Of a DNA stretch of 64,000 nt, positions 1-64,000 are shown one piece after another. This DNA is from Chthoniobacteraceae bacterium. Lineage in GTDB: Bacteria; Verrucomicrobiota; Verrucomicrobiia; Chthoniobacterales; Chthoniobacteraceae. The DNA is taken from NCBI GenBank assembly GCA_037190965.1, contig JBBCKI010000029.1, forward strand, positions 64,001 through 128,000. The letters are read 5' to 3'. The notes under the pieces were generated by a model. That model ran no database searches, was not told the origin of the DNA, and saw only the letters and a list, made by a program, of their open reading frames with translations. Each line of letters starts with the position of its first letter. The stretch's first letter is position 1. The translations under genes were made by a program, and so were the position numbers.

Positions 1-113
1 ATCTGAGCGTCAAAACCATCGAGACCTACCGCGAGAATCTGAAAACGAAGCTGCGCCTCCGCAATGCGGCAGATCTTCTGCGCGCCGCGAAGGAATGGGT
101 GGCGGCGATGTAG
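1..113 (+). CDS. 3' end of NarL/LuxR-family regulator (partial, cut by window edge)
   Basis: Frame 3 reads [36 protein letters not shown], a typical LuxR HTH C-terminus; TAG at 111-113. Confidence 0.8.
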
Positions 114-260
114 CCTGCCCCCAAAAATACGGGCGAAATGGCAAAAAAAACTGGACTGACCGGGGGTTTTGGGGAGGATACCAACCGGTTTGTATGTTTG
201 TGGTTCAATGCCATCCAAATGTACAACCGAAATATCAGCGCTTAACCCCAGTCATTTAAT

Positions 261-617
261 ATGAACAAATATGTCGATGGATTTGTCGTTCCCGTTCCCA
301 AGGACAAAATTGAAGCTTATCGCCAGATGGCGGCGAAGGCGTCTGAAGTTTGGAAAGAGCACGGGGCTCTGGAGTATCGCGAATGCGTTCTCGACGATGG
401 GGATGCAAAAGAAATGGTCCCTTTTCCCCGCATGATCGAGGCCGGGGAGAATGAAACGGTGGTGTTGGCCTGGATTGTGTACGAATCCCGCGAGCAGCGG
501 GACAAAGTCAACGCTCTGGTGATGGCCGATCCGAGGCTTGCGGAGGTGTGTTGTGAATCGATCTTCGATTGGAAGCGCATGGCCTACGGTGGGTTCCGGG
601 TTTTTGTGGAGGCGTAG
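261..617 (+). CDS. DUF1428 (YbaA-like) protein
   Basis: YVDGFVVPVP...YRQMA...GALEYREC...R..VN..VMADPRL...FD.KRMAYGGF family pattern. Confidence 0.85.
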   Translation: MNKYVDGFVVPVPKDKIEAYRQMAAKASEVWKEHGALEYRECVLDDGDAKEMVPFPRMIEAGENETVVLAWIVYESREQRDKVNALVMADPRLAEVCCESIFDWKRMAYGGFRVFVEA

Positions 618-627
618 CTTTCGCCTT

Positions 628-1017
628 ATGAAAATTGCCGCCAACATCGCCGGGGCTCTGCTTGGGCTTTTGTTTGTTCTTTCCGGGTTCGTCTATTTTT
701 TCCAGCTGATCCCGACACCGGAATTTCCTGAGGGTTCTCCAATCGCCTTGATGATGGGCGCGTTCGGTCCCACCGGTTATTTCGATTTCGTAAAGGCTCT
801 TGAAATAATCGGCGGGGTTTTGATCGCGATTCCGGCAACCCGCAATCTTGGGCTTCTCGTTCTGGGGCCGATTTTGGTGAACATCCTCGCCTTTCATACG
901 TTCATTACGAAAGGCGCGGGCTTATTCGATCCCCCCTTGGTCTTCATCACGGCCGCCATGGCATTCCTGCTCTGGACACGGCGCAAGGCGTTCGTGGCAC
1001 TGGTGACGGCGCGGTGA
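628..1017 (+). CDS. DoxX-like small membrane protein
   Basis: ATG at 628; four hydrophobic segments; 'VKALEIIGGVL...LGPILVNILAFH' pattern. Confidence 0.75.
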   Translation: MKIAANIAGALLGLLFVLSGFVYFFQLIPTPEFPEGSPIALMMGAFGPTGYFDFVKALEIIGGVLIAIPATRNLGLLVLGPILVNILAFHTFITKGAGLFDPPLVFITAAMAFLLWTRRKAFVALVTAR

Positions 1018-2640
1018 TCAGAACTCGACGTTCGGCGACGAACCGTCGGTCTGGCGTTCGATCAATCTTTGGACACGTGGCGGCTCCGTCCCGCGATGGA
1101 GCGCCGTGATGCGTTCGCCCACGAGGGCGTCGGCCTGGGTGGTGCGTTGATTATGACGCACATACTCCACCCAGGTGGGAAACTGGTAGCTCATCACCCA
1201 CCGCTCCGGTTTCTGGAGATCGCGCATTAAAGTCCATTTTCTTGCGCCGTCCCGGAGCCGGATGCGTCTTCGTTCGTTCATCGCGCTCAGGAACTCGGGG
1301 ACATCGGCGTCAGCGATGAGGAATTCGACCGTGATGACGATGGGACCGCTGCATGAGGTGAGATCGAGGGCGAGCGACGGTTCTTGCCATCGATTGAGGG
1401 GATCGAGATTGAGCGATGCCTGCTCTGGCAGAGGGTAGCGAATCCCGGTGGCTCCCCCGACGAGCAAGGCGACGCCTGCCGCGATGAGCGCCGTTTCCGT
1501 GTCATACCTTTCCGCAACCATCCCCCAGATCCAACTGCCGACCGCAAACCCCGCGAAGGCCGCCGTCTGGTAAAGCGCCAGCGCCCGGCCCAGCACCCAG
1601 CGCGGGGCGGAGAGCTGCACCGTGACGTTGAAGCGCGACAGGGCCAAAACCCAGGAGGCTCCCGCAAGGAACAAACCGGCGCTGGTCAGCCACCGATTCG
1701 TGCTGATCGCGGCGATCCAGGCGCCGAGGGCAGAAACCCCGAAGGCCCAGCGGATCGTTGCTTCGATGGAAAGGAGTGCCTCGAGCCGGCCAATGACCAC
1801 GGCTCCGAAAATACCTCCCAGGCCAAAGGCCCCGAGCATCATACCGTAGTCGCTCGGGCCACCACCCAGCCGGTCCCTCGCCACCAGGGGCAAAAGGGCG
1901 AGCAGGGCGATCGCCGCGATGCCGAAGACAAACGCGCGAAAAAGCACTTTGCCGAGATTCGGAGACATCGCCACGTAGCGGAGTCCCGCCGCCATGGCAG
2001 TCGTGATCCCCTCGCGGGGGAGCGTCTTGGTGGGGATCGGTGGTTTCCACCGAAAGAGGACGACAATTAGACCTACGTAACTCAGGGCATTGGCAGCGAA
2101 CGCGGCGACGACACCCGCCGAGGCGATGATAATGCCTCCGAGTGCCGGGGCGATGCTTCGCGAGAGATTGAAGCCAACGCTGTTGAGCGTCACCGCTGAC
2201 GGGATGACCAGACGTGGAACGACATCACTGACCGAAGCCTGCCATGCGGGGTTGTTCAAGGCCGTTCCACACCCGACCAGAAACGTAAAACCCAGGAGTT
2301 GCCACGGGGTGATCGCGCCAAGCCAGGCAAAAGCCGTAAGCACCGCCGAGACCACGAGCATAAAAATGTTGGCCGCCAGCATGACGTGCCGCCGGTGGTA
2401 GTTGTCGGCAATGGCCCCTGAGGCCAGAGAGAAGAGCATGATCGGCAGCGTCGTCGAAGCCTGGACCAGGGCGACCATGTTTGTGGAAGCCGAGATCGTG
2501 GTCATCATCCAGGCCGCTCCGGTCATTTGAATGAGACTGCCGAAGGTGGACACCAGATTGGCGATCCACAATTTGCGGAATGTATTGTGGACGAAGGGCT
2601 CCAGGAATGACCCCCAGGTCCTTTCCGAAGAGTCGCTCAT
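1018..2640 (-). CDS. MFS transporter (MFS_3/DUF894 type, with C-terminal soluble domain)
   Basis: FRKLWIANLVSTFG...AAWMMT, GAIADNYHRR motif A, PAWQASV, about 12 TM segments; start taken at MSDSS. Confidence 0.9.
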   Translation of the reverse strand: MSDSSERTWGSFLEPFVHNTFRKLWIANLVSTFGSLIQMTGAAWMMTTISASTNMVALVQASTTLPIMLFSLASGAIADNYHRRHVMLAANIFMLVVSAVLTAFAWLGAITPWQLLGFTFLVGCGTALNNPAWQASVSDVVPRLVIPSAVTLNSVGFNLSRSIAPALGGIIIASAGVVAAFAANALSYVGLIVVLFRWKPPIPTKTLPREGITTAMAAGLRYVAMSPNLGKVLFRAFVFGIAAIALLALLPLVARDRLGGGPSDYGMMLGAFGLGGIFGAVVIGRLEALLSIEATIRWAFGVSALGAWIAAISTNRWLTSAGLFLAGASWVLALSRFNVTVQLSAPRWVLGRALALYQTAAFAGFAVGSWIWGMVAERYDTETALIAAGVALLVGGATGIRYPLPEQASLNLDPLNRWQEPSLALDLTSCSGPIVITVEFLIADADVPEFLSAMNERRRIRLRDGARKWTLMRDLQKPERWVMSYQFPTWVEYVRHNQRTTQADALVGERITALHRGTEPPRVQRLIERQTDGSSPNVEF

Positions 2641-2945
2641 TCTGCGTTCGAAACGTTCATCGTACTTGCTCCGGTTGTTGGCGGGACGGGAAGGCTTTCT
2701 CCTTCTCCGGCGGGACCATGACAAACGGGCGACGAACGAATTGTTTTCTCATTGCAGCCATCTTTAGAAGCCTAAAATCGTTGCGAATTTCTGACAGTCA
2801 ACGATTGGCTGACCAACCAGGGCTCGAAGAGCATGAGAAATCAAGTCAACAAAGGCTTGGCGAGCGGCACGCGACCTTGCCGCGTTTAAGGACGATCCTG
2901 GGTTGGCTCCGTATTCTGGATTTCAGCGATCCGGCTTCCAATAGG

Positions 2946-3704
2946 CTATTTTGGTGTCAAAGAGCGGCGGCTAAGCCAGTCCTTGAAACGTGTGGAACCC
3001 AGGTGAGCATCTTTGCCCGGCACGAGGCTTTCATCGGGTACTATAATACCGAAGTAAAGTGCCTCAGGATCGACAACAATCGTCCGTGCGTCCCCGGTTT
3101 CGGTTAGAAGTTGCCGGACGAGTTCGTCTTGAGGGAACTGTTCAGGACCAGCCAGTTCCACGATTGCGTTCAAAGGTGCTTTGATGGCCATGTCGGCCAG
3201 AGCTGCCGCGACATCGTCTGATCCGATCGGTTGCATCAACACGGGTGGCAGCCGAACCACTTTCCCTTCTGTAGCCGATTCGGCAATGGCACTGACAAAC
3301 TCGAAGAATTGGGTTGCTCGAACGATGGTAAAGGGAATCCGCGAAGCCTTGATCAGATTTTCTTGGGCCATTTTCGCACGGAAGTAACCGCTGGCGAGCA
3401 AACGGTCGGTGCCCACCACCGAGAGCGCTACGTGATGTTTGACGCGGGCGGCTTCTTCCGCAGCAAGAAGGTGGCGCCCTGATGTTTCGAAAAACTCCAT
3501 CGCGGCTTTGTCTTCAAACGAAGGCGAGTTTGCCACGTCGATAACGACTTCAGCCCCGGTAAGCGCCTCAGTCAGTCCTTTGCCGGTAATAGTGTCGACA
3601 CCCGAAGAGCGAGACGCCGCCACCACTTCATGGCCATTTTCACGGAGGATCTTCACCACTTTGCGCCCGATAAGGCCACTGCCACCAACAACGGTAATTT
3701 TCAT
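2946..3704 (-). CDS. NmrA/SDR-family NAD(P)-binding oxidoreductase
   Basis: N-terminal GGSGLIG Rossmann motif; YFRAK; TIVRATQFFEF. Confidence 0.9.
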   Translation of the reverse strand: MKITVVGGSGLIGRKVVKILRENGHEVVAASRSSGVDTITGKGLTEALTGAEVVIDVANSPSFEDKAAMEFFETSGRHLLAAEEAARVKHHVALSVVGTDRLLASGYFRAKMAQENLIKASRIPFTIVRATQFFEFVSAIAESATEGKVVRLPPVLMQPIGSDDVAAALADMAIKAPLNAIVELAGPEQFPQDELVRQLLTETGDARTIVVDPEALYFGIIVPDESLVPGKDAHLGSTRFKDWLSRRSLTPK

Positions 3705-3799
3705 TCCTTAACGTTCGTAAGTCGGCGAAAGGTTGCGTTGTGCCAATGATCCGTTTTTGTTTACAATAGGGCAAAATCTGTTACACGCGCACTTTAATC

Positions 3800-4618
3800 G
3801 TGCTTATGGCCTCTGCCGCCTCGCTTGCCCGACTTAACCTTGCGACCATCGAGCTCTTTGCGCCGGGCTTGAATATGGGGAATTATGTGCAACGCGCGCA
3901 TGCCTTTATCGCGGCCTTGCTGCCGATTGACCTGAGCGGCTACGGGGCGCTCGACAATGCGACTGGCCAGCTGGACGCCCGCTTCGATCATCATCCGGTG
4001 GGGCTGCAAACTTCGCTGGAAGCTTACGGCCGGCACATGCACAAGTATGAGCCCTTCCGCTTCGATCCATCGGTTAATGGCGGAAAGCCTTACAGCGCGC
4101 GAGATTTTTTCACGAAGGGCGCTTTTCACGATCTCGATATTTTTCAGGAGGTGCACCGCCCGCTCGGGTATGAGGACCACTGCTTCGTCCATGTCCCCAC
4201 GGAGGCGGGGACCACGCTATTTTTCGGGCTCTTCCGTGAGGGGCTCTTTCGGGCTGCCGACAAGGAATTGCTGGCGCTCGGCCAGCCGCACCTGGCTAAT
4301 GCCCGCCGCCTCGCTTTTGCGCAGAGCGTGGTTCTGGACCCAGCGCTCGATCCCGGCGCTTTCACCCTGTTTGGCTATTCGCCCCGGCAGAGTGAGATCC
4401 TATATTGGCTCCTGCAGGGAAAAACGAATGCCGAAATTGCTGATGCCCTGCACCTCCGTATGGATACGGTGAGCGCCTACGTTCACGATATCTACGGCCG
4501 AATGGGCGTGAGCAATCGCGTGGCCGCCGTTCTCAATGCCATCGCCCTCGTTCGCTCGTCTTCCGCCGGGGCCGGGCGGGTAGCGTTTCAGGTGCCCACC
4601 GGGCGGACTCCCCCTTGA
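3800..4618 (+). CDS. LuxR-type HTH transcriptional regulator with N-terminal sensor domain
   Basis: C-terminal SPRQSEILYWLLQGKTNAEIADAL...TVSAYVHDIYGRMGVSNR. Confidence 0.85.
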   Translation: MLMASAASLARLNLATIELFAPGLNMGNYVQRAHAFIAALLPIDLSGYGALDNATGQLDARFDHHPVGLQTSLEAYGRHMHKYEPFRFDPSVNGGKPYSARDFFTKGAFHDLDIFQEVHRPLGYEDHCFVHVPTEAGTTLFFGLFREGLFRAADKELLALGQPHLANARRLAFAQSVVLDPALDPGAFTLFGYSPRQSEILYWLLQGKTNAEIADALHLRMDTVSAYVHDIYGRMGVSNRVAAVLNAIALVRSSSAGAGRVAFQVPTGRTPP

Positions 4619-4769
4619 TCCCGAGCCGCCGCGCGATACCCCCGGCCTCTACCGGTTTGCCGAAGAGGTCTCTTGAAGACAGCGGCGTTGCCTCCATGGT
4701 CACACTGGCCAAGACTTTACGATCGTGGGCAGACTCAACCACTTAATCCTGCTTCAGTCCCCCAATCTT

Positions 4770-4906
4770 CGTTATAGACCCCGAGCCGTCATTCTTCGGC
4801 CCAAGCTGTCACAAAGCGCCTGAACAGATACAAGCAGAAGTCCCGGAGACTGAGTGGATTGATCGCGATTTGGCACAATCTGACGCGGGGTGCCAATTAG
4901 AGGAGA
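4770..4906 (+). pseudogene. Degenerate relic of an integrase C-terminal tail abutting the left att copy
   Basis: Translates PETEWIDRDLAQSDAGCQLEEI, gap-free colinear with PETEGFRRELTLLDIARHEEGL of the resident integrase just before its att. Confidence 0.5.
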
Positions 4907-4930
4907 TTGGCTGCCTTACTAGGACTCGAA
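4907..4930 (+). repeat. att direct repeat, tRNA-distal copy (24 bp)
   Basis: TTGGCTGCCTTACTAGGACTCGAA, identical to 16559..16582 (reverse complement of the tRNA-Gln 3' end). Confidence 0.95.
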
Positions 4931-5107
4931 GGTACTGAGAAATCAAGTAAACAACAGGCTTGGCGGGTGGCGTTGACACTTCTGGGGACACACGGCTCTG
5001 ACGCGCTTAAGGATGAGGTTCTTGAGGTCTTGAGGCGATGGGGGAAGCTGCCTGAAGCGATGCGAGCGGGAATTCTTGCGATGATTCGGGCGTCGTCATC
5101 GATTTGA
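4907..5107 (+). other. Displaced (attP-form) C-terminal coding segment of the integrase
   Basis: Open frame begins with the att codons LAALLGLE, the same frame as in the integrase, and continues to ...RRWGKLPEAMRAGILAMIRASSSI*. Confidence 0.75.
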
Positions 5108-5183
5108 GTAACGGTTTTCCTTTATGCCTGCATCCCCCGGATGCCGGTGTCAAAATTCGTACTACAAATCCTTGAAGCAATTC

Positions 5184-6350
5184 TTAGAAATCAACTTTCC
5201 CAAAATCTGATAAGGCCTGTTGCCACGGGCGAATCCATCGTCCATCGTTTCGAGACTCATCAAGAAAAATGTCTTTATCATCGAGTTGCTCCCATCTTTC
5301 CCCTGCCTCTCGGAGCCATTTCCTTACGAGAGTTCCTGCTTCCTTTCCTTGGAGCTTCTTTTCTGTGAGTCCGAACCAAGCGAGATACTGCCGCCAACTT
5401 AATCCGAGCCAAGGGATTTTTGGCTCACTCGAAAACTGTGTCAAAATCGCCTGTCCCCAAAGATTGTTTGAATCTCCCATCGCTAAAAACTGGGGGAAAT
5501 CACGTTGAAGTCGGGCGATATCGGCTGGCCGAAGAAATGCCATCAAACTTTGCTCGAACCAGTAAGGGAGAGCACCTCCGCCTCCTTCTTTCTCTTCATC
5601 AAATCTACTTTTTGTAAATCGTCTGAGGTTGAAGAACTTTCCTGTGGCACAGTGAGTTGCGCCTGCAGCCTTCATTAATACCAATTCGCTTGAGCAATGG
5701 GAAAGTATCACAGGACATCCCGCCCTTTCTAAGGCTCCTATGAGGACCATGAGATTCAGAACGCTAGAACTATCCGTTAGTTCGCGGCGAGGCTCAACAT
5801 TCGATTCGACGACCAGATAACATGCTTTCTGTGAACCGCTTGTGATCGCAGAAGCGATGCGAAAGGCATCATTCCTATCGCCGAGTTCATCCAGATGCAC
5901 TCCGAGTGTTAAGATGGGTCGAATCGAAGACGACTGAAGGTTTTCGGCCAACTCTTCGTAGTTGGCAACGCAGTGGCAAAGATAGTCGCTATTCCATTTT
6001 TTGGGGATGACAGCAGGTGAACAAATTGCATCGACGGCAATTCGTTTTCCGTAATCGGCGATTTTTCCAACGATGTCAGACCACCATCGAGAAGAGGTTA
6101 AGTCTGCTGTATCAAGATCTTGTGGAAAGTACGCTTGGTCAGGGAGACGGCCAGCCTCGCTTCGGGGGTAATATAACTGAGGGTCAAGAACGATGTCGTA
6201 TTCGGCTTTTCTTCGGAAGTTTACGATGTCGTTTTGCAACTCAAGCTCCGTGCGATTAACCGGACTGAGAATAATCCCTTCGAAGGTTTGAAGTCCCCGC
6301 TCTCCAACGAGGTTTTCGGAGCCGTGGCCCATTTGAAAATAAGCGCCCAT
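5184..6350 (-). CDS. Uncharacterised 388-aa protein, predicted TIM-barrel-like (beta-protein/TGT-like fold is a guess)
   Basis: Long ORF starting 5 nt after the kinase stop; alternating beta/alpha pattern with GIILSP, LDPQLY, ICSP and ATGKFFNLRRF blocks. Confidence 0.7.
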   Translation of the reverse strand: MGAYFQMGHGSENLVGERGLQTFEGIILSPVNRTELELQNDIVNFRRKAEYDIVLDPQLYYPRSEAGRLPDQAYFPQDLDTADLTSSRWWSDIVGKIADYGKRIAVDAICSPAVIPKKWNSDYLCHCVANYEELAENLQSSSIRPILTLGVHLDELGDRNDAFRIASAITSGSQKACYLVVESNVEPRRELTDSSSVLNLMVLIGALERAGCPVILSHCSSELVLMKAAGATHCATGKFFNLRRFTKSRFDEEKEGGGGALPYWFEQSLMAFLRPADIARLQRDFPQFLAMGDSNNLWGQAILTQFSSEPKIPWLGLSWRQYLAWFGLTEKKLQGKEAGTLVRKWLREAGERWEQLDDKDIFLDESRNDGRWIRPWQQALSDFGKVDF

Positions 6351-6355
6351 AGGTT

Positions 6356-7201
6356 TTAATCTTCAAGTGCTGTTATAAGTTCCTGATGTACCGAAAATCG
6401 CTGAACAGGCCATGGGCGTACCATTTTTACCAAAGCCGCCAGCCCCTGCATCTCCATCTGTTTCCTAAACTCACCGGATGGCCCCTTCCTCGAGGCAGTT
6501 GCAGCCACGACTTGGGGAGGAGTCATGCCCTCAGCTTCGTAGGGATGACGAGCTGTTAGGGCTATACTGCCCACAACTCCAACCGAAAACTGATCCGTTC
6601 GCCAGTCAATCGACTGTTTTTCGTTATTGAGCTGCTCAGGTGACGAAAAATAGGGAGTTCCGGGTCCTTGAGGAAGCCAACTCATTGTAAGGGAGTGCTG
6701 AGAAAGATCACGAACGAGGCCAAAATCGACTAAAATGGGAATTTCTGAGTCATGACGAAACATGATATTCGCCGGTTTGATGTCCCGATGTACCAGCCGG
6801 TGCTCACGCAGCACTGCGATTGCTTGGACAAGCTCCAATAGAAGAGAACGGACTTCAAAGGGCGTAAAAAGTCGTTCAGCGAGACGATCTTCGAGTGTTC
6901 CTCCACCCAGAAACTCTTCAACGCAAACATCGTATTCGCAGCCGTTGTTCGCCCGAAAGGCTTTATAATCCAAAAGTCGAGCTATTCTAGTCGAAGTGCA
7001 GCGTTTTAAGGCTGCAATTTCTCTTTCAGTTCGGACGAAATCCGCTCTCGATCTGTCGATAACCTTTAATGCTACAATCTGCCCTTCAGGCGTTTCGGCC
7101 CGATAAGTTTCCTTAAATGCACCAGCTGCTTGAAATCCAATAATTTTGAATCCCAAAGTTCGACATGCCTCTTCGGCTACGCTATGAAGATTGCTTGTCA
7201 C
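6356..7201 (-). CDS. Hanks-type Ser/Thr protein kinase (catalytic domain only)
   Basis: VALK, EREI, HRDIKPANI, DFG, GTPYFSSPEQ, TDQFSVG; GTG start overlaps the upstream TGA (GTGA at 7201..7198). Confidence 0.93.
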   Translation of the reverse strand: MTSNLHSVAEEACRTLGFKIIGFQAAGAFKETYRAETPEGQIVALKVIDRSRADFVRTEREIAALKRCTSTRIARLLDYKAFRANNGCEYDVCVEEFLGGGTLEDRLAERLFTPFEVRSLLLELVQAIAVLREHRLVHRDIKPANIMFRHDSEIPILVDFGLVRDLSQHSLTMSWLPQGPGTPYFSSPEQLNNEKQSIDWRTDQFSVGVVGSIALTARHPYEAEGMTPPQVVAATASRKGPSGEFRKQMEMQGLAALVKMVRPWPVQRFSVHQELITALED

Positions 7202-7659
7202 CGTGATTCGCTTTCGACGTGCGTACGAGCCGCATCTGTTAGCCAAGGCAGCAACGGTGCATTTCGTTTCGGCTCAATTTCAATTTTTGGTTCGCCATTT
7301 TCCATGCAAATTAGGCCGATGCCCTGCCTCTGAAACTGCTCTTTTGACTTCAAGGCTGCTTTGCCTGCTCGACTGGGAAGCACTACGTAGCAGTAATGAG
7401 CAAAGCAGGCATTCCGACGAGCTTGTTCAAGGGCCTTTTTCCATTTTGACAATTTAGCCTCGAAGGCGTGCAAATCACCGCTAGTGCTGATACCGACGAT
7501 ATCGGTACGCCCAGAGGCGTAAAAGAATTCGAATCCGACGACATTACAAGGTATTGGGCTTTGAGCGGTGACTATCATCCGTGAGAGGGCATTTACGAGC
7601 ATTTCTTCCGTTGGATAGCAAGCATCGTTTTCGTTTTTTTTCCCAATGCGCGTGCTCAT
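7198..7659 (-). CDS. PD-(D/E)XK nuclease-fold protein (MmcB/sce7726-like)
   Basis: E...EF...GRTDIV...AFEAKL..W..ALEQA....FAHYCYVVLP...GIGLI; start uncertain (7659 or 7752). Confidence 0.75.
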   Translation of the reverse strand: MSTRIGKKNENDACYPTEEMLVNALSRMIVTAQSPIPCNVVGFEFFYASGRTDIVGISTSGDLHAFEAKLSKWKKALEQARRNACFAHYCYVVLPSRAGKAALKSKEQFQRQGIGLICMENGEPKIEIEPKRNAPLLPWLTDAARTHVESESR

Positions 7660-8257
7660 AGGCTTACTCCATTCAGTCCGAGGTGAACAAAAAAATTGAA
7701 AATGGCGTGTTTCAAAGATGAGTGAGCATTCATGCTCGGCCTCTAAATGCAAAGGTGTAAGTTTTTGGATTCGAGTCCGTTATGGCCTTCCAAAAGCATA
7801 CCTAACAGGTTTGCGACTTTAAGGCGGGGTAGAGGCCGTCTCGATATGGCGAGGTTTTGAAAATTTTGTCGATGATACTCTTTTGAGCCGCGTAAAGGGA
7901 AGTTGCTATCCGCAATTTCGAACGTCCGCCGAATCGCTCGCGCGCGCTCTGGTACTCGCCAAACCCGTCTGTGTCCGGTCTCTTTAAATTCAGCCAATGC
8001 TCCAAAACGTGTGAGCTTGCCGTCCATTTGGGTGTTGCAATCCGTTAGCTTGACCCTCGGAATCAGGGTGTTATCCTCTTGCTCCGACAAGCGGCAGCAG
8101 CCGCAGTGGGTTCGACCACTGCGACTGCCACTCTCGAGCTTGCCTTGCCGCCCCTTTGAGACCTTCCCGCTAAAGATAGGTTCTCATTGGGGCGACTTTT
8201 TTTCCACCGATCCAACAGCGGCAGGCTCAGCCTGCTGGATCGATGCTCTTCTTCTCC

Positions 8258-8698
8258 TCATGCGCTAGCTCCTTTCTCCGGTTCGATGGAATCCGTCTGG
8301 CTCTGGAGCAGCTTCTCCAGAGCCTTGAAAAGGGGTTCCAGTTGAAACTTGTTTGTCTGCGCTTCCCTCATTACTCGCTTCAGGTACCCCTTAGTTTCCA
8401 AACTCCGCGCATATCCTCGAACGGCGGTTGGCGTAACACCCATTTTTTTAGCCAAGCTCTTGAAGCCCGGGTATGGTGCCTCTTTGTCAAACTTGTGTCG
8501 CATGAGGTGAATGACCAATAGCGCTTCCGCGTGGCTCAGTGGTTGCGGCAACGAGGAGTAGCTCTCGAGAAAAAACACCGAAATCGGGGTAAAACCACCC
8601 TTTGCTATAAGGGCAGGTGTCCACCGATCCGTCACCTGCTTGGAAGCGGGCTGGTCGGATGCAAGGCTGCGTTTTTTCGGCTTTAGGTTGATCTTCAT
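8258..8698 (-). CDS. Winged-HTH protein (DnaD/replication-initiator N-terminal-like)
   Basis: GFTPIS...LSHAEALLVIHL...PYPGFKSLAKKMGVT...VRGYARSLETKGYLKR...TNKFQL. Confidence 0.75.
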   Translation of the reverse strand: MKINLKPKKRSLASDQPASKQVTDRWTPALIAKGGFTPISVFFLESYSSLPQPLSHAEALLVIHLMRHKFDKEAPYPGFKSLAKKMGVTPTAVRGYARSLETKGYLKRVMREAQTNKFQLEPLFKALEKLLQSQTDSIEPEKGASA

Positions 8699-8934
8699 TG
8701 CAGACAGCGGCAACTTTAAGGCGGAGCAGGGCTTGTACAAGGAAATTTTTCGGGGGTTGCCTGCTATGTTCCCTTTTAGCTAATTCGAAGTTCTTAAATT
8801 TTTGCTATGTTTCGGTGTAATGGTTCTTTCATACCCATGAATGGTTTTATACACCCCCTCCTGTAACAAATGTTTTAGATGGGGGTGTAAGCATTTTTTT
8901 ATTTTTCGCGCCTCAAAAACGCTCGGAATCGTGT

Positions 8935-9585
8935 TCATTGGTTTGCCGCCACAACCCGTTTGACCCGTTGAACAGTAGAAACTCCCTTCCCGCTGATTTT
9001 CGCGGTGTGGCGCACGGAATGTCCCGCTTTCAAATGACGGAGGATGTCTTTGTGCTTTTGCAGAAAGAGATCGCGAGAAAGAGCTGCCCCTGTAGGGCGT
9101 CCCAGTTTTACTCCTTTTCGCCGCGCTTCGGCCAACCCCGATTGAATACGCTCGCTCAGTGTCTCGATCTCGTTTCGGGCCATTTCGGCAAGAAGTGCCA
9201 GCATAATTCCTGCCGCTGGATTTCGTTTTCCGTTCTGAAGAAGGGTTTCAACGCCTTGAGCGTGCCAGTAGAGAGACACGCCGCACTCCTCCAGTGTCTC
9301 CACAAATTTGTGGGTGACACTGTTTCTGCGTGCCAGACGGGATACCTCATGAACAAGAATCTTTTTGATCTTACCGGAAGCTGCCAGCTCCTCTGCGCGC
9401 TTTAATCCGTGGCGGTCTGATTCCTTTGCACGACCGGAAACCGTCTCACGGCAAATCTCGATGACCTCGTAGTTTTTTCGGGTGGCATGTTCCTGCAGCT
9501 CCGAAATCTGACGGTCGGTTTCCTGTTTAACGGTCGAAACGCGGACCAAGATCGCGACCGGCACTTTGGGAGCATTCTCTTCCAT
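8935..9585 (-). CDS. Small serine recombinase (resolvase/invertase)
   Basis: RVSTVKQ catalytic Ser motif, ETVSG, SRLAR, ERIQSGL..AR.KG..LGRP, C-terminal HTH. Confidence 0.93.
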   Translation of the reverse strand: MEENAPKVPVAILVRVSTVKQETDRQISELQEHATRKNYEVIEICRETVSGRAKESDRHGLKRAEELAASGKIKKILVHEVSRLARRNSVTHKFVETLEECGVSLYWHAQGVETLLQNGKRNPAAGIMLALLAEMARNEIETLSERIQSGLAEARRKGVKLGRPTGAALSRDLFLQKHKDILRHLKAGHSVRHTAKISGKGVSTVQRVKRVVAANQ

Positions 9586-9602
9586 GTCGCGGAAAATTAC
9601 TA

Positions 9603-9715
9603 AGTGTGCTCAAATAATCAAGTGTTTTCATGAATACACCTAACGGGCAATTCCATGTCGATCACTCCTCTGTCGGTTCCCCTGAAAATTTGCGAACCAT
9701 TTTTTGAATACACCT
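9603..9715. promoter_or_regulatory. Putative res site / resolvase binding subsites
   Basis: TGAATACACCT repeated at 9631..9641 and 9705..9715, with an imperfect inverted copy (GTGTGCTCAAA) near 9604; directly upstream of the resolvase. Confidence 0.5.
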
Positions 9716-9746
9716 TCAATAAGAATCCCTATCAAATGTTTAACAT

Positions 9747-10271
9747 TTAGCTTGAGCGCGGCTTCAAAACCTTCCGACGCGGATAGACCACTATGAACTC
9801 GTCTGCTGCCCGCTTGATCCACTCGGCGCTTTTCCATCGGATCGTTTGGGGAATAGAATCCGCAACGTAAAAGCCCTTCTGGGTCGCGTCCACAAGAAGA
9901 ACGGCGTGCGGTTCAGCGTAACTGATATTATCGCAGGAGATGACCGGATTGCCTGCCTTAAGCGCGGCTCGGACGGCGCTACGGCTTCTGAGAGCTTTTG
10001 TTCTTACTCGGCACTCCTTCCGAAGAACCATTGCGATGTCCTCCAGTTGAGCGCCATCGGGGTTGCAATTTGTAAGATGGATTGCCTCTTGGTGGGACAG
10101 TAGCCGCCCGCTCAAAAAGTGGGTCGTTGCTTGCAAGACGGAAGCGCAACAAGAATATGGAAACTCTTGTTCGACGACCAAGACAGGTAGATGGCGAGCT
10201 TTCTTCGGACGCGGTAGTGGCCTCTGTGGGCTGTCCTCAAACCAAGACCGAATTGTCTCAATTAGCCCCAT
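9747..10271 (-). CDS. C39-like papain-fold cysteine peptidase
   Basis: EQEFPYSCCAS (Q...C), EPHAVLL (H), YVADS (D). Confidence 0.75.
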   Translation of the reverse strand: MGLIETIRSWFEDSPQRPLPRPKKARHLPVLVVEQEFPYSCCASVLQATTHFLSGRLLSHQEAIHLTNCNPDGAQLEDIAMVLRKECRVRTKALRSRSAVRAALKAGNPVISCDNISYAEPHAVLLVDATQKGFYVADSIPQTIRWKSAEWIKRAADEFIVVYPRRKVLKPRSS

Positions 10272-10605
10272 TCTTGGCTTCAGCGATGATCCGTGCGTTG
10301 TAGAGCTTAACTCGCTTCAGCGCGGAGAAGATCGATACAAGATAGTTTACAGAGAGGAATATCAGCCAAATGGGGGCCGATTGATCGAAGTACACCCAAG
10401 TAAAGAACCAGCCCAGCCCCGTGGAGACAACGCCAGTTAGAGCCGAAGCGTAGAACGTCCCGATGAAGGGGAAAAACATGGCTAAGAGCGCGGCTACCGT
10501 TGGATTCTTCAATTTTTGTTGGAGTTCAAGCAGTTGGAAGATTGAGTCATCTCGTCGGTTTGGCGTAGTGGGAAGCGGTGGGGGCTGGGCTACCTGTGGT
10601 TTCAT
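10258..10605 (-). CDS. Small membrane protein (TM2-like)
   Basis: KNPTVAALLAMFFPFIGTFY followed by two hydrophobic segments. Confidence 0.7.
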   Translation of the reverse strand: MKPQVAQPPPLPTTPNRRDDSIFQLLELQQKLKNPTVAALLAMFFPFIGTFYASALTGVVSTGLGWFFTWVYFDQSAPIWLIFLSVNYLVSIFSALKRVKLYNARIIAEAKNGAN

Positions 10606-10629
10606 GGGGCTAGTAATTAGGCGGTTTTC

Positions 10630-12450
10630 TCAAAGGTAGCCAAGCGCATCACGTTTCTGCCGCAAACTGCGAATTTCTGCATCGTTGGTGCCCCCCGTTT
10701 TCTCAAGCTCCCTGATCTGCGAATCGATAATGGCTCGCTGGGCATCTTTAATTTTTCGCAATTCGGCAGCTTCTTTAGATGGAGGGTCAATAGTCTCACG
10801 AGGAGACCTTAATGGAGCGCTATGATCTGGCTTTGCGTTATCCAAGTAATAGTTCACCAGAGCTTCCGACTGCTCCTTGGTGAGATTGATGTTAGGAAGC
10901 CGGGAGTTCTTGCCCCCGCTTTGCGCATACGATCCCCGCTGAAGAGGACTTGAATTGAAAGCATGGGAAGGCGCGGAACTACGGCTTGCTGCAACATTGC
11001 GAAGTCGCTCCGCTTCAAGCTTTTCCCATTCCTGTCTCTTCACCGCCTCTACGGCTTCCAACTGCTCACGACTTTTCTTTGCGAGGGAGGCTTGCGCATT
11101 CCTGTCTGCAATAAGAATTGATGCTGCGAGGTATAGGTCATCCGTAAGGATATCCTTGGAAACCTCAAATCGGCTTTGGCCCGAGCGCACAAACAAGGTC
11201 TCTCCTCGATCTTCGATTTGCTCAACTTTTGTTGCCGGCGGAAAGCCTACCACGCCGTCATCGGTAAAGAAGGTTTGATGCTGGGTCGTGTAAAACATCC
11301 CTTCAGGAGCTTTAGCCCGTACCAAGGGGGCGATAGATGCGCTCCAACAATAGGGGCCACCTCCAGCACACGTGTAAGTCCCGGCAACCGTGGTTCCATC
11401 AGGGGAAATCTCTCCATCGTAAACGCTGTCGCGCTTGTCGCTGCTGTTCTTCGACTGGATGTGAACCTTGTTTCCTTTTCGGGTAACAAAAGCTTGGAAT
11501 GTCTTTGTTCCTCCGCGCTCGCCATCTTTCAGGGAAACATCAAAAATCGTAGAATAGCCCCGACGAATCCATTGCCCTTTCCATTCGCCGTACTCTTGAG
11601 CCTTCCAAACGGTTCCTAGAATATCGTCAGTAACAGACTTTTGTTTTTCGACGGCGGCTCTTTGTTCGTCAATGGAACCGGCACCGGGCGCTACTTGTGT
11701 GCTCGCCTCTACAGATGGGGCCGCGCTTTCAGCAGGGGTCTCAAATCCGCTCAATCCCATCAGCCCAGCGATAAGGAGTAGGCTGTAGGCGAGGCATAAG
11801 CTCGTAAGGACCCGCCCCTTGCCTCTGAAAGCTGGGTCTCTCCTAATCTGCGCACGCGCTAGATGCCCAAGAACGAGCGTTGGAACTCCAAGGACAGCGA
11901 AGATCACTCCGATGACGATCAAAGCGGCATGTGGGCCGAAGGTATGCAGAACGGGGCCGTAGGAATTGGGAAGAAATCCCACGAGAAGAAGGGCGAAAAT
12001 CAGGGAGAGTCGCGCTTTTAGAGGAACCAAGCATTGCTCGCCTTTCCCTAGCGCCCACCAGACACCGCCTATCAGGAAGAAAAGGGCTTGGAGAACAAAA
12101 ATTCCTTTCTCTACCGGTGAGGAAACCAATTTAAAGGCATAGAGTAGCCCGAGACCGAAAAGGATGAAGAGGCCCCCAATTGCCCGCTTGGTAATACCCT
12201 TTATTCGTGACTCCTCGTAGGCATTTGGCTTCTGAATCCCTTTCTCTGGGAGCCTTGGAGCGGGCGCTTGGGCTTCGGGGGCCGGGCTATGAGAGATTTC
12301 TGGCACCTGAAAGATGGGTTTCCACTCATCCATGCCCTCATACCAAGCGAGATCCATCGGATAGAGCTTTCCCGAAGCGAGCATTTGACGGGCTTGCTCT
12401 ACCGAGTACGGGCCAAGCCGCCTATCGTTCCTTCCAATGTAGATGTCCAT
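10630..12450 (-). CDS. GYF_2 (DUF4339) + DUF4190-like membrane protein with large C-terminal soluble domain
   Basis: N-terminal GPYS....L..G.L...DLAWYEGM.EW; about 5 TM segments; LGHLARAQIRR....GKG motif. Confidence 0.8.
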   Translation of the reverse strand: MDIYIGRNDRRLGPYSVEQARQMLASGKLYPMDLAWYEGMDEWKPIFQVPEISHSPAPEAQAPAPRLPEKGIQKPNAYEESRIKGITKRAIGGLFILFGLGLLYAFKLVSSPVEKGIFVLQALFFLIGGVWWALGKGEQCLVPLKARLSLIFALLLVGFLPNSYGPVLHTFGPHAALIVIGVIFAVLGVPTLVLGHLARAQIRRDPAFRGKGRVLTSLCLAYSLLLIAGLMGLSGFETPAESAAPSVEASTQVAPGAGSIDEQRAAVEKQKSVTDDILGTVWKAQEYGEWKGQWIRRGYSTIFDVSLKDGERGGTKTFQAFVTRKGNKVHIQSKNSSDKRDSVYDGEISPDGTTVAGTYTCAGGGPYCWSASIAPLVRAKAPEGMFYTTQHQTFFTDDGVVGFPPATKVEQIEDRGETLFVRSGQSRFEVSKDILTDDLYLAASILIADRNAQASLAKKSREQLEAVEAVKRQEWEKLEAERLRNVAASRSSAPSHAFNSSPLQRGSYAQSGGKNSRLPNINLTKEQSEALVNYYLDNAKPDHSAPLRSPRETIDPPSKEAAELRKIKDAQRAIIDSQIRELEKTGGTNDAEIRSLRQKRDALGYL

Positions 12451-12528
12451 AAATCGCGGTTTCCTCTGGTGTGGATTTGAATACTATAGTCTGTGTCGCG
12501 ATGGGTCAACGGTCTTTAGCCTCGGTGA

Positions 12529-12768
12529 GTGTCCCGAGAGGCGTTTGCCAACGTGCTGAAGACCTTACGCGGTCAGAAAAAGCTCTCCCAAGAGGAGTTG
12601 GCCTTTCGGGCCAACGTGCATCGGACGTATGTGTCCCAATTAGAGCGGGGGCTAAAGTCACCGACCTTGGATACCCTTTCTCTAATCTGTGAAGTCCTTG
12701 AGATTCGGGTTTCCGATCTGCTGCGTCTGGTCGAAGAAGAAGCAGATGCCCGAAAGACGAGGCGTTGA
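12529..12768 (+). CDS. XRE-family HTH regulator (R-M controller C-protein-like)
   Basis: LSQEELAFRANVHRTYVSQLERGLKSPTL. Confidence 0.88.
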   Translation: MSREAFANVLKTLRGQKKLSQEELAFRANVHRTYVSQLERGLKSPTLDTLSLICEVLEIRVSDLLRLVEEEADARKTRR

Positions 12769-12855
12769 ATCTCTCAAGCGCCTCTTCGCAGCGTGGGGAC
12801 TGGAGGCAAAAGTTTGATTCGTTCAGACTCATGACGGGACGGCTTACTCCCCGAT

Positions 12856-12892
12856 TATTCTAAATGCGAGTAAAATATTCTTCATGAGAATA
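12856..12892. promoter_or_regulatory. Tandem 17-bp pseudo-palindromic boxes upstream of the second XRE gene
   Basis: TATTCTAAATGCGAGTA (12856..12872) and TATTCTTCATGAGAATA (12876..12892), 20-bp period. Confidence 0.5.
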
Positions 12893-12926
12893 CATCCGGC
12901 GCAAGAATCCCGTAGAAGGGCGGCAG

Positions 12927-13178
12927 GTGAAGAAGACCCGCCAATCGAAATTCAAAAACGTCATCGGCGAGCGCGTTCGGCTCGCTCGGGTCTCAATGAC
13001 GCCTCCGGTTTCTCAAGACGATCTATCGGGCAAGCTGGCACGTCTAGGCGTCCAAATCACTCAAACGTCTCTTTCGAAATTGGAGAGCCGCCAGCGCTAC
13101 GTACTTGATTACGAGGCGCTTGCCATTTCAAAGGCGTTAAAGGTGGAAATCTCTTGGCTTTACGGAGAGGGAGGGTGA
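12927..13178 (+). CDS. XRE-family HTH regulator
   Basis: NVIGERVRLAR...SQDDLS.KL...G.....TSLSKLES.QR.V.D.E...I..AL.V...WL. Confidence 0.85.
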   Translation: MKKTRQSKFKNVIGERVRLARVSMTPPVSQDDLSGKLARLGVQITQTSLSKLESRQRYVLDYEALAISKALKVEISWLYGEGG

Positions 13179-13181
13179 TCG

Positions 13182-14429
13182 CTACGCGGCAGCAGCCAGC
13201 TCAAGAGAAGGGAATTCCTCTCGGAGTTCTTTGATTTTCACCGTAGGCCGAAAGCCGAGCACTTTTTCATACTCTTCCTCCAAGACGCCTTTGAATTCGG
13301 CTGTGTGTTTTCCCGTGGTGACAAGGCAATCGTGAATGCTGATCATGCAGACGTTGCCTGAGGTGTATTTTTGGCCAATTCGTATGGCGGCGCTATTGAT
13401 CACGATATCTGATTCTATTTTCTGGATTTTTTTTGCCAAATCACGCTGGTGCCTCCGCTTTTCGGCTTTGATACGATCAGCCAGTATTGGAAATTCAGCG
13501 ACAAATATCTCCCAAAGCTCCGCTGGAGGAGCGTAGGCTGAACCAAAGAAGATAGCTCTGAAAACGGCTTTCTTGAATTCGGTTTTGACCTCGTCATCTT
13601 CTAAGTTGAACGGAAATTTCAACCTGCTGTTCAGAAATGCGTAGAACGTGTTGCCGCTGACAATGGCTACGTACCTCGATTTTTCCTCGCATTCCTCCCG
13701 GTACAGCAGCGACGCAATGCATGGATGTGAGCCGGAGATATCAATGGAGTACAGCGGCTCTCCATTGTAGGTCAGAAACGGCCTCAATTTCCGGGGCATG
13801 TTTGTCAAGTTGTTATAAAACCGCCCCTGTGCATCGCTGCTCACGCGAAAGTAGCGCTGCTCCAGCCTCAAAATTGCATTCAGCCAGAAGTTCTCTGATC
13901 TATCCTTCGTAAATGCTGTCAATTCGAGAAGCCGCCGCGCGCCAGCAGCATCGAAGGTCAAAGTCTGCAAGCTCTTATAGATTAACCGCTTTCCCGAATG
14001 TCCCTCGATTTCACGCAGGTTCTCTTCGAGTTTAACGGTATTTATTCTTCTTCCGAACCGGCTATTCGAGATAGGAGTCGTTTTGAATCTACACCCCCAG
14101 AACCTTTTGCCGATTCGATAAGATTTACTTTCTTGTTGTGGAGAATAGGTTTCACGATTCCGTTTCTTTCTGACCTCAATAATTCCGCTTTTGAGAAGAG
14201 CGTCTTTTACATCGCTCAGGTGATGCGACGTGAGCAGTCGTTCCAGTCGTTTTGAATATACGGGGAAATATTCAGCCCAAGTTTTATCGAGAATTACGTG
14301 CTGAAGATAAAGTGAACTTATCAAGTAATTGCATTTATCACGGAATAACGATCTATTCAGGTAGCTCAATCCGCACCGGTTCAGCTCTTCCTCCAAATCA
14401 AGGTTTTCGGGAACAAAGAAACAATCCAT
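13182..14429 (-). CDS. Divergent family-A / T7-RNAP-related polymerase (TV-Pol-like)
   Basis: DAQGRFY (DxxGRxY), motif A SIDISGSHP, motif B FKKAVFRAIFFG, IQKIES, motif C SIHDC; N-terminal region looks wHTH-like. Confidence 0.75.
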   Translation of the reverse strand: MDCFFVPENLDLEEELNRCGLSYLNRSLFRDKCNYLISSLYLQHVILDKTWAEYFPVYSKRLERLLTSHHLSDVKDALLKSGIIEVRKKRNRETYSPQQESKSYRIGKRFWGCRFKTTPISNSRFGRRINTVKLEENLREIEGHSGKRLIYKSLQTLTFDAAGARRLLELTAFTKDRSENFWLNAILRLEQRYFRVSSDAQGRFYNNLTNMPRKLRPFLTYNGEPLYSIDISGSHPCIASLLYREECEEKSRYVAIVSGNTFYAFLNSRLKFPFNLEDDEVKTEFKKAVFRAIFFGSAYAPPAELWEIFVAEFPILADRIKAEKRRHQRDLAKKIQKIESDIVINSAAIRIGQKYTSGNVCMISIHDCLVTTGKHTAEFKGVLEEEYEKVLGFRPTVKIKELREEFPSLELAAAA

Positions 14430-15069
14430 GCCTCATTTATAGCTAGGGAAATCGATTTTTATAGGGGATTTTTTTCTTTGAAGAGGGAAATGGGAGGAAA
14501 AGCGAAGAACATATGAACTGTACTATATTTTTTCTTGATGTACATCATCATGTTCAATGGTATTCATGCCTTTATTCCCTATGATACTCCTGTTTAAACG
14601 GGTCTTTGTTATATTCACTTAATGATTCTGTGTACGGTTCTCTGGCATGTTGGCCTATATCTTCAAGCAATAGTAGCCCCCGAATTGCGGGTTAAAGGGT
14701 TAATCGCTATTAATCCTTTCAGAAGTGCAGCAGAAGCACGGGCGTGGTCTCCCGCGATTTTCGAAGCAAAAGGCTCAGGAGGGGCATTTACGCTCGATCT
14801 CGGGCTATCTCTAGATTGGGAATCAATCCCAAAGAATCGGGAGAAATAGCGCGGCTCCCCTATGCCTTAGCATGAAATCGGGCTTTTTGATACTTTTCAT
14901 AAATGCGTGGGGGGGATGTCGATCGATCATCGCAACGAGAAGGGAGGAATCTTGGAATAATTCTGGTAACGACAAAAAATCCAAAAATCGACCTATAAAA
15001 TCGCCAGCTCACGGCTATAAATGAGGTATCGGCATTAGGCCGATGAGAAACAATAAAAAATAGGAACTT

Positions 15070-15267
15070 ATGGTAATGGATAGTGATGAGAGGTTGATCG
15101 ACTCAAAGGCTGTAGCCGCGATGCTCGGAATTAGCGAGCGAGGCGTTTGGCGAGCGGCAGGTTGTGGGGCTATTCCTGCTCCAATTAAAATTAGAAGAAG
15201 TGCTCGCTGGCTAAAGTCGGAGTTGGATGAGTTCTTCAAGAGAGCAAAAAATACAAGAAATAACTGA
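15070..15267 (+). CDS. AlpA/Xis-like excisionase-regulator
   Basis: LIDSKAVAAMLGIS...VWR....G.IPAPIKI.RSARW..SELDEF; directly upstream of integrase. Confidence 0.85.
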   Translation: MVMDSDERLIDSKAVAAMLGISERGVWRAAGCGAIPAPIKIRRSARWLKSELDEFFKRAKNTRNN

Positions 15268-15277
15268 ATGTTTACGA

Positions 15278-16744
15278 ATGCATATGATTAACTACGTCTA
15301 CAAAAAGAGAAAGAAAGTTGATGGTAAAACGGTTGCGTCTAAATACTACTATGGCCGTTATCGCTTGGAGGGTGAAACCAAAGTTACTCCTGTGTTTCTT
15401 GGGACCGCTGATAAGCAGGTGGCCAAGAAGCTCCTGAGTGACATAATTGTTGAAAAACAGAAACAGAAAGCCGGGTTAGCTCCGAGTTTCGGAAAAGATT
15501 CTTTGAGTAAGCCCATCGAAGAGCATATCGAGGATTTCGCCACCGATATGAAGGAGAGAGCAAGCGGTATGCATGTCTATACCATGCGGAAGAGGCTTCT
15601 TAAGCTTGCGAAAGAATGCAAATGGAAACATCTTTCAGATGCCACATCCGATTCGTTCGTTTCTTGGCGGTCGGCGCAAACTTTCGCCCCTTCAACGAGA
15701 AATCAGTACCTTGAGTATCTTTGCAGATTCTTTAAGTGGCTGGTTTCCGAAACGAAGCGTTTTCCCAACAATCCCTTTCAGGATTTGGGAAAGGTTGATG
15801 AGAGAAAAAAGGCTCGCGTTAGGAGAGCCTTCAACGATGAGGATTTGCAGAGGGTCTTGGATGTCGCTGGGGAATGGCGGGTTGGTTATCTGGCGGCTGT
15901 TTATACGGGGCTTCGGCGTGGCGAGTTAGCATCTCTTGAATGGAGGCATGTTCATCTTGACGCTGCCTCCCCTTACTTGACGCTTGAAGGGGAGTTCACG
16001 AAAAATGGGGAGCCTGCAAGCCTGCCTCTCCATCCTGATTTGGTTGAACAATTGGATCGAGTCAGGCCGCTGGAGGCTTCGCCATCGGAAAAGATCTTCT
16101 CCAAGAGGACTTTGCCGACCATTTACATGCTCAAAAGGCATCTCCAAAAGGCGGGGATTCCATTTAAGGATGAATCAGGCAGGCAGCTCGATTTTCACTC
16201 CTTGAGATACACGTTAGCAACCAACCTTTCGTTAGGCAACGTTGCCCCGCGTATTGCAATGGAGATGATGCGCCACAAGGACATTCATCTGACGATGAAC
16301 ACCTACACGGACTCCAGCCGTTTGGAGCTTCACGGAGCAATCAAAGCTCTCCCATCGTTCTCCTTGCCCGCCGCAACCTCGAGGAAAAAGGGAGGTGGTG
16401 AGGTGACACAGATGGAGGCACAATCTCCAGACTCTGATGGTCAAGAGCTGGCACAACCTGTCGCGGGAGGGTCTTCGGGCCTTCCCGCCCATTCCCCTGA
16501 AACTGAGGGCTTTAGGCGTGAACTGACGCTGCTTGACATCGCCCGTCACGAAGAGGGGTTGGCTGCCTTACTAGGACTCGAACCTAGACAAACAGATCCA
16601 GAATCTGCAGTGCTACCATTACACCATAAGGCAAGGTGGGATCCGCTTTTCCGTGCGGGAGTGGAGTATCTAGACGGAAAAGAGGGTTGGCGCAATAGAA
16701 AATCGCTCGGGATGGGGCGAAAATGTTGGAGGTCAGGCTCTTAG
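15278..16744 (+). CDS. int: Tyrosine recombinase/integrase (frame reads through att and antisense across the tRNA)
   Basis: TGLRRGEL (R), FTKNG (K), FHSLRYT (HxxR), MMRH, MNTYTD (Y). Confidence 0.95.
   Translation: MHMINYVYKKRKKVDGKTVASKYYYGRYRLEGETKVTPVFLGTADKQVAKKLLSDIIVEKQKQKAGLAPSFGKDSLSKPIEEHIEDFATDMKERASGMHVYTMRKRLLKLAKECKWKHLSDATSDSFVSWRSAQTFAPSTRNQYLEYLCRFFKWLVSETKRFPNNPFQDLGKVDERKKARVRRAFNDEDLQRVLDVAGEWRVGYLAAVYTGLRRGELASLEWRHVHLDAASPYLTLEGEFTKNGEPASLPLHPDLVEQLDRVRPLEASPSEKIFSKRTLPTIYMLKRHLQKAGIPFKDESGRQLDFHSLRYTLATNLSLGNVAPRIAMEMMRHKDIHLTMNTYTDSSRLELHGAIKALPSFSLPAATSRKKGGGEVTQMEAQSPDSDGQELAQPVAGGSSGLPAHSPETEGFRRELTLLDIARHEEGLAALLGLEPRQTDPESAVLPLHHKARWDPLFRAGVEYLDGKEGWRNRKSLGMGRKCWRSGS
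16559..16582 (+). repeat. att direct repeat, tRNA-proximal copy (24 bp)
   Basis: Identical to 4907..4930; spans T-loop to CCA of the tRNA. Confidence 0.95.
16560..16633 (-). tRNA. tRNA-Gln (anticodon CTG)
   Basis: Minus strand TGCCTTATGGTGTAATGGTAGCACTGCAGATTCTGGATCTGTTTGTCTAGGTTCGAGTCCTAGTAAGGCAGCCA folds as a cloverleaf with GTTCGA T-loop and encoded CCA. Confidence 0.97.
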
Positions 16745-16750
16745 GGGGTG

Positions 16751-17488
16751 TTATTTCCCAAGCGGGCGGCTGACGTTGGCGTCTGCGGGGGGGATGAACT
16801 CAAAGGTGGCGGCGGGGAGGTCGGTGCGACGCGGGTTGGCGTAGACGGTGCTGACGCGGTCGCCTTTGGGCATTTGAAAGTCGGTTCGGGTGACGTTGAG
16901 GTCGGCGTCGAGGATGACGGTGAGCTGCTGGACGATTCGCTTGAGATTGCTTTTCTTGGGCGTGAGCGTGACCCGATAGCCGGGGTTTTCGTGGGCGACG
17001 TCGAGATTGTAGAAGGCTTCCACTTTACCGAAGTTCAGCCCGGCGGTGAGGGCGGCCATGGCGTCGTCGAACATGGCGCGGTGGCCCAAGGTGTAGAGTT
17101 CCGCTTCCTTGAAGTTCGGGTAATACAGCCACAGGACGCTTCCGTTGCTGACGGTGAGGCTCGGGCTGGAGCCGGTGACTTCGCGGCGGAATTTGTTGGG
17201 CGCATGGAACGCGATGGTGCCGGCGCTGGAGACGGGCTTCTTGAGGAGCCGGGAGGTGCGCTCCTCGGTGAAATTGGCCTGGAGGGAGGGGTGCTTCGCT
17301 TTGATCGATTCCAAGCGTTCCAGAAGCGCGGCGCGCTCGGGGGCGGTGAGGGTTTGGGCGGAAGCGCTCGGACCGGACGCCGCCAGGAGGGCTGCGGCGA
17401 CAAGGGCGTTGCAGGCGCTGAGCGCGGAGAGGGCTCGGCGCAGGAGTGGGAAGCGGGGGGCGAAGGCGGGATGGCTAGGACGTTTCAT
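16751..17488 (-). CDS. LolA-family outer-membrane lipoprotein carrier
   Basis: Signal peptide; SLQANFTEER....L..P..S.G.....PNKFR.E.......VSNG..LW.Y.P; start taken at MKRPS. Confidence 0.85.
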   Translation of the reverse strand: MKRPSHPAFAPRFPLLRRALSALSACNALVAAALLAASGPSASAQTLTAPERAALLERLESIKAKHPSLQANFTEERTSRLLKKPVSSAGTIAFHAPNKFRREVTGSSPSLTVSNGSVLWLYYPNFKEAELYTLGHRAMFDDAMAALTAGLNFGKVEAFYNLDVAHENPGYRVTLTPKKSNLKRIVQQLTVILDADLNVTRTDFQMPKGDRVSTVYANPRRTDLPAATFEFIPPADANVSRPLGK

Positions 17489-18413
17489 TTTTCCAGATGG
17501 GGACGTAGTTGAACCATTGGTCGGGATGCGGGCGGATGATCTTCTCGAAAGCAGTCGCGATGTGTTGCGTATTTCGCGTGAGGCTCTCGCGGCGGTCGGC
17601 CATCGGCTCCAGCGCAATGGCGGGTTCGGCAAAGGCATGATAGCGACCGCTTGGGTTCTGCAGGACGAAGGCGGGGATGATGGCGGCTCCGGTGTGCTGC
17701 CATAAAAGAACCGGCGCGGTGGAGAAGGTGGTCTCGCGGTCGAAGAATTCGACGGGCGATCCGGTTTCGGCATAAGGACGGTCCACCAGCATGCAGACGA
17801 TTTCGTTGCGGCGTAGCGCGGCGATCATCTCCACAAACGCGAATTTGTTCTCCCCGACGGCAATGGTGCGGATGCCGAGCCGCTTCCGGTATTCGTCGCG
17901 CGTGCGCGTCAGCTCGCCGGTCGGCTCTTCCAAGGTGACGACATTGATGGGCCAGCCGTCGAGCGCCAGCAGGGTGCCTCCCAATTCCCAATTGCCAAGG
18001 TGCGCGGTGATCAGGACGACGCCCTTCCCCAGCGCCAGCGCGGCCCGCAGATTATCGATGCCGCGCCATTCATCGAGGAGCGCGCGGATGTCGTTGGGCT
18101 GGGCGGCGGTGCAGTAAAAGTAATCGGCCAGCATGCGGCCGAAATTGCGGAAGTTGTCGCGGCAGAGCCGGTTCAGCGTGGCGTTGTCGGCTTGTTCGTT
18201 TGGCGGTTCGGTTTGTTTTGTTCCTTCTGCCTCGCGCGACGCCATGACGCACTGGAGGTTTTGCCGAAGGGCGATGCGTGAGCCGGTATTGGTGAAATAA
18301 CTGGCTAGCCCCAGAAGGCTGCCAATCGCGCGGCAAAGCGGGCGCGGCAGGAGACGCGCGAGGGTGTACCCAAGCCGAAAGCCGCTGTCGCTATATCCCG
18401 GGTGGCGCTTCAT
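17475..18413 (-). CDS. Lysophospholipid / lipid A (LpxL/HtrB-family) acyltransferase
   Basis: GKGVVLITAHLGNWE, MLVDRP, VEFF, I..HPDQWF. Confidence 0.9.
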   Translation of the reverse strand: MKRHPGYSDSGFRLGYTLARLLPRPLCRAIGSLLGLASYFTNTGSRIALRQNLQCVMASREAEGTKQTEPPNEQADNATLNRLCRDNFRNFGRMLADYFYCTAAQPNDIRALLDEWRGIDNLRAALALGKGVVLITAHLGNWELGGTLLALDGWPINVVTLEEPTGELTRTRDEYRKRLGIRTIAVGENKFAFVEMIAALRRNEIVCMLVDRPYAETGSPVEFFDRETTFSTAPVLLWQHTGAAIIPAFVLQNPSGRYHAFAEPAIALEPMADRRESLTRNTQHIATAFEKIIRPHPDQWFNYVPIWKNETS

Positions 18414-20893
18414 CGGCTGCCCCTCCAAAGGTATGCCGGAAGAATAAAGACGAGCGTGGAGATCAGGCACGAGGTTACTCCCAGAGCACAAACCAGGCCG
18501 AGACTGGAGAGGGCGGGGTGCGTCGCAAAACCGAGGGAGGCAAACCCGGCGATGGTGGTCAACCCGCTCAGGAGCACCGGTTTGATGACGACGGCGAGCG
18601 CCTTCGGGCCGCCACGCTCGCGCACGCCGAGAATGGTGTAAATGCCGTAGTCGACCCCCACCCCCAGGACGAGCGGGAAGGCGAGGACGTTGAAGAGATT
18701 GAGGCTTAATCCCGTGAGCTTAAGCCCCGCAATCATTGCGCCGACACTCAACGCAAGGCTCAGGAGCAGCACCAGAAGTGGCGCAACGGCCCGATAAAGA
18801 AAGGCGAGCACAATGACGATGAAGAGCACCATCACCACGCTAAGGTTCCGCAGCTTGGTTTTGGACCACGGCACGAGATCCGCCATCACGTAGCTCCACC
18901 CGGTAAAGCTCGCATTGACCCCGGGCGCTTCCAGCGCTTCACGAAGTTGCCGCTGGTCGAGTTCCGAAGAAATTGTTTGGTTTGGCGTGATGTAGGCGAG
19001 GCCAACGTTCGGGGTTTCGGAAAGGAAGCGGTCGAGGATGAAAATCCAGCTCGATGCTTCGGGGAGCGTTTGACGCCAGTTCGCGGGGGTGCGGTCGCCC
19101 CGGCTCAAGGTTTCGAGCGAGTCGATCAACCCGAACGCGCCTTGGAACGACTGCGGGTCAAAGCCCTCCCGGTCGAGCGATTCGCTTAACGCCTTCCTTG
19201 CCGGGGCGAAGTCAAACCCGTTGAGGCTGGCAGCGTTGGTTTCCAGCCGCTCGGGAGCGAGCGCGAAGGCGGCGGGAGAGGTGATGTTCTTGATTTCGCC
19301 CTTCTCCTTGGCGGCCAGCCAGCGTTCCTGCGCTTTGGCCCAGCGATCGTAAAAGTCCCCAGCGTCCTTGCCTTCGATGATTGCGAGCACCGGTTCCACT
19401 TCCGCCGCCGGGAGTTTCGAGGTGATCTTGCGGAGCGCGAAACCGGCGCGGCTGTCGGCCGGCTCCAGCGATTTTGGATTTGCTTCGATCCGGATTTTCC
19501 CAAACGGCGAAAACGCAAAAATATTCAGCGCGATCAACCCCGTCAGCCCGGCGATCGCCACCGGCTTGGCCGATTTGAAAAGTCGGGTGACATACCAGTC
19601 CGTAGCCCCGGCGATGAAGTCACGCTTTCCGACCGTATAATTGCGGCCCAGGAGGGCGAAAAAGACGGTCATCATCAGGAACGCGGCGGTGAGGACGCCG
19701 ATGCCGATCAATGCCCCCAACTGCGCAAACCCGGGCGACTCGCTGAGCGTCAGCGACGCGAAAGACGCCGCCGCCGTGGCCGCCCCAAACAGGATGCCGC
19801 GCCCGAGCAGATTTACGGCGCGAATGGCGGCGGCTTCATGATCTTCACCCTTTTCCCGGGCCGCCTGGTAAGTCCCGAAAAGGAGCATCCCGAAATCGAC
19901 CCCGATGCCGATCATGATCGCGCAGACGCCCATCGTCACCACATTCAAGTGCCCGAAAAGGAGCGTTCCCGCGGCCACCGCGACAAGGCAGCAGAGCAGC
20001 AGGACATGGACAATGGCAAAAAGCGGGCGGATCCTGCGGAAGCCAAGATAAAAAATACACGCCACCAACGCCACCGATCCGGCGATGGTGGAAATAATAT
20101 CGCCTTTCATGCTGAGCGACATTTCGCTCACGTAAGGGGTTCGCCCCGTGACGAGGATTTCCGGCGCCGGGCCTTCCCAGGAGGCGAGCACCCGGGCCTT
20201 GAACGCTTCGACCGTGCGCATCATCTCCTGGCAGGCATCGGCGTCCAGGTTCTCCTGGCGCACCACGGCGATGGCCACCCGCAATGTCCCGTCCGGGGAG
20301 GCGAAGGGGCGGGTGCTGTTGTCCATGGAGAACGAATTCGCCATTGGCTTGAGCGCGGCGACGACGAGACCGGTTGGATCGAAATTCAACTCCATCTCCG
20401 CCTTGATGGAGCCAGCCTCGATCTCGGCCCGCTTGCGGGTGAGCCGTTCCGAGAGGGCGCTCGGTTGCAGTTTCTCCAGCGCCTTGGAGAAGTCCTCCGG
20501 CGGGAGGTTGAGCAGCAGCGGGACGGCCAGCTTTTGCACTTCGGCAATCCCTTCCGCCGACTCCATTGGCACGCGGTCCATCACGCGGACCACCCACGGT
20601 TCCTTCCTCAATGCCTCTCCGAAATGCTCGGCAAAACCGTCGAGATCGGACGCGCCTTCTTCATCCCAGAGCGCGAAGGTCAGTTCATGCGCCTGGGAGA
20701 AGTTGCGGTCGAAGATCTTGAGCCCCTGCACCGAGTCGAACCGCTGGGGCAGAAGGTTAAGGATGTCGGAATCGAGGCGCGCGCGCAGTACGATCACCGC
20801 AACGCAGATCAGGGCGAGGAGGGCGGCAATCGCGGCCGTTCGTAACGGGTAACGGACGGCGAGGCGGGCTAGGCGTGTTTCCGGCTTCATCAT
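18410..20893 (-). CDS. MMPL/RND-family lipid exporter
   Basis: Two TM bundles with GIGVDFG and GVGVDYG motifs, separated by large soluble loops. Confidence 0.9.
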   Translation of the reverse strand: MMKPETRLARLAVRYPLRTAAIAALLALICVAVIVLRARLDSDILNLLPQRFDSVQGLKIFDRNFSQAHELTFALWDEEGASDLDGFAEHFGEALRKEPWVVRVMDRVPMESAEGIAEVQKLAVPLLLNLPPEDFSKALEKLQPSALSERLTRKRAEIEAGSIKAEMELNFDPTGLVVAALKPMANSFSMDNSTRPFASPDGTLRVAIAVVRQENLDADACQEMMRTVEAFKARVLASWEGPAPEILVTGRTPYVSEMSLSMKGDIISTIAGSVALVACIFYLGFRRIRPLFAIVHVLLLCCLVAVAAGTLLFGHLNVVTMGVCAIMIGIGVDFGMLLFGTYQAAREKGEDHEAAAIRAVNLLGRGILFGAATAAASFASLTLSESPGFAQLGALIGIGVLTAAFLMMTVFFALLGRNYTVGKRDFIAGATDWYVTRLFKSAKPVAIAGLTGLIALNIFAFSPFGKIRIEANPKSLEPADSRAGFALRKITSKLPAAEVEPVLAIIEGKDAGDFYDRWAKAQERWLAAKEKGEIKNITSPAAFALAPERLETNAASLNGFDFAPARKALSESLDREGFDPQSFQGAFGLIDSLETLSRGDRTPANWRQTLPEASSWIFILDRFLSETPNVGLAYITPNQTISSELDQRQLREALEAPGVNASFTGWSYVMADLVPWSKTKLRNLSVVMVLFIVIVLAFLYRAVAPLLVLLLSLALSVGAMIAGLKLTGLSLNLFNVLAFPLVLGVGVDYGIYTILGVRERGGPKALAVVIKPVLLSGLTTIAGFASLGFATHPALSSLGLVCALGVTSCLISTLVFILPAYLWRGSR

Positions 20894-20980
20894 GCGAAGG
20901 GCACAATGAGCCTTAAAACGGGCTTGCTGTCACGGGTTTGTACTGAAGTAAATGGGGGAAAGTGGAATTGGCCGCTGCAA

Positions 20981-21505
20981 TCACTTTGCAAAAACGAACA
21001 CGAAGCGTTCGTGGGTCTTTGGGTAATCGACCGTTACACGGTGGCCAGTTCCTGCTCGTTCGCTTCGGGCCGTCCAGCGCAGGGGCGCTCCTGCTGAGGA
21101 TTCCGCTCTCGGGTTTGCATCAAGAGCCGCGAATGCCTCGCGCAAAGACATCCAGGAAGAAAGCCGGCCGGCCCGCATGGGATTGCCAGACCAGCTTCCC
21201 CGGGCAAAAAGCCCCTCGGCCCGAGCCAGGTTTTCCGACTCCCGCAGGCTCATGAGCGGCAGCCCGGGGCCGGCGACGAAATCGAGCTGGAAATTGCGGG
21301 CGCCGTCACGGCTCACAACGGCCTCCCCGATCACGGCTCTTTGTGGCGTGGCATAGCGAAGCTGGCCGACCGAGGTTTTCCATCCGGGACCGGGCGAGGG
21401 GAAGCTGGAAGCTGCCGCACCGGAGCGCGGTGCCTGACAGCCGGTTTGCAAGGCCAGCAGCGCAACGGCTCCGGCGTACAGAATAAGACGAGGCAATGAT
21501 TTCAT
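20981..21505 (-). CDS. Putative lipoprotein
   Basis: MKSLPRLILYAGAVALLALQTGC lipobox-like signal; lies within the operon. Confidence 0.7.
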   Translation of the reverse strand: MKSLPRLILYAGAVALLALQTGCQAPRSGAAASSFPSPGPGWKTSVGQLRYATPQRAVIGEAVVSRDGARNFQLDFVAGPGLPLMSLRESENLARAEGLFARGSWSGNPMRAGRLSSWMSLREAFAALDANPRAESSAGAPLRWTARSERAGTGHRVTVDYPKTHERFVFVFAK

Positions 21506-21513
21506 GGAGGGCA

Positions 21514-22794
21514 TTATTTCGTGGAAGCCAGCGGCATTGGCCGCTGGGGCGGCCCCGGGGTCAAATCGAGCCGGGGGCAGAGAGCGAAGCGTTTTTGAAG
21601 TTTGACGACGAGGTAGAAAAGCTCCATCCGCCATTTGACGGCCCAGGAAGCCCCCAGATTGCCCGCCAGCACGGAGTTGATCGCCTGCGGCAATTTCAAC
21701 CGGCGTTCGGGACGGATGAACACTTCGATAAATTCCGGGCAATACCATGCCGTCACGAACCGGAGGTAAAGATCCATGACGCCGTGAAGCTTCTTTTCAT
21801 ATTTTGCGAAAGCCTTCGGGCCGCGGTGAGGAGTCGAGAGCGCGATTTCCACTGCCTCGGCGGCTTGTTCGCCGGAAATGAGCGCCATGAAGACGCCGGT
21901 GCTGAAGACCGGGTCAATAAACCCTGCGGCGTCGCCTGCCAGAAGCCAGCGTTCCCCGGTCAGGCGGGTGTTGCGGTACGAGTAATCGCCCGCGGCATAA
22001 ACCTGTGAGGCACGGGTGGCGCGGCTCATCCGCTCCATGATGACCGGTTGCTCCACGATCGCCTGCTCCAGGAATTGTTCCGGCGGCTGCTTGAAGCGTT
22101 TGAAGTCGGCCGTGTCCATGACGAGGCCGATGCTCATCCTCGTTTCCGTCAGCGGGATCATCCAGAACCAGCGATCCTTGGCGCGGATGATCCGGATGAG
22201 GGTGCCATCGACGCCCGGTTCCCGGTCCACATCCTCGTAGTGGGCATACACCGCGAATTTCTGAAGGTGCGGGTAGGTCTTCTTCAGGCCGAACTGCGTC
22301 CCCAGGAGCGAGTTGCGCCCCGTGGCGTCGATAACGAACCGCGCGCGCACCGTTTCCCCGCCCGCCAGCTTCACGGTCGCTCCCTCCGGGTCGAAATCGG
22401 CCCGTTCCACCTGCACTTCTTCGCGCACTTCCGCGCCGTTTTCGACGGCATGGTCGAGGAGGATTTTGTCGAACTCCGAGCGCGTCACCTGATAGGCTGT
22501 GGGGTGGGGCACCTGCAGTCCCTCGCGGAAATAGAACTTGAGGTTGTGCGAGCCGCAGGAAGTCGCGATCTCCGCCCCGTGTTTGATGATAAAGCGCGCG
22601 TTGAGTTTCTCGCGCACGCCAAGCCGGTCGAAGGTCTCCGTGCTGAAAGGGAGGAGCGACTCCCCAATCTTGAACCGGGGAAACTTCTCACGCTCAAGAA
22701 CGAGGACTTTTCGGCCGCCGCGCGCAAGCAGGGTCGCTGCCGCGCTGCCCGCCGGGCCGCCGCCAAGAATGACCGTATCGTAGACTGTTTCCAT
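21514..22794 (-). CDS. Flavin-dependent halogenase-family oxidoreductase
   Basis: GGGPAG, FPRFKIGESLLP, WFWMIP (WxWxIP), GDAAGFIDPVFSTGV. Confidence 0.88.
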   Translation of the reverse strand: METVYDTVILGGGPAGSAAATLLARGGRKVLVLEREKFPRFKIGESLLPFSTETFDRLGVREKLNARFIIKHGAEIATSCGSHNLKFYFREGLQVPHPTAYQVTRSEFDKILLDHAVENGAEVREEVQVERADFDPEGATVKLAGGETVRARFVIDATGRNSLLGTQFGLKKTYPHLQKFAVYAHYEDVDREPGVDGTLIRIIRAKDRWFWMIPLTETRMSIGLVMDTADFKRFKQPPEQFLEQAIVEQPVIMERMSRATRASQVYAAGDYSYRNTRLTGERWLLAGDAAGFIDPVFSTGVFMALISGEQAAEAVEIALSTPHRGPKAFAKYEKKLHGVMDLYLRFVTAWYCPEFIEVFIRPERRLKLPQAINSVLAGNLGASWAVKWRMELFYLVVKLQKRFALCPRLDLTPGPPQRPMPLASTK

Positions 22795-22901
22795 GGAGGG
22801 GAAGGAAATAGCACATCCCCGGGCAGTTGGAACAGTCTAATGGTGAGGGAGCGGCGGGTGAGGGGATGGTGAAGGAATGGAGAGGGGGAACTAAGAAGCC
22901 G

Positions 22902-23522
22902 TTAGGAAGCCCTCTTACCGATCTGCTTCTGCATTTTCGCCATGCACTTCGGGCAGATGCCGTGGGTGAAGTCGGTTCCGACTTCGGTGTGGATATACTC
23001 TTCGATCTGGTGCCAGTAATCCTGGTCGTCCCGGATGCTCTTGCAGTACATGCAGATTGGGAGCAGTTCCTTGAGCTTGCGCACGTCGGCAAGGGCGGCC
23101 TCCAGGTCCGCGACTTTCCTGGCCAGCGTGCGTTCCAGATCGACGACACGCTGGCCGACCTTGAGGCGGGCCCGGAGTTCGTCCGGATCAAACGGTTTGA
23201 TGACGTAATCGTCCGCCCCGGCTTCCAGCCCGGCGGCGACTTCCTCCTTCTGGCTCTTGGCCGTCAGCAGGAGAAGGTAGACGTAAGGGCGGTCCTTGCG
23301 GGCGCGCACCCGCTGGCAGACTTCCACGCCGTCCACCTTCGGCATCATCCAGTCGAGAATGGCGATGGGAGGGGCGTCGTCGGAATCGAGAATTTTAAAC
23401 GCGGCTTCTCCGTCTTCGGCACTCACGACACTAAAACCCCAGTTGCTGAGATTCCGTTCAAGAAGGTGCCTGGAGACGTAATGGTCTTCTGCAATCAGGA
23501 TTCGGTTGGCATCCGCGCTCAT
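22902..23522 (-). CDS. Response regulator (receiver + Cys-rich C-terminal domain)
   Basis: ILIAED, ILDWMMP, GADDYVIKPF; LLPICMYCKSIRD...THGICPKC. Confidence 0.9.
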   Translation of the reverse strand: MSADANRILIAEDHYVSRHLLERNLSNWGFSVVSAEDGEAAFKILDSDDAPPIAILDWMMPKVDGVEVCQRVRARKDRPYVYLLLLTAKSQKEEVAAGLEAGADDYVIKPFDPDELRARLKVGQRVVDLERTLARKVADLEAALADVRKLKELLPICMYCKSIRDDQDYWHQIEEYIHTEVGTDFTHGICPKCMAKMQKQIGKRAS

Positions 23523-23658
23523 CACCAATGGCAACTGTGCACTACTCCTTTCTTTTTCGCAAGCGTCCTGCATCACGGGCGCGTCGATTTCCTTGGGAAG
23601 GCGCTTTCGGCTTTGCGTTTTCCTGTGAATTGTTTTTTTCTTCCAAGAGAGCACTCTC

Positions 23659-24960
23659 ATGAAAGTTTCCGACCTGCGTGGCATTTTGCAGTATATCCCC
23701 CGGTTTCGGGAGAAGATCTTCGTGGTCGCTCTCGACGGCGACGTCGTGGCCTCCAGAAATTTCGGAAATATCCTCCTGGATCTCGCCGTGCTCCGGTCCC
23801 TGAACATCAAGGTTATCCTCGTGCATGGAGCCGCCTATCAGATCGAACGGCTGGCCGAGGAGCGGGGAGTGACCATCAGCAATTCCGACGGCACCGGGCC
23901 TACCGATGAGGCCACGCTGAGCCTGAGCATCGACGCCGGGATCCGCATCACCAACGAGATCATGCAGGGGCTCACCTCCGTGGATTTGCGTGCGGCTTAC
24001 GCCAACGTCATCATCTCGCACCCGTTCGGCATCCGGGGCGGCATCGATTTCCTGCACACCGGCAAGGTGGAGCGGGTGGACACGCAGTCGCTGCGGCTTT
24101 TTCTCGACGAGGGGATCATTCCCGTCATCCCTCCCATGGGGTTCGACGGCGAGGGGAAGACCTTCCGGGTCAACTCCGACAGCATCGCCTTCGAGGTCGC
24201 CGAGGCCGTGCGCGCGATGAAGATCATTTACCTGATGGCCGACGACGGCCTCTGCGTCAACGGGGAGGTCGTCCGGGAACTTTCCATCGACGCCGCCGAA
24301 GAGGTGCTCAAACGGCGCAAGCTTCCCCCGAATCTTGCCTCCAAGATCGACCAGGGCGCGCGCGCCTGCCGCAACAGCATCCCCCGGGTCCATTTGCTGA
24401 ACGGGCTCCTCAACGAGGCGCTCCTGAGCGAAGTTTTTAGCCACGACGGCATCGGCACGATGATCTACTCCAACGATTATCAGCAGATCCGGCGGGTTTT
24501 CAAAAAGGATGTCCGCGCCGTCATGGGCCTCATCAGGCAGAGCGTCAACAACGAGGAACTGATCCGCCGCACCCGGGCCGATATTCTGGCCCGGATTGAC
24601 GATTACTGGGTGCTGGAAATCGATCGCACCCTGGTCGGCTGCGTCGCCCTGCACTGTTACGAGGAGGATAAAATGGCTGAGCTGGCCTGTCTCTACGTCA
24701 GCAAGAACAGCGAGGGGCAGGGGTACGGGCGAAAATTGATGGCGTTTGCCGAAAAGCGCGCGGCGGAGAAAGGGATGGAGAAAATCTTCGCCCTCTCCAC
24801 CCAGGCATTTGCTTATTTTCAGCAAAAAGGAGGGTATCACGAGGTGCCGCCCCACATGCTTCCCGTCGAACGGAGGGAAAAATACCTGGTGAGTAACCGG
24901 AATTCCAAGATCCTGATGAAAGAGGTGCGGGTGCTCTCCAAGGTGCCGAAGATCGGGTAG
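23659..24960 (+). CDS. argA: Amino-acid N-acetyltransferase (N-acetylglutamate synthase)
   Basis: Kinase-like domain (YIPRFREKIFVVAL, LVHGA) plus GNAT domain (GCVAL, AELACLYV, GQGYG). Confidence 0.9.
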   Translation: MKVSDLRGILQYIPRFREKIFVVALDGDVVASRNFGNILLDLAVLRSLNIKVILVHGAAYQIERLAEERGVTISNSDGTGPTDEATLSLSIDAGIRITNEIMQGLTSVDLRAAYANVIISHPFGIRGGIDFLHTGKVERVDTQSLRLFLDEGIIPVIPPMGFDGEGKTFRVNSDSIAFEVAEAVRAMKIIYLMADDGLCVNGEVVRELSIDAAEEVLKRRKLPPNLASKIDQGARACRNSIPRVHLLNGLLNEALLSEVFSHDGIGTMIYSNDYQQIRRVFKKDVRAVMGLIRQSVNNEELIRRTRADILARIDDYWVLEIDRTLVGCVALHCYEEDKMAELACLYVSKNSEGQGYGRKLMAFAEKRAAEKGMEKIFALSTQAFAYFQQKGGYHEVPPHMLPVERREKYLVSNRNSKILMKEVRVLSKVPKIG

Positions 24961-25020
24961 GGGAGAAAACCGAAAAGCGGAGACCGGAAAGTGGGGAGCG
25001 GTGGGTTCGCCCCGAACTTC

Positions 25021-25184
25021 CTCTCGTTCCCAAACTCTGTTTGGGAATGCCATTGTCCCCCGAAACTCCAGTTTCGCAACCTCACTTCACGGCACACCGC
25101 CATAGCAAGGGGAGGTCCTCAGTGGCGCACGAATCAGAGATTCGAAGACAGGGGCGTTACCAATCTGGAGATTGGTAACGAGAG
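25021..25184. repeat. REPIN/MITE-like palindromic element
   Basis: Imperfect terminal inverted repeats CTCTCGTTCCCAAACTCTGTTTGGGAATGC / GCGTTACCAATCTGGAGATTGGTAACGAGAG, each a hairpin; inner hairpins at 25061..25076 and 25130..25144. Confidence 0.75.
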
Positions 25185-25264
25185 TCGGAAAGAAAAGGCT
25201 CCAGTCTCGAACTCCGCCAAGTCTTGACCCGGGCGCAACCCCGGGTTACATCGGGGCATCCCCC

Positions 25265-26293
25265 ATGCCCCTCAAGAGTTATGGCGTTTTAAAAGCCCGC
25301 CTTAAGGCGCGGCGTGCTTCCACGGAGAAACACATGCATTACCACCTTTGGGTGGAGGCGAACGGGCTCGATTACAGGGCATCGGTCAGTGTCCGTTCTG
25401 TCCTGCACCCTTCGGAGATGGAATATCTTATTGATTTCCAGTTTCGGCACCCGATCACGCGGGAGCTTGCCTCCCTGTCGCCCGGTTTTCACGCGTTGGA
25501 GCCCTGCCCCGGCACGCTGGCGCTCGACTATATCCGTTGCAACCTCGTTGAGCGAAACCGCTTCCTGACCCTTCCTTGCACCGGCCCGGGATGCGGTGCG
25601 GACCTCAATGAAGTCCTCGACAACGTGATCTGCGCGGCTATCGCCGATCCCGAATGCTGGATTTACATCTACGGGGAGCCGTGGGAGGCACAGGCGACCG
25701 ACCGCATCTTCCGGTTCTTCCCCTCTCTTGGAATTCACGATGTTCATATGAACCAGGGGAACGCCCCGGGGCATTGGGAGCAGGACGGCTCATGGCAGGA
25801 TGGGGCCATCTTGATAGAGCGCCCCCGGCAGCGACGCTGGGTCGGCGTTTTCCTGAAGTTTCAGTCCCAGTCGTGGCATACCGACGACGTCACCGGCCAT
25901 GCGCTGACTGCCAGCTTCTTTCATGAGGGCGACGGGGTGCCGCTTGACCGCCATGGCGTTCCTCGGCCTGACGGGATGGTGCGGATCATCGCCGCCATGG
26001 TGCATTCTCCCGATGGTGCCAAGCAGCGGCCCGAGTCAGTCACGCTCTTTAACGTCTGCCCGATTTTTGTCGATCTTACAGGGTGGATGCTGGTCAATCG
26101 TGAAAAGCGACGGTGGCGGCTGCGCGGCGGGCTAGCCCCCGGAGAAGCGAGGGAAATCCCGCTGGGCGCCTCAATGCCGCTTGGCAACCGGGGCGGCGTC
26201 ATCACGCTTCTCAACCGGCAAGGGTTGAAAGTTCATGGCGTCAGCTACACGGCGGAGCAGGCGTCCGAAGAGGGATGGAGCATTACATTTTAG
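25265..26293 (+). CDS. YukJ/DUF2278-family protein with C-terminal lamin-tail-like domain
   Basis: YGVLK, LDYIR, GIHDVHMNQGN, WQDG, FQSQSWHTDD; ESVTLFN..VDLTGW...L.N.GG.ITL. Confidence 0.85.
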   Translation: MPLKSYGVLKARLKARRASTEKHMHYHLWVEANGLDYRASVSVRSVLHPSEMEYLIDFQFRHPITRELASLSPGFHALEPCPGTLALDYIRCNLVERNRFLTLPCTGPGCGADLNEVLDNVICAAIADPECWIYIYGEPWEAQATDRIFRFFPSLGIHDVHMNQGNAPGHWEQDGSWQDGAILIERPRQRRWVGVFLKFQSQSWHTDDVTGHALTASFFHEGDGVPLDRHGVPRPDGMVRIIAAMVHSPDGAKQRPESVTLFNVCPIFVDLTGWMLVNREKRRWRLRGGLAPGEAREIPLGASMPLGNRGGVITLLNRQGLKVHGVSYTAEQASEEGWSITF

Positions 26294-27332
26294 CGGAGCC
26301 GCTCATCGCGCCCATCGCACTCATTGGCTCCGTCTGCACGCTTGCCATGCCCCGCTTGAGGTTGTGGCGCGGATCGCCGCAGCCGCCCTCTCCGCTGGGC
26401 CGAACGTGGGGGAAGGCAACCTCGGTGGTACCCTTGAACGCGTAAGGATCCTCGCCCGCCACCATGACAATGTCGCGATAATCGAGGGTCCCCATGGTCT
26501 CTCCTTCCTTGGGAGGATGCCATGGGAGGAGCGATTCGGCGCTCATGTAATGGTTGACTAACGCCCTGCGGTAGCCTCCCGAAGCGGTGTTCGGCAGCGA
26601 GCGATGCAGCAGGTAGCCGTTGAAGAAAACGATCGATCCCGCCTTTACCTCCACAGGAGAGCCTCCCTCTTTCTCATAGGGAAAGATTGATTCCCCCGTG
26701 CAGTCGAATCGTTTGTCGCCATGCGCCTTTGCGGGCCAGAGGATCCCCGGTTTGTGCGAGCCCGGGATCACCCAGAGACACCCGTTCTCAATCGTGGCGT
26801 CGTCAAGTGCGATCCATCCTCCGGTAAGCGAGCGGTCGCGGGTCGGGATAAAGAATTCGTCCTGATGCCACGCCTGCCCCGGTTTGCCGGAGGCTTTTAC
26901 AAAGAGCATCGATTGCATGCACTTGACGTTGGGGCCGATTACTCGCGTGAGCGTAGTCACCTCCGCCGGATGGGTCACCGCATCGCGCATTGGCGGGGAA
27001 ATCTTGTGGGGAAAGTGAATGCAGAGAATGCGTCGCAGCACCTCTTCGTCGGTTTCGCCCGGCGCGGCTGGAATCGTCCCGCGCAATTCGCCGCGTTCGC
27101 CCCGGCAGATCGCCACCGTCTCGCGATTGAGCGCTGCGACTTCATCGGGCGAGAGCGCGTTTTCGATCACGAGGAATCCGTTCTCGCGGTAGAAATCCGT
27201 AGCCTCCGGCGGCAACGGCATGGAGTAGTACCCCGGAGGACGCCCTTCCGAGGGCCAGGTGGAGAACTTCGCCGCTCCGGAAGAGCCGGAAGTTTCACCT
27301 CGCGCTTCAACAGAGTTAAGACTTATGCTCAT
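26283..27332 (-). CDS. Phytanoyl-CoA dioxygenase (PhyH) family 2OG-Fe(II) oxygenase
   Basis: WHQD, WIALDDATIENGCLWVIPGSH, LLHRS..N....RR. Confidence 0.9.
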   Translation of the reverse strand: MSISLNSVEARGETSGSSGAAKFSTWPSEGRPPGYYSMPLPPEATDFYRENGFLVIENALSPDEVAALNRETVAICRGERGELRGTIPAAPGETDEEVLRRILCIHFPHKISPPMRDAVTHPAEVTTLTRVIGPNVKCMQSMLFVKASGKPGQAWHQDEFFIPTRDRSLTGGWIALDDATIENGCLWVIPGSHKPGILWPAKAHGDKRFDCTGESIFPYEKEGGSPVEVKAGSIVFFNGYLLHRSLPNTASGGYRRALVNHYMSAESLLPWHPPKEGETMGTLDYRDIVMVAGEDPYAFKGTTEVAFPHVRPSGEGGCGDPRHNLKRGMASVQTEPMSAMGAMSGSAKM

Positions 27333-27418
27333 AAATATCTTTTATCATTCCGATGCCCTCGAAGAACATCGCTGGATCCATCGAAAACCTATCTGGAATT
27401 GATGGGGTGGCCTCCGCC

Positions 27419-28213
27419 ATGCTTGTCTATTTCGGCGATATTCGCTATAACCCCGGCGGTTCCTGCGGCCCGCGCAATCAGCTCGATTTTCAACTGGTGA
27501 TTATCTACGAGGGGGAAGCTCTTATCTCCGTGGACGAGACGGAATTCTGGCTGGGGCCGGGCCAGGTCGCCTTGATGAAACCGGGGTGCCGGGAATTCTT
27601 TCAGTTTTCCCGGACGCAGGCGACGCACCACTCCTGGTGCGCCGTCGATCCCTCAAGGGTCGAGCCTGCGCTTGCGTCCCGATTGACGCAAACACCTCCT
27701 TCGCTACGGCTGAGCGCCCGCATGGCGAGCCTGATTGAACTCGGGCTTAATACGCCAACGCCGGGCTCTTTGGCTATCCGCGACTGGAGGGATTCGTTGG
27801 GGGAAGCGTGTTTGAGGGCGTATTTGATGGAGTCCGAGTCCGGGGTTGCACCACCATTGCCGGAAGCCATCCTTCGCGCCCGGTCTGCCATTGAAACGCG
27901 TTTTGCCGAGCCGCTCTCGTTGGACACGCTGGCCCGGGTTGCCTCGGTGAGCCCCAATCATCTCGTGCGGCTCTTTCAGCGACATCTCAAGACCACGCCT
28001 GCACGCCTGCTTTGGAAATGCCGGGTCAAACACGGCACGCAATTGCTGGCGGATACGGGCCTGACGGTCGCCGAGATCGCTTATCGAACCGGATTTCAGA
28101 ATCCGTTCCATTTTTCGCGGATGGTGAAAGCGGAGACGGGCCTCTCCCCGCGCGAGCTTCGGAAGGAACGCTGGAATATGCAGAAGCCTTCGGATTCCAA
28201 CTTTAAAATGTAG
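27419..28213 (+). CDS. AraC-family regulator
   Basis: Cupin N-terminus; EIAYRTGFQNPFHFSR....TGLSP; start may lie upstream (27353). Confidence 0.9.
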   Translation: MLVYFGDIRYNPGGSCGPRNQLDFQLVIIYEGEALISVDETEFWLGPGQVALMKPGCREFFQFSRTQATHHSWCAVDPSRVEPALASRLTQTPPSLRLSARMASLIELGLNTPTPGSLAIRDWRDSLGEACLRAYLMESESGVAPPLPEAILRARSAIETRFAEPLSLDTLARVASVSPNHLVRLFQRHLKTTPARLLWKCRVKHGTQLLADTGLTVAEIAYRTGFQNPFHFSRMVKAETGLSPRELRKERWNMQKPSDSNFKM

Positions 28214-28356
28214 AAGGCGCAAAGCCTTTTGGGCCTTGCGCCTTCCTTCATAGGGGGAACTTCGGCGAGTTTTGCGTAAAATTGCGTACGTGTAAAGAAA
28301 ATGTTTCAGAATTGTCCAAATAAATTGAGCCACGTAGGTCGTTTTGGGACGCGCGG

Positions 28357-29142
28357 GTGCGATTGCGGGTGCGATTTCCCATTCGCGCCGTGCAAAATCC
28401 CCCTCAAAACTTTGAACCGGAAAAGGCCATCGAGCGATTTCTCGGGCTCGCTTCCGGACCACTTCCCGCCGTCCTGATTCTTGCCGCGTACCCCGGCGAC
28501 GAGATTGTCGGAGCGGGAGGGCAGCTTAATCGTTTCGCCCCTTTTTCCGGCGGCATCCCCGAGCGTCTTCTCGTGGTGCATCCCTCGAGTGAACCCTCGG
28601 ATTACTGGCTCACCGCCTTCCTGGCGGGGGGGCTGAATGCCGGATGCCGTGTCACCCTTGGGCTTCCGGATGGGAAGCCGTTGCCTTGCCTCGCCGAGTT
28701 CGTTCGCCTTTTGCTGGCGCAGTTATGGGAATTCCGGCCCGATATCATCCTGACTCATCCCTATGAAGGCGGGTGCCCGGCCTATGACGCCTGCGCTTTT
28801 GCCGCTCAGGAGGCGTGCAGTCTCATGATGGAGGAAATCGGAGCACCCCCGATAAGGCTGGAGATGCCTGACTGCCGCGCGGGAGAAGCGCCTCTGTTTT
28901 CATCGGCGCCTCCCGGGTGTGTCGAGCGGCTGGTGCCGCTCGGCGCGGCAGATCGAATCCGAAAAGCCCTCATGCTGTCCTGTCTTCCCGCCTATGCAAG
29001 CCTCGCAGCCGACAGGTGGAACGGCGAGCGGTTGAGAACCGCGCCACGATATGATTTTTCTCAAACATCGGGTTCCGGACGGAACAGGCCGGAGTGGATG
29101 GAGGCTGTGCGGCAGGCGGAGAAAGATTTGAGGAGCCGTTGA
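28357..29142 (+). CDS. PIG-L/LmbE deacetylase-family protein with degenerate metal motifs
   Basis: LILAAYPGDEIVGAGG, RPDIILTHPYEGGCPAYD, ERLRTAPRYDF. Confidence 0.7.
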   Translation: MRLRVRFPIRAVQNPPQNFEPEKAIERFLGLASGPLPAVLILAAYPGDEIVGAGGQLNRFAPFSGGIPERLLVVHPSSEPSDYWLTAFLAGGLNAGCRVTLGLPDGKPLPCLAEFVRLLLAQLWEFRPDIILTHPYEGGCPAYDACAFAAQEACSLMMEEIGAPPIRLEMPDCRAGEAPLFSSAPPGCVERLVPLGAADRIRKALMLSCLPAYASLAADRWNGERLRTAPRYDFSQTSGSGRNRPEWMEAVRQAEKDLRSR

Positions 29143-29487
29143 GGCAAGACACCGCCTACTTCAGAAGATCTTCCCTGAATGCGTCGGGAGAAAATTCATT
29201 CTCTCCCGCGAATGACGGGATGGTCGATGGAGCATCCCCGTTTGTACGGCGAAAGGCTGTATGATCTCGGGCGGTGTCAGCTTCGCGTGCGCGAGTTGCC
29301 CCGACCAAATCGATGACCACCAGGGAGTCAGGGTCATCCGTGCGGCAGAACAAGAGGATCGGTTTCAATTTCATAGCGCTCACTCTCATCGCCCCACGTG
29401 GCAGGCTGATGAAGTGAATGCGAAATTGGTGTGAAATCGTCCGCGGCGATTTGGTGAGGGTGCTGCCGCACCAATTGGAGTTCGGGA

Positions 29488-30984
29488 TCAGTCCGTCTCC
29501 GGCAGGGAGAGAATGGCCCGTGAGCCGCCTTCGGTCCGGTTCTCCAAGGTCACCGAGCCGTCATGCAAGAGAGCCACTTCTTTCACGAATGCCAGTCCCA
29601 GACCGGAGCTTTTCTTTCCGGTATCGGGCCGGGGAAGAGAATAAAACCGTTCGAAAACCCGGGGCAGCGCATAATCGGGAACCCCCGGGCCGGAATCCTC
29701 CATGATCACGATCCAGCGGCGGTTCTGTTTCTCCCGGTGTAATTTGACGTTCACCGAACTTTCGTGCGGGCTGAACGCGACGGCATTCTCCAGCAGGTTC
29801 ACCAGCGTGCGTTCCAGGAGGAAGGCGTCTCCGCGAACAATGGCTCCGGAGTTGCCCGGAATATCGCGACAAATCCGGATGGCTTTGACGCTCGCTCGTC
29901 CGGCCAGTCGTTCCGTGGCCCGGTCAATCAATGGGTGGAGATCGACTTCTTCGGCGTGATCGAGGGATTTTCTGGATTCCACCGACGCAAGGAGCAGCAG
30001 GCTGTCGGTCGCCTCCTGGATCCGGTGTGTTTCGCTCTGGATATTTGCGAGAAATTTTCGGCGAACTTCCGCCGGCATCTCTTCGTGCAGCAGTTCCGCC
30101 GCTCCCTGGATTGCCGCAATGGGACTCTTGATCTCGTGAGTGAGCGTTTGCACGTAGCGATTGACGTAATCTTTGCCCTCAAGGGCATCGCGCATCTGTT
30201 CAAAGGCGAGGCCCAGGGTGCGGATCTCCGAATGTCCCAGGGTGGGAAGTGCCGTGTGCCGGCCATCGCGGACTGCCTTGGCATAGGCGATCAGGTTGCT
30301 GATCGGATAAGTAATCCATGCGGAAAAGAGAACGCCCATGAGGGCAACGCCGACGGCAGCGACAGTCCCGAGAATCACAATCCGGTTTCTCGTTCGGTCC
30401 ATGAACATCGCCATTCTTGTGAGCGGTTTGGATACCGTCAGAACGCCTGCAATCTGCCCCTCCTGGTGAATGGGCGCGGCAACGTAGAGAACGGTTGTTT
30501 CCGAATTGGCCTGCCTTGTGGGCGTCGCCCTTGATCCATATTTCCCCTGGAGCGTGAGATGGACATCGTTCCATCGCGAATAATCCGCGCCGACGGCCTT
30601 GCCTTGATCGGAGTCAAAGATGACCTTGCCGGTCGCGTCGGTCACGTAAACGCGCAGGTCGAGGCTGCTTTTGGTCACGTCATAAATCTGCGCCGTGAAT
30701 TTGCGCTGCTGAGCTCGATCGTAGATCGACTGGAGGGCGGTGGGATTCAGTTCCTTGCCGTCCCATGACTGTTCCGCCGCCGATGCCAGGACATTGGCGA
30801 TATCGACCATGATTTCCTCCTCGGCTCCCAGGTAGCGGGGGCGGATATCGGCGGAGAGCTTCCATGTCAGATAGATAAAGCCGCTGGCGACGATGATCAG
30901 ATAGCTCAGGATCACCCGTGTCCGAATGCTGAGGAAAAGGGCTTCCGTCCGTTTGCTGATCCAGTGGGAGAGATCTCGCAACAT
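29488..30984 (-). CDS. creC: CreC-like sensor histidine kinase
   Basis: RVYVTD..G.V.FDS, DYSRWNDV.LTL.GKYG.R, LEGK.YV..YVQTLTHEIKSP, ERFYSLPRP, SSGLGL. Confidence 0.9.
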   Translation of the reverse strand: MLRDLSHWISKRTEALFLSIRTRVILSYLIIVASGFIYLTWKLSADIRPRYLGAEEEIMVDIANVLASAAEQSWDGKELNPTALQSIYDRAQQRKFTAQIYDVTKSSLDLRVYVTDATGKVIFDSDQGKAVGADYSRWNDVHLTLQGKYGSRATPTRQANSETTVLYVAAPIHQEGQIAGVLTVSKPLTRMAMFMDRTRNRIVILGTVAAVGVALMGVLFSAWITYPISNLIAYAKAVRDGRHTALPTLGHSEIRTLGLAFEQMRDALEGKDYVNRYVQTLTHEIKSPIAAIQGAAELLHEEMPAEVRRKFLANIQSETHRIQEATDSLLLLASVESRKSLDHAEEVDLHPLIDRATERLAGRASVKAIRICRDIPGNSGAIVRGDAFLLERTLVNLLENAVAFSPHESSVNVKLHREKQNRRWIVIMEDSGPGVPDYALPRVFERFYSLPRPDTGKKSSGLGLAFVKEVALLHDGSVTLENRTEGGSRAILSLPETD

Positions 30985-30999
30985 GGTGCGTGGGTTGGA

Positions 31000-31713
31000 C
31001 TAAAGCGCGAGGGAGTAGCCGACGCCGCGGTAGGTGCGGATCGGGTCGGTATCGGAAGCTATGGCATGAAGTTTGGCCCGAATCGTCTTGATATGGGCGT
31101 CGACCGTCCGGTCCAGCGAAGAGCCCGGCTCGTCCCAGACGCGATTCATCAACTCATCGCGAGAGAAGACTTTCCCCGGACGATCCAGCAGGACTTTTAG
31201 AAGCCGGTATTCGTAGCGGGAAAGATGCAGGAGACAGCTCTGGTAGCGAATCTCCAGGCGTTCTTCATCCACGGTAAACGGGCTGGAACTTTTGGGCAGG
31301 GGAGAAGGTGAATCCACCACAGGGGAAAATTCGGAAGCCGCAGGAGAATGATTGGTGCGGCGTAGCACCGCCTTGACCCGCGCCGATAGCTCGCGCGGGC
31401 TGAACGGTTTGACGACATAGTCATCCGCCCCGATCTCCAGGCCGACCACACGGTCGATCTCGTCTTTGCGGGCTGTTACAAAGATAATCGGAACTGAGGA
31501 AACGCGCCGGAGACGCTTGCAAACCTCGAACCCATTGCTGTCCGGAAGTCCGATATCCAATATCACCAATTGGAAGTCGTTGGAGGCAAACGCGTTCAAC
31601 GCATTTTCGGCGGTGGGGTGCCAGGCCACTTCGAAGCCCTCCGTCGTCAGTGCATAGATAATATTGTCGGCAATGGACGGCTCGTCTTCGATCAGCAGAA
31701 TCTTGGATGGCAT
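31000..31713 (-). CDS. creB: CreB-like OmpR-family response regulator
   Basis: EDEPSIAD, LDIGLPD, GADDYVVKPFSPRE, DRTVDAHIKTIRAKL; adjacent to creC. Confidence 0.9.
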   Translation of the reverse strand: MPSKILLIEDEPSIADNIIYALTTEGFEVAWHPTAENALNAFASNDFQLVILDIGLPDSNGFEVCKRLRRVSSVPIIFVTARKDEIDRVVGLEIGADDYVVKPFSPRELSARVKAVLRRTNHSPAASEFSPVVDSPSPLPKSSSPFTVDEERLEIRYQSCLLHLSRYEYRLLKVLLDRPGKVFSRDELMNRVWDEPGSSLDRTVDAHIKTIRAKLHAIASDTDPIRTYRGVGYSLAL

Positions 31714-31814
31714 CGGAGTTTGTTTTAGTGTGACGGAATGAAAGTTCGTTTACAAAGTTTTGGTGATTTTATTTGATCTGCCAACGCTGACATCGGCTTG
31801 ATGTGACGGGCGAT

Positions 31815-32022
31815 TCATATCCGCCGGGTGACGCGATAGCACCGGGGGGTGGTTCCCACCAGCCGGCGGAAGACGCGATAAAAATGTTCCACGGATTCAA
31901 AACCGCTTTCGAGCGCGACATTCAAGGTGCTCAGTTCAGTGGTAGCCAGAAGCTCCTGGGCGCGGGCGATTCGAAGCGTTTGCAGATAGGCCACCGTCCG
32001 GCCCATCTCCCGGCGAAATAGC
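31815..32022 (-). pseudogene. AraC regulator C-terminal fragment
   Basis: LFRREMGRTVAYLQTLRIARAQELL....VALESGFESVEHFYRVFRRLVGTTP; no N-terminal domain. Confidence 0.75.
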
Positions 32023-32306
32023 CCAAGTTGCTTACCACTCCGGACGAGCTGAGGAATTTCCACGCCGAAGAAATGGCGCAGATGGATTTGAGCACAGGCG
32101 TCCTGGGTGAAACCGTTCCCGGGGATGTGGTGATTTTCCACTCTCTCGCCCCGCACCGCAGCGAGCTGAACCGCTCCAATCGTTCCCGCCGCCGGCTCTA
32201 CCTGAGCTACAATGCGATGTCGGCAGGTGACGTTTATCAGTCACAGCAGGCGCATTATCGCGCCTATGCCTCGAGAAATACATCTAACGAGCTCTATTTC
32301 CAGTAA
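32023..32306 (+). pseudogene. PhyH dioxygenase C-terminal fragment
   Basis: PGDVVIFHSLAPHRSELNRSNRSRRRLYLSYN; the HxD-containing half is missing. Confidence 0.75.
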
Positions 32307-32388
32307 ACGGAATCGTCGCCATTATACGATTTTGCAACGCTATCCTTCGGTGCGGCAGTCTTTCCCTTGCTTTCCGATTCAATAGGCA

Positions 32389-34293
32389 ATGGCCAAGAAG
32401 AAGCGGACGATCAGGGACATTCCTGAAGCGGGTTTAGAGAGCACGGGCATCGAGGACCTTATCGGGGAACTCACTGCCATCCGGTCGGATATCATCGCCG
32501 AAGCGGCCAGGCAGCAACGACGACTCGATGACGTTCATACCAACTACCGGGACAGCGCCAGGAACCTTTTGCATTATCTTGCGCTTCGTCGTCGCGATCT
32601 TCGGCCGTTGCAACTCCGATTGGCCGCGCTTGGACTCTCATCCCTCGGGCGAGCCGAGTCGCACGTCCTGTCCACCGTCGATGCGGTTTTGGAAGTCCTT
32701 CATCGTCTGGCGCAGCGACCATGGCAGCCTGTGTCGCCGGCCGAGGTTGTCGATTTTGCCACCGGAGAGCGGTTGCTGGCCCAACACACGCAAGCCCTTT
32801 TCGGTGCCGCCCCCACAGGGCGCGGGGTTCGGATCATGGTGACCATGCCGGGCGAGGCGGCTGACAATTACACCTTCGTTCACGACCTCTTGCAGCAGGG
32901 GATGGACTGCATGCGGATCAATTGCGCTTATGACGACGCCGCAACGTGGTTGCGGATGATCGAGAATCTGAGGAAGGCAGAGCAGACGTTGGGACAATCA
33001 TGCCGGGTTGTCATGGACCTGGCAGGGCCGAAATTGCGTACAGGGCCGATGGAGCCGGGCTCGGCGGTGGTTCGGATTCGCCCGCGCCGCGACGTCCATG
33101 GGCGGGTGACGTCGCCCGCTCGGGTTTGGTTGACCTCAAAGGCCGCTCCGTGTACGGCTCCCCTGTCAGCGGATGCTTGTCTCCCTGTTTCGGAGAAATG
33201 GCTGACTCGTCTCCATCCGGGGGATCGGGTGAAATTCATCGATGCTCGGGAATCCAGGCGAACCTTTGTAGTCGTTGAGGTGACCGCGGGCGGGTGCTGG
33301 GCTGAGATGGCCAAGACGGCTTACATCGTCCCCGGCACCATCCTGCGATCCGAACGAGGAGACGACACAGGGGACGATTGCGAAGGCCCAGTCGGAAACC
33401 TGCGATCCACCAGGAACGCCATAACCCTTCATCAAGGAGACAGACTCATCCTGACCCGGGACCTTAATCCGGGCCGTCCCGCGATTCGCGACGCCGCAGG
33501 GCGCTTGCTTGCGGATGCCGTGATTGGATGTACGATTCCCGAGGTCTTCGATGACGTCCATCCGGGAGAGCCGATTTGGTTCGACGGCGGCAGGATCGGC
33601 GGAGTCGTCGAGAAGGTGGAAAGCACACGTGTTCTCGTGCGGATCATCCACACGCGCTTGCGCGGTGAGAAGTTGCGAGGAGGAAAGGGAATAAACCTTC
33701 CTGAAAGCGACCTCCGGCTGGCGGCCTTGACCGCGAAGGATCTCGACGATCTGTCTTTCGTGGCCAAGCACGCCGACGTGGTTGAATTGTCTTTTGCCAA
33801 CAGGGCCGAAGACATGGAGTTACTCCAGAAGCACCTGGCGCGGCAGGGCAATCGCCAGCCTGCCATCGTTCTGAAAATCGAAACGCGGCGTGGCTTTGAG
33901 AACTTGCCCGGCTTGTTGCTGACGACCATGCGAGCACCCTCTTGCGGCGTCATGATCGCCCGAGGCGACCTGGCCGTCGAATGCGGTTTTGAGCGCCTCG
34001 CGGAAGTCCAAGAGGAGATTCTTTGGATCTGTGAAGCTGCCCACGTCCCCGTAATCTGGGCGACGCAAGTCCTGGAAACCCTCGCCAAGGAGGGAATGCC
34101 GTCTCGCGCCGAAATCACGGACGCAGCGATGGGGGATAGAGCCGAGTGCGTCATGCTCAACAAGGGGCCTCATGTGTTGAACGCCGTTCGGGCTCTGGAT
34201 GATATTTTGAGGCGGATGCAGGCACACCAAACCAAGAAGCGGGCCATGCTCCGGAAGTTGCGGTTGGCTCGCGCGCTGCCGACCGACCATTAA
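32389..34293 (+). CDS. pyk: Pyruvate kinase (long form)
   Basis: RIMVTMP, MRINCA, MDLAGPKLRTG, KGINLP, LKIET, MIARGDL, WATQVLE, RAEITD, CVMLNKG. Confidence 0.88.
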   Translation: MAKKKRTIRDIPEAGLESTGIEDLIGELTAIRSDIIAEAARQQRRLDDVHTNYRDSARNLLHYLALRRRDLRPLQLRLAALGLSSLGRAESHVLSTVDAVLEVLHRLAQRPWQPVSPAEVVDFATGERLLAQHTQALFGAAPTGRGVRIMVTMPGEAADNYTFVHDLLQQGMDCMRINCAYDDAATWLRMIENLRKAEQTLGQSCRVVMDLAGPKLRTGPMEPGSAVVRIRPRRDVHGRVTSPARVWLTSKAAPCTAPLSADACLPVSEKWLTRLHPGDRVKFIDARESRRTFVVVEVTAGGCWAEMAKTAYIVPGTILRSERGDDTGDDCEGPVGNLRSTRNAITLHQGDRLILTRDLNPGRPAIRDAAGRLLADAVIGCTIPEVFDDVHPGEPIWFDGGRIGGVVEKVESTRVLVRIIHTRLRGEKLRGGKGINLPESDLRLAALTAKDLDDLSFVAKHADVVELSFANRAEDMELLQKHLARQGNRQPAIVLKIETRRGFENLPGLLLTTMRAPSCGVMIARGDLAVECGFERLAEVQEEILWICEAAHVPVIWATQVLETLAKEGMPSRAEITDAAMGDRAECVMLNKGPHVLNAVRALDDILRRMQAHQTKKRAMLRKLRLARALPTDH

Positions 34294-34400
34294 GGCGTTC
34301 CTGATTGAAGAGCCTTCGCTATAAATTCTTCCGCGCCAATACGCTCGATTTCTCATCGTTTCTCCGATGTTCTTGGTGAGCGAGTTCCATCGAACGCTTT

Positions 34401-34859
34401 ATGAATTCACAGCTAAACTACCACCCGGCGAACCCTGACGATCTCGAACTGATCCTCTCGCTGATGCAGGAGTTCTACGCCGAAGATCAAATCGCGTTCG
34501 ACATCGGGCGCGCCCGCCGCTCGGTGGCTGAACTGCTCGCACGGCCCGAGCTGGGCTCCATTTTACTGCTGAGCGAGCAGGGAACCCCTGACGGCCACGG
34601 CATTCTCGTTTTGATTCTGAGTTTCACCTTGGAGCATGGAGGGCTCTTTGTGCTGCTCGATGAGCTTTACCTGCAACCTTCCCTGCGGGGAAGAGGGCTT
34701 GGAAAGAAGGCGATCCAGCTGGCTCGCCGCTGGGCTGTCGATAAAGGAGCGCACGCAATGCGGTTGGAGGTGCATCATCACAACCCTGAAGCCAAGGCGC
34801 TCTATGGCAAACACGGGTTTGAGGATGACCACCGGGATGTCCTGACGCTCTGGCTCTAA
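34401..34859 (+). CDS. GNAT acetyltransferase
   Basis: LDELYL....RGRGLG...N..A..LY.K.GF. Confidence 0.88.
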   Translation: MNSQLNYHPANPDDLELILSLMQEFYAEDQIAFDIGRARRSVAELLARPELGSILLLSEQGTPDGHGILVLILSFTLEHGGLFVLLDELYLQPSLRGRGLGKKAIQLARRWAVDKGAHAMRLEVHHHNPEAKALYGKHGFEDDHRDVLTLWL

Positions 34860-34894
34860 GTAATCGGGGGCTATTCTGTATTCCTCGGCATGAG

Positions 34895-35809
34895 CTACTT
34901 CACCGGCTCGATTCCTTTCAGCGTCGAGAAGCTGATGCGCCGCATCGTGTCGAGGAACTCCAGCATGTAGACCGATGAAGCTTTCTCCGAGGTCGTCGCG
35001 GCGTACAGATTGGCAAAAAGACCGGATTTCCGGATGGGCCGCGAGGCGACATAGTCTTTTTCGAGATAAGGTTGAACCGCCCACCCTGGCATCGCCGCAA
35101 TCGCCCGATTGCTGGCAACGAGTTGCAGGATGGCCACGGTCAATTCAGTCTTCCGCCGCGGAGGTTCGATGTTGGCAGGCAGAAGCACTTCGCGGATGAC
35201 ATCGATCCGATCATCCGGGATCGGATAGGTCACCAGGGTTTCCTTCGCAAAGTCCTTGGCCGTGAGGTAGGCCTTCTTGGTGTAGGGGTGATTCCGCGCC
35301 AGCAGGGCGAGGACTTCATAGCGGAACAGGGGGTGAAAAGTGACTCCCGGCCGCGATTTTGCCTGGGAGACGATCACCAGATCGGCGGTATCTTGCGCCA
35401 GCAAGCCGACGGGATCGGGCTGAAAGCCTGAAACGAGGTCCATCTCGACTTCCGGCCAGCCTTGGCGGAAGGCGTCCATGCTCGGCATCAGCCAATCGAA
35501 ACAGGAATGGCACTCCACGGCGATACGGAGTTGTCCGGCCTTGCCGTCGGCGATTCTCGCGACATCGCGTTCGCATTGCATGACCAGCTTCTCGACATCG
35601 TAAGCGGTTCCGAGCAATCGTTCTCCCGCCGGGCTGAGCCGCAGCGGGTTGCTCTTGCGCTGGAACAGCTCCACGGCGAGATGATCCTCCAACGCCTTCA
35701 TCTGGTGGGAAAGCGCCGGTTGCGAAAGATTCAGGCGTTTTCCCGCCTTCGAGAGATTCCCGGTTTCGGCAATGGCGACAAAGGCGCGCAGGTGACGCAG
35801 TTCGAGCAT
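34895..35809 (-). CDS. metR: LysR-family regulator MetR
   Basis: MLELRHL, SQPALSHQ, GQLRIAVECHSCFDWLMP; divergent from metE. Confidence 0.9.
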   Translation of the reverse strand: MLELRHLRAFVAIAETGNLSKAGKRLNLSQPALSHQMKALEDHLAVELFQRKSNPLRLSPAGERLLGTAYDVEKLVMQCERDVARIADGKAGQLRIAVECHSCFDWLMPSMDAFRQGWPEVEMDLVSGFQPDPVGLLAQDTADLVIVSQAKSRPGVTFHPLFRYEVLALLARNHPYTKKAYLTAKDFAKETLVTYPIPDDRIDVIREVLLPANIEPPRRKTELTVAILQLVASNRAIAAMPGWAVQPYLEKDYVASRPIRKSGLFANLYAATTSEKASSVYMLEFLDTMRRISFSTLKGIEPVK

Positions 35810-35818
35810 GGAGAAAAA

Positions 35819-35845
35819 ATGATCATTCGTATTCCGAATGACCAT
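35819..35845. promoter_or_regulatory. Inverted repeat in metR-metE intergenic region, probable MetR control site
   Basis: ATGATCATTCG-TATTC-CGAATGACCAT (11-bp arms, 1 mismatch). Confidence 0.45.
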
Positions 35846-35899
35846 CATAAAAACAATGAGTTACCTGGATGAACGGCGAGGCTGATAGCCTGACAGGAC

Positions 35900-38239
35900 A
35901 TGAGCAAGATCCGCACGCACATCCTGGGCTATCCTCGTATTGGGGAGCAACGCGAACTGAAGAAGGCCACCGAGCTTTATTGGAAGGGCGAAATTCCGCG
36001 CCTCGAGCTGGAATCCGTCGGCCGGGAACTCCGCAAGCGGAACTGGCAGAAACAAGCCGCCGCCGGCATCGATCTCATCCCCTGCAACGACTTTTCGTTC
36101 TATGATCAGGTCCTCGATGCCGCCTGTCTCTTCGGCAACGTGCCGGCCCGTTTTTCGTGGGATGGCTCGAATGTCGGCCTCGACACTTTATTCGCCATCG
36201 CGCGCGGCGCGCGGGATACAAAGGACGATTCCTGCTGCGGCGGGACCTGCGGCAGCGCGGGATTTGCCAGCGAAATGACCAAGTGGTTCGACACGAACTA
36301 CCACTACATCGTCCCCGAATTCAAAGCCGACACCCAGTTCAAACTCTCTGCGACGAAGATCTTCGACGAACTTCGTGAAGCAAAGTCGCTTGGGCTGAAT
36401 GCCAAGCCGGTATTGGTGGGGCCGGTGACGTACCTCACTCTCGGCAAGGTTCAGGATTCCGGAAATCCCGACTTCGACCGTTTCGATCTTCTAGACCGCC
36501 TGCTGCCGGTTTACGAGGAGGTGCTTGCCAAGCTGGCCGCCGAAGGCGTGGAATGGATCCAGCTCGACGAACCGGTGTTCGCCCTAGACCTCAATGATCG
36601 CCAGAGAGCGTGCTTTGCCGCTGCCTATGACCGTCTTGCCAAGGCGGCGGGCTCCGCCAAACTGCTGGTCGCGTCGTACTTCGGCGAGCTTCGCGACAAC
36701 CTCCCGCTGTTCCTCGGTCTACCGGTGGCTGGCCTGCACTACGACGTCGTGCGCGGCGAGGCAGAAGTTAACGCCTTGCTCGACCAAATCCCCGCTGGGA
36801 AAATCTTGTCGTTGGGCATCGTCGATGGCCGCAACATCTGGAAAAACGATTTCGAAGCGTCGCTTGCCATTCTCGAAAAGGCCAAGGCAAAGCTTGGCGA
36901 AGAGCGGCTCTGGGTCTCCGCTTCCTCTTCGCTCCTGCATTCCCCGGTGACGCTGGCCAACGAGAAGAAGCTCGACGCGGAGATCAAGGACTGGCTTGCG
37001 TTTGCCGACGAAAAGCTCACCGAGATCGTTACACTCGCCGGGCTCCTCTGCGGCCCTGGCGACACCGCCGCGCTCGAAGCGAACCGCGCCAGCCAGCAGC
37101 GTCGGCGCGAAAGCCCGCGCATTCACAATCCCGTCGTGAAAGCCCGCCTCGCCGCCGTGACGGCCGCCGACAGCCAACGCGTCTCCAGTTTTTCCAGACG
37201 CCAGCAGCTCCAGCATGAAAAGCTCGGATTGCCGCTTTTCCCAACCACCACCATCGGCTCGTTTCCTCAAACCGCCGAGGTGCGTGCCGCACGCGCGAAG
37301 TGGAAGAAAGGCGCGCTGACCGACCAGGAGTACGATTCCTTCCTCAAGGAGGAGACCCGCAAGTGCGTGGCTTGGCAGGAGGAGATCGGTATCGACATGC
37401 CGGTTCACGGCGAATTCGAGCGCAACGACATGGTCGAATACTTCGGCGAGCAACTCGATGGTTTTACTTTCACCGCGAACGGCTGGGTGCAGAGCTACGG
37501 CAGCCGTTGCGTGAAGCCGCCGGTCATTTTCGGCGACGTGAGCCGCCCACGGCCGATGACGACCTATTGGTCCGAGTTTGCCCAATCGCTCACCAATCGT
37601 CCGATGAAGGGGATGCTCACAGGCCCGGTCACGATTCTCCAGTGGTCTTTTGTCAGAAACGATCAACCGCGTGAAACGACGACCCGCCAGATTGCGCTCG
37701 CCATCCGCGACGAAGTCGTGGACCTCGAAAAGTCGGGCATTGCCGCGATTCAGATCGACGAACCGGCGATCCGCGAGGGCTTGCCGCTACGCCGAGCCGA
37801 TTGGGACGCCTATCTTGCCTGGGCGGTCGAATCCTTCCGCCTCAGCGCCAGCGGGGTAAAGGATGACACGCAGATTCACACGCATATGTGCTACTCGGAG
37901 TTCAATGACATCATCGGCGCCATCGCCGATATGGATGCCGACGTGATCACTATTGAGACCTCCCGCTCCAATATGGAGCTTCTGGAAGCCTTCGTGGAGT
38001 TCAAGTATCCGAACGAGATCGGGCCTGGCGTGTATGACATCCATTCACCGCGCATCCCGACCGTCGAGCAGATGGAGACCCTGCTTCAAAAGGCCGGCAG
38101 CGTGATCCCGGAAGGGAATCTCTGGGTGAACCCGGACTGTGGCCTCAAGACCCGCGGCTGGGCGGAAGTGAAGCCCGCGCTCATTAACATGGTGAAAGCC
38201 GCTCGCAGGCTTCGTGCCGGCGCGGTAGCCACAATCTGA
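35900..38239 (+). CDS. metE: Cobalamin-independent methionine synthase
   Basis: [54 protein letters not shown]. Confidence 0.97.
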
Positions 38240-39162
38240 TGTCTGGTGAAGGGGCGCAGAGCATGCACATCCGGCAAATTCTCGCAGGCGACGAATCGAA
38301 GTTTTCCTTCGAGTTTTTTCCGCCGAAATCTTCGGAAGCCGCGGAAACGTTGTTCCGCACGATCTCGGAGTTGCAGCTTTGCGCCCCTGCTTTCGTCAGC
38401 GTTACCTACGGTGCTGGGGGCAGCACTCGTGAGGCAACTCAAGAGCTGGTCTTTCGCCTCCAGAGGGAGACGAAGGTGAACACCATCCCGCATCTCACCT
38501 GCGTGGGGCATAGCGAACGGGAGATCTCCCTTCTTCTCGAACGCTATGCGGAGGCCGGGGTGTCGAACATTCTGGCGTTGCGGGGCGATCCGCCGAAACA
38601 TGCCTCCAATCCGTCCTTGGGTGGCTTCCCTTACGCGGCGGATCTCGTTGCCTTTATTCGTCGTTTTTCAGAGATGCACCGGCACGATTTTGGCATCGGC
38701 GTTGCAGGATTTCCGGAAGGTCATCCGGCCACGCCGAACCGGATGCGTGAGATGGATCATCTGAAGGCGAAGATCGATGCCGGGGCGGACTACATCTGCA
38801 CTCAGCTTTTCTTCGAGAATCGCGACTTTTACGACTTTAGCGAGCGTTGCGAACTCGCCGGGATCGACGTGCCCATCCTGGCGGGTATCATGCCTGTCAC
38901 CAGCCTCGGGGGACTCGACCGCATGGCCGATCTCGCAGCGGGAGCCCGCTTCCCGGCGAAGCTGCTCCGCTCCCTCGCACGCGCCAACGGCGACGATGCG
39001 GCGGTTCGCAGGATCGGCATTCACTACGCCACCGCCCAATGCGCTGATCTCCTTGATTACGGAGTGAAGGGGATCCATTTCTACACGCTTAACCAATCGT
39101 CCGCGACGGTTGAAATTTTCAAACAACTTGGGCTGCGGCATTCCGTCTCAGCCCTTCAATAA
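38239..39162 (+). CDS. metF: 5,10-methylenetetrahydrofolate reductase
   Basis: SFEFFPPK, SVTYGAGG, HLTC, LALRGDPP, TQLFF, HFYTLN. Confidence 0.95.
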   Translation: MSGEGAQSMHIRQILAGDESKFSFEFFPPKSSEAAETLFRTISELQLCAPAFVSVTYGAGGSTREATQELVFRLQRETKVNTIPHLTCVGHSEREISLLLERYAEAGVSNILALRGDPPKHASNPSLGGFPYAADLVAFIRRFSEMHRHDFGIGVAGFPEGHPATPNRMREMDHLKAKIDAGADYICTQLFFENRDFYDFSERCELAGIDVPILAGIMPVTSLGGLDRMADLAAGARFPAKLLRSLARANGDDAAVRRIGIHYATAQCADLLDYGVKGIHFYTLNQSSATVEIFKQLGLRHSVSALQ

Positions 39163-39186
39163 CACGCTCCATCCACTCTCTATCCC

Positions 39187-40422
39187 ATGCATACCTTCAA
39201 TTGTGAAGATACCGAAGTTTTTGCCGCCATCCGTGACGAGGAGATCCGCCAGCGAAACCACGTTGAGCTGATCGCTTCGGAAAATCTCACCTCTCCCGCC
39301 GTGATGCGCGCGCAGGGATCGGTGCTGACCAACAAATATGCCGAAGGCTACCCTGGCCGCCGCTGGTACGGCGGCTGCGAACAGGTTGATGTCATCGAAC
39401 GACTGGCGTTGGACCGGGTAAAACAACTCTTCGGTGCCGATCACGCGAATGTACAGCCGCACTCGGGATCGCAGGCCAACGCGGCAGTTTATTTTTCCGT
39501 TCTCGATCCCGGCGACAAAATTTTCACGATGGACCTCGCCCATGGCGGCCATTTGACTCATGGTCACAAGGCGAACTTCTCGGGACGCTTTTACAAGGTG
39601 ACTCACTACGGAGTCAGCGCGGAAGACGAACGCATCAACTATGATGAGCTGGAAGCCACTGCGCGCATGCTGCGTCCCAAGCTCATTGCCGCCGGTGCTT
39701 CCGCTTATCCCCGGATCATCGACTTCGAACGACTAGGCAGGATCGCGAAAGAGGTGGGAGCTTACCTTTTCGTCGATATGGCCCACATTGCCGGGTTGGT
39801 TGCCGCCGGGGTGCATCCCAGCCCGGTTCCCCATGCGGATTTTGTCACGACGACCACGCATAAATCGCTTCGCGGGCCGCGCGGTGGCGTGGTCTTGTGC
39901 AGACAGGAATTCGCCAAGAAGATCGACGCCCAGGTCTTTCCCGGAGTTCAGGGTGGACCTTTGATGCATGTGATCGCGGCCAAGGCGGTGTGCTTCGGCG
40001 AGGCGCTGCAACCGGCGTTCAAGACCTATGCAGCGCAGGTGGTGAAGAATGCCCGCGCGCTTGCCGGTCGCCTTGCCTCGCACGGCTACCGCATCGTTTC
40101 GGGAGGCACCGACAACCATCTCCTGCTCGTGGACCTTCGCCCGAAGAACCTCAACGGAGCCGAGGCTTCCCTGGCGCTCGACGAAGCGGGGATCACTGTG
40201 AACAAGAACGGCATCCCCTTCGACACCGGCAGCCCGATGAAGCCCAGCGGCATTCGTGTCGGCACTCCTGCGGTCACCACCCGTGGCATGAAGGAGCCGG
40301 ACGTGGAAAGGGTGGCCGATCTCATCCATCGGGCCCTGAGCGTCAAGAGCGATCCCGCAGCCTTGGAGGCCATCCGCAACGAGGTCTTCGCCTTCAACAA
40401 GAGCTTTCCTTTGCCGGGCTAG
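39187..40422 (+). CDS. glyA: Serine hydroxymethyltransferase
   Basis: [41 protein letters not shown]. Confidence 0.97.
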
Positions 40423-40443
40423 CTGCGACTCGCCCCCATGCCA

Positions 40444-41253
40444 TTAACATGGGCGGCGCAGGGGCAGCCAGTCCAGGACGCCCTGGATCTCCTGATCCCA
40501 GAACGCCCATGTGTGGGCACCTGATTCCTCCCGGACATCCAAGGGGAGGCCGATTTCCCGGGCAAAGCCAACAAAACGAACGTTGTCGTCGTAAAGAAAA
40601 TCTTCGCGGCCGCAGACCGTGTAGAGCTTTGGAATTTCGGCGCCCTGACTTGCGTCGGTGACTCTCTGCCGTGCGAGGGTAAAAAGGTCGTCTTCTTCCG
40701 GAATGCAGCGCATTTCCGGCCCGAGCAGTCTTGGAATCTCACGCGCAGGCATGCCGTTGCCTTCCTTCGAGCGTTCCGTCCACGCCGGGAAGTCGAGTAC
40801 TCCCGAGAGGCTCGCCGCCGCCGCGAACTTTTCCGGACAACGCAGGGCCAGCTTAAAGGCTCCATAGCCGCCCATGCTCAAACCCGCTACAAACGTATCC
40901 TCTCGCCGCGAAGAAACGCGGAAGAACTGCTGCACTACGCTGGGTAATTCTTGGGAGACGAAATCCCAGTAGGCGCCCCCGCCGGGAAGATTCCGGTAGA
41001 AACTACGGTCCACTGCGGGCATCACGACCGCCAGTCCCAACGATGCCACGTAACGCTCGATGGAAGTGCGCCGCATCCAGGTGGTGTGATCGTCCGACAA
41101 GCCGTGGAGCAAATAAAGAACCGGCGCGCCTTCCCCTTCGCTGGCGTGCCCGGTCATTCCAATCTGCTGCTGGGTTTTCTGCGGCAGAATCACGTTGATT
41201 GACGTGTTGATGCCCAAGGTATCGGAAAAAAAACCGGTTTGAAGAAATGCCAT
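40444..41253 (-). CDS. Esterase (tributyrin/acetyl esterase-like alpha/beta hydrolase)
   Basis: VLYLLHGLSDD, GLSMGG nucleophile elbow, GAHTW.FW. Confidence 0.9.
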   Translation of the reverse strand: MAFLQTGFFSDTLGINTSINVILPQKTQQQIGMTGHASEGEGAPVLYLLHGLSDDHTTWMRRTSIERYVASLGLAVVMPAVDRSFYRNLPGGGAYWDFVSQELPSVVQQFFRVSSRREDTFVAGLSMGGYGAFKLALRCPEKFAAAASLSGVLDFPAWTERSKEGNGMPAREIPRLLGPEMRCIPEEDDLFTLARQRVTDASQGAEIPKLYTVCGREDFLYDDNVRFVGFAREIGLPLDVREESGAHTWAFWDQEIQGVLDWLPLRRPC

Positions 41254-41304
41254 GGCCCCTCCTATCATGAAGGCCGAAGTTGAAACGAGCGGGATTTCCG
41301 CTTT

Positions 41305-42150
41305 TTATTGCGGCTGACCGTCAGAGGAGGGAGGCGTCCAACTTTTACTCGGAACGGCGTAGATATCCCGGGGATCTTTTATCTGCCACTTTACGATGCG
41401 GGCATGAACCCGCTCCACATGAGGGATCGCGGCAAGTTCATCCGCGCAACCGCTCCAGGCCCATTCGATCTCGACAGAGACGGGGAGGGGAAGGGTCCAC
41501 GCCGGACAAAGCGTCGCCTTTCCCAAGGCCTTGGCTACATCCCGGCTGATGGAATCGCGAACCTCTCCGGCCGGATAGAGATCGCAAGTACTCCAACCCG
41601 TACCCCGTTTTGTGGCCGTCGTCGTCATCCAAGGGAAATAGTTTTGCGCCTCTTCGCACAAGGCCTCATCGCCCGAAGCATAAACGACGGGCACTCCGTA
41701 GTAGCCCGCATAGAGCGCAGCCTGGCTAAGTTCACCGTGTTCCTGCCCGTTGAGCATAAAGCGGCATATCGTCTTTGGATCCTGTGTATGATCGAGAAAG
41801 CCGTTGAGGGTTCCCGCCATGGAGTGTTGCCCGATCAGGAGTACCGCTCCTACTTCGGGCCCAAATTCTGGCAATCGCAGAGGGCTTGCCGGCTCGATAA
41901 AGCACATCGTTGCCGGGGAAAGCAGATCCTCCGGCGATAATCCCTTTTGCCGATTGCGACCGTGCCCATCGATTACGCGTACTTCCGAAGCTCCTGCCTT
42001 TACACAACCGAGAATCGCTGCGTTGACGTCGGCTGCCAGTTGTTTGAGTCCGTGGCGATAGCCTTGATCATCGTCATCGGGGTGATAACACTGGTCCCAA
42101 TGGTCGACCCCGCTCAGTCCTTCCATATCGGTAATGATATAGACAATCAT
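41305..42150 (-). CDS. M55 (DppA-like) D-aminopeptidase family
   Basis: VYIITDMEGLSGV, DGHG, IGQH, LDHT, SGDEA. Confidence 0.88.
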   Translation of the reverse strand: MIVYIITDMEGLSGVDHWDQCYHPDDDDQGYRHGLKQLAADVNAAILGCVKAGASEVRVIDGHGRNRQKGLSPEDLLSPATMCFIEPASPLRLPEFGPEVGAVLLIGQHSMAGTLNGFLDHTQDPKTICRFMLNGQEHGELSQAALYAGYYGVPVVYASGDEALCEEAQNYFPWMTTTATKRGTGWSTCDLYPAGEVRDSISRDVAKALGKATLCPAWTLPLPVSVEIEWAWSGCADELAAIPHVERVHARIVKWQIKDPRDIYAVPSKSWTPPSSDGQPQ

Positions 42151-42249
42151 TGGGGCTTCTATAGTGAGTTTGAATTCAGTTTCATTTCGCCATTGATTTC
42201 GCGTCGGCTGTTTGAAAGGTCGAGAGGGCTACCGATAGCTGACTGTTGC

Positions 42250-43605
42250 TTAGACATAAGGCAGTTGGTTTTCAATCGGTTTGCAGGCTTTTAGAGCAGC
42301 TGCGAGAGCTTCGTCTTCGATATCGGGAGTGAAGGGGAGCCGGCCAAGCATATAGGGGACCAGATGCGCCGGGTAGCTGCATGGATCGAGATAGTGTTCT
42401 CGCAGCGGCGCGTAACCCATCAACCCGTTGGTTACAGAGAGCAGAAGAGCAAGTCCGCCTCGCTCTGCCTGGAAGCGCCGCTTGATCCGATGCATCATCT
42501 CAAGCGGCAGCCCCGTGAACGAAATCGGCCCGAGGACGAAGCTTTGAGCGGACAGCATTTCGGCTTGCGGCGGGTCGTGCAATATCTTTTCAAAAGCCTG
42601 CTTATACACCATCGCCATTCGTACCTCGGTCAGGTCGCTGGAAGGAGTGGCCTCTTTCAGAATAGACTCCTGCTCAGCGAGAGTTGCCTTGATCCGCTCT
42701 GCTTGCAATGGCGCCAGCCGACAGGGAGACTCTTCTGCAAAGGCGCGAATGAGGGTGACCTTAAGTGGTTTACCCGTTTGGAGGCCTTCCAGGATGACTC
42801 TGGAGAATCGGCTGCCGAAATCCTCCAGCGCCCGAAGAGTCTCCTGCTCCTGCCCATGCACGAAGTTTGAGTTGATATCCCCCAGCGCCCCCTGCAAAAA
42901 GATCCCCGTTGCTCCCGGGTAATGCTGCTCGGCAAGGTTGGTCGCGATTCCAACGAAGTCGCCGTGAATCTCCCGGTTGCGCTGGCCCGCGACAACAGGA
43001 TGGCAGGAGAAATAGGTGAGAAAACCGCAGGTTCGTCCGTCCCTCTCCACGCGAATGACATGCGCGGTAGTATCTGTCTCTTCGGGAAATTCGGTGATCC
43101 ACTTCCCCGCAAGCACAAGTTCATTGGTACGCGTTGGAGCGGGGATCTCGCGATTATAGCTAAATCCGGAGGCGGCAACTTCCGCGTGAAAGAAGGTCGC
43201 TGAGGACAAATCATCAATCGCGTCCATACATGCCTTGGCGATAGACCGCGGTAGAACTTCCAGGTAGAGAGGATCGGGGGTTCCCCATCCAATCAGTTCG
43301 GGTGCAGTGCACGGAACCGAGTGTGTGTGCGTGGAATGAACCATGATCTCATGTTCCTGCCATCCGGTCGCAGCGCCCACCAGTTGCCGTACTTTGGCGA
43401 CCTGTACCGCTCCCAGGCCCTGAAGGTCACAGCTTACCAACACCCAGCGATCACTGCCATTTCTGACAGCCATCGCCCGCGCATAGAGCGGTTCCATGAG
43501 ACGGGTTGAATGACGATTGAGATACGGGCCATAGCCACCAAGTTCGATGCCAACCCGGGGTGAGATGTCTACTTTCCCGAAACCGGCTTGTACAGAGGGA
43601 TTCAT
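42250..43605 (-). CDS. Neutral ceramidase N-terminal-domain amidohydrolase-like protein
   Basis: DISP..G..L.GY, LYARA, STHTHS, FSCHP, FLQGALGDI. Confidence 0.8.
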   Translation of the reverse strand: MNPSVQAGFGKVDISPRVGIELGGYGPYLNRHSTRLMEPLYARAMAVRNGSDRWVLVSCDLQGLGAVQVAKVRQLVGAATGWQEHEIMVHSTHTHSVPCTAPELIGWGTPDPLYLEVLPRSIAKACMDAIDDLSSATFFHAEVAASGFSYNREIPAPTRTNELVLAGKWITEFPEETDTTAHVIRVERDGRTCGFLTYFSCHPVVAGQRNREIHGDFVGIATNLAEQHYPGATGIFLQGALGDINSNFVHGQEQETLRALEDFGSRFSRVILEGLQTGKPLKVTLIRAFAEESPCRLAPLQAERIKATLAEQESILKEATPSSDLTEVRMAMVYKQAFEKILHDPPQAEMLSAQSFVLGPISFTGLPLEMMHRIKRRFQAERGGLALLLSVTNGLMGYAPLREHYLDPCSYPAHLVPYMLGRLPFTPDIEDEALAAALKACKPIENQLPYV

Positions 43606-44024
43606 ATTCAGTTTGTGACTTTAGAGATGCAGTCTGTTTGTGCAACTTACGGAAGACGGTGCAACGTTCCAGAGATCCCCCGAGAAGAACTGGGCTTAAC
43701 TGGATGCTGGTGTCGTCAACATGCCAACACAGTCTCATTTTCCGGAGAGATATAAAATGGACGTAGCCGCGAAGTTTTGTAAAAAAGCAGCGATCTCTAT
43801 GATCTCATTGCGCGAAGTGATGACTCAAGCCAACGCGGCGAAGGGTCGATTACACCTTTGCCGTTACACGATCCCGTACCGTGTGTTGAAGAAGATCTTC
43901 AGTCGCTGTCCTTCCGGGAGCGCCATGCCACTATCTGAAGTCATTATCGAGAACTTCTCCAGATGGTGGTAAATAGGTTCCAGCAACGCACCTGGTTAAA
44001 AGCTGGAGCGGTTCCCGAACCACC

Positions 44025-44699
44025 TTAAGGACCGGCCGATTTCATATGGGCTTGCACCTTCTCCAAGGTCAACGTCTCGGGAATTACCTGGATGAATGCC
44101 ATCCGCCCCCGGAAACAATAGTTCGTGGGCTCCCCGTTGGGAGCTGCGCCAATTCGAAGTCTCTTATCGGGAGAGGTAACGATCGATTTGACATCCATCT
44201 CCTGCGTTTGGACCAACTGCCCCCCTAGGTAGAAACTCACCTTGCCATGGTCGAAAACAACGGCCACATGCTGCCACGCATGAGGCCGAAGCAGCGCCTC
44301 ATGCGTTTCAGTCGTCACATACCGGTTTTGTGTCCCGTCTCCGGCTTCGAAGGTCAACTTCCCCCACGCATTCCGAACGCGGAACCCGTTAGGGCTCTCG
44401 TCCCACATATACCCGACAAGATCCTCGGAGGTATCGATTCGATCCGGGTTAAGATAGAAAAGAACCGTAAGCGCACTATGTTCAGCCGCATCAAAAGGAG
44501 CGTCCAGCACCGCGGGCTTGCCCGCGCTGAAAACGAGTTCTTTCTTTTCGCCCAGGTCCCCGTCCTCGACTTCCGGCGCAAAAGGCTGTTCTCCCGGGAG
44601 CGCCCCTCCATTCCATTCAAAGAGCGCCACATCGGCCGGTGCCATCCTGGAGAATGCCAGGCAACCTGCCAGCATAAAGATGAATGCAGTTCTATTCAT
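44025..44699 (-). CDS. Secreted LamG/concanavalin-like domain protein
   Basis: Signal peptide; WQHVAVVFD.G.V.FY..G, LRIG, FRG. Confidence 0.75.
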   Translation of the reverse strand: MNRTAFIFMLAGCLAFSRMAPADVALFEWNGGALPGEQPFAPEVEDGDLGEKKELVFSAGKPAVLDAPFDAAEHSALTVLFYLNPDRIDTSEDLVGYMWDESPNGFRVRNAWGKLTFEAGDGTQNRYVTTETHEALLRPHAWQHVAVVFDHGKVSFYLGGQLVQTQEMDVKSIVTSPDKRLRIGAAPNGEPTNYCFRGRMAFIQVIPETLTLEKVQAHMKSAGP

Positions 44700-47577
44700 A
44701 AGCTTCAATTTCGATCAATTTAAGTTTCCCCGGTTTTCTCAACACAAGCCGGATGGAGTCGGCCTTACCTTCATCAAAAGTGAACTCCAGAGGAGTGGGG
44801 GAGAGCTTTGTTTCGGGAATGGAAGCAATCACCTTCGCGATTCCCTTGGAGACAACCTGCAGGTCCGCCTCCGGCAGGGCTGCGCCCGTGAGCCGGATTT
44901 TCCGAAGGTGCCGCGCCGATGCCAGTTTGATTTCGACTCCCGCCCCTTCCGGAACCTCGTTCCCGGCGACGAAGCCCCTTGCCCTCATGTCTTTGAATCC
45001 GTCGATCATCATCGCCAAAGATGGGTAGCATCTTTCCCGATAACCAAAGCCCACCGCAGTTGCTCCCGATTTTAAGTGCGCGACATTGCGAGGATCGAAC
45101 GACTCATCCTGCATCCGCTTTTCCTCTGCCTCCACCCGGAGCCAATCCAGCGCATCGGAGAGCGGAACCTCCGGGCTGGCGAGCACCATCGCCTCATGCG
45201 GTTTCAGTTTTACCTCAAGGCCTCCTTTAACAACTTCTCCGGTGCCTACAACACGCCATTCTTTCACAGTCGCGGCTTCCTCGTCCTGAATGCGCGCGGT
45301 TACCGGCGCGAATTCCGTGTTGGCGATCCAAAGGATTTTCCGTTCTCCGAGCGAACTGATCGCCGCCTCCACCGCGGCGTCCCCCGTGGAAGCGATCAGG
45401 CGAGGCCTGGCAACCGTGAAATATTCGCTCAGAGCCGAGAACTCATCGGAGAGATACTTCAGACTCGCCGCAACCCCCGGTTCATCCCAAACCATGTAAC
45501 TCGGGTACCAGGTTATCCCCGTGGCTCCATGCAGGATTCCGAGAACCATCTGCGCTCTCATCTCCCGGGCCGTCGGCGCCCGGTGCCCCTCAAGATGGTA
45601 GGCACTGTAACTGAAGGCCTGGGGCGTCAGCCATCGCGCCTTGAACGGTTCCGCCCCAATGGGAACCTGTTCGAGAAACTGGCCGATCGTCGCCTGGGAT
45701 TTTCCGGAACCCTTCCCGGCAAGATAGGTCGGATAAGCATCCGGCATCATAATATCGGCGGCAACCCCATAGATCTTCATTCCGTTGATGGAATCGTTCA
45801 GGAGATAGACTGGCTTATGAGGATCTTCTTCCTTGAGAATTTCATAGGCCTCCTTCATCCGGCTCAGCGGGTAGCCCCGGGCATCCGGTTCGTCCACCTG
45901 GTAATAGCCTAGTACATTGGGATTCCCCCTCATGGCCGCCGCAAGATCGCGAAGCTCCTTCCTTTCCTGCTCGGTCAAAGGCGCTTCCTTGGTTTCCGCC
46001 ATTTGGCCGGAGCCAACGGCAGTCCATATATAGACAATGCCGCGAAGCTGATTCTTTTCGAGGATCTGCAAGGTGGCACGGGTGGTCTCAAAGGGAGGCA
46101 CCGCCCAGATCGGCACCAGCGTGTTCATCGCAATGCCCGGAATGGTTTCATTGGGAAGAAACTCGCTAAGCCCGAAACAAAAGCCGAAAGCGGCAAATGG
46201 CTTTCCATTCCTCCTCACTACGCCATTCTTGTCGATCCACATTTCACCCTCCTGCGACGGGAGCTTTGCAATCTCGCGCTCCACAACGAAGGGCTCGTCA
46301 TTGCATCGGCCGCTCACGCGAAGCCGGTAGGTGCCCGCCGGAAGATGGCCGATATCAGGGACCGTGATCTTCCACCTCCCGCTCTCGGCCTCTGTGGCCG
46401 CTCCCTCCACCGGGGGGCGATCACTTCCTGTCGCGGACGTCAGAATTGCTTTCACCTCGCCGATTTTTAGTTCGGGGTCCAGCAATCGAAGAACGCCTTC
46501 AATGGACTTATCCTCCTGCGACTCAAAGATCGCCGATCGATAGCCCGGGTTGAGTAGCGTCAGATGGTATCCCTCATACTTGAGGTTCATCGGAAGCGTC
46601 GAGCGCCACAGCACGGTTTCGCCGCTCTTGCCGGATGCCGCTACCTCGAAGGAGACCGGATCAACCGTCTTCCCGTCATGCTCCATCGGGAGCGCCAACT
46701 CGATCGACTGGATCTGGTCGCGATCAATGCTCAGGACCGTTTCGACTTTGCCCTGCGCGCCTTTCATCTTGAGCGTCACCACGCGGAATTTTTTCGTGAG
46801 GTTAGCCAATGAGAGTTTGACGACGGCCTTGAGTTGTCCGCCGGACTTGACCACCGCAGATTCTTTCAGACGCAGATCCCACGAAAAAATCGCAAGATCA
46901 GGGTGCGATAAAGTGAACCCGGCAAAGTCCGAGGCAACACCGAAGCCCGCGCCTGCGCTCGGAGGCCAGCATGCCAGCTCGGCATGATGATGGCAGTTCC
47001 GGGCAACCTGAACCTTGATTTCACTTTCGTTCGACGGGAGCTGCAGGTCGGAAAAGGGGACCGCAAGAATTCCCCTCCAGCCGTTCTTCACGGTTTGGGT
47101 AAATGTTCGGGCGTCCGCATTCCAACCCACATACTTGCTGATTCCCCCTTGGTTGATTGCCTGGTCGAAGACGGTCCCCAAACGATTGACGATGAAATGA
47201 GAATAGCGGGTGGGGTCGAGCGCCGGCCCCACGAAGAACTCCACAGTATCGTCCTCCCATACCGGGCCGTCCCTTTCCGTCACCTTTGCCTGCCTGCATT
47301 CATCGCCGCCTTGGACCCGGAAGGCTAGATAGAGCCGCTCCTTGTCAGCAAGAATGCGGAATCGGGTTTGATGTGCCGCTTCGCCCTTAGTGGTCAGGCG
47401 AGTGAATCCCGTTTGCCATGTCCCCTCGTTCCAGAAGCTCTCCGGGAGGCGCAAATCGGAGGGGATACGGGTTGTGATCTCAACAGCGGGTTGCATACCG
47501 GCGCGAGCACTTGGGGTACCCAGGTTCAAGGCTGCGGCGGCGATCAACAAAAAGCCAATACGGGCAATAGTCTGCAT
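44692..47577 (-). CDS. Large secreted glycoside-hydrolase-like protein (CBM9-like + TIM barrel + beta-sandwich)
   Basis: Signal peptide; RDGPVWEDDTVEFF (CBM9-like); LGYYQVDEP...DP..P...DI.M.D.YP; GATGITWY. Confidence 0.7.
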   Translation of the reverse strand: MQTIARIGFLLIAAAALNLGTPSARAGMQPAVEITTRIPSDLRLPESFWNEGTWQTGFTRLTTKGEAAHQTRFRILADKERLYLAFRVQGGDECRQAKVTERDGPVWEDDTVEFFVGPALDPTRYSHFIVNRLGTVFDQAINQGGISKYVGWNADARTFTQTVKNGWRGILAVPFSDLQLPSNESEIKVQVARNCHHHAELACWPPSAGAGFGVASDFAGFTLSHPDLAIFSWDLRLKESAVVKSGGQLKAVVKLSLANLTKKFRVVTLKMKGAQGKVETVLSIDRDQIQSIELALPMEHDGKTVDPVSFEVAASGKSGETVLWRSTLPMNLKYEGYHLTLLNPGYRSAIFESQEDKSIEGVLRLLDPELKIGEVKAILTSATGSDRPPVEGAATEAESGRWKITVPDIGHLPAGTYRLRVSGRCNDEPFVVEREIAKLPSQEGEMWIDKNGVVRRNGKPFAAFGFCFGLSEFLPNETIPGIAMNTLVPIWAVPPFETTRATLQILEKNQLRGIVYIWTAVGSGQMAETKEAPLTEQERKELRDLAAAMRGNPNVLGYYQVDEPDARGYPLSRMKEAYEILKEEDPHKPVYLLNDSINGMKIYGVAADIMMPDAYPTYLAGKGSGKSQATIGQFLEQVPIGAEPFKARWLTPQAFSYSAYHLEGHRAPTAREMRAQMVLGILHGATGITWYPSYMVWDEPGVAASLKYLSDEFSALSEYFTVARPRLIASTGDAAVEAAISSLGERKILWIANTEFAPVTARIQDEEAATVKEWRVVGTGEVVKGGLEVKLKPHEAMVLASPEVPLSDALDWLRVEAEEKRMQDESFDPRNVAHLKSGATAVGFGYRERCYPSLAMMIDGFKDMRARGFVAGNEVPEGAGVEIKLASARHLRKIRLTGAALPEADLQVVSKGIAKVIASIPETKLSPTPLEFTFDEGKADSIRLVLRKPGKLKLIEIEAYE

Positions 47578-47616
47578 GGGGGTAATGCTTTAGCAAGAGT
47601 GCGGGGGAAGGGGGGG

Positions 47617-48795
47617 CTAAGCCGGTTTCAGGCCCAGGAGTTCGTTCTCGGCAGGAAGAGTTGTCTTGCCACCGGCAATCCCGCACTTGAGAAACCGCCC
47701 CGCGTGGTCAGCGCCTCCGTGAGTCGCGCGCCAGCATAGCATCCGGATGATCTCGCTCCCCATTTCGCAGAACGGCTGGAGCATCAAGGTAAAACCCGGT
47801 TCCTTCCAGGCTGTTTCATCCAAGCCCGTGCCTGCCACAATGCTAACCTCTCGTGGAACGGAAAACCCCGCCGCCCTCAGGACCTGGATTGCACCCAGCC
47901 CGATATAGTCACCCGCGCAGAAGACGGCATCCGGCGGAGTTGTGTGCGTCGCCAGGTACTTCTCCATGCAGGAGATGCCATTCTCGACTTCAGGCCCATC
48001 GGCGATCTCGACGTCAAGACTGCACGAGTCGTCCGCGCCGCCTTCCTGCCAACCATCGGAGAAGCCTGATAGAAGCAGTTGCTGCGAGGCCGCCGCTGAA
48101 GCCGAGAACGGCGATCCCAGCAGAATTACCAGCGCCCTTTTTCGTCCGGTCTTCCTCCATGTATTCCCTAGTCGATGCGTCCACTCATAGTAGTCCGGCG
48201 AAACAAAATTGGTCGTGATGTTGGGGCGGGGCGGGTTGATATCGACGATCAGCTTTTTGTGCCGAAGATAGGTTTCGCGCACCGCATCATTGTAGGGAGA
48301 AGGATAAAGAAAGAGCGCGTCCAGTTCTTTCACCGATGCGATCAGCGTGTTGGCGACTTCCTTACGCCGATCCTTGACCTCGGAGACGATCCTCGCCGGC
48401 TTGAGGAAAACCTCCCGGTCAACCTCCATTGCCTCCCGAACGGCTCCCATATAGATCGACTCCGCCCAGCCAAGCCCCTCTGATTTGCAAAAGTCGAGGA
48501 GGTTGCTGCCGACCTTGAGTGGCTGTTTGGGCACCGAGACAGCTTTCTGAAGAAACGTCCCCTTTCCACGAGTTCCGGCGGTCAGCCCCTTTGCGGCCAG
48601 GTATTTATAGACCGTTCGTACCGAGGACTCTCCGACGCCCAGTTGAGCCGCCAGCGTGCTGATCGGCGGAAGTTGAAATCCTTCCTTGTTTTCATTCTTC
48701 AGGAACTCTTGTTCCAAATGAGCCTGGACTCTGTGAATGCCAGAGGTTTGACGCTGGCTAAGGCCTTCGAAGGATTCGAGAAATAACGTTGACAC
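47617..48795 (-). CDS. GntR-HTH + LacI-type ligand-binding regulator
   Basis: LPPISTLAAQLGVG..SVR..Y..L...G.....GKGTF; PDAVFCAGD....GA........VP.EVSIV. Confidence 0.85.
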   Translation of the reverse strand: MSTLFLESFEGLSQRQTSGIHRVQAHLEQEFLKNENKEGFQLPPISTLAAQLGVGESSVRTVYKYLAAKGLTAGTRGKGTFLQKAVSVPKQPLKVGSNLLDFCKSEGLGWAESIYMGAVREAMEVDREVFLKPARIVSEVKDRRKEVANTLIASVKELDALFLYPSPYNDAVRETYLRHKKLIVDINPPRPNITTNFVSPDYYEWTHRLGNTWRKTGRKRALVILLGSPFSASAAASQQLLLSGFSDGWQEGGADDSCSLDVEIADGPEVENGISCMEKYLATHTTPPDAVFCAGDYIGLGAIQVLRAAGFSVPREVSIVAGTGLDETAWKEPGFTLMLQPFCEMGSEIIRMLCWRATHGGADHAGRFLKCGIAGGKTTLPAENELLGLKPA

Positions 48796-48851
48796 GCGAC
48801 GTAGATTAAATTGATTATGTCGTTAGTCGATAGGAAAATGACATTATTTTT

Positions 48852-49553
48852 ATGCAGTCGCCTTTTGGTCGGACGATGAGTGCTTTAATAAATGCTTCAA
48901 CAAGAGGGCTGGCAATCTTGGCTCCCTGCAAGAGGGGGAAGGGGTTTACCTTATTGGAGCTGCTGGTGGTTGTCGCGATCATTGGGGTGCTGCTTTCCAT
49001 GCTCCTTGGTGGGGTGGCAGCCGCCAGAGTTTCCGCCAATGGAGCCCGATGCACCAGCAATCTTAGAAACCTGGGGGTCGCTTCCCTGCTTTACGCGAAG
49101 GATCATCAGAATAACCTGCCGATCCCGACAAAATGGGCGGCCCCGGATAACGAGGTCTTCTGGTGGGTCATGATTGGGCCCTATCTGTACGATGCGCCGC
49201 CCTTCGTCGTCGACGACACCTTCCGGTGCCCTGCTGGCGAAGGGTTTCACATCTCCGAGAGAGGGCTGCAAGGCAGTGGTTGGAGGCACATCGATTACGC
49301 GCAATTCCTCACCCCATATTACGTCGGCACCGCAAATCTCAGCGCGATCGATGCCGACAAAAGCGCGCTTCTCGTCGATGGCGAAAACTACGAAGGCTAC
49401 CTGGGTATCGAGGCGTACTGCTTTGCCGCCATTGTCAACAAACGCGCCAAGGAGCGTCACCGGGGGAAATCCAACGTTCTTTTCTGCAATGGTCGGGTGG
49501 AGGCGCTGAAGGACCCGACCTGGGAAGATCTCAGGCCCAAAAGTGCGGATTAA
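48852..49553 (+). CDS. Prepilin-type N-methylation protein with H-X9-DG-like C-terminus (DUF1559-like)
   Basis: KG|FTLLELLVVVAIIGVL, C.SNLR.LG, RHRGKSNVLFCNGRV. Confidence 0.88.
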   Translation: MQSPFGRTMSALINASTRGLAILAPCKRGKGFTLLELLVVVAIIGVLLSMLLGGVAAARVSANGARCTSNLRNLGVASLLYAKDHQNNLPIPTKWAAPDNEVFWWVMIGPYLYDAPPFVVDDTFRCPAGEGFHISERGLQGSGWRHIDYAQFLTPYYVGTANLSAIDADKSALLVDGENYEGYLGIEAYCFAAIVNKRAKERHRGKSNVLFCNGRVEALKDPTWEDLRPKSAD

Positions 49554-49667
49554 GCATGAAGTTTAATTTTGAATTATGTTGACAGCATATTGTAATCGAC
49601 GTAATTAGGCGATTAATCGGATCAACCCTTGCGGCCCGTTCGGGCGCAGTCCTTCCCACCTCGAACT

Positions 49668-51347
49668 ATGAACACCCCCACAACCTATCCACGTCTCTTG
49701 GTCGGATCTCTCCTCGCGTGTGTATCCCTCCTGAGCCTCCCTTCAGCAAAGGCTGACAATCTCTTTTGGAACGACTCCAGCGATGGTGACTGGAGTGATC
49801 CGGACCGTTGGAATCTGAGCGGCGTTCCCACCATTAATGACGTCGCATTCTTTCAACAGAATGCAACCTACACCGTTTCGTTGAGCGGCGACTCCACCGC
49901 CGGCACCGTTGCTGCCTTTGCGGGAAATGTGACTCTCGAAACCAATGGCTATTCCTTGACGACCGGTGCCATCGTCGTCGCCAATGGAGCCAGTTTCCTT
50001 GCCAAAGGGGGAAGCTTCGAAGATGCCGGTGGCGCCGTAAACTATATCGGCTATGACACGGACAATAATACCTTCACCCTGGATGAGGGTGCCACTTTCG
50101 AGCAAAGTGGGCGCACTTTGCTGGGGCCTTTGGCGGGAGGAAACAGGCTCATTGTGCAGGCGGGCTCTTCCCTCACGACTTCAGGGCAGGTGGCCTTGGG
50201 TTATTCGGGAGGAACCAATAACAGCATTCTCATCACCGGCACCGGCAGTTCTTACAACGCCATTGGGAGCGGGGATATCGACTTCTACATCGGGGGCGTC
50301 GCAGCCGGAGTAAACGGCGACGGGAACTCCGTCAGGGTGGAAGGCGGAGGTGTGCTCAACATCAGCGGGAGCCGTTGGCTGCGGATTGGAAATAATGGCG
50401 AAAGCAGTGGCAACAGCCTGGTCATCACCGGTTCAGGAAGCTCGTTCAACGGCACCGGCACAGGAAACGTCATCGTCGGAGGCGTGGGCGGGGGCAGCGG
50501 TACCGATAATACCTTGATCATTGAGAACGATGCGTCGTTCTCGATCGATGGAGCGGTAGGCATCACCGGGCAAAGCGGCAACTCCATGGTGATCGACGGG
50601 GGAAGCGCAATCATCAAGGGAGGGCTATATAATGACGGGAACGTCACCATTAAAGCCGGAACCGTCAACGTCGCCACTTTGCAGAGTTCCGCCACTGCAA
50701 GCCTCATGCTCGAGGGCGGGGAGCTGCGGGTGACGGGAGATGTCGATGTTCTGGAGGAAACCGCCTTTTCAGTCGGCAACGGAACGGGGGCTGCCGCCCA
50801 GTTGACCCTTAATGCTTCCTCCGGCGTCTTTGCAGGCGGGTTATTGATATCCAGCGATGGGATTTTGGCGGGAACCGGCTCGACCGCGTCGGCAATCAAG
50901 ACCTTCTCTTCCGATAGCCGGATCGCGCCGGGCGATGGGGGGATAGGTACTCTCACCGTCGGTTCCCTGGATCTCACCGAAGGCGCCACCTTTGTCTTCG
51001 ACTTGGGCTTGGGTAATACTTCAGATCTCCTGTTGGCTTCCTTCATCGACGCCACCGGCGTCGGCGAAGGCGGGCTTCTTGTCGACCTCCAGCTTCTGGG
51101 GGAAGCCGGTGAGGGGGTTTATACGTTGATCTCATTTGATTTGGCCACTGGCCTCACGGAGAGTCAGTTCGCGCTGACGCATGGCCTGGCAGGTTACAAC
51201 GCCAGCTTCAGTCTCTCCGGCAATGATCTTCAGCTTACTCTCGTAGGCATCCCTGAGCCCTCGGCCATTCACTTTCTCTTCCTTCTCGGCCTCGGATATG
51301 CCGGGGTGAAGTATGGAGAAAAGCGGAGAAAAGTTGCAGCGGTCTAA
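49668..51347 (+). CDS. PEP-CTERM surface protein with Gly-rich beta-strand repeats
   Basis: Signal peptide; G/N/T-rich repeats; C-terminal IPEPS + hydrophobic stretch + KRRK. Confidence 0.9.
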   Translation: MNTPTTYPRLLVGSLLACVSLLSLPSAKADNLFWNDSSDGDWSDPDRWNLSGVPTINDVAFFQQNATYTVSLSGDSTAGTVAAFAGNVTLETNGYSLTTGAIVVANGASFLAKGGSFEDAGGAVNYIGYDTDNNTFTLDEGATFEQSGRTLLGPLAGGNRLIVQAGSSLTTSGQVALGYSGGTNNSILITGTGSSYNAIGSGDIDFYIGGVAAGVNGDGNSVRVEGGGVLNISGSRWLRIGNNGESSGNSLVITGSGSSFNGTGTGNVIVGGVGGGSGTDNTLIIENDASFSIDGAVGITGQSGNSMVIDGGSAIIKGGLYNDGNVTIKAGTVNVATLQSSATASLMLEGGELRVTGDVDVLEETAFSVGNGTGAAAQLTLNASSGVFAGGLLISSDGILAGTGSTASAIKTFSSDSRIAPGDGGIGTLTVGSLDLTEGATFVFDLGLGNTSDLLLASFIDATGVGEGGLLVDLQLLGEAGEGVYTLISFDLATGLTESQFALTHGLAGYNASFSLSGNDLQLTLVGIPEPSAIHFLFLLGLGYAGVKYGEKRRKVAAV

Positions 51348-51351
51348 GTCG

Positions 51352-52530
51352 ATGGAGCGGAGAAACCAGTCTGGAGTCAGGTTAACGGTAGGCACCACCT
51401 GCGGCGATATCATCGGGGGCGATCATATCGCCATCCAGGCCGCAATCAACGAGGTCGCGCGGCTGGGGGGCGGAAAAGTCACGCTCCTCCCCGGCACCTA
51501 CGTGCTTCGCAACTCGGTCAAACTCTTCACAGGAGTCACTCTTGAGGGAACAGGCCCCCAATGCATTCTCCGGAAAAGCAATGGGTGGTTCTCCCTCTTG
51601 GTGGAAGACGCGGATTGGTATGAACTAGCCATCAGGGTCTCCGATGCCTCCCGCGTTAAGCCGCTCGACGGCATCTGCCTTACCAGCACGGAGGAGGGCG
51701 GCACCTCCCCCTGTGCCATCTCCCTGCACACTGTTTTGGGAGTGGACGGCGATACCCTCAGGTTGGATCGCTACCCTCGGGAAAACCACTGGGTTAGCCT
51801 CGGAGCCACTGTCCATGGGATTCACCCGCTGCTCGAAGCGAAAGATGCCAGCGAGATCACCATTGCCAATCTTCGCCTCGAAGGAAACCGGAGAGAGAAC
51901 GGACGATTGAATGGAAACCACGGCGCAGCGGTTTGTTTGACGGATTGCCGTAGCTCAAGGATCGAAAATCTTGAGATCGAAGACTTCAACGGCGATGGCA
52001 TCAGCTGGCAGACTAGTCACGACATCGTGGTGGCGAACTGCCGCATCAAGGGAGTCGCTGGCGTCGGCCTGCACCCCGGCAGTGGCTCAATGCGCCCGCA
52101 GATCGAGTTCAATACCGTGGAAGATGCCGAAGTTGGCCTCTTTTGGTGCTGGGGTGTCCGTCATGGCACCGCGCGGGAGAACTTCATCCGCCGCTGCTGG
52201 CGTCATGGGATCAGCATCGGTCATCGTGACACCGACAACGCCATCCTTGGGAACAGGATCGAATCGTGCGGTCAATCCGCCATCTTCTTCCGGCCCGGTT
52301 ATGGCCCGTCCACGACTGCACACCGTTGCCGGGTTATCGGGAACACGATCCGTTGCGCGGAGGAACACCCGGAAACCACGGGCGTAGACGTCTGTGCAGG
52401 CGTCGAAGACGTCAAAGTCAATGACAACGTCATCCACATCGCCGCGCCGTACAGGGCGTGCGCCCTCAATATTTCCGGGGAAGCGATCCGCCCTCAAGTC
52501 GAGGGGAACGCTATCCTGCCGCTGGATTAA
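51352..52530 (+). CDS. Right-handed parallel beta-helix (pectate-lyase-like) protein
   Basis: AIQAAIN....GGG.V.L.PGTY.L..S..L..GVTLEG.G; repeated N..I/GI turns. Confidence 0.85.
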   Translation: MERRNQSGVRLTVGTTCGDIIGGDHIAIQAAINEVARLGGGKVTLLPGTYVLRNSVKLFTGVTLEGTGPQCILRKSNGWFSLLVEDADWYELAIRVSDASRVKPLDGICLTSTEEGGTSPCAISLHTVLGVDGDTLRLDRYPRENHWVSLGATVHGIHPLLEAKDASEITIANLRLEGNRRENGRLNGNHGAAVCLTDCRSSRIENLEIEDFNGDGISWQTSHDIVVANCRIKGVAGVGLHPGSGSMRPQIEFNTVEDAEVGLFWCWGVRHGTARENFIRRCWRHGISIGHRDTDNAILGNRIESCGQSAIFFRPGYGPSTTAHRCRVIGNTIRCAEEHPETTGVDVCAGVEDVKVNDNVIHIAAPYRACALNISGEAIRPQVEGNAILPLD

Positions 52531-52541
52531 GTCGACAAGCA

Positions 52542-53927
52542 ATGAAAGCCTCAAGAGATTGGAACGTCGGCTTCTCCAGGCGGGAGATCACGCCGAAAGA
52601 GTCTGCCTGGCTCGCCGGATTCGCCTCCCGCATCCGCCCCAGCGAGAAAGTCGGGCAGCCTATTTACGTCAAGGCCATGGTGATCGCCGACGAGAAGACC
52701 GGCCCCGCTGTGCTCGTATCCGCAGACCTGCTCGGGTTTTCATCGTCCGTCTCGGAAACGATCCTCCACGCCGTCTCCCGCCAGCTCGAGATCGACAAGG
52801 ATCGCGTCCTCCTGACGGCAACTCATACCCACAGTGCCCCGGTGATCGACGGGGTGGCTCCGCTCATCTATAATTTCGATGCCTGCCAACAAGCCGCAGT
52901 CGGGGATTACACCCGGTTTGTGATCGATAGCACGGTCGCCGCCATCAAGGATGCCGTCGCGGACCTCCGCCCTTCGCGGATCGAGTACGGTCAGGCCTTT
53001 GCTGGCTTCGGCGTCAATCGGCGACGCGTCCGACCCGGCTGTCTGCACCTCCCGGCTGCCGTCGATCACGATGTCCCCGTCCTCGCCATCCGGGAAAAAG
53101 ACGGTCGCCTTCGAGGTCTCGTTTTCGGTTATGCTTGCCACGCCACCGTTCTCGGAGGGTACGAAATCAGCGGGGATTACGCGGGCTACGCTCAAACGGA
53201 GCTGGAGAAGAACCACCCCGGTTGCACGGCTCTCTTCGTTCCCGGTTGCGGGGGCGATATCAATGCGCTCCCTCGCGGATCAGTGGAATGCGCCGCACGC
53301 TACGGCACGCTTCTGGCCACAGCGGTTAACGATGCTCTCGGGGGAGCCATAATCGCTTTGGAGGAAGATCTCGTCATCCGGCGCACCCGCGCCGAACTTG
53401 CCTATGCTTCGGAGCCGTCTTTGGCGCAACTGGAGGAAGAACTAAGCCGTTCCGGCTCCACGGAGAAATGGTTGCTGCATCAAACAACCCTCGTCCCGCC
53501 CAAGCAACGCCTGCCCCGGGATGAAGCGCTGAAGGTCGCCACGCTTCTCGCAGAAAACGAACGAAAGATGATCCGTCATCAAATCGAGCAAAGGCGCGGG
53601 GAGCAACAGCTTCACTCCTGTTCCCTGGCATTGTATAGTTGGTGCTTCGGAAACCAGCTCACTTGGCTTCATATCGGCGGCGAACCGGTGGTCGATTACT
53701 CGCTCTATTTAAAGGAACGCTATGGGTGGGGACGAACGTGGGTGTCCGGATATTGTTACGATCTGACAACCTACATCCCCTCCCTGCGCGTCCTGACGGA
53801 GGGCGACTATGAAGGCATCGACGCCGTGCGACCGTTTGGGCATCCTGCTCCCTTTGACACTTCCGTGGAACGCAGCGTGCTCGAAAGTATTGAATCCCTC
53901 ATTCGCGGAACACCGAGCTGGCCATGA
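52542..53927 (+). CDS. Neutral ceramidase N-terminal-domain amidohydrolase-like protein
   Basis: EITP....LAGF, ATHTHSAP, YACHAT, ISGDYAG, GCGGDIN, GEPVVDYSL. Confidence 0.82.
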   Translation: MKASRDWNVGFSRREITPKESAWLAGFASRIRPSEKVGQPIYVKAMVIADEKTGPAVLVSADLLGFSSSVSETILHAVSRQLEIDKDRVLLTATHTHSAPVIDGVAPLIYNFDACQQAAVGDYTRFVIDSTVAAIKDAVADLRPSRIEYGQAFAGFGVNRRRVRPGCLHLPAAVDHDVPVLAIREKDGRLRGLVFGYACHATVLGGYEISGDYAGYAQTELEKNHPGCTALFVPGCGGDINALPRGSVECAARYGTLLATAVNDALGGAIIALEEDLVIRRTRAELAYASEPSLAQLEEELSRSGSTEKWLLHQTTLVPPKQRLPRDEALKVATLLAENERKMIRHQIEQRRGEQQLHSCSLALYSWCFGNQLTWLHIGGEPVVDYSLYLKERYGWGRTWVSGYCYDLTTYIPSLRVLTEGDYEGIDAVRPFGHPAPFDTSVERSVLESIESLIRGTPSWP

Positions 53928-55966
53928 CTAACGTTCCTTCCTTCGAAAAGTGGATCTGGACCGAACTCCTCGCGTTCGACCTCGACGCGCCCGATCTAGG
54001 CGTCTCGGCTTACCTGAAAGCCACGAATTTCGTTCCCGAGGGGATCTGCCTCTTAATTTCATCGCCCGACATCATCCTGCAACACGAGGGCCTCGAAATC
54101 GACGCGGAACTCCCTGCGGATTTCTGTTCAAGGAATGGCCATGCAGGCAACGAGGTCCGGAACAGGCAGGCCTGGACACGCTATCGGCTTCGGAACTTGA
54201 TCAAGAACCTTCAGCAAGCCGGTTCCAAAGTCTATCTCTCCACTTTCACTGAGTATCTCGAAGACCGGTTCCATCGCGAGTGGTTAAGCGATCACCCCGA
54301 GTGCCTGGTGACATGGGCCTCCCACGGAAGAAGGGAAGCCCTCTTCGTCCTGGCGAGGATGGCTGACGGTAGTTATCTGCGCGACACGTTTGCAAAGCAA
54401 CTTGTCCGTGTCTGCCTGGACTACGGGTTCGACGGCTGGCACGGGCCGGACGGCAACGGGCCCGACGCGCCGATTTTCATCAGCGGTTGCTCCGATGACA
54501 TGATCGAAAGGTTTGTCCAAAGCGGCCAGACCGATCTGCCCCGATTGGTCACCGCTCCCGCCGGAGATTCGCCCGAAGCTCTGACAAAACGGCTGGACTG
54601 GATATGGACACATCGGCGGCATGAATGGATCACCTTCTGGGGAGATTCGTGGGCCGAGTTCTGGAAAACCGTGTCAGACGCCCTCCATGCCATAGGTCGG
54701 AAGACGATGATCAACTCGGCATGGACTCGCGATCCTTTCGAAGCGCTCTATCGCTACGGCATCGACTACCGCAAGATCGTGGACGCCGGAGTTGACGCGA
54801 TCATGGTCGAAACCGCAGCCGGCGGGATTCTGTTAGGCAGCGAGGATCGTAACTACCATTACGACTACCTCGCCATGCTCATGCACATGAGGGCATACGT
54901 TCCTGATGGGAAGATTCTCTTCCTGCACATGGTCAAGGACGTCGTCGAGAACTGGGACCAGTTGCGGCATTCCCCTCCCATGCTCGAACGGGAAATTTAT
55001 GCCCTCAGCAACGCCTGGCACGTGAGCCGGGATGGAGGACCGACCCGGGCGGCAAACGGGTTGTTGGTTTGCCTGGGCGACGGGATCGCCCCGGACGAGT
55101 GGACTTGGCTCGCGGAACGCTGGACGCTCGCCCAAAAGTTTGCTCCCGTTGAAGTGCTCGGCGCGACGATCGTCTGCTCCGACTCGCTGCTTTTTGGTCA
55201 TTTGAAGGCGTTCCCTGAAACGCGGGAGCCCTCCAGCCATTGGCTAACCTATCGATTGCTTGAGCGGAACGCCCCCATTCACGCCACGGTGAATCTAAAG
55301 GACCAGGGGGCCGTTGCAGGACCGTTAGTCGTCTTCAATCCTCATCTGCTAACCCCCTTGGAAAGCGCCATGATTTTGGATGGAGGGCACGAGATCATTG
55401 CCATTGGCCCCAAATCTATCGATTGGGGGCTTCCAGATCTGGAGATCCTTGATCAGGGCGAAGGGCGGTCCTTCTTCTGCCGCGTCTACAACTCCTATAA
55501 CTCCGCCATGGATCTTGGTTGTTTGAACGACGAGTGGCCATCAGTAACGCCCACCGCGCCGGTCGATCATTCAATGGGGATCAAGGAACCGGTGAGGTTT
55601 CGGGAGGAACTCTATTTCTCCCGGCCATCCGAAACCTTTCTCCAAAGATGCGCTGAACTGATCCGAAGCCTTGACGGCTCATTTTCCGTCGAGGGCGAAG
55701 CCCCGGGGAACCTCACCGCCAAGCCGCCTCTCGAAGTCCGCGTTATGATCGTCAAGCTTGGCCCCGGCTCTTACAGGATCTCTGTTGAGAATAGCGCAAA
55801 AGTCTACGCCCGGCCCAGGATCAAACTCCGGCGTCCCCTGCGATCGGCAAGCATTGAGAGCGCTTTTCCAATCACCCGGCTGGAAGCCTGCCGGGATGCC
55901 ATCGCCCTCGTTATCCCACCCATGGGGGTCGTGGTGGCCGACGTCACCACCGACGGAGATCTATAA
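53924..55966 (+). CDS. Uncharacterised 680-aa protein, possible glycoside-hydrolase-like TIM barrel
   Basis: Long ORF coupled by ATGA overlap; DYGFDGWHGPDG and GVDAIMVE segments. Confidence 0.65.
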   Translation: MTNVPSFEKWIWTELLAFDLDAPDLGVSAYLKATNFVPEGICLLISSPDIILQHEGLEIDAELPADFCSRNGHAGNEVRNRQAWTRYRLRNLIKNLQQAGSKVYLSTFTEYLEDRFHREWLSDHPECLVTWASHGRREALFVLARMADGSYLRDTFAKQLVRVCLDYGFDGWHGPDGNGPDAPIFISGCSDDMIERFVQSGQTDLPRLVTAPAGDSPEALTKRLDWIWTHRRHEWITFWGDSWAEFWKTVSDALHAIGRKTMINSAWTRDPFEALYRYGIDYRKIVDAGVDAIMVETAAGGILLGSEDRNYHYDYLAMLMHMRAYVPDGKILFLHMVKDVVENWDQLRHSPPMLEREIYALSNAWHVSRDGGPTRAANGLLVCLGDGIAPDEWTWLAERWTLAQKFAPVEVLGATIVCSDSLLFGHLKAFPETREPSSHWLTYRLLERNAPIHATVNLKDQGAVAGPLVVFNPHLLTPLESAMILDGGHEIIAIGPKSIDWGLPDLEILDQGEGRSFFCRVYNSYNSAMDLGCLNDEWPSVTPTAPVDHSMGIKEPVRFREELYFSRPSETFLQRCAELIRSLDGSFSVEGEAPGNLTAKPPLEVRVMIVKLGPGSYRISVENSAKVYARPRIKLRRPLRSASIESAFPITRLEACRDAIALVIPPMGVVVADVTTDGDL

Positions 55967-55999
55967 GCTTCGACGCACCTCCGTCGTCTCTAACCTGCT

Positions 56000-56887
56000 A
56001 TGAATCCATCTACGAATCATTTCGCGAATGCCCCTCTTCTGCTGCACATCAACTACTTTGAGCAAGGCCAATCCCTGACGGAGGCCTGCCGGATCACTCG
56101 CGAATTGGGGGCCGACGGCCTTGAGTTCCGCAGCCTCGCCGCAGGGTTTAAGGGGACGCGCATGGAATATCTCGACGAGATTGCCCGTGCGCTGGATCGC
56201 CATCCTCTTTCAGTGATTAGTTTCGGCGGGCCCGGCCCCAACCTGATGACGGGGGACACCGCCTCTCAAGACAAGAGTCTCGATGAAATGGAGCTGTTCT
56301 ATCGCGAGGCGCACCGGCGCTTCCCTCTCACCGTCCTCAATGTCTTCGCCGGTAACCTCCTCAACGCGGACCCCGCCGTCGCTTACCTCGACTTCAAGAA
56401 ACACGGTTCTTTCATCGCCACCGAGGAGCAATGGACCAATGCCGCCAGGGGCTACGGACGCTTGGGCAGAATGGCTGGGGAACTCGGGTTGCGCCTGGCC
56501 TTCGAGACCCATGGAGCCTACCTCCACGACACCCTGGAAGCGACACTCCGGCTCGTCCGAGCCATCGATTGCCCGAACGTCGGTCTCCTCTGGGATCAGG
56601 TTAACCTTGAGGTCATTAGGGGCGCGCCCGGTTTCGCCGAGGCGATCGCCGCAGCCGGAGATCGCCTCTTCTACGTGCACCTCAAGAATCTTCTCGTTCC
56701 TCCCGAGCAGTTCCTGGCAATGAGCGATCTCGGCGGCGGTATTCTCAATATCCGCGACCAACTCGCCTGTCTGAAACGCGCCTGCTATGGAGGGCCGATT
56801 TGCCTGGAATCACCTCGGGCGGGTGACCGCGTCTCGTTTGCTCAGGCCGACCTGCACTATTTACGGCAAGTGATTGGGGAGCTTTAA
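56000..56887 (+). CDS. Sugar phosphate isomerase/epimerase (xylose-isomerase-like TIM barrel)
   Basis: GADGLE, LAFETH, NVGLLWD, YVHLKN, YGGPICLE. Confidence 0.85.
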   Translation: MNPSTNHFANAPLLLHINYFEQGQSLTEACRITRELGADGLEFRSLAAGFKGTRMEYLDEIARALDRHPLSVISFGGPGPNLMTGDTASQDKSLDEMELFYREAHRRFPLTVLNVFAGNLLNADPAVAYLDFKKHGSFIATEEQWTNAARGYGRLGRMAGELGLRLAFETHGAYLHDTLEATLRLVRAIDCPNVGLLWDQVNLEVIRGAPGFAEAIAAAGDRLFYVHLKNLLVPPEQFLAMSDLGGGILNIRDQLACLKRACYGGPICLESPRAGDRVSFAQADLHYLRQVIGEL

Positions 56888-56961
56888 CAAAGCGCCTTTT
56901 AGAACCGTTTTATCCTCACTCGTTTAGCTCAATCGTTGAAATTCATTGATTCATTTTTCTT

Positions 56962-58248
56962 ATGACGCAGATTCTGGACAGAACGTCGGCTGGGGGCAGG
57001 TTTCCTTCAGATCACTATACAAAGCCAAGCATCGGGCTCGGATCTCTCCTGATTGGAGCCGAGGAAGAGGCCATGGTGGTCGAAACGGTGCGTAGCGGCC
57101 GCTTGTTTCGTTATGCCTATGATCTGGAACCGGCGGAGCAGGGTAAAATGACCGCTGCATTGGAGCGTGAGTGGCGGGAACTGATGGGGGTCGGCTATGC
57201 GCTTTGCGTCACCAGTGGCACTGCCGCGTTGGAGGTTGCTCTCGGGGCCATGGGTCTTGGGCCGGGAGACGAAGTGATTGTTCCTGCCTGGAGTTGGGTG
57301 TCCTGTTTTACCTCGATCGTTAGAATAGGCGCGAAGCCGGTATTGGCTGAGGTAGACTCATCGTTGTGCCTTGCGCCTGGCGAGATTCGGCGGCTGTGCA
57401 CCGCCCGTACAAAAGCGGTGATAGTGGTGCATTATCAGGGAGTTTCCGCCGATATGGATCTCCTTCTGGCCGAGGCGAAGGAAATGGGCATCCGGGTGCT
57501 GGAGGATTGTGCGGAAGCCTGTGGCGCGATGTATCGCGGCAAACGCGTCGGCTCGATGGGTGACATGGCGATCTATAGTCTGCAGAATTCAAAAACCATC
57601 ACGAGCGGGGAGGGGGGAATGGTGGTCACTAAGGATCCTGATCTCTATGTTCGGGCGGTTCGTATGCATGACATCGGCCTCTTTCGCCCTCATCATTCCC
57701 AGTTTGCGAATCCCGCGGACGATGCGTTCTGTGGAGGGCAATATCGGATGGGCGAGATCACCGCGGCGGTCGCTTTGGCCCAGCTAAAGAAGTTGGATCA
57801 TATTCGAAATCACTGTCGCGCCCTGGGCGAGCGGGTCCTCCGTCGGATCGGAGCGCTCCCGGGGTTGGAATTCAGGCATATCCCCGATCCTCGGGGAGAC
57901 TCAGGAATCGAAATCTACTTCTTTGTTGAATCGTCCGAACTGGCCGTAAAGTTTTGCGGGCAGTTGGACGCGCTTAAGGTCAATTGCACGAAGATGACGG
58001 GCACTGCCTGTCACTACCGCCGACCCTATTGTGTCAATCGGGCCGCCCATTCGCCGGCATCTTCTCCGTTCCGGGAGGAGCGGGATTGGCCTGCGAAGGG
58101 GTATCGCCCGGAAGACTTTCCAATGACGGAGAATCTTGTGAACCGCTTTATTGCTTTACCCATGGGAGCTCTATATACCGTGGCGGATGCGGATCATATC
58201 GCCGATAGCGTGATCGCGGTGCATCAGAACCTTTGCTTTGGAAGCTGA
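56962..58248 (+). CDS. DegT/DnrJ/EryC1/StrS PLP aminotransferase
   Basis: TSGTAAL, GPGDEVIVP, EDCAEACG, SLQNSKTITSGEGG. Confidence 0.92.
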   Translation: MTQILDRTSAGGRFPSDHYTKPSIGLGSLLIGAEEEAMVVETVRSGRLFRYAYDLEPAEQGKMTAALEREWRELMGVGYALCVTSGTAALEVALGAMGLGPGDEVIVPAWSWVSCFTSIVRIGAKPVLAEVDSSLCLAPGEIRRLCTARTKAVIVVHYQGVSADMDLLLAEAKEMGIRVLEDCAEACGAMYRGKRVGSMGDMAIYSLQNSKTITSGEGGMVVTKDPDLYVRAVRMHDIGLFRPHHSQFANPADDAFCGGQYRMGEITAAVALAQLKKLDHIRNHCRALGERVLRRIGALPGLEFRHIPDPRGDSGIEIYFFVESSELAVKFCGQLDALKVNCTKMTGTACHYRRPYCVNRAAHSPASSPFREERDWPAKGYRPEDFPMTENLVNRFIALPMGALYTVADADHIADSVIAVHQNLCFGS

Positions 58249-58294
58249 CAGAAAAATAGTGATTTCTCCACAACGTCAACGCTAACTCATTCCT

Positions 58295-59158
58295 TTGACG
58301 ATTCCCCATCCAACTCAAAAGACCTGGCAAAACGTCCTCGCATCTCTGCACTGGGGTGAAGATGTCATATGGAAGGATCCGCCATCCGGTTATTTTGAGT
58401 GGATGGCGGAAAACGCGCACCGGCATGAGTATGCCGAAGTCGTTGTGTCTTTATCGGGATCGCACTTTTACGGAATCGACGGAAATGCCATCCAGCTGTC
58501 CCCGGGCTCCACGGCGTTGATTCCCAGAGGGGTTCCCCACGATTCGTGGTACTCGGAGTACCATCCTGAATGCATTGATTTTTGGCTTCATTTCCTTCCG
58601 CACGGAGTGGTCTTGATGAACTTCATCTATCATCAACCGGCAAGCGGCCCGGTGCCTGTGCAGATTCCTCAATTGCCGGTGGCCTTGCAGGATGACTTTC
58701 GAAGGGTCTGCCTCCTTTTGAATGATCACGTCTCCTCCAGACAAAAGGCCCGCCATTTTGTGACCTATCTTTTGCACGAGCTTTTCGAGTCATTGATGGA
58801 GAGCGATTTTCGGAACGACAACCCGGATGAACGGTCGGTGATCGAGGAGGTCAAACGATACGCGATGGATCACCTCACCGATCGCCTTACCCTCCCGGAC
58901 CTTGCAAAAGCCGCAGGCTACAGCCCGTTTCACTTTCACCGCTTATTCCTTGAGGCGGAAGGAGTCACTCCCCGCGCCTTTGTCGAATCCCAGCGCTTGA
59001 AGCAGGCCTGCGAACTCTTGAGGAAAGGACAATCCACCACTTCTGTCGCGTTGGACGTTGGCTTCGCCACACCGTCTCAGTTCAGCAAGGTCTTCAAGAA
59101 GCAGTTTAAGATGTCTCCCACTGAATGGCTCAAGACGGCGAAGGGATCAGCGCGCTAG
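58295..59158 (+). CDS. AraC-family regulator
   Basis: AHRHEYAE cupin; YSPFHFHRLF; VALDVGFATPSQFSKVFKK....SP. Confidence 0.9.
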   Translation: MTIPHPTQKTWQNVLASLHWGEDVIWKDPPSGYFEWMAENAHRHEYAEVVVSLSGSHFYGIDGNAIQLSPGSTALIPRGVPHDSWYSEYHPECIDFWLHFLPHGVVLMNFIYHQPASGPVPVQIPQLPVALQDDFRRVCLLLNDHVSSRQKARHFVTYLLHELFESLMESDFRNDNPDERSVIEEVKRYAMDHLTDRLTLPDLAKAAGYSPFHFHRLFLEAEGVTPRAFVESQRLKQACELLRKGQSTTSVALDVGFATPSQFSKVFKKQFKMSPTEWLKTAKGSAR

Positions 59159-59916
59159 GAAAGATGGTTTGACCGAAGATAGTCGTGGCTGATCTTGAGG
59201 CTCTCCAAGGGATCGCCCGGGCAGGTATCCTGCTCCACGACAAACCATCTGCACCCCGATGCGGCGGCAGCGGGGATGATCTGGTTCCAATCCAGATTTC
59301 CCTTGCCGACCTCCATCATCGTCGGCGTCCCGGCGATATTGCCGTAATCCTTCATATGAAGAATCGGGAGACGGTCCTTGAGGCGGGCGCACCATTGGGC
59401 AGGGGTGCCTCCTCCGTGTTGCACCCAGTAAGTATCCAGCTCCAGGCTCAGGCTGGCGGGATCGGTGGAATCCAGAATGTGCTCCAGCACCGTTGTCTTT
59501 CCAAAGCGGACAAACTCCAGCGAATGATGATGATAGCAAAGTGTCTTTCCCGCAGCTCGAAAAACCTCACTGGCCGCAACCAGCTTTTGTACCAGTCGGC
59601 GAACATCGTCCGCGTTGCACAGATCGAATCCTGCCGGATAGGAATAGACAGCAAGGTCGCAGCCGATGACGTTCAGCTTTTCCACCACGCCCTCCGGGGC
59701 GTCCAGAACGGCCCCGTCATGAATTGAGCAAATGGTTAGCCCCTCGTCCGTCGTCATCTTTAGGAGTTCATGCGGGGGAATCGGGCAGATTCCTGCGACC
59801 TCCACTGCGCAATAGCCGATCGTACGGATTTTCTCGAGGGTTGCCCTCGTCGCCGCCGGCGTCTTGCACAGGCTTCGGACCGTATAGAGCTGCGTGGCAA
59901 GTTGATGGTCTTTCAT
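59155..59916 (-). CDS. Sugar phosphate isomerase/epimerase
   Basis: QLYTVR, YHHH..EF, ELDTYW, LHMKD, EVG.G.LDW, VEQD. Confidence 0.9.
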   Translation of the reverse strand: MKDHQLATQLYTVRSLCKTPAATRATLEKIRTIGYCAVEVAGICPIPPHELLKMTTDEGLTICSIHDGAVLDAPEGVVEKLNVIGCDLAVYSYPAGFDLCNADDVRRLVQKLVAASEVFRAAGKTLCYHHHSLEFVRFGKTTVLEHILDSTDPASLSLELDTYWVQHGGGTPAQWCARLKDRLPILHMKDYGNIAGTPTMMEVGKGNLDWNQIIPAAAASGCRWFVVEQDTCPGDPLESLKISHDYLRSNHLS

Positions 59917-60689
59917 TGCTTCTGGGGTTCAAGAATTGAAAAAGCTTCGTTCAGGGCGGTGGTCGCATCCCCGGTCGGCGAAAACTCATGCCCGACAAAT
60001 TCGGAGAAGCCGGTTTCCCGAATCGCGGCACCGATCGCCGCATAGTTGAGTTCCTGCCCTTTGCCGATTTCATGACGCCCCGGATTCCCCGCGGTATGGA
60101 AATGCCCGATCCATTCGATGTTCTCCCGGATCGTCCGGATCACGTCACCTTCCATGATCTGCATATGATAAATATCGTAAAGCAAGCGAAGGCGCGGGCT
60201 TCCAACCCTCCGGCAAACTTCCACTCCCCATGCCGTATGGTCAGCCAGGTAACCGGGGTGGTCCACCTTGCTGTTGAGCAATTCCATGAGCAGCGTGACC
60301 TTCTTTTCTTCAGCGTAATCGGCGACCCGGCGGAAGCCTTCGACGACAGTCTCAAGCGCCTCCTCGTCGCTTTGCCCTTCCTGCCGGTTTCCGCTAAAGC
60401 AAATGATCCCGGGAACTCCATTTTTCGCCGCGACGTCAATCGATTCCCTGATCTCACGTTCCGCATCGGAATGACACTCTCTTTGGTTCAGCGGGGCACG
60501 GTGCCCCACCATCGTGCAGAGCGTCAGCCGGTGCTCTGCCGCCAACGAGACCAATGCCTCGAACTGCGCGTCGCGTCCCCAGATCTCAATCCCCCGGAAT
60601 CCCGCTTTTTCAACGGTCTTGAGGAGCTTTTGACGGTCCGGGAAGGCGGACTTGAACATGGGAAGCGATACAGATTGAAGAAAGGACAT
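59913..60689 (-). CDS. Hydroxypyruvate isomerase-family TIM barrel
   Basis: ELLNSKVDHPGY, LLYDIYHMQIMEG, HFHTAGNPGRHE, ELNY, GHEF. Confidence 0.9.
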   Translation of the reverse strand: MSFLQSVSLPMFKSAFPDRQKLLKTVEKAGFRGIEIWGRDAQFEALVSLAAEHRLTLCTMVGHRAPLNQRECHSDAEREIRESIDVAAKNGVPGIICFSGNRQEGQSDEEALETVVEGFRRVADYAEEKKVTLLMELLNSKVDHPGYLADHTAWGVEVCRRVGSPRLRLLYDIYHMQIMEGDVIRTIRENIEWIGHFHTAGNPGRHEIGKGQELNYAAIGAAIRETGFSEFVGHEFSPTGDATTALNEAFSILEPQKQ

Positions 60690-60710
60690 GGGTATCGATT
60701 GGGTAAAGTG

Positions 60711-61487
60711 TTAGAGTACGAAATCAAGGCAGTCTCCCCAGCAGACAAGGTTCGGTGGGGCATCGTGGTCGCCGCCTTCCATTTCAAGATAGAGCACAGG
60801 GGCGTTTCGTTCCCGCAGTGCTTCGATCAGTTTGCGACTGTGCTCCACGGGGATTACCGCATCCGCCGTTCCGTGCACTAATACAAGCGGCAAAGTGGCC
60901 AGTTCCGCCACGTGAAGGCGGGCGGAGCGCTCCCGGTAACAGGTTGGCCTTTCCGCAGGCCCCCCGCCGTAGGATTGAAGGAATTGCTCGGGGAATGAAT
61001 CGAACATCTCCGCCACCTCCGTTGCCGGGCAGAGGGCGATCACGCCGTCCACCAGCCGAGGGTGGCGCGCGGCGAAGATCAGCGCTGAAGTTCCGCCCAT
61101 GCTTCCGCCGATCAGGAGCACCTTTCCGGGTTCCGAGTCCTTTTGGCAAAGAGCGATAATCTGCAGCAGGTCCTCTTCGGCGGCAGGCCCCATCCAGGAA
61201 CCTCCGCGATATTCCGGACAGACATAGATCGCAGATCGTCGCTGTAACGCCCGCGCCAGACGGCCAAAGGCGTCTTCGTAGATGCCTGCCGTCATTCCCT
61301 GCTCCTGATGCGACGCCGCTCCGTGAAGCCAGATGGCCAGGAGGGGGGCGTCGGCATATCCCGGTGGCCGGAAGTCTTTGATGAGAAAACTCTGCAAGCT
61401 TTCGTCAAAAGACGAGGTAAATGAGACCTGCTCGATCCCGGACGCCACCGGCTGTTCAATCACGTTTGAAGGTTCGCGCTGAGGCAT
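60711..61487 (-). CDS. Alpha/beta hydrolase (S9-like)
   Basis: WLHG, YRG.SW, GGSMGG, VHGTADAVIP, GGDH. Confidence 0.88.
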   Translation of the reverse strand: MPQREPSNVIEQPVASGIEQVSFTSSFDESLQSFLIKDFRPPGYADAPLLAIWLHGAASHQEQGMTAGIYEDAFGRLARALQRRSAIYVCPEYRGGSWMGPAAEEDLLQIIALCQKDSEPGKVLLIGGSMGGTSALIFAARHPRLVDGVIALCPATEVAEMFDSFPEQFLQSYGGGPAERPTCYRERSARLHVAELATLPLVLVHGTADAVIPVEHSRKLIEALRERNAPVLYLEMEGGDHDAPPNLVCWGDCLDFVL

Positions 61488-61490
61488 CGT

Positions 61491-63122
61491 TTAGAAGATT
61501 GAGCGAAGGTCCCTCGTTTTCAGCAACGGCGAGATGATCTCCATCATCGAATCATGCAGAATGCTTCGGAACGCTTCCGGCCCCAGTGGCACCGAGAGGA
61601 GGCGCGCCAGCTCCCAGGCGTGACCATGGAGAACGCCATCCGTTCCAAATAGAAGCTTGCGGTCCCCAATCTCCGCAACGGTATCCTCCCATGGCTTCCG
61701 GGAGAAAAAGCTGCCGCACCATTCCAGGAAGACATGAGGATGCTTCTTCGCGACCGCCTCCGCTTCCTTCCGCCCGTCATCGCTACCCCCACAGTGAGCA
61801 AGGATAAACCTTACATTGGGATAACGCTCCGCGAGCGGACTGATCATCGCGGGGGAGTTATAGGGTCCCGACCAGGTGTGAATCAGGACCGGCAGATTGT
61901 GGCGATCCGCGACTTCCCACATCGGATCAAACTCGGGGCTATTGACCGGGACTTCCCAATAGTCACAAAGAAGCTTGAAGCCGATGAAGACCTGCGAGCG
62001 CGGCAACCGCTCCAGATAAGGAGCAAGCCCCGACGCGTAACGCGGATTGTAAACAAAATAGGCAAGCAGCCGCGGATCATCAGCCTCAAGCACCTGCCTT
62101 TCCGCAATCGCGTTCCCCTCCACGGGGTCCCCGAAGAGAGCGCGCGTGTGCGAGAAGATGAAGTGGCGTAGATTCTGGCACTCCAGTTCGGCCCGCTTCC
62201 GGGGAATCTGGACCGCTTCATTCCCATCGCGAACCGGCCATGTCGCAACCGGCCCGAAATGCCCGTGGCAATCAATGATCGGGAAGCTGGGCGCTCCCGT
62301 CTCCAGGAAAAACTTCCACTCCCCCTGCTCAATCTCCGGTGCGGTATTGGCATCAAATTCCGGAAGCCCCAGAAGCCCCGTGATGTTGCCGAACAGGATC
62401 GCCTCTTTTTCCTCCGGCGAGATCCTTGCCCGCAGGACGGAGCCGAGCGAGGCCCCACCGAGAGCCCGGTAGCCTAGTGAAAGGATAACCCGGCTCGCTC
62501 CATAACGGGAGACAAACAGTTCGATGTGATCGTTTGTATGCCCGAGAGCGGTGTCCGTCAGAATATTTTCCGCCTCCTCCATCGCGGCATGGACGAAACT
62601 ATCCATGGCCCAATGGTGCTCCGTGAGAACGATGCAGATCTGCGGGTGTCTCCGGGCGATCTCGACAAGCGATCCCAGGGTGGGCGCTTCTTTCGTGCTG
62701 ATTGAAACGACAATCGGTCGGTCGATGATCTGTTCAACGAGAAACCGGATGCCGAGACGGAGGAAGTCCTCGCGCCCGTTGACGCAGAGCTTAAAGATGC
62801 AGGGCGGGCTATTCCGGATGATTGCCGCCAGGGTCGCTTCCGCCCCGTTGGAAAAGAGCCCGTTGGGATGAATTGTGAAGGCAGGGAAGAAACGCCCGCT
62901 CGCCGCCTCCGATCGGCAAAACGCCGCGATCTCCTCCGCGCTTTCGAGCAACGAGAGCGTCTCCGCCGTCAGGGAGCTGATAAAGCCCCTCCGGATGCCG
63001 AGGCGGCGTCTTCCTTCCACCGCCTCAGGCGGTGTCCTGAACTCAAACTGATTATCGCGAGCTTGCCCATAGATTATCCCGCAATCAATGGCTCGCGCTA
63101 CCCAGTGAAGATTCGTTTCCAT
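61491..63122 (-). CDS. Amidohydrolase with two tandem TIM-barrel domains
   Basis: C-terminal half has IIDCHGHFG, PVLIH, ILAHCG, LLFGTD; N-terminal half is a degenerate copy. Confidence 0.82.
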   Translation of the reverse strand: METNLHWVARAIDCGIIYGQARDNQFEFRTPPEAVEGRRRLGIRRGFISSLTAETLSLLESAEEIAAFCRSEAASGRFFPAFTIHPNGLFSNGAEATLAAIIRNSPPCIFKLCVNGREDFLRLGIRFLVEQIIDRPIVVSISTKEAPTLGSLVEIARRHPQICIVLTEHHWAMDSFVHAAMEEAENILTDTALGHTNDHIELFVSRYGASRVILSLGYRALGGASLGSVLRARISPEEKEAILFGNITGLLGLPEFDANTAPEIEQGEWKFFLETGAPSFPIIDCHGHFGPVATWPVRDGNEAVQIPRKRAELECQNLRHFIFSHTRALFGDPVEGNAIAERQVLEADDPRLLAYFVYNPRYASGLAPYLERLPRSQVFIGFKLLCDYWEVPVNSPEFDPMWEVADRHNLPVLIHTWSGPYNSPAMISPLAERYPNVRFILAHCGGSDDGRKEAEAVAKKHPHVFLEWCGSFFSRKPWEDTVAEIGDRKLLFGTDGVLHGHAWELARLLSVPLGPEAFRSILHDSMMEIISPLLKTRDLRSIF

Positions 63123-63154
63123 CGGCGAAGAGAGCTGATTATCCTTCTACGGTC

Positions 63155-64000
63155 TTACCATGCCCTCGCGACCTTGCAAATCGCATGGCAGACCTGGTTT
63201 ACATATTCATCCGTCATCACTTGGGTGATCGGCATCATCACCGCTCGTTCGAGCCACGCCGTCGTATTCGGGCACATCTCCCGGGTATATTCAACCGCGC
63301 AGGAGCGATCCTCCGATTTCCATGGGAAGCCATTGAGGTGGGGTGTCCGTTTTTCCATAATATAATCCCAGTGGTAGAAAACATGCCGGTCGGGGATCTG
63401 TTTGGAGAACATCGTCCCGAATGGAACTCCTTCGGCCTGGAGCGTTGCAGCGATTTCGTTTGCCCTTTCCGCATTCTCCATGAAGAACAAGATGGAGATC
63501 CCGCAATCGCCCTCGCGGTCGTTCACTGCTTCCATTTGGGCGTTTGGAATCGTCTCGCAGGCAGCCCATAGCTTGCGTTTGATGGCGCGGGTGCGTGTGA
63601 GGATGCGATCCCTTTTCTTGAGCTGCTCCAGGGCGACCGCTCCGTGCAGTTCCGATTGCCGGTAGTTTTCACCCAGGAAGCAGATCTTTCGCCAATCTTG
63701 TTTGGCTTGGTCGTCCCCCGCCTTCCGCTCCATCCAGAATGCATAGGCGGAATCGTGATGGATCGCCGCGCGGTCAAACACCTCCTTGCGATCCGTTACC
63801 AGCACCCCGCCTTCTCCTGCCGTGACGATTTTGTAATGCTGAAAGCTGTATTCCCCCGCATCCCCAAAGGTCCCCAGCGATCGCCCGCGGAATTCCCCGC
63901 CATTGGCCTGCGCGCAATCTTCCAGGATGGCGATGCCCCGGCGCTTTGCGACCTCGACAATCCGCTCCATATTGCAGGGTGTGCCACGCATATGAACCGG
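63155..64000 (-). CDS. DegT/DnrJ PLP aminotransferase (5' end outside window)
   Basis: VHMRG, EDCAQANG, SFQHYKIVTAGEGG. Confidence 0.9.
   Translation of the reverse strand, partial: PVHMRGTPCNMERIVEVAKRRGIAILEDCAQANGGEFRGRSLGTFGDAGEYSFQHYKIVTAGEGGVLVTDRKEVFDRAAIHHDSAYAFWMERKAGDDQAKQDWRKICFLGENYRQSELHGAVALEQLKKRDRILTRTRAIKRKLWAACETIPNAQMEAVNDREGDCGISILFFMENAERANEIAATLQAEGVPFGTMFSKQIPDRHVFYHWDYIMEKRTPHLNGFPWKSEDRSCAVEYTREMCPNTTAWLERAVMMPITQVMTDEYVNQVCHAICKVARAW

Follow-up and report, generated by a model that had tools for sequence, protein, structure and literature searches.

The integrase gene (int) described here runs through the attachment site (att) at which its element is joined to the chromosome and on into a tRNA gene, which raises the question of whether integration and excision exchange the C-terminus of the enzyme, and what the exchanged part might do. 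An earlier note on the window (the whole stretch of DNA analysed, 64,000 nucleotides from a Chthoniobacteraceae bacterium) had claimed that the att site lies inside the integrase gene with no stop codon before it, and we reproduced this: the reading frame 15278-16744 is open through the repeat that marks att, and its first stop ends at 16744. We consider it quite likely that the island is best explained as a small integrative element in which a tyrosine integrase gene of the lambda type encloses its own attP. The island and its surroundings comprise the following features.

4907..16582 (no strand): integrated island, 11,676 bp with both core copies, low in GC, with an exact 24-bp direct repeat at its ends
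4907..4930 (no strand): attL core, an exact repeat and a displaced copy of the tRNA-Gln 3' end
16559..16582 (no strand): attR core, an exact repeat within both the tRNA gene and the int reading frame
16560..16633 (minus strand): tRNA-Gln(CUG), found by ARAGORN, converging on int
2803..2915 (plus strand): decayed relic of a related attL end, with a core-like tRNA 3' end and the start of a tail region, 80% identical over 50 nt

The 24-bp core TTGGCTGCCTTACTAGGACTCGAA is present in exact copies at 4907-4930 and 16559-16582, which bound the 11.65-kb island, and its right copy consists of the last 23 nt of the tRNA-Gln(CUG) gene (minus strand 16560-16633) plus one base. The GC content is about 0.42-0.53 in the island between the repeats, about 0.62 in the right flank and 0.54-0.64 in the left flank. 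Joins expected of the excised form (16582-4931) and of the empty site (4906-16583) were both absent from the Logan assembled contigs of three runs from one study, one run being the probable source; because assembled contigs drop rare variants, this absence carries no information on excision. In X1, a loose end at 16559 continues into unrelated sequence, in all likelihood the same tRNA end from a different organism. The relic at 2803 aligns with a 1-nt and an 18-nt deletion. Its origin in an earlier insertion into the same tRNA-Gln was considered and rejected, as it matched none of the 42 tRNAs of its own genome and its acceptor-stem half, by our reading, would fail to pair with the 5' half of tRNA-Gln.

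The integrase reading frame and the frame that the distal repeat opens are made up as follows.

15070..15267 (plus strand): gene of an HTH_17 protein directly 5' of int (PF12728, E 1.1e-6)
15278..16744 (plus strand): tyrosine integrase reading frame in the integrated form, 488 aa, with possible starts at 15227, 15278 and 15284
15896..16318 (plus strand): catalytic domain, residues 207-347 (PF00589), with Tyr343 at 16304-16306 and columns invariant in 40 homologues
16376..16558 (plus strand): linker from the catalytic domain to the core, predicted by AlphaFold2 (AF2) to be disordered, containing the P-side arm-like word
16583..16744 (plus strand): 53 codons and a stop that give the integrated form its C-terminus, read antisense across the tRNA and the region upstream of it
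4907..5107 (plus strand): tail reading frame, eight core codons, 58 tail codons and a stop, fused to int solely when the element is excised (attP form)

Counted from the ATG at 15278, the integrated integrase (Int) comprises 427 residues before the repeat, eight across it (LAALLGLE) and 53 read antisense, 488 aa in all. At the distal end, the repeat is read from 4907 in the phase of int and is followed by 58 residues ending ...RRWGKLPEAMRAGILAMIRASSSI, with a stop at 5105-5107. As the repeat has the same phase at both ends, the excised circle would encode a protein of 427+66 = 493 aa. The earlier note had given the att peptide with its 53 antisense codons, the 58-residue distal frame and the two lengths (493 against 488 aa), all of which were reproduced. 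It had also stated that both forms keep the catalytic residues, and this holds: R213, K242, H307, R310 and Y343 are invariant among 40 homologues, H333 is nearly so, and all lie upstream of att; catalytic roles are assigned to the invariant columns as is usual for the family. PF00589 matches the window Int with 52 bits against a cut-off of 27.1 (E 9.5e-14) and matches all 40 aligned homologues too, and the integrase family phrog_1 matches the window Int with an E of 2e-43. A reading frame with HTH_17 occupies the position upstream of int in 42 of 55 relatives, and its product is a probable excisionase or directionality factor.

The arrangement was followed in a set of 80 related loci from PVC phyla, belonging to an integrase clade with at least 586 confirmed matches among GTDB species genomes. 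A minus-strand tRNA gene lies at the 3' end of int in 59 of the 80 loci and represents 20 isoacceptors; int terminates within this tRNA or past it in 52 of the 59. Searched with a profile of 11 tails, 21 of the 80 loci gave matches (E <= 1.2e-8), always on the strand of int and, with the exception of L034, always upstream of it. Codon phase across the shared repeat agrees between int and the tail frame in 18 of these 21 loci and in the window; three of the 22 tails are out of phase. Two more islands, of 16-17 kb, carry an in-phase tail farther out than the upstream DNA first examined. Where the distal repeat measures at least 24 nt (15 loci), an in-frame tail motif was found in 10; L031 has its tail out of phase, with a broken int, and the repeat frame leads to unrelated peptides in L019 and L074 and to a stop after six codons in L058 and L069. 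The tail was not found in 25 of 44 loci within the upstream DNA examined (at least 9 kb), and a genome-wide follow-up of five tail-less loci gave two with the tail farther out, one with an unlinked match containing a stop, and two with none. That the same layout recurs across the family indicates that the arrangement did not arise by chance.

5015..5095 (plus strand): conserved helix-turn-helix part of the tail (EVLEVLRRWGKLPEAMRAGILAMIRAS), with a coding-type codon-position pattern in an alignment of 22 tails

The consensus of this part is DLxxVVxAWxxLPxxLKAAILAIVKA, with an invariant W and L in 'W..L'. The W..LP...RAGILAM peptide which the earlier note mentioned near PVC att sites is real. 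The outcome named beforehand as damaging to the idea was a tail not conserved in the frame of att; the tail was instead found to be conserved, in frame, at many different tRNAs. Residues past the helix are variable in the alignment and do not end in an SsrA-like manner. The tail has no match in Pfam, PHROGs or NCBIfam, and the sole PDB sequence that its profile picked up was the CbpA J-domain (helix III), with a non-significant E of 0.28.

Homologues of the tail, for which the earlier note had proposed a search, were found both at tRNA-linked loci and fused to integrases. Full-length or nearly full-length fusions of Int and tail in a single reading frame are P0058, P0132, P0134, P0141, P0145, P0146 and P0151; P0143 is fused without the core, and fused fragments exist besides. 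The fragment P0123 combines, in a single frame, two matches to the window, one to Int residues 398-435 (66% identity, E 1e-10) and one to tail residues 1-64 (57%, E 4e-24). One fused frame lies on a 43-kb viral contig with a terminase and no tRNA gene, and viral contigs contained only distant relatives (at most 35% identity), the tail being present in one of 36 loci. A single-sequence tail search of 1.84 billion representative proteins returned only 10 matches at E <= 1e-3 and no fusion of integrase length; P0122, P0128 and P0129 from this search were set aside as spurious, being NB-ARC or FG-GAP repeat proteins.

These fusions bear on whether the tail is a separate small gene, with its own translation on the attL side while the element is integrated, whose phase with int would be incidental to the overlap with att. 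Gene callers do report the tail as free-standing reading frames of 61-105 aa, a GAGGAG stands at 4900-4905 just 5' of the TTG at 4907 in the window, and an Atlas feature search returned small Planctomycetota hypothetical proteins with scores of 0.85-0.86, which serve as leads only. However, the gap between GAGGAG and TTG is 1 nt, below the usual spacing, and the GAGGAG belongs to host DNA; an ATG between core and helix is present in just 3 of 22 tails; and 19 of the 22 are in phase with int, a phase of which a free gene has no need. Fused frames are found naturally as well, including the one on the phage contig. We regard a separate gene as very unlikely and treat the tail as a part of Int.

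As part of Int, the tail is predicted to fold. In the AlphaFold2 model of the fused P0132, the body has a pLDDT above 90, the linker (378-455) falls below 50, and the tail forms two helices (457-468 and 471-485) at about 92. For the integrated Int of the window, the pLDDT is below 50 at residues 367-370, 372-377 and 379-486, and no structure is predicted after residue 366. Both models contain an N-terminal sheet and helix; the Pfam domain PF24624 (Int_N) was detected in 24 of 40 homologues and was absent from the window protein at E <= 0.1. Foldseek ranked full-length lambda Int first among the fold matches of P0132 (1z1b_A, E 5e-10, 363 columns aligned). A predicted complex of Int 1-365 with tail residues 30-65 scored 0.00 against a mark of 0.32, without controls, and counts neither way.

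The DNA on either side of the core carries words that resemble the arm sites of an attP.

16404..16421 (plus strand): arm-like word TGACACAGATGGAGGCAC on the P side, with its end 137 nt 5' of the core, a position that fits the arm word of the family
4974..4991 (plus strand): arm-like word TGACACTTCTGGGGACAC on the P' side, beginning 43 nt 3' of the core

Among 15 elements, the best direct 18-mer common to both sides of the core agrees at 15 or more of 18 positions in 13 and at all 18 in seven (the L063 and L083 types are examples of full identity), against at most 14-15 in shuffles. The words are specific to each element, and their positions are fixed: the end of the P word lies 122-161 nt 5' of the core, and the P' word begins 28-70 nt 3' of it. 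In all 11 relatives searched the word occurs once at attL and once at attR (at most two mismatches); in L037 and L051 a weaker match overlaps the attR copy, displaced by 12 nt downstream, and a single match with four mismatches lies elsewhere in L013. Judged by sequence, these 18-nt words are probably arm sites that Int would bind with its N-terminal domain (about residues 1-75), in which case the whole attP of the relatives would lie within int. In the window, the P and P' words agree at only 13 of 18 positions, a level that shuffles also reach, and its P' copy was not found when up to four mismatches were allowed; either decay of its arm sites or a different definition of them may account for this.

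The open frame across att might also be a by-product of constraints on the DNA (arm sites, core and sites for accessory proteins, crowded together behind int), with a tail peptide that has no function. In favour of such a reading, DNA-level repeats, translated as 'QIxxQ', are indeed present in the linker and in the first part of the tail, and the linker is predicted to be disordered. The 27 codons of the helix behave otherwise. Pairwise nucleotide identity among tails is 0.49, 0.69 and 0.33 at the three codon positions, so that third positions vary most, and identical residues are written with different codons 1640 times versus the same codon 975 times. The tail segment is, moreover, the one predicted as two helices of high confidence, and the frame stays open for at least 70 codons in 52 of 59 tRNA-linked loci, compared with about 2 in 100 for random sequence by our own estimate. 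We hold a functionless by-product to be highly improbable; from these codon patterns, the tail is a real coding sequence selected at the protein level.

The precedents that the earlier note had named for attP within int, Mx8 and SSV, are in print (PMC6070905, PMC4383910, PMC7253208). For Mx8, an attP within int is described; on insertion of the phage into a tRNA gene, int acquires a new 3' end and the enzyme remains active (PMC6070905, PMC4383910). Mx8 IntP/IntX, and also Mx9 Int, resemble the window in that the attP core lies inside the int frame past the catalytic Tyr and integration replaces the C-terminus; Mx8 Int likewise has a tRNA-derived peptide (STGLEP) after the catalytic Tyr, and the Mx8 record shows a small HTH gene, uoi, directly 5' of int, comparable to the HTH_17 gene here. 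The proteins themselves differ: BLASTP between Mx8 Int and window Int gave an E of 0.19, with no detectable sequence similarity, and the Mx8 tail extends about 110 residues past STGLEP with no match to the PVC tail profile, whereas the PVC tail is a 27-residue hairpin conserved in three phyla and at 20 tRNA targets. Homology to Mx8 was rejected on these grounds, and no Mx8 record stood among the matches listed (25 of 177 phage records). The functional analogy is therefore one of layout only, and we file the window Int as one that would work like Mx8 Int, outside the Mx8 sequence family.

Two other systems nest attP in a gene. SSV-type archaeal integrases have attP inside the integrase gene (PMC7253208); their 'suicidal' criterion is an int split into two inactive parts, whereas the window keeps residues 1-427 with the whole of PF00589. 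In the integration-dependent immunity of mycobacteriophages of the BPs and Brujita type (PMC13314858), attP is nested in a coding sequence whose C-termini differ between phage and prophage and act as a switch. There the cut gene encodes a repressor, which loses an SsrA-like degradation tag; in the window the cut gene is int, which loses a conserved helix-turn-helix with a variable end. Another publication (10.1101/410191) was rejected as a parallel, attP there being non-coding, and PMC12884075 and PMC3861242 have no bearing on attP within int.

The attP of lambda lies outside int. The PVC family is like lambda in the predicted three-domain fold of Int, in direct repeats at fixed distances around the core, and in a small upstream HTH protein, a candidate directionality factor; unlike lambda, its core and both probable arm words are translated within Int.

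What the tail might do within Int can be considered against this background. The tail may control activity, stability or directionality, as the earlier note had suggested. It could belong to Int and yet have no part in directionality, instead setting protein stability, acting as a tether between Int protomers or bringing in a host factor; the tagged repressor with its nested attP provides a precedent for an effect on stability (PMC13314858), and the long flexible linker is compatible with a tether. A stability tag, however, sits poorly with a conserved part that is an amphipathic hairpin followed by unconserved residues whose end is not SsrA-like. We consider these other roles of the tail, taken together, unlikely.

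For the preferred reading, in which the tail bears on directionality, the following mechanism is proposed. The frame would encode, in order, the catalytic domain, a disordered linker with the P word, the core, the P' word and the 27-residue helix-turn-helix. Since the integration crossover in the core severs this frame past the catalytic residues, chromosomal Int has the full catalytic set and a C-terminus, predicted to be unstructured, that is read antisense from tRNA-Gln, and the tail is stranded 11.65 kb away at attL, with no conserved start codon. Excision would restore both pieces, in frame, as the 493-aa protein. By analogy with Mx8 IntP/IntX, the full-length Int encoded by the circle would be the efficient integrase, and the tail-less prophage Int may be weaker or differently directed and may excise only with the HTH_17 protein. 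The sequence of Int would thus record the state of the element, integrated or excised, and may bias the next reaction. Stated for the clade, which spans phyla, our proposal is that a lambda-like Int has the whole attP (P arm, core and P' arm) translated, that a hairpin attached only in the circle makes it integration-competent, and that loss of the hairpin locks the element in until the HTH_17 partner acts. We put this full statement forward tentatively, as a possibility somewhat short of an even chance.

No description of this integrase family was found in the open-access literature. The Mx8-type principle is already known, and what is new here is that it is the rule in a large, unrelated family of lambda-like integrases, including probable arm sites in the reading frame. 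Long a curiosity in Mx8, the design is the norm in this family across Verrucomicrobiota, Planctomycetota and Kiritimatiellota. Short constructs would suffice to test the idea, given the clear arm words and an exchanged segment that is small, conserved and predicted with confidence to fold. For annotation, the antisense-tRNA C-termini of these integrases are products of integration, and orphan 'hypothetical proteins' of 60-100 aa at island ends are integrase tails; both serve as precise markers of island boundaries. If the proposal is true, these integrases would represent a general, self-writing directionality switch, of which Mx8, itself unrelated, is the sole studied example.

The island is bounded by an exact 24-bp direct repeat, and GC content is 0.42-0.53 in the 11.65 kb between the two copies versus about 0.62 in the right flank. 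Its ends are formed by the following features.

4907-4930 and 16559-16582: exact 24-bp direct repeat TTGGCTGCCTTACTAGGACTCGAA, the core (left copy attL, right copy attR)
16560-16633, minus strand: tRNA-Gln(CUG), whose 3' end is the right repeat copy
ATG at 15278, open to 16744, plus strand: tyrosine integrase gene (int), 488 aa, the last island gene, converging on the tRNA
15070-15267: HTH_17 open reading frame (ORF), directly upstream of int

The integrase gene reads the right copy as LAALLGLE and continues for 53 further codons antisense through the tRNA gene. The left copy is read in the same phase and opens into 58 more codons, with a stop at 5105-5107 and the C-terminus RRWGKLPEAMRAGILAMIRASSSI; this peptide, the tail, would be joined to int only in the excised circle. 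When the frame was read through both copies, lengths of 488 aa (integrated) and 493 aa (circle) were obtained, as the earlier note had stated, and its claim that both forms keep the catalytic residues also holds: R213, K242, H307, R310 and Y343, invariant among 40 homologues, all lie upstream of the repeat, and PF00589 spans residues 207-347. Neither the circle junction nor the empty site was seen in the assembled contigs.

A homologue search with the window integrase scored 8000 proteins, of which 381 reached E <= 1e-3. The top 120 of these 381 are mostly 420-460 aa long, and many of their C-termini are translated antisense strands of tRNA genes (GFEPRQ.DSES.VLPLHH, GARYRVRTCD, SGRQDSNLRP, ...CRARTRT). 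Of the 602 pattern matches listed in GTDB species genomes, 586 encode a relative; the 80 best of these, analysed as loci, belong to Verrucomicrobiota, Planctomycetota (Phycisphaerae) and Kiritimatiellota, apart from a few bins with other labels. A minus-strand tRNA gene lies at the 3' end of int in 59 of the 80 loci (20 isoacceptors), and the int stop codon falls inside or beyond the tRNA in 52 of these 59; by our own estimate, a frame open over at least 70 codons from the catalytic domain to the tRNA is expected at random in about 2 of 100 cases. The placement of attP inside int is a family trait. The smallest member seen, from an Akkermansia muciniphila MAG (L013:8719-11420), is a 2.5-kb mini-island in tRNA-Lys; its repeat is 53 nt long, and its tail is in phase with int.

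Sequence comparison indicates that the tail is conserved and in frame, and that selection acts on it at the protein level. As a single-sequence query against 1.84 billion representatives, the 66-aa tail found 10 matches at E <= 1e-3; seven of them, 61-105 aa long, are ORFs that share its C-terminal motif, and three, unrelated repeat proteins, were set aside. Within the DNA examined, a distal tRNA-end repeat of at least 24 nt lies upstream of int in 15 of the 80 loci, and in 10 of the 15 the core frame of int continues beyond it into a W..LP...R..IL peptide, the kind of peptide that the earlier note had mentioned near PVC att sites. In L031, int is interrupted and the tail behind it is out of phase; past the distal repeat, the frame leads to unrelated peptides in L019 and L074 and stops after six codons in L058 and L069. 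At E <= 1.2e-8, a profile built from the window tail and the tails of these 10 loci (11 in all) found matches in 21 of the 80 loci, always on the strand of int and, except in L034, upstream of it, with island sizes of 2.5-11.1 kb. In L034 (11158-11409 of an 832-kb contig), the tail is directly 3' of int, preceded by a GGFEP core and read in a different frame, which looks like a tandem-insertion junction mimicking attP. Int and the tail ORF read the shared repeat in the same codon phase in 18 of the 21 matched loci and in the window, which bears out the proposed in-frame conservation; in a minority of relatives, the tail is undetected or out of phase. Where at least 9 kb of upstream DNA was examined, 19 of 44 loci had a tail; where less was examined, 2 of 36 did. 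When five tail-less loci were followed through whole genomes, two had an in-phase tail 16-17 kb upstream, beside a repeat of the tRNA-Val end 26-28 nt long, one had an unlinked tail match containing a stop, and no tail was found for the other two.

Pairwise nucleotide identity among 22 tails, taken over their 27 best conserved codons, is 0.49 at the first codon position, 0.69 at the second and 0.33 at the third, and in these tails the same residue is encoded by different codons 1640 times versus 975 times by the same codon. The consensus is DLxxVVxAWxxLPxxLKAAILAIVKA, and only 3 of the 22 tails have an ATG between core and helix. In the window, the tail frame opens with a TTG, and a GAGGAG in host DNA (4900-4905) precedes this TTG by 1 nt; this is too close, being below the usual spacing.

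Naturally occurring integrases that carry the tail were found. Searching for longer proteins with the tail profile gave 23 matches at E <= 0.01, eight with PF00589; the fused order, in a single frame, is catalytic domain, linker, tRNA-like core and tail. Fusions of tail homologues to integrases, which the earlier note had proposed to look for, are P0132 (490 aa), P0134, P0141, P0145, P0146, P0151 and, from the integrase homologue search, P0058; the fragment P0137 is also fused, and fragments P0131 and P0136 have the same ending. The predicted int-tail junction itself occurs in a close relative: P0123, a 105-aa fragment, runs in a single frame across LAALLGFE and matches window Int residues 398-435 (66%, E 1e-10) and window tail residues 1-64 (57%, E 4e-24). 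P0143 (414 aa) is fused without linker and core, the arm peptide HTQIRAQI leading directly into the tail, apparently through a deletion between the two arm repeats or a collapsed assembly. Four matches (P0135, P0138, P0142 and P0152) have tails at the C-terminus of unrelated ORFs, and are most likely frames read through into the attL end and called as fusions; the ORFs concerned are a large serine recombinase, an N6 methylase fragment, a DUF5060 protein and a kinase. Among 36 viral-contig loci, all distant relatives, one encodes a fused 573-aa Int with tail; its contig, 43 kb long, carries a large terminase and lacks a tRNA gene. If most sampled copies are in the integrated state, fused forms would be expected to be rare in databases, as they are.

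Peptides such as YTQIRAQI, DSQIDSQ and TQIGAQ occur in the linker and again in the first part of the tail; they reflect repeats at the DNA level. The best direct 18-mer common to the 230 nt preceding the core and the stretch that follows it, evaluated with 30 shuffles per element, had at least 15/18 matches in 13 of 15 elements and 18/18 in seven; shuffles reached at most 14-15/18, and inverted matches 14 or fewer. The end of the P-side word is 122-161 nt upstream of the core, and the P'-side word begins 28-70 nt downstream; in our own reading, the common pattern is like NNCACAAATAGNNNCAC. In 11 of 11 relatives (13-21-kb loci), the word occurs once at attL and, with up to two mismatches, once at attR; L037 and L051 show a weaker overlapping match 12 nt further on at attR, and L013 one four-mismatch match elsewhere. 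The corresponding words of the window are as follows.

16404-16421 and 4974-4991: the window's two words, at the family positions

These two agree in only 13/18 bases, no better than shuffles. The 18-nt words of the family, which lie inside the ORF, are probable arm-type sites that Int would bind.

In an AlphaFold2 (AF2) model of the fused P0132 (alignment of 46 sequences), pLDDT exceeds 90 in the body up to about residue 360, is below 50 in the linker (378-455) and is about 92 in two tail helices (457-468 and 471-485). In the integrated form of the window, nearly all of residues 367-486 have pLDDT below 50. The best match of the P0132 model is full-length lambda Int 1z1b_A (E 5e-10, 363 columns), and PF24624 Int_N was detected in 24 of 40 homologues, with no match in the window's own protein. 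The predicted fold favours a lambda-type enzyme, one that could recognize sites of this kind. An ORF with HTH_17 occupies the position upstream of int in 42 of 55 relatives.

Other island genes, and a further att-like end outside the island, are listed here.

5184-7246, minus strand: Ser/Thr kinase (296 aa) and a 388-aa protein without family, cargo adjoining attL
8258-9585 and 10630-12450, minus strand: three further cargo proteins
2803-2915: third, diverged att-end copy, a tRNA-like 3' end followed by the start of the tail region

The kinase matches PADLOC kinase models (mad6, E 7e-33; PD-T4-6), and the pair may be defence genes, or the similarity may equally be that of a generic kinase. The other cargo comprises a small serine resolvase/invertase, a 606-aa membrane protein with GYF_2 and DUF4190, and a 160-aa DnaD_N/HTH_36 protein with weak matches to PHROG replication initiators. 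Neither conjugation genes nor capsid genes were seen. The third copy has 19/24 bases as in the core, deletions of 1 and 18 nt and no helix part, and matched none of the 42 tRNAs of its own genome; an NmrA-like and a LuxR-type gene occupy the 2.1 kb between it and attL.

Integrases of Myxococcus phage Mx8 and of SSV are described, in passages of the Islander paper (PMC4383910), as extending across attP. The principle of attP inside int, as in Mx8, is already known. The upstream HTH_17 ORF has a counterpart in position in the Mx8 record, where uoi overlaps the beginning of int. By analogy, the window Int would work like Mx8 Int, but without sequence relation (BLASTP E 0.19), and the PVC tail profile has no match in Mx8. 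The window Int is not an SSV-type suicidal integrase, since integration does not inactivate the gene. Nor is the arrangement an integration-dependent immunity module, in which the repressor gene is the one that is cut. No description of this PVC integrase family was found in literature searches confined to an open-access library; new here are the family's breadth, a tail that is small, conserved and folded, and arm words that are translated.

The geometry read from the DNA shows how crossover in the 24-bp core would split the conserved tail from int at integration and rejoin it in frame at excision. The full-length, circle-borne protein would be the efficient integrase, and the tail-less, prophage-borne protein may be weaker, or may excise only with the HTH_17 protein; this difference in activity is modelled on what is reported for Mx8 and its IntX.
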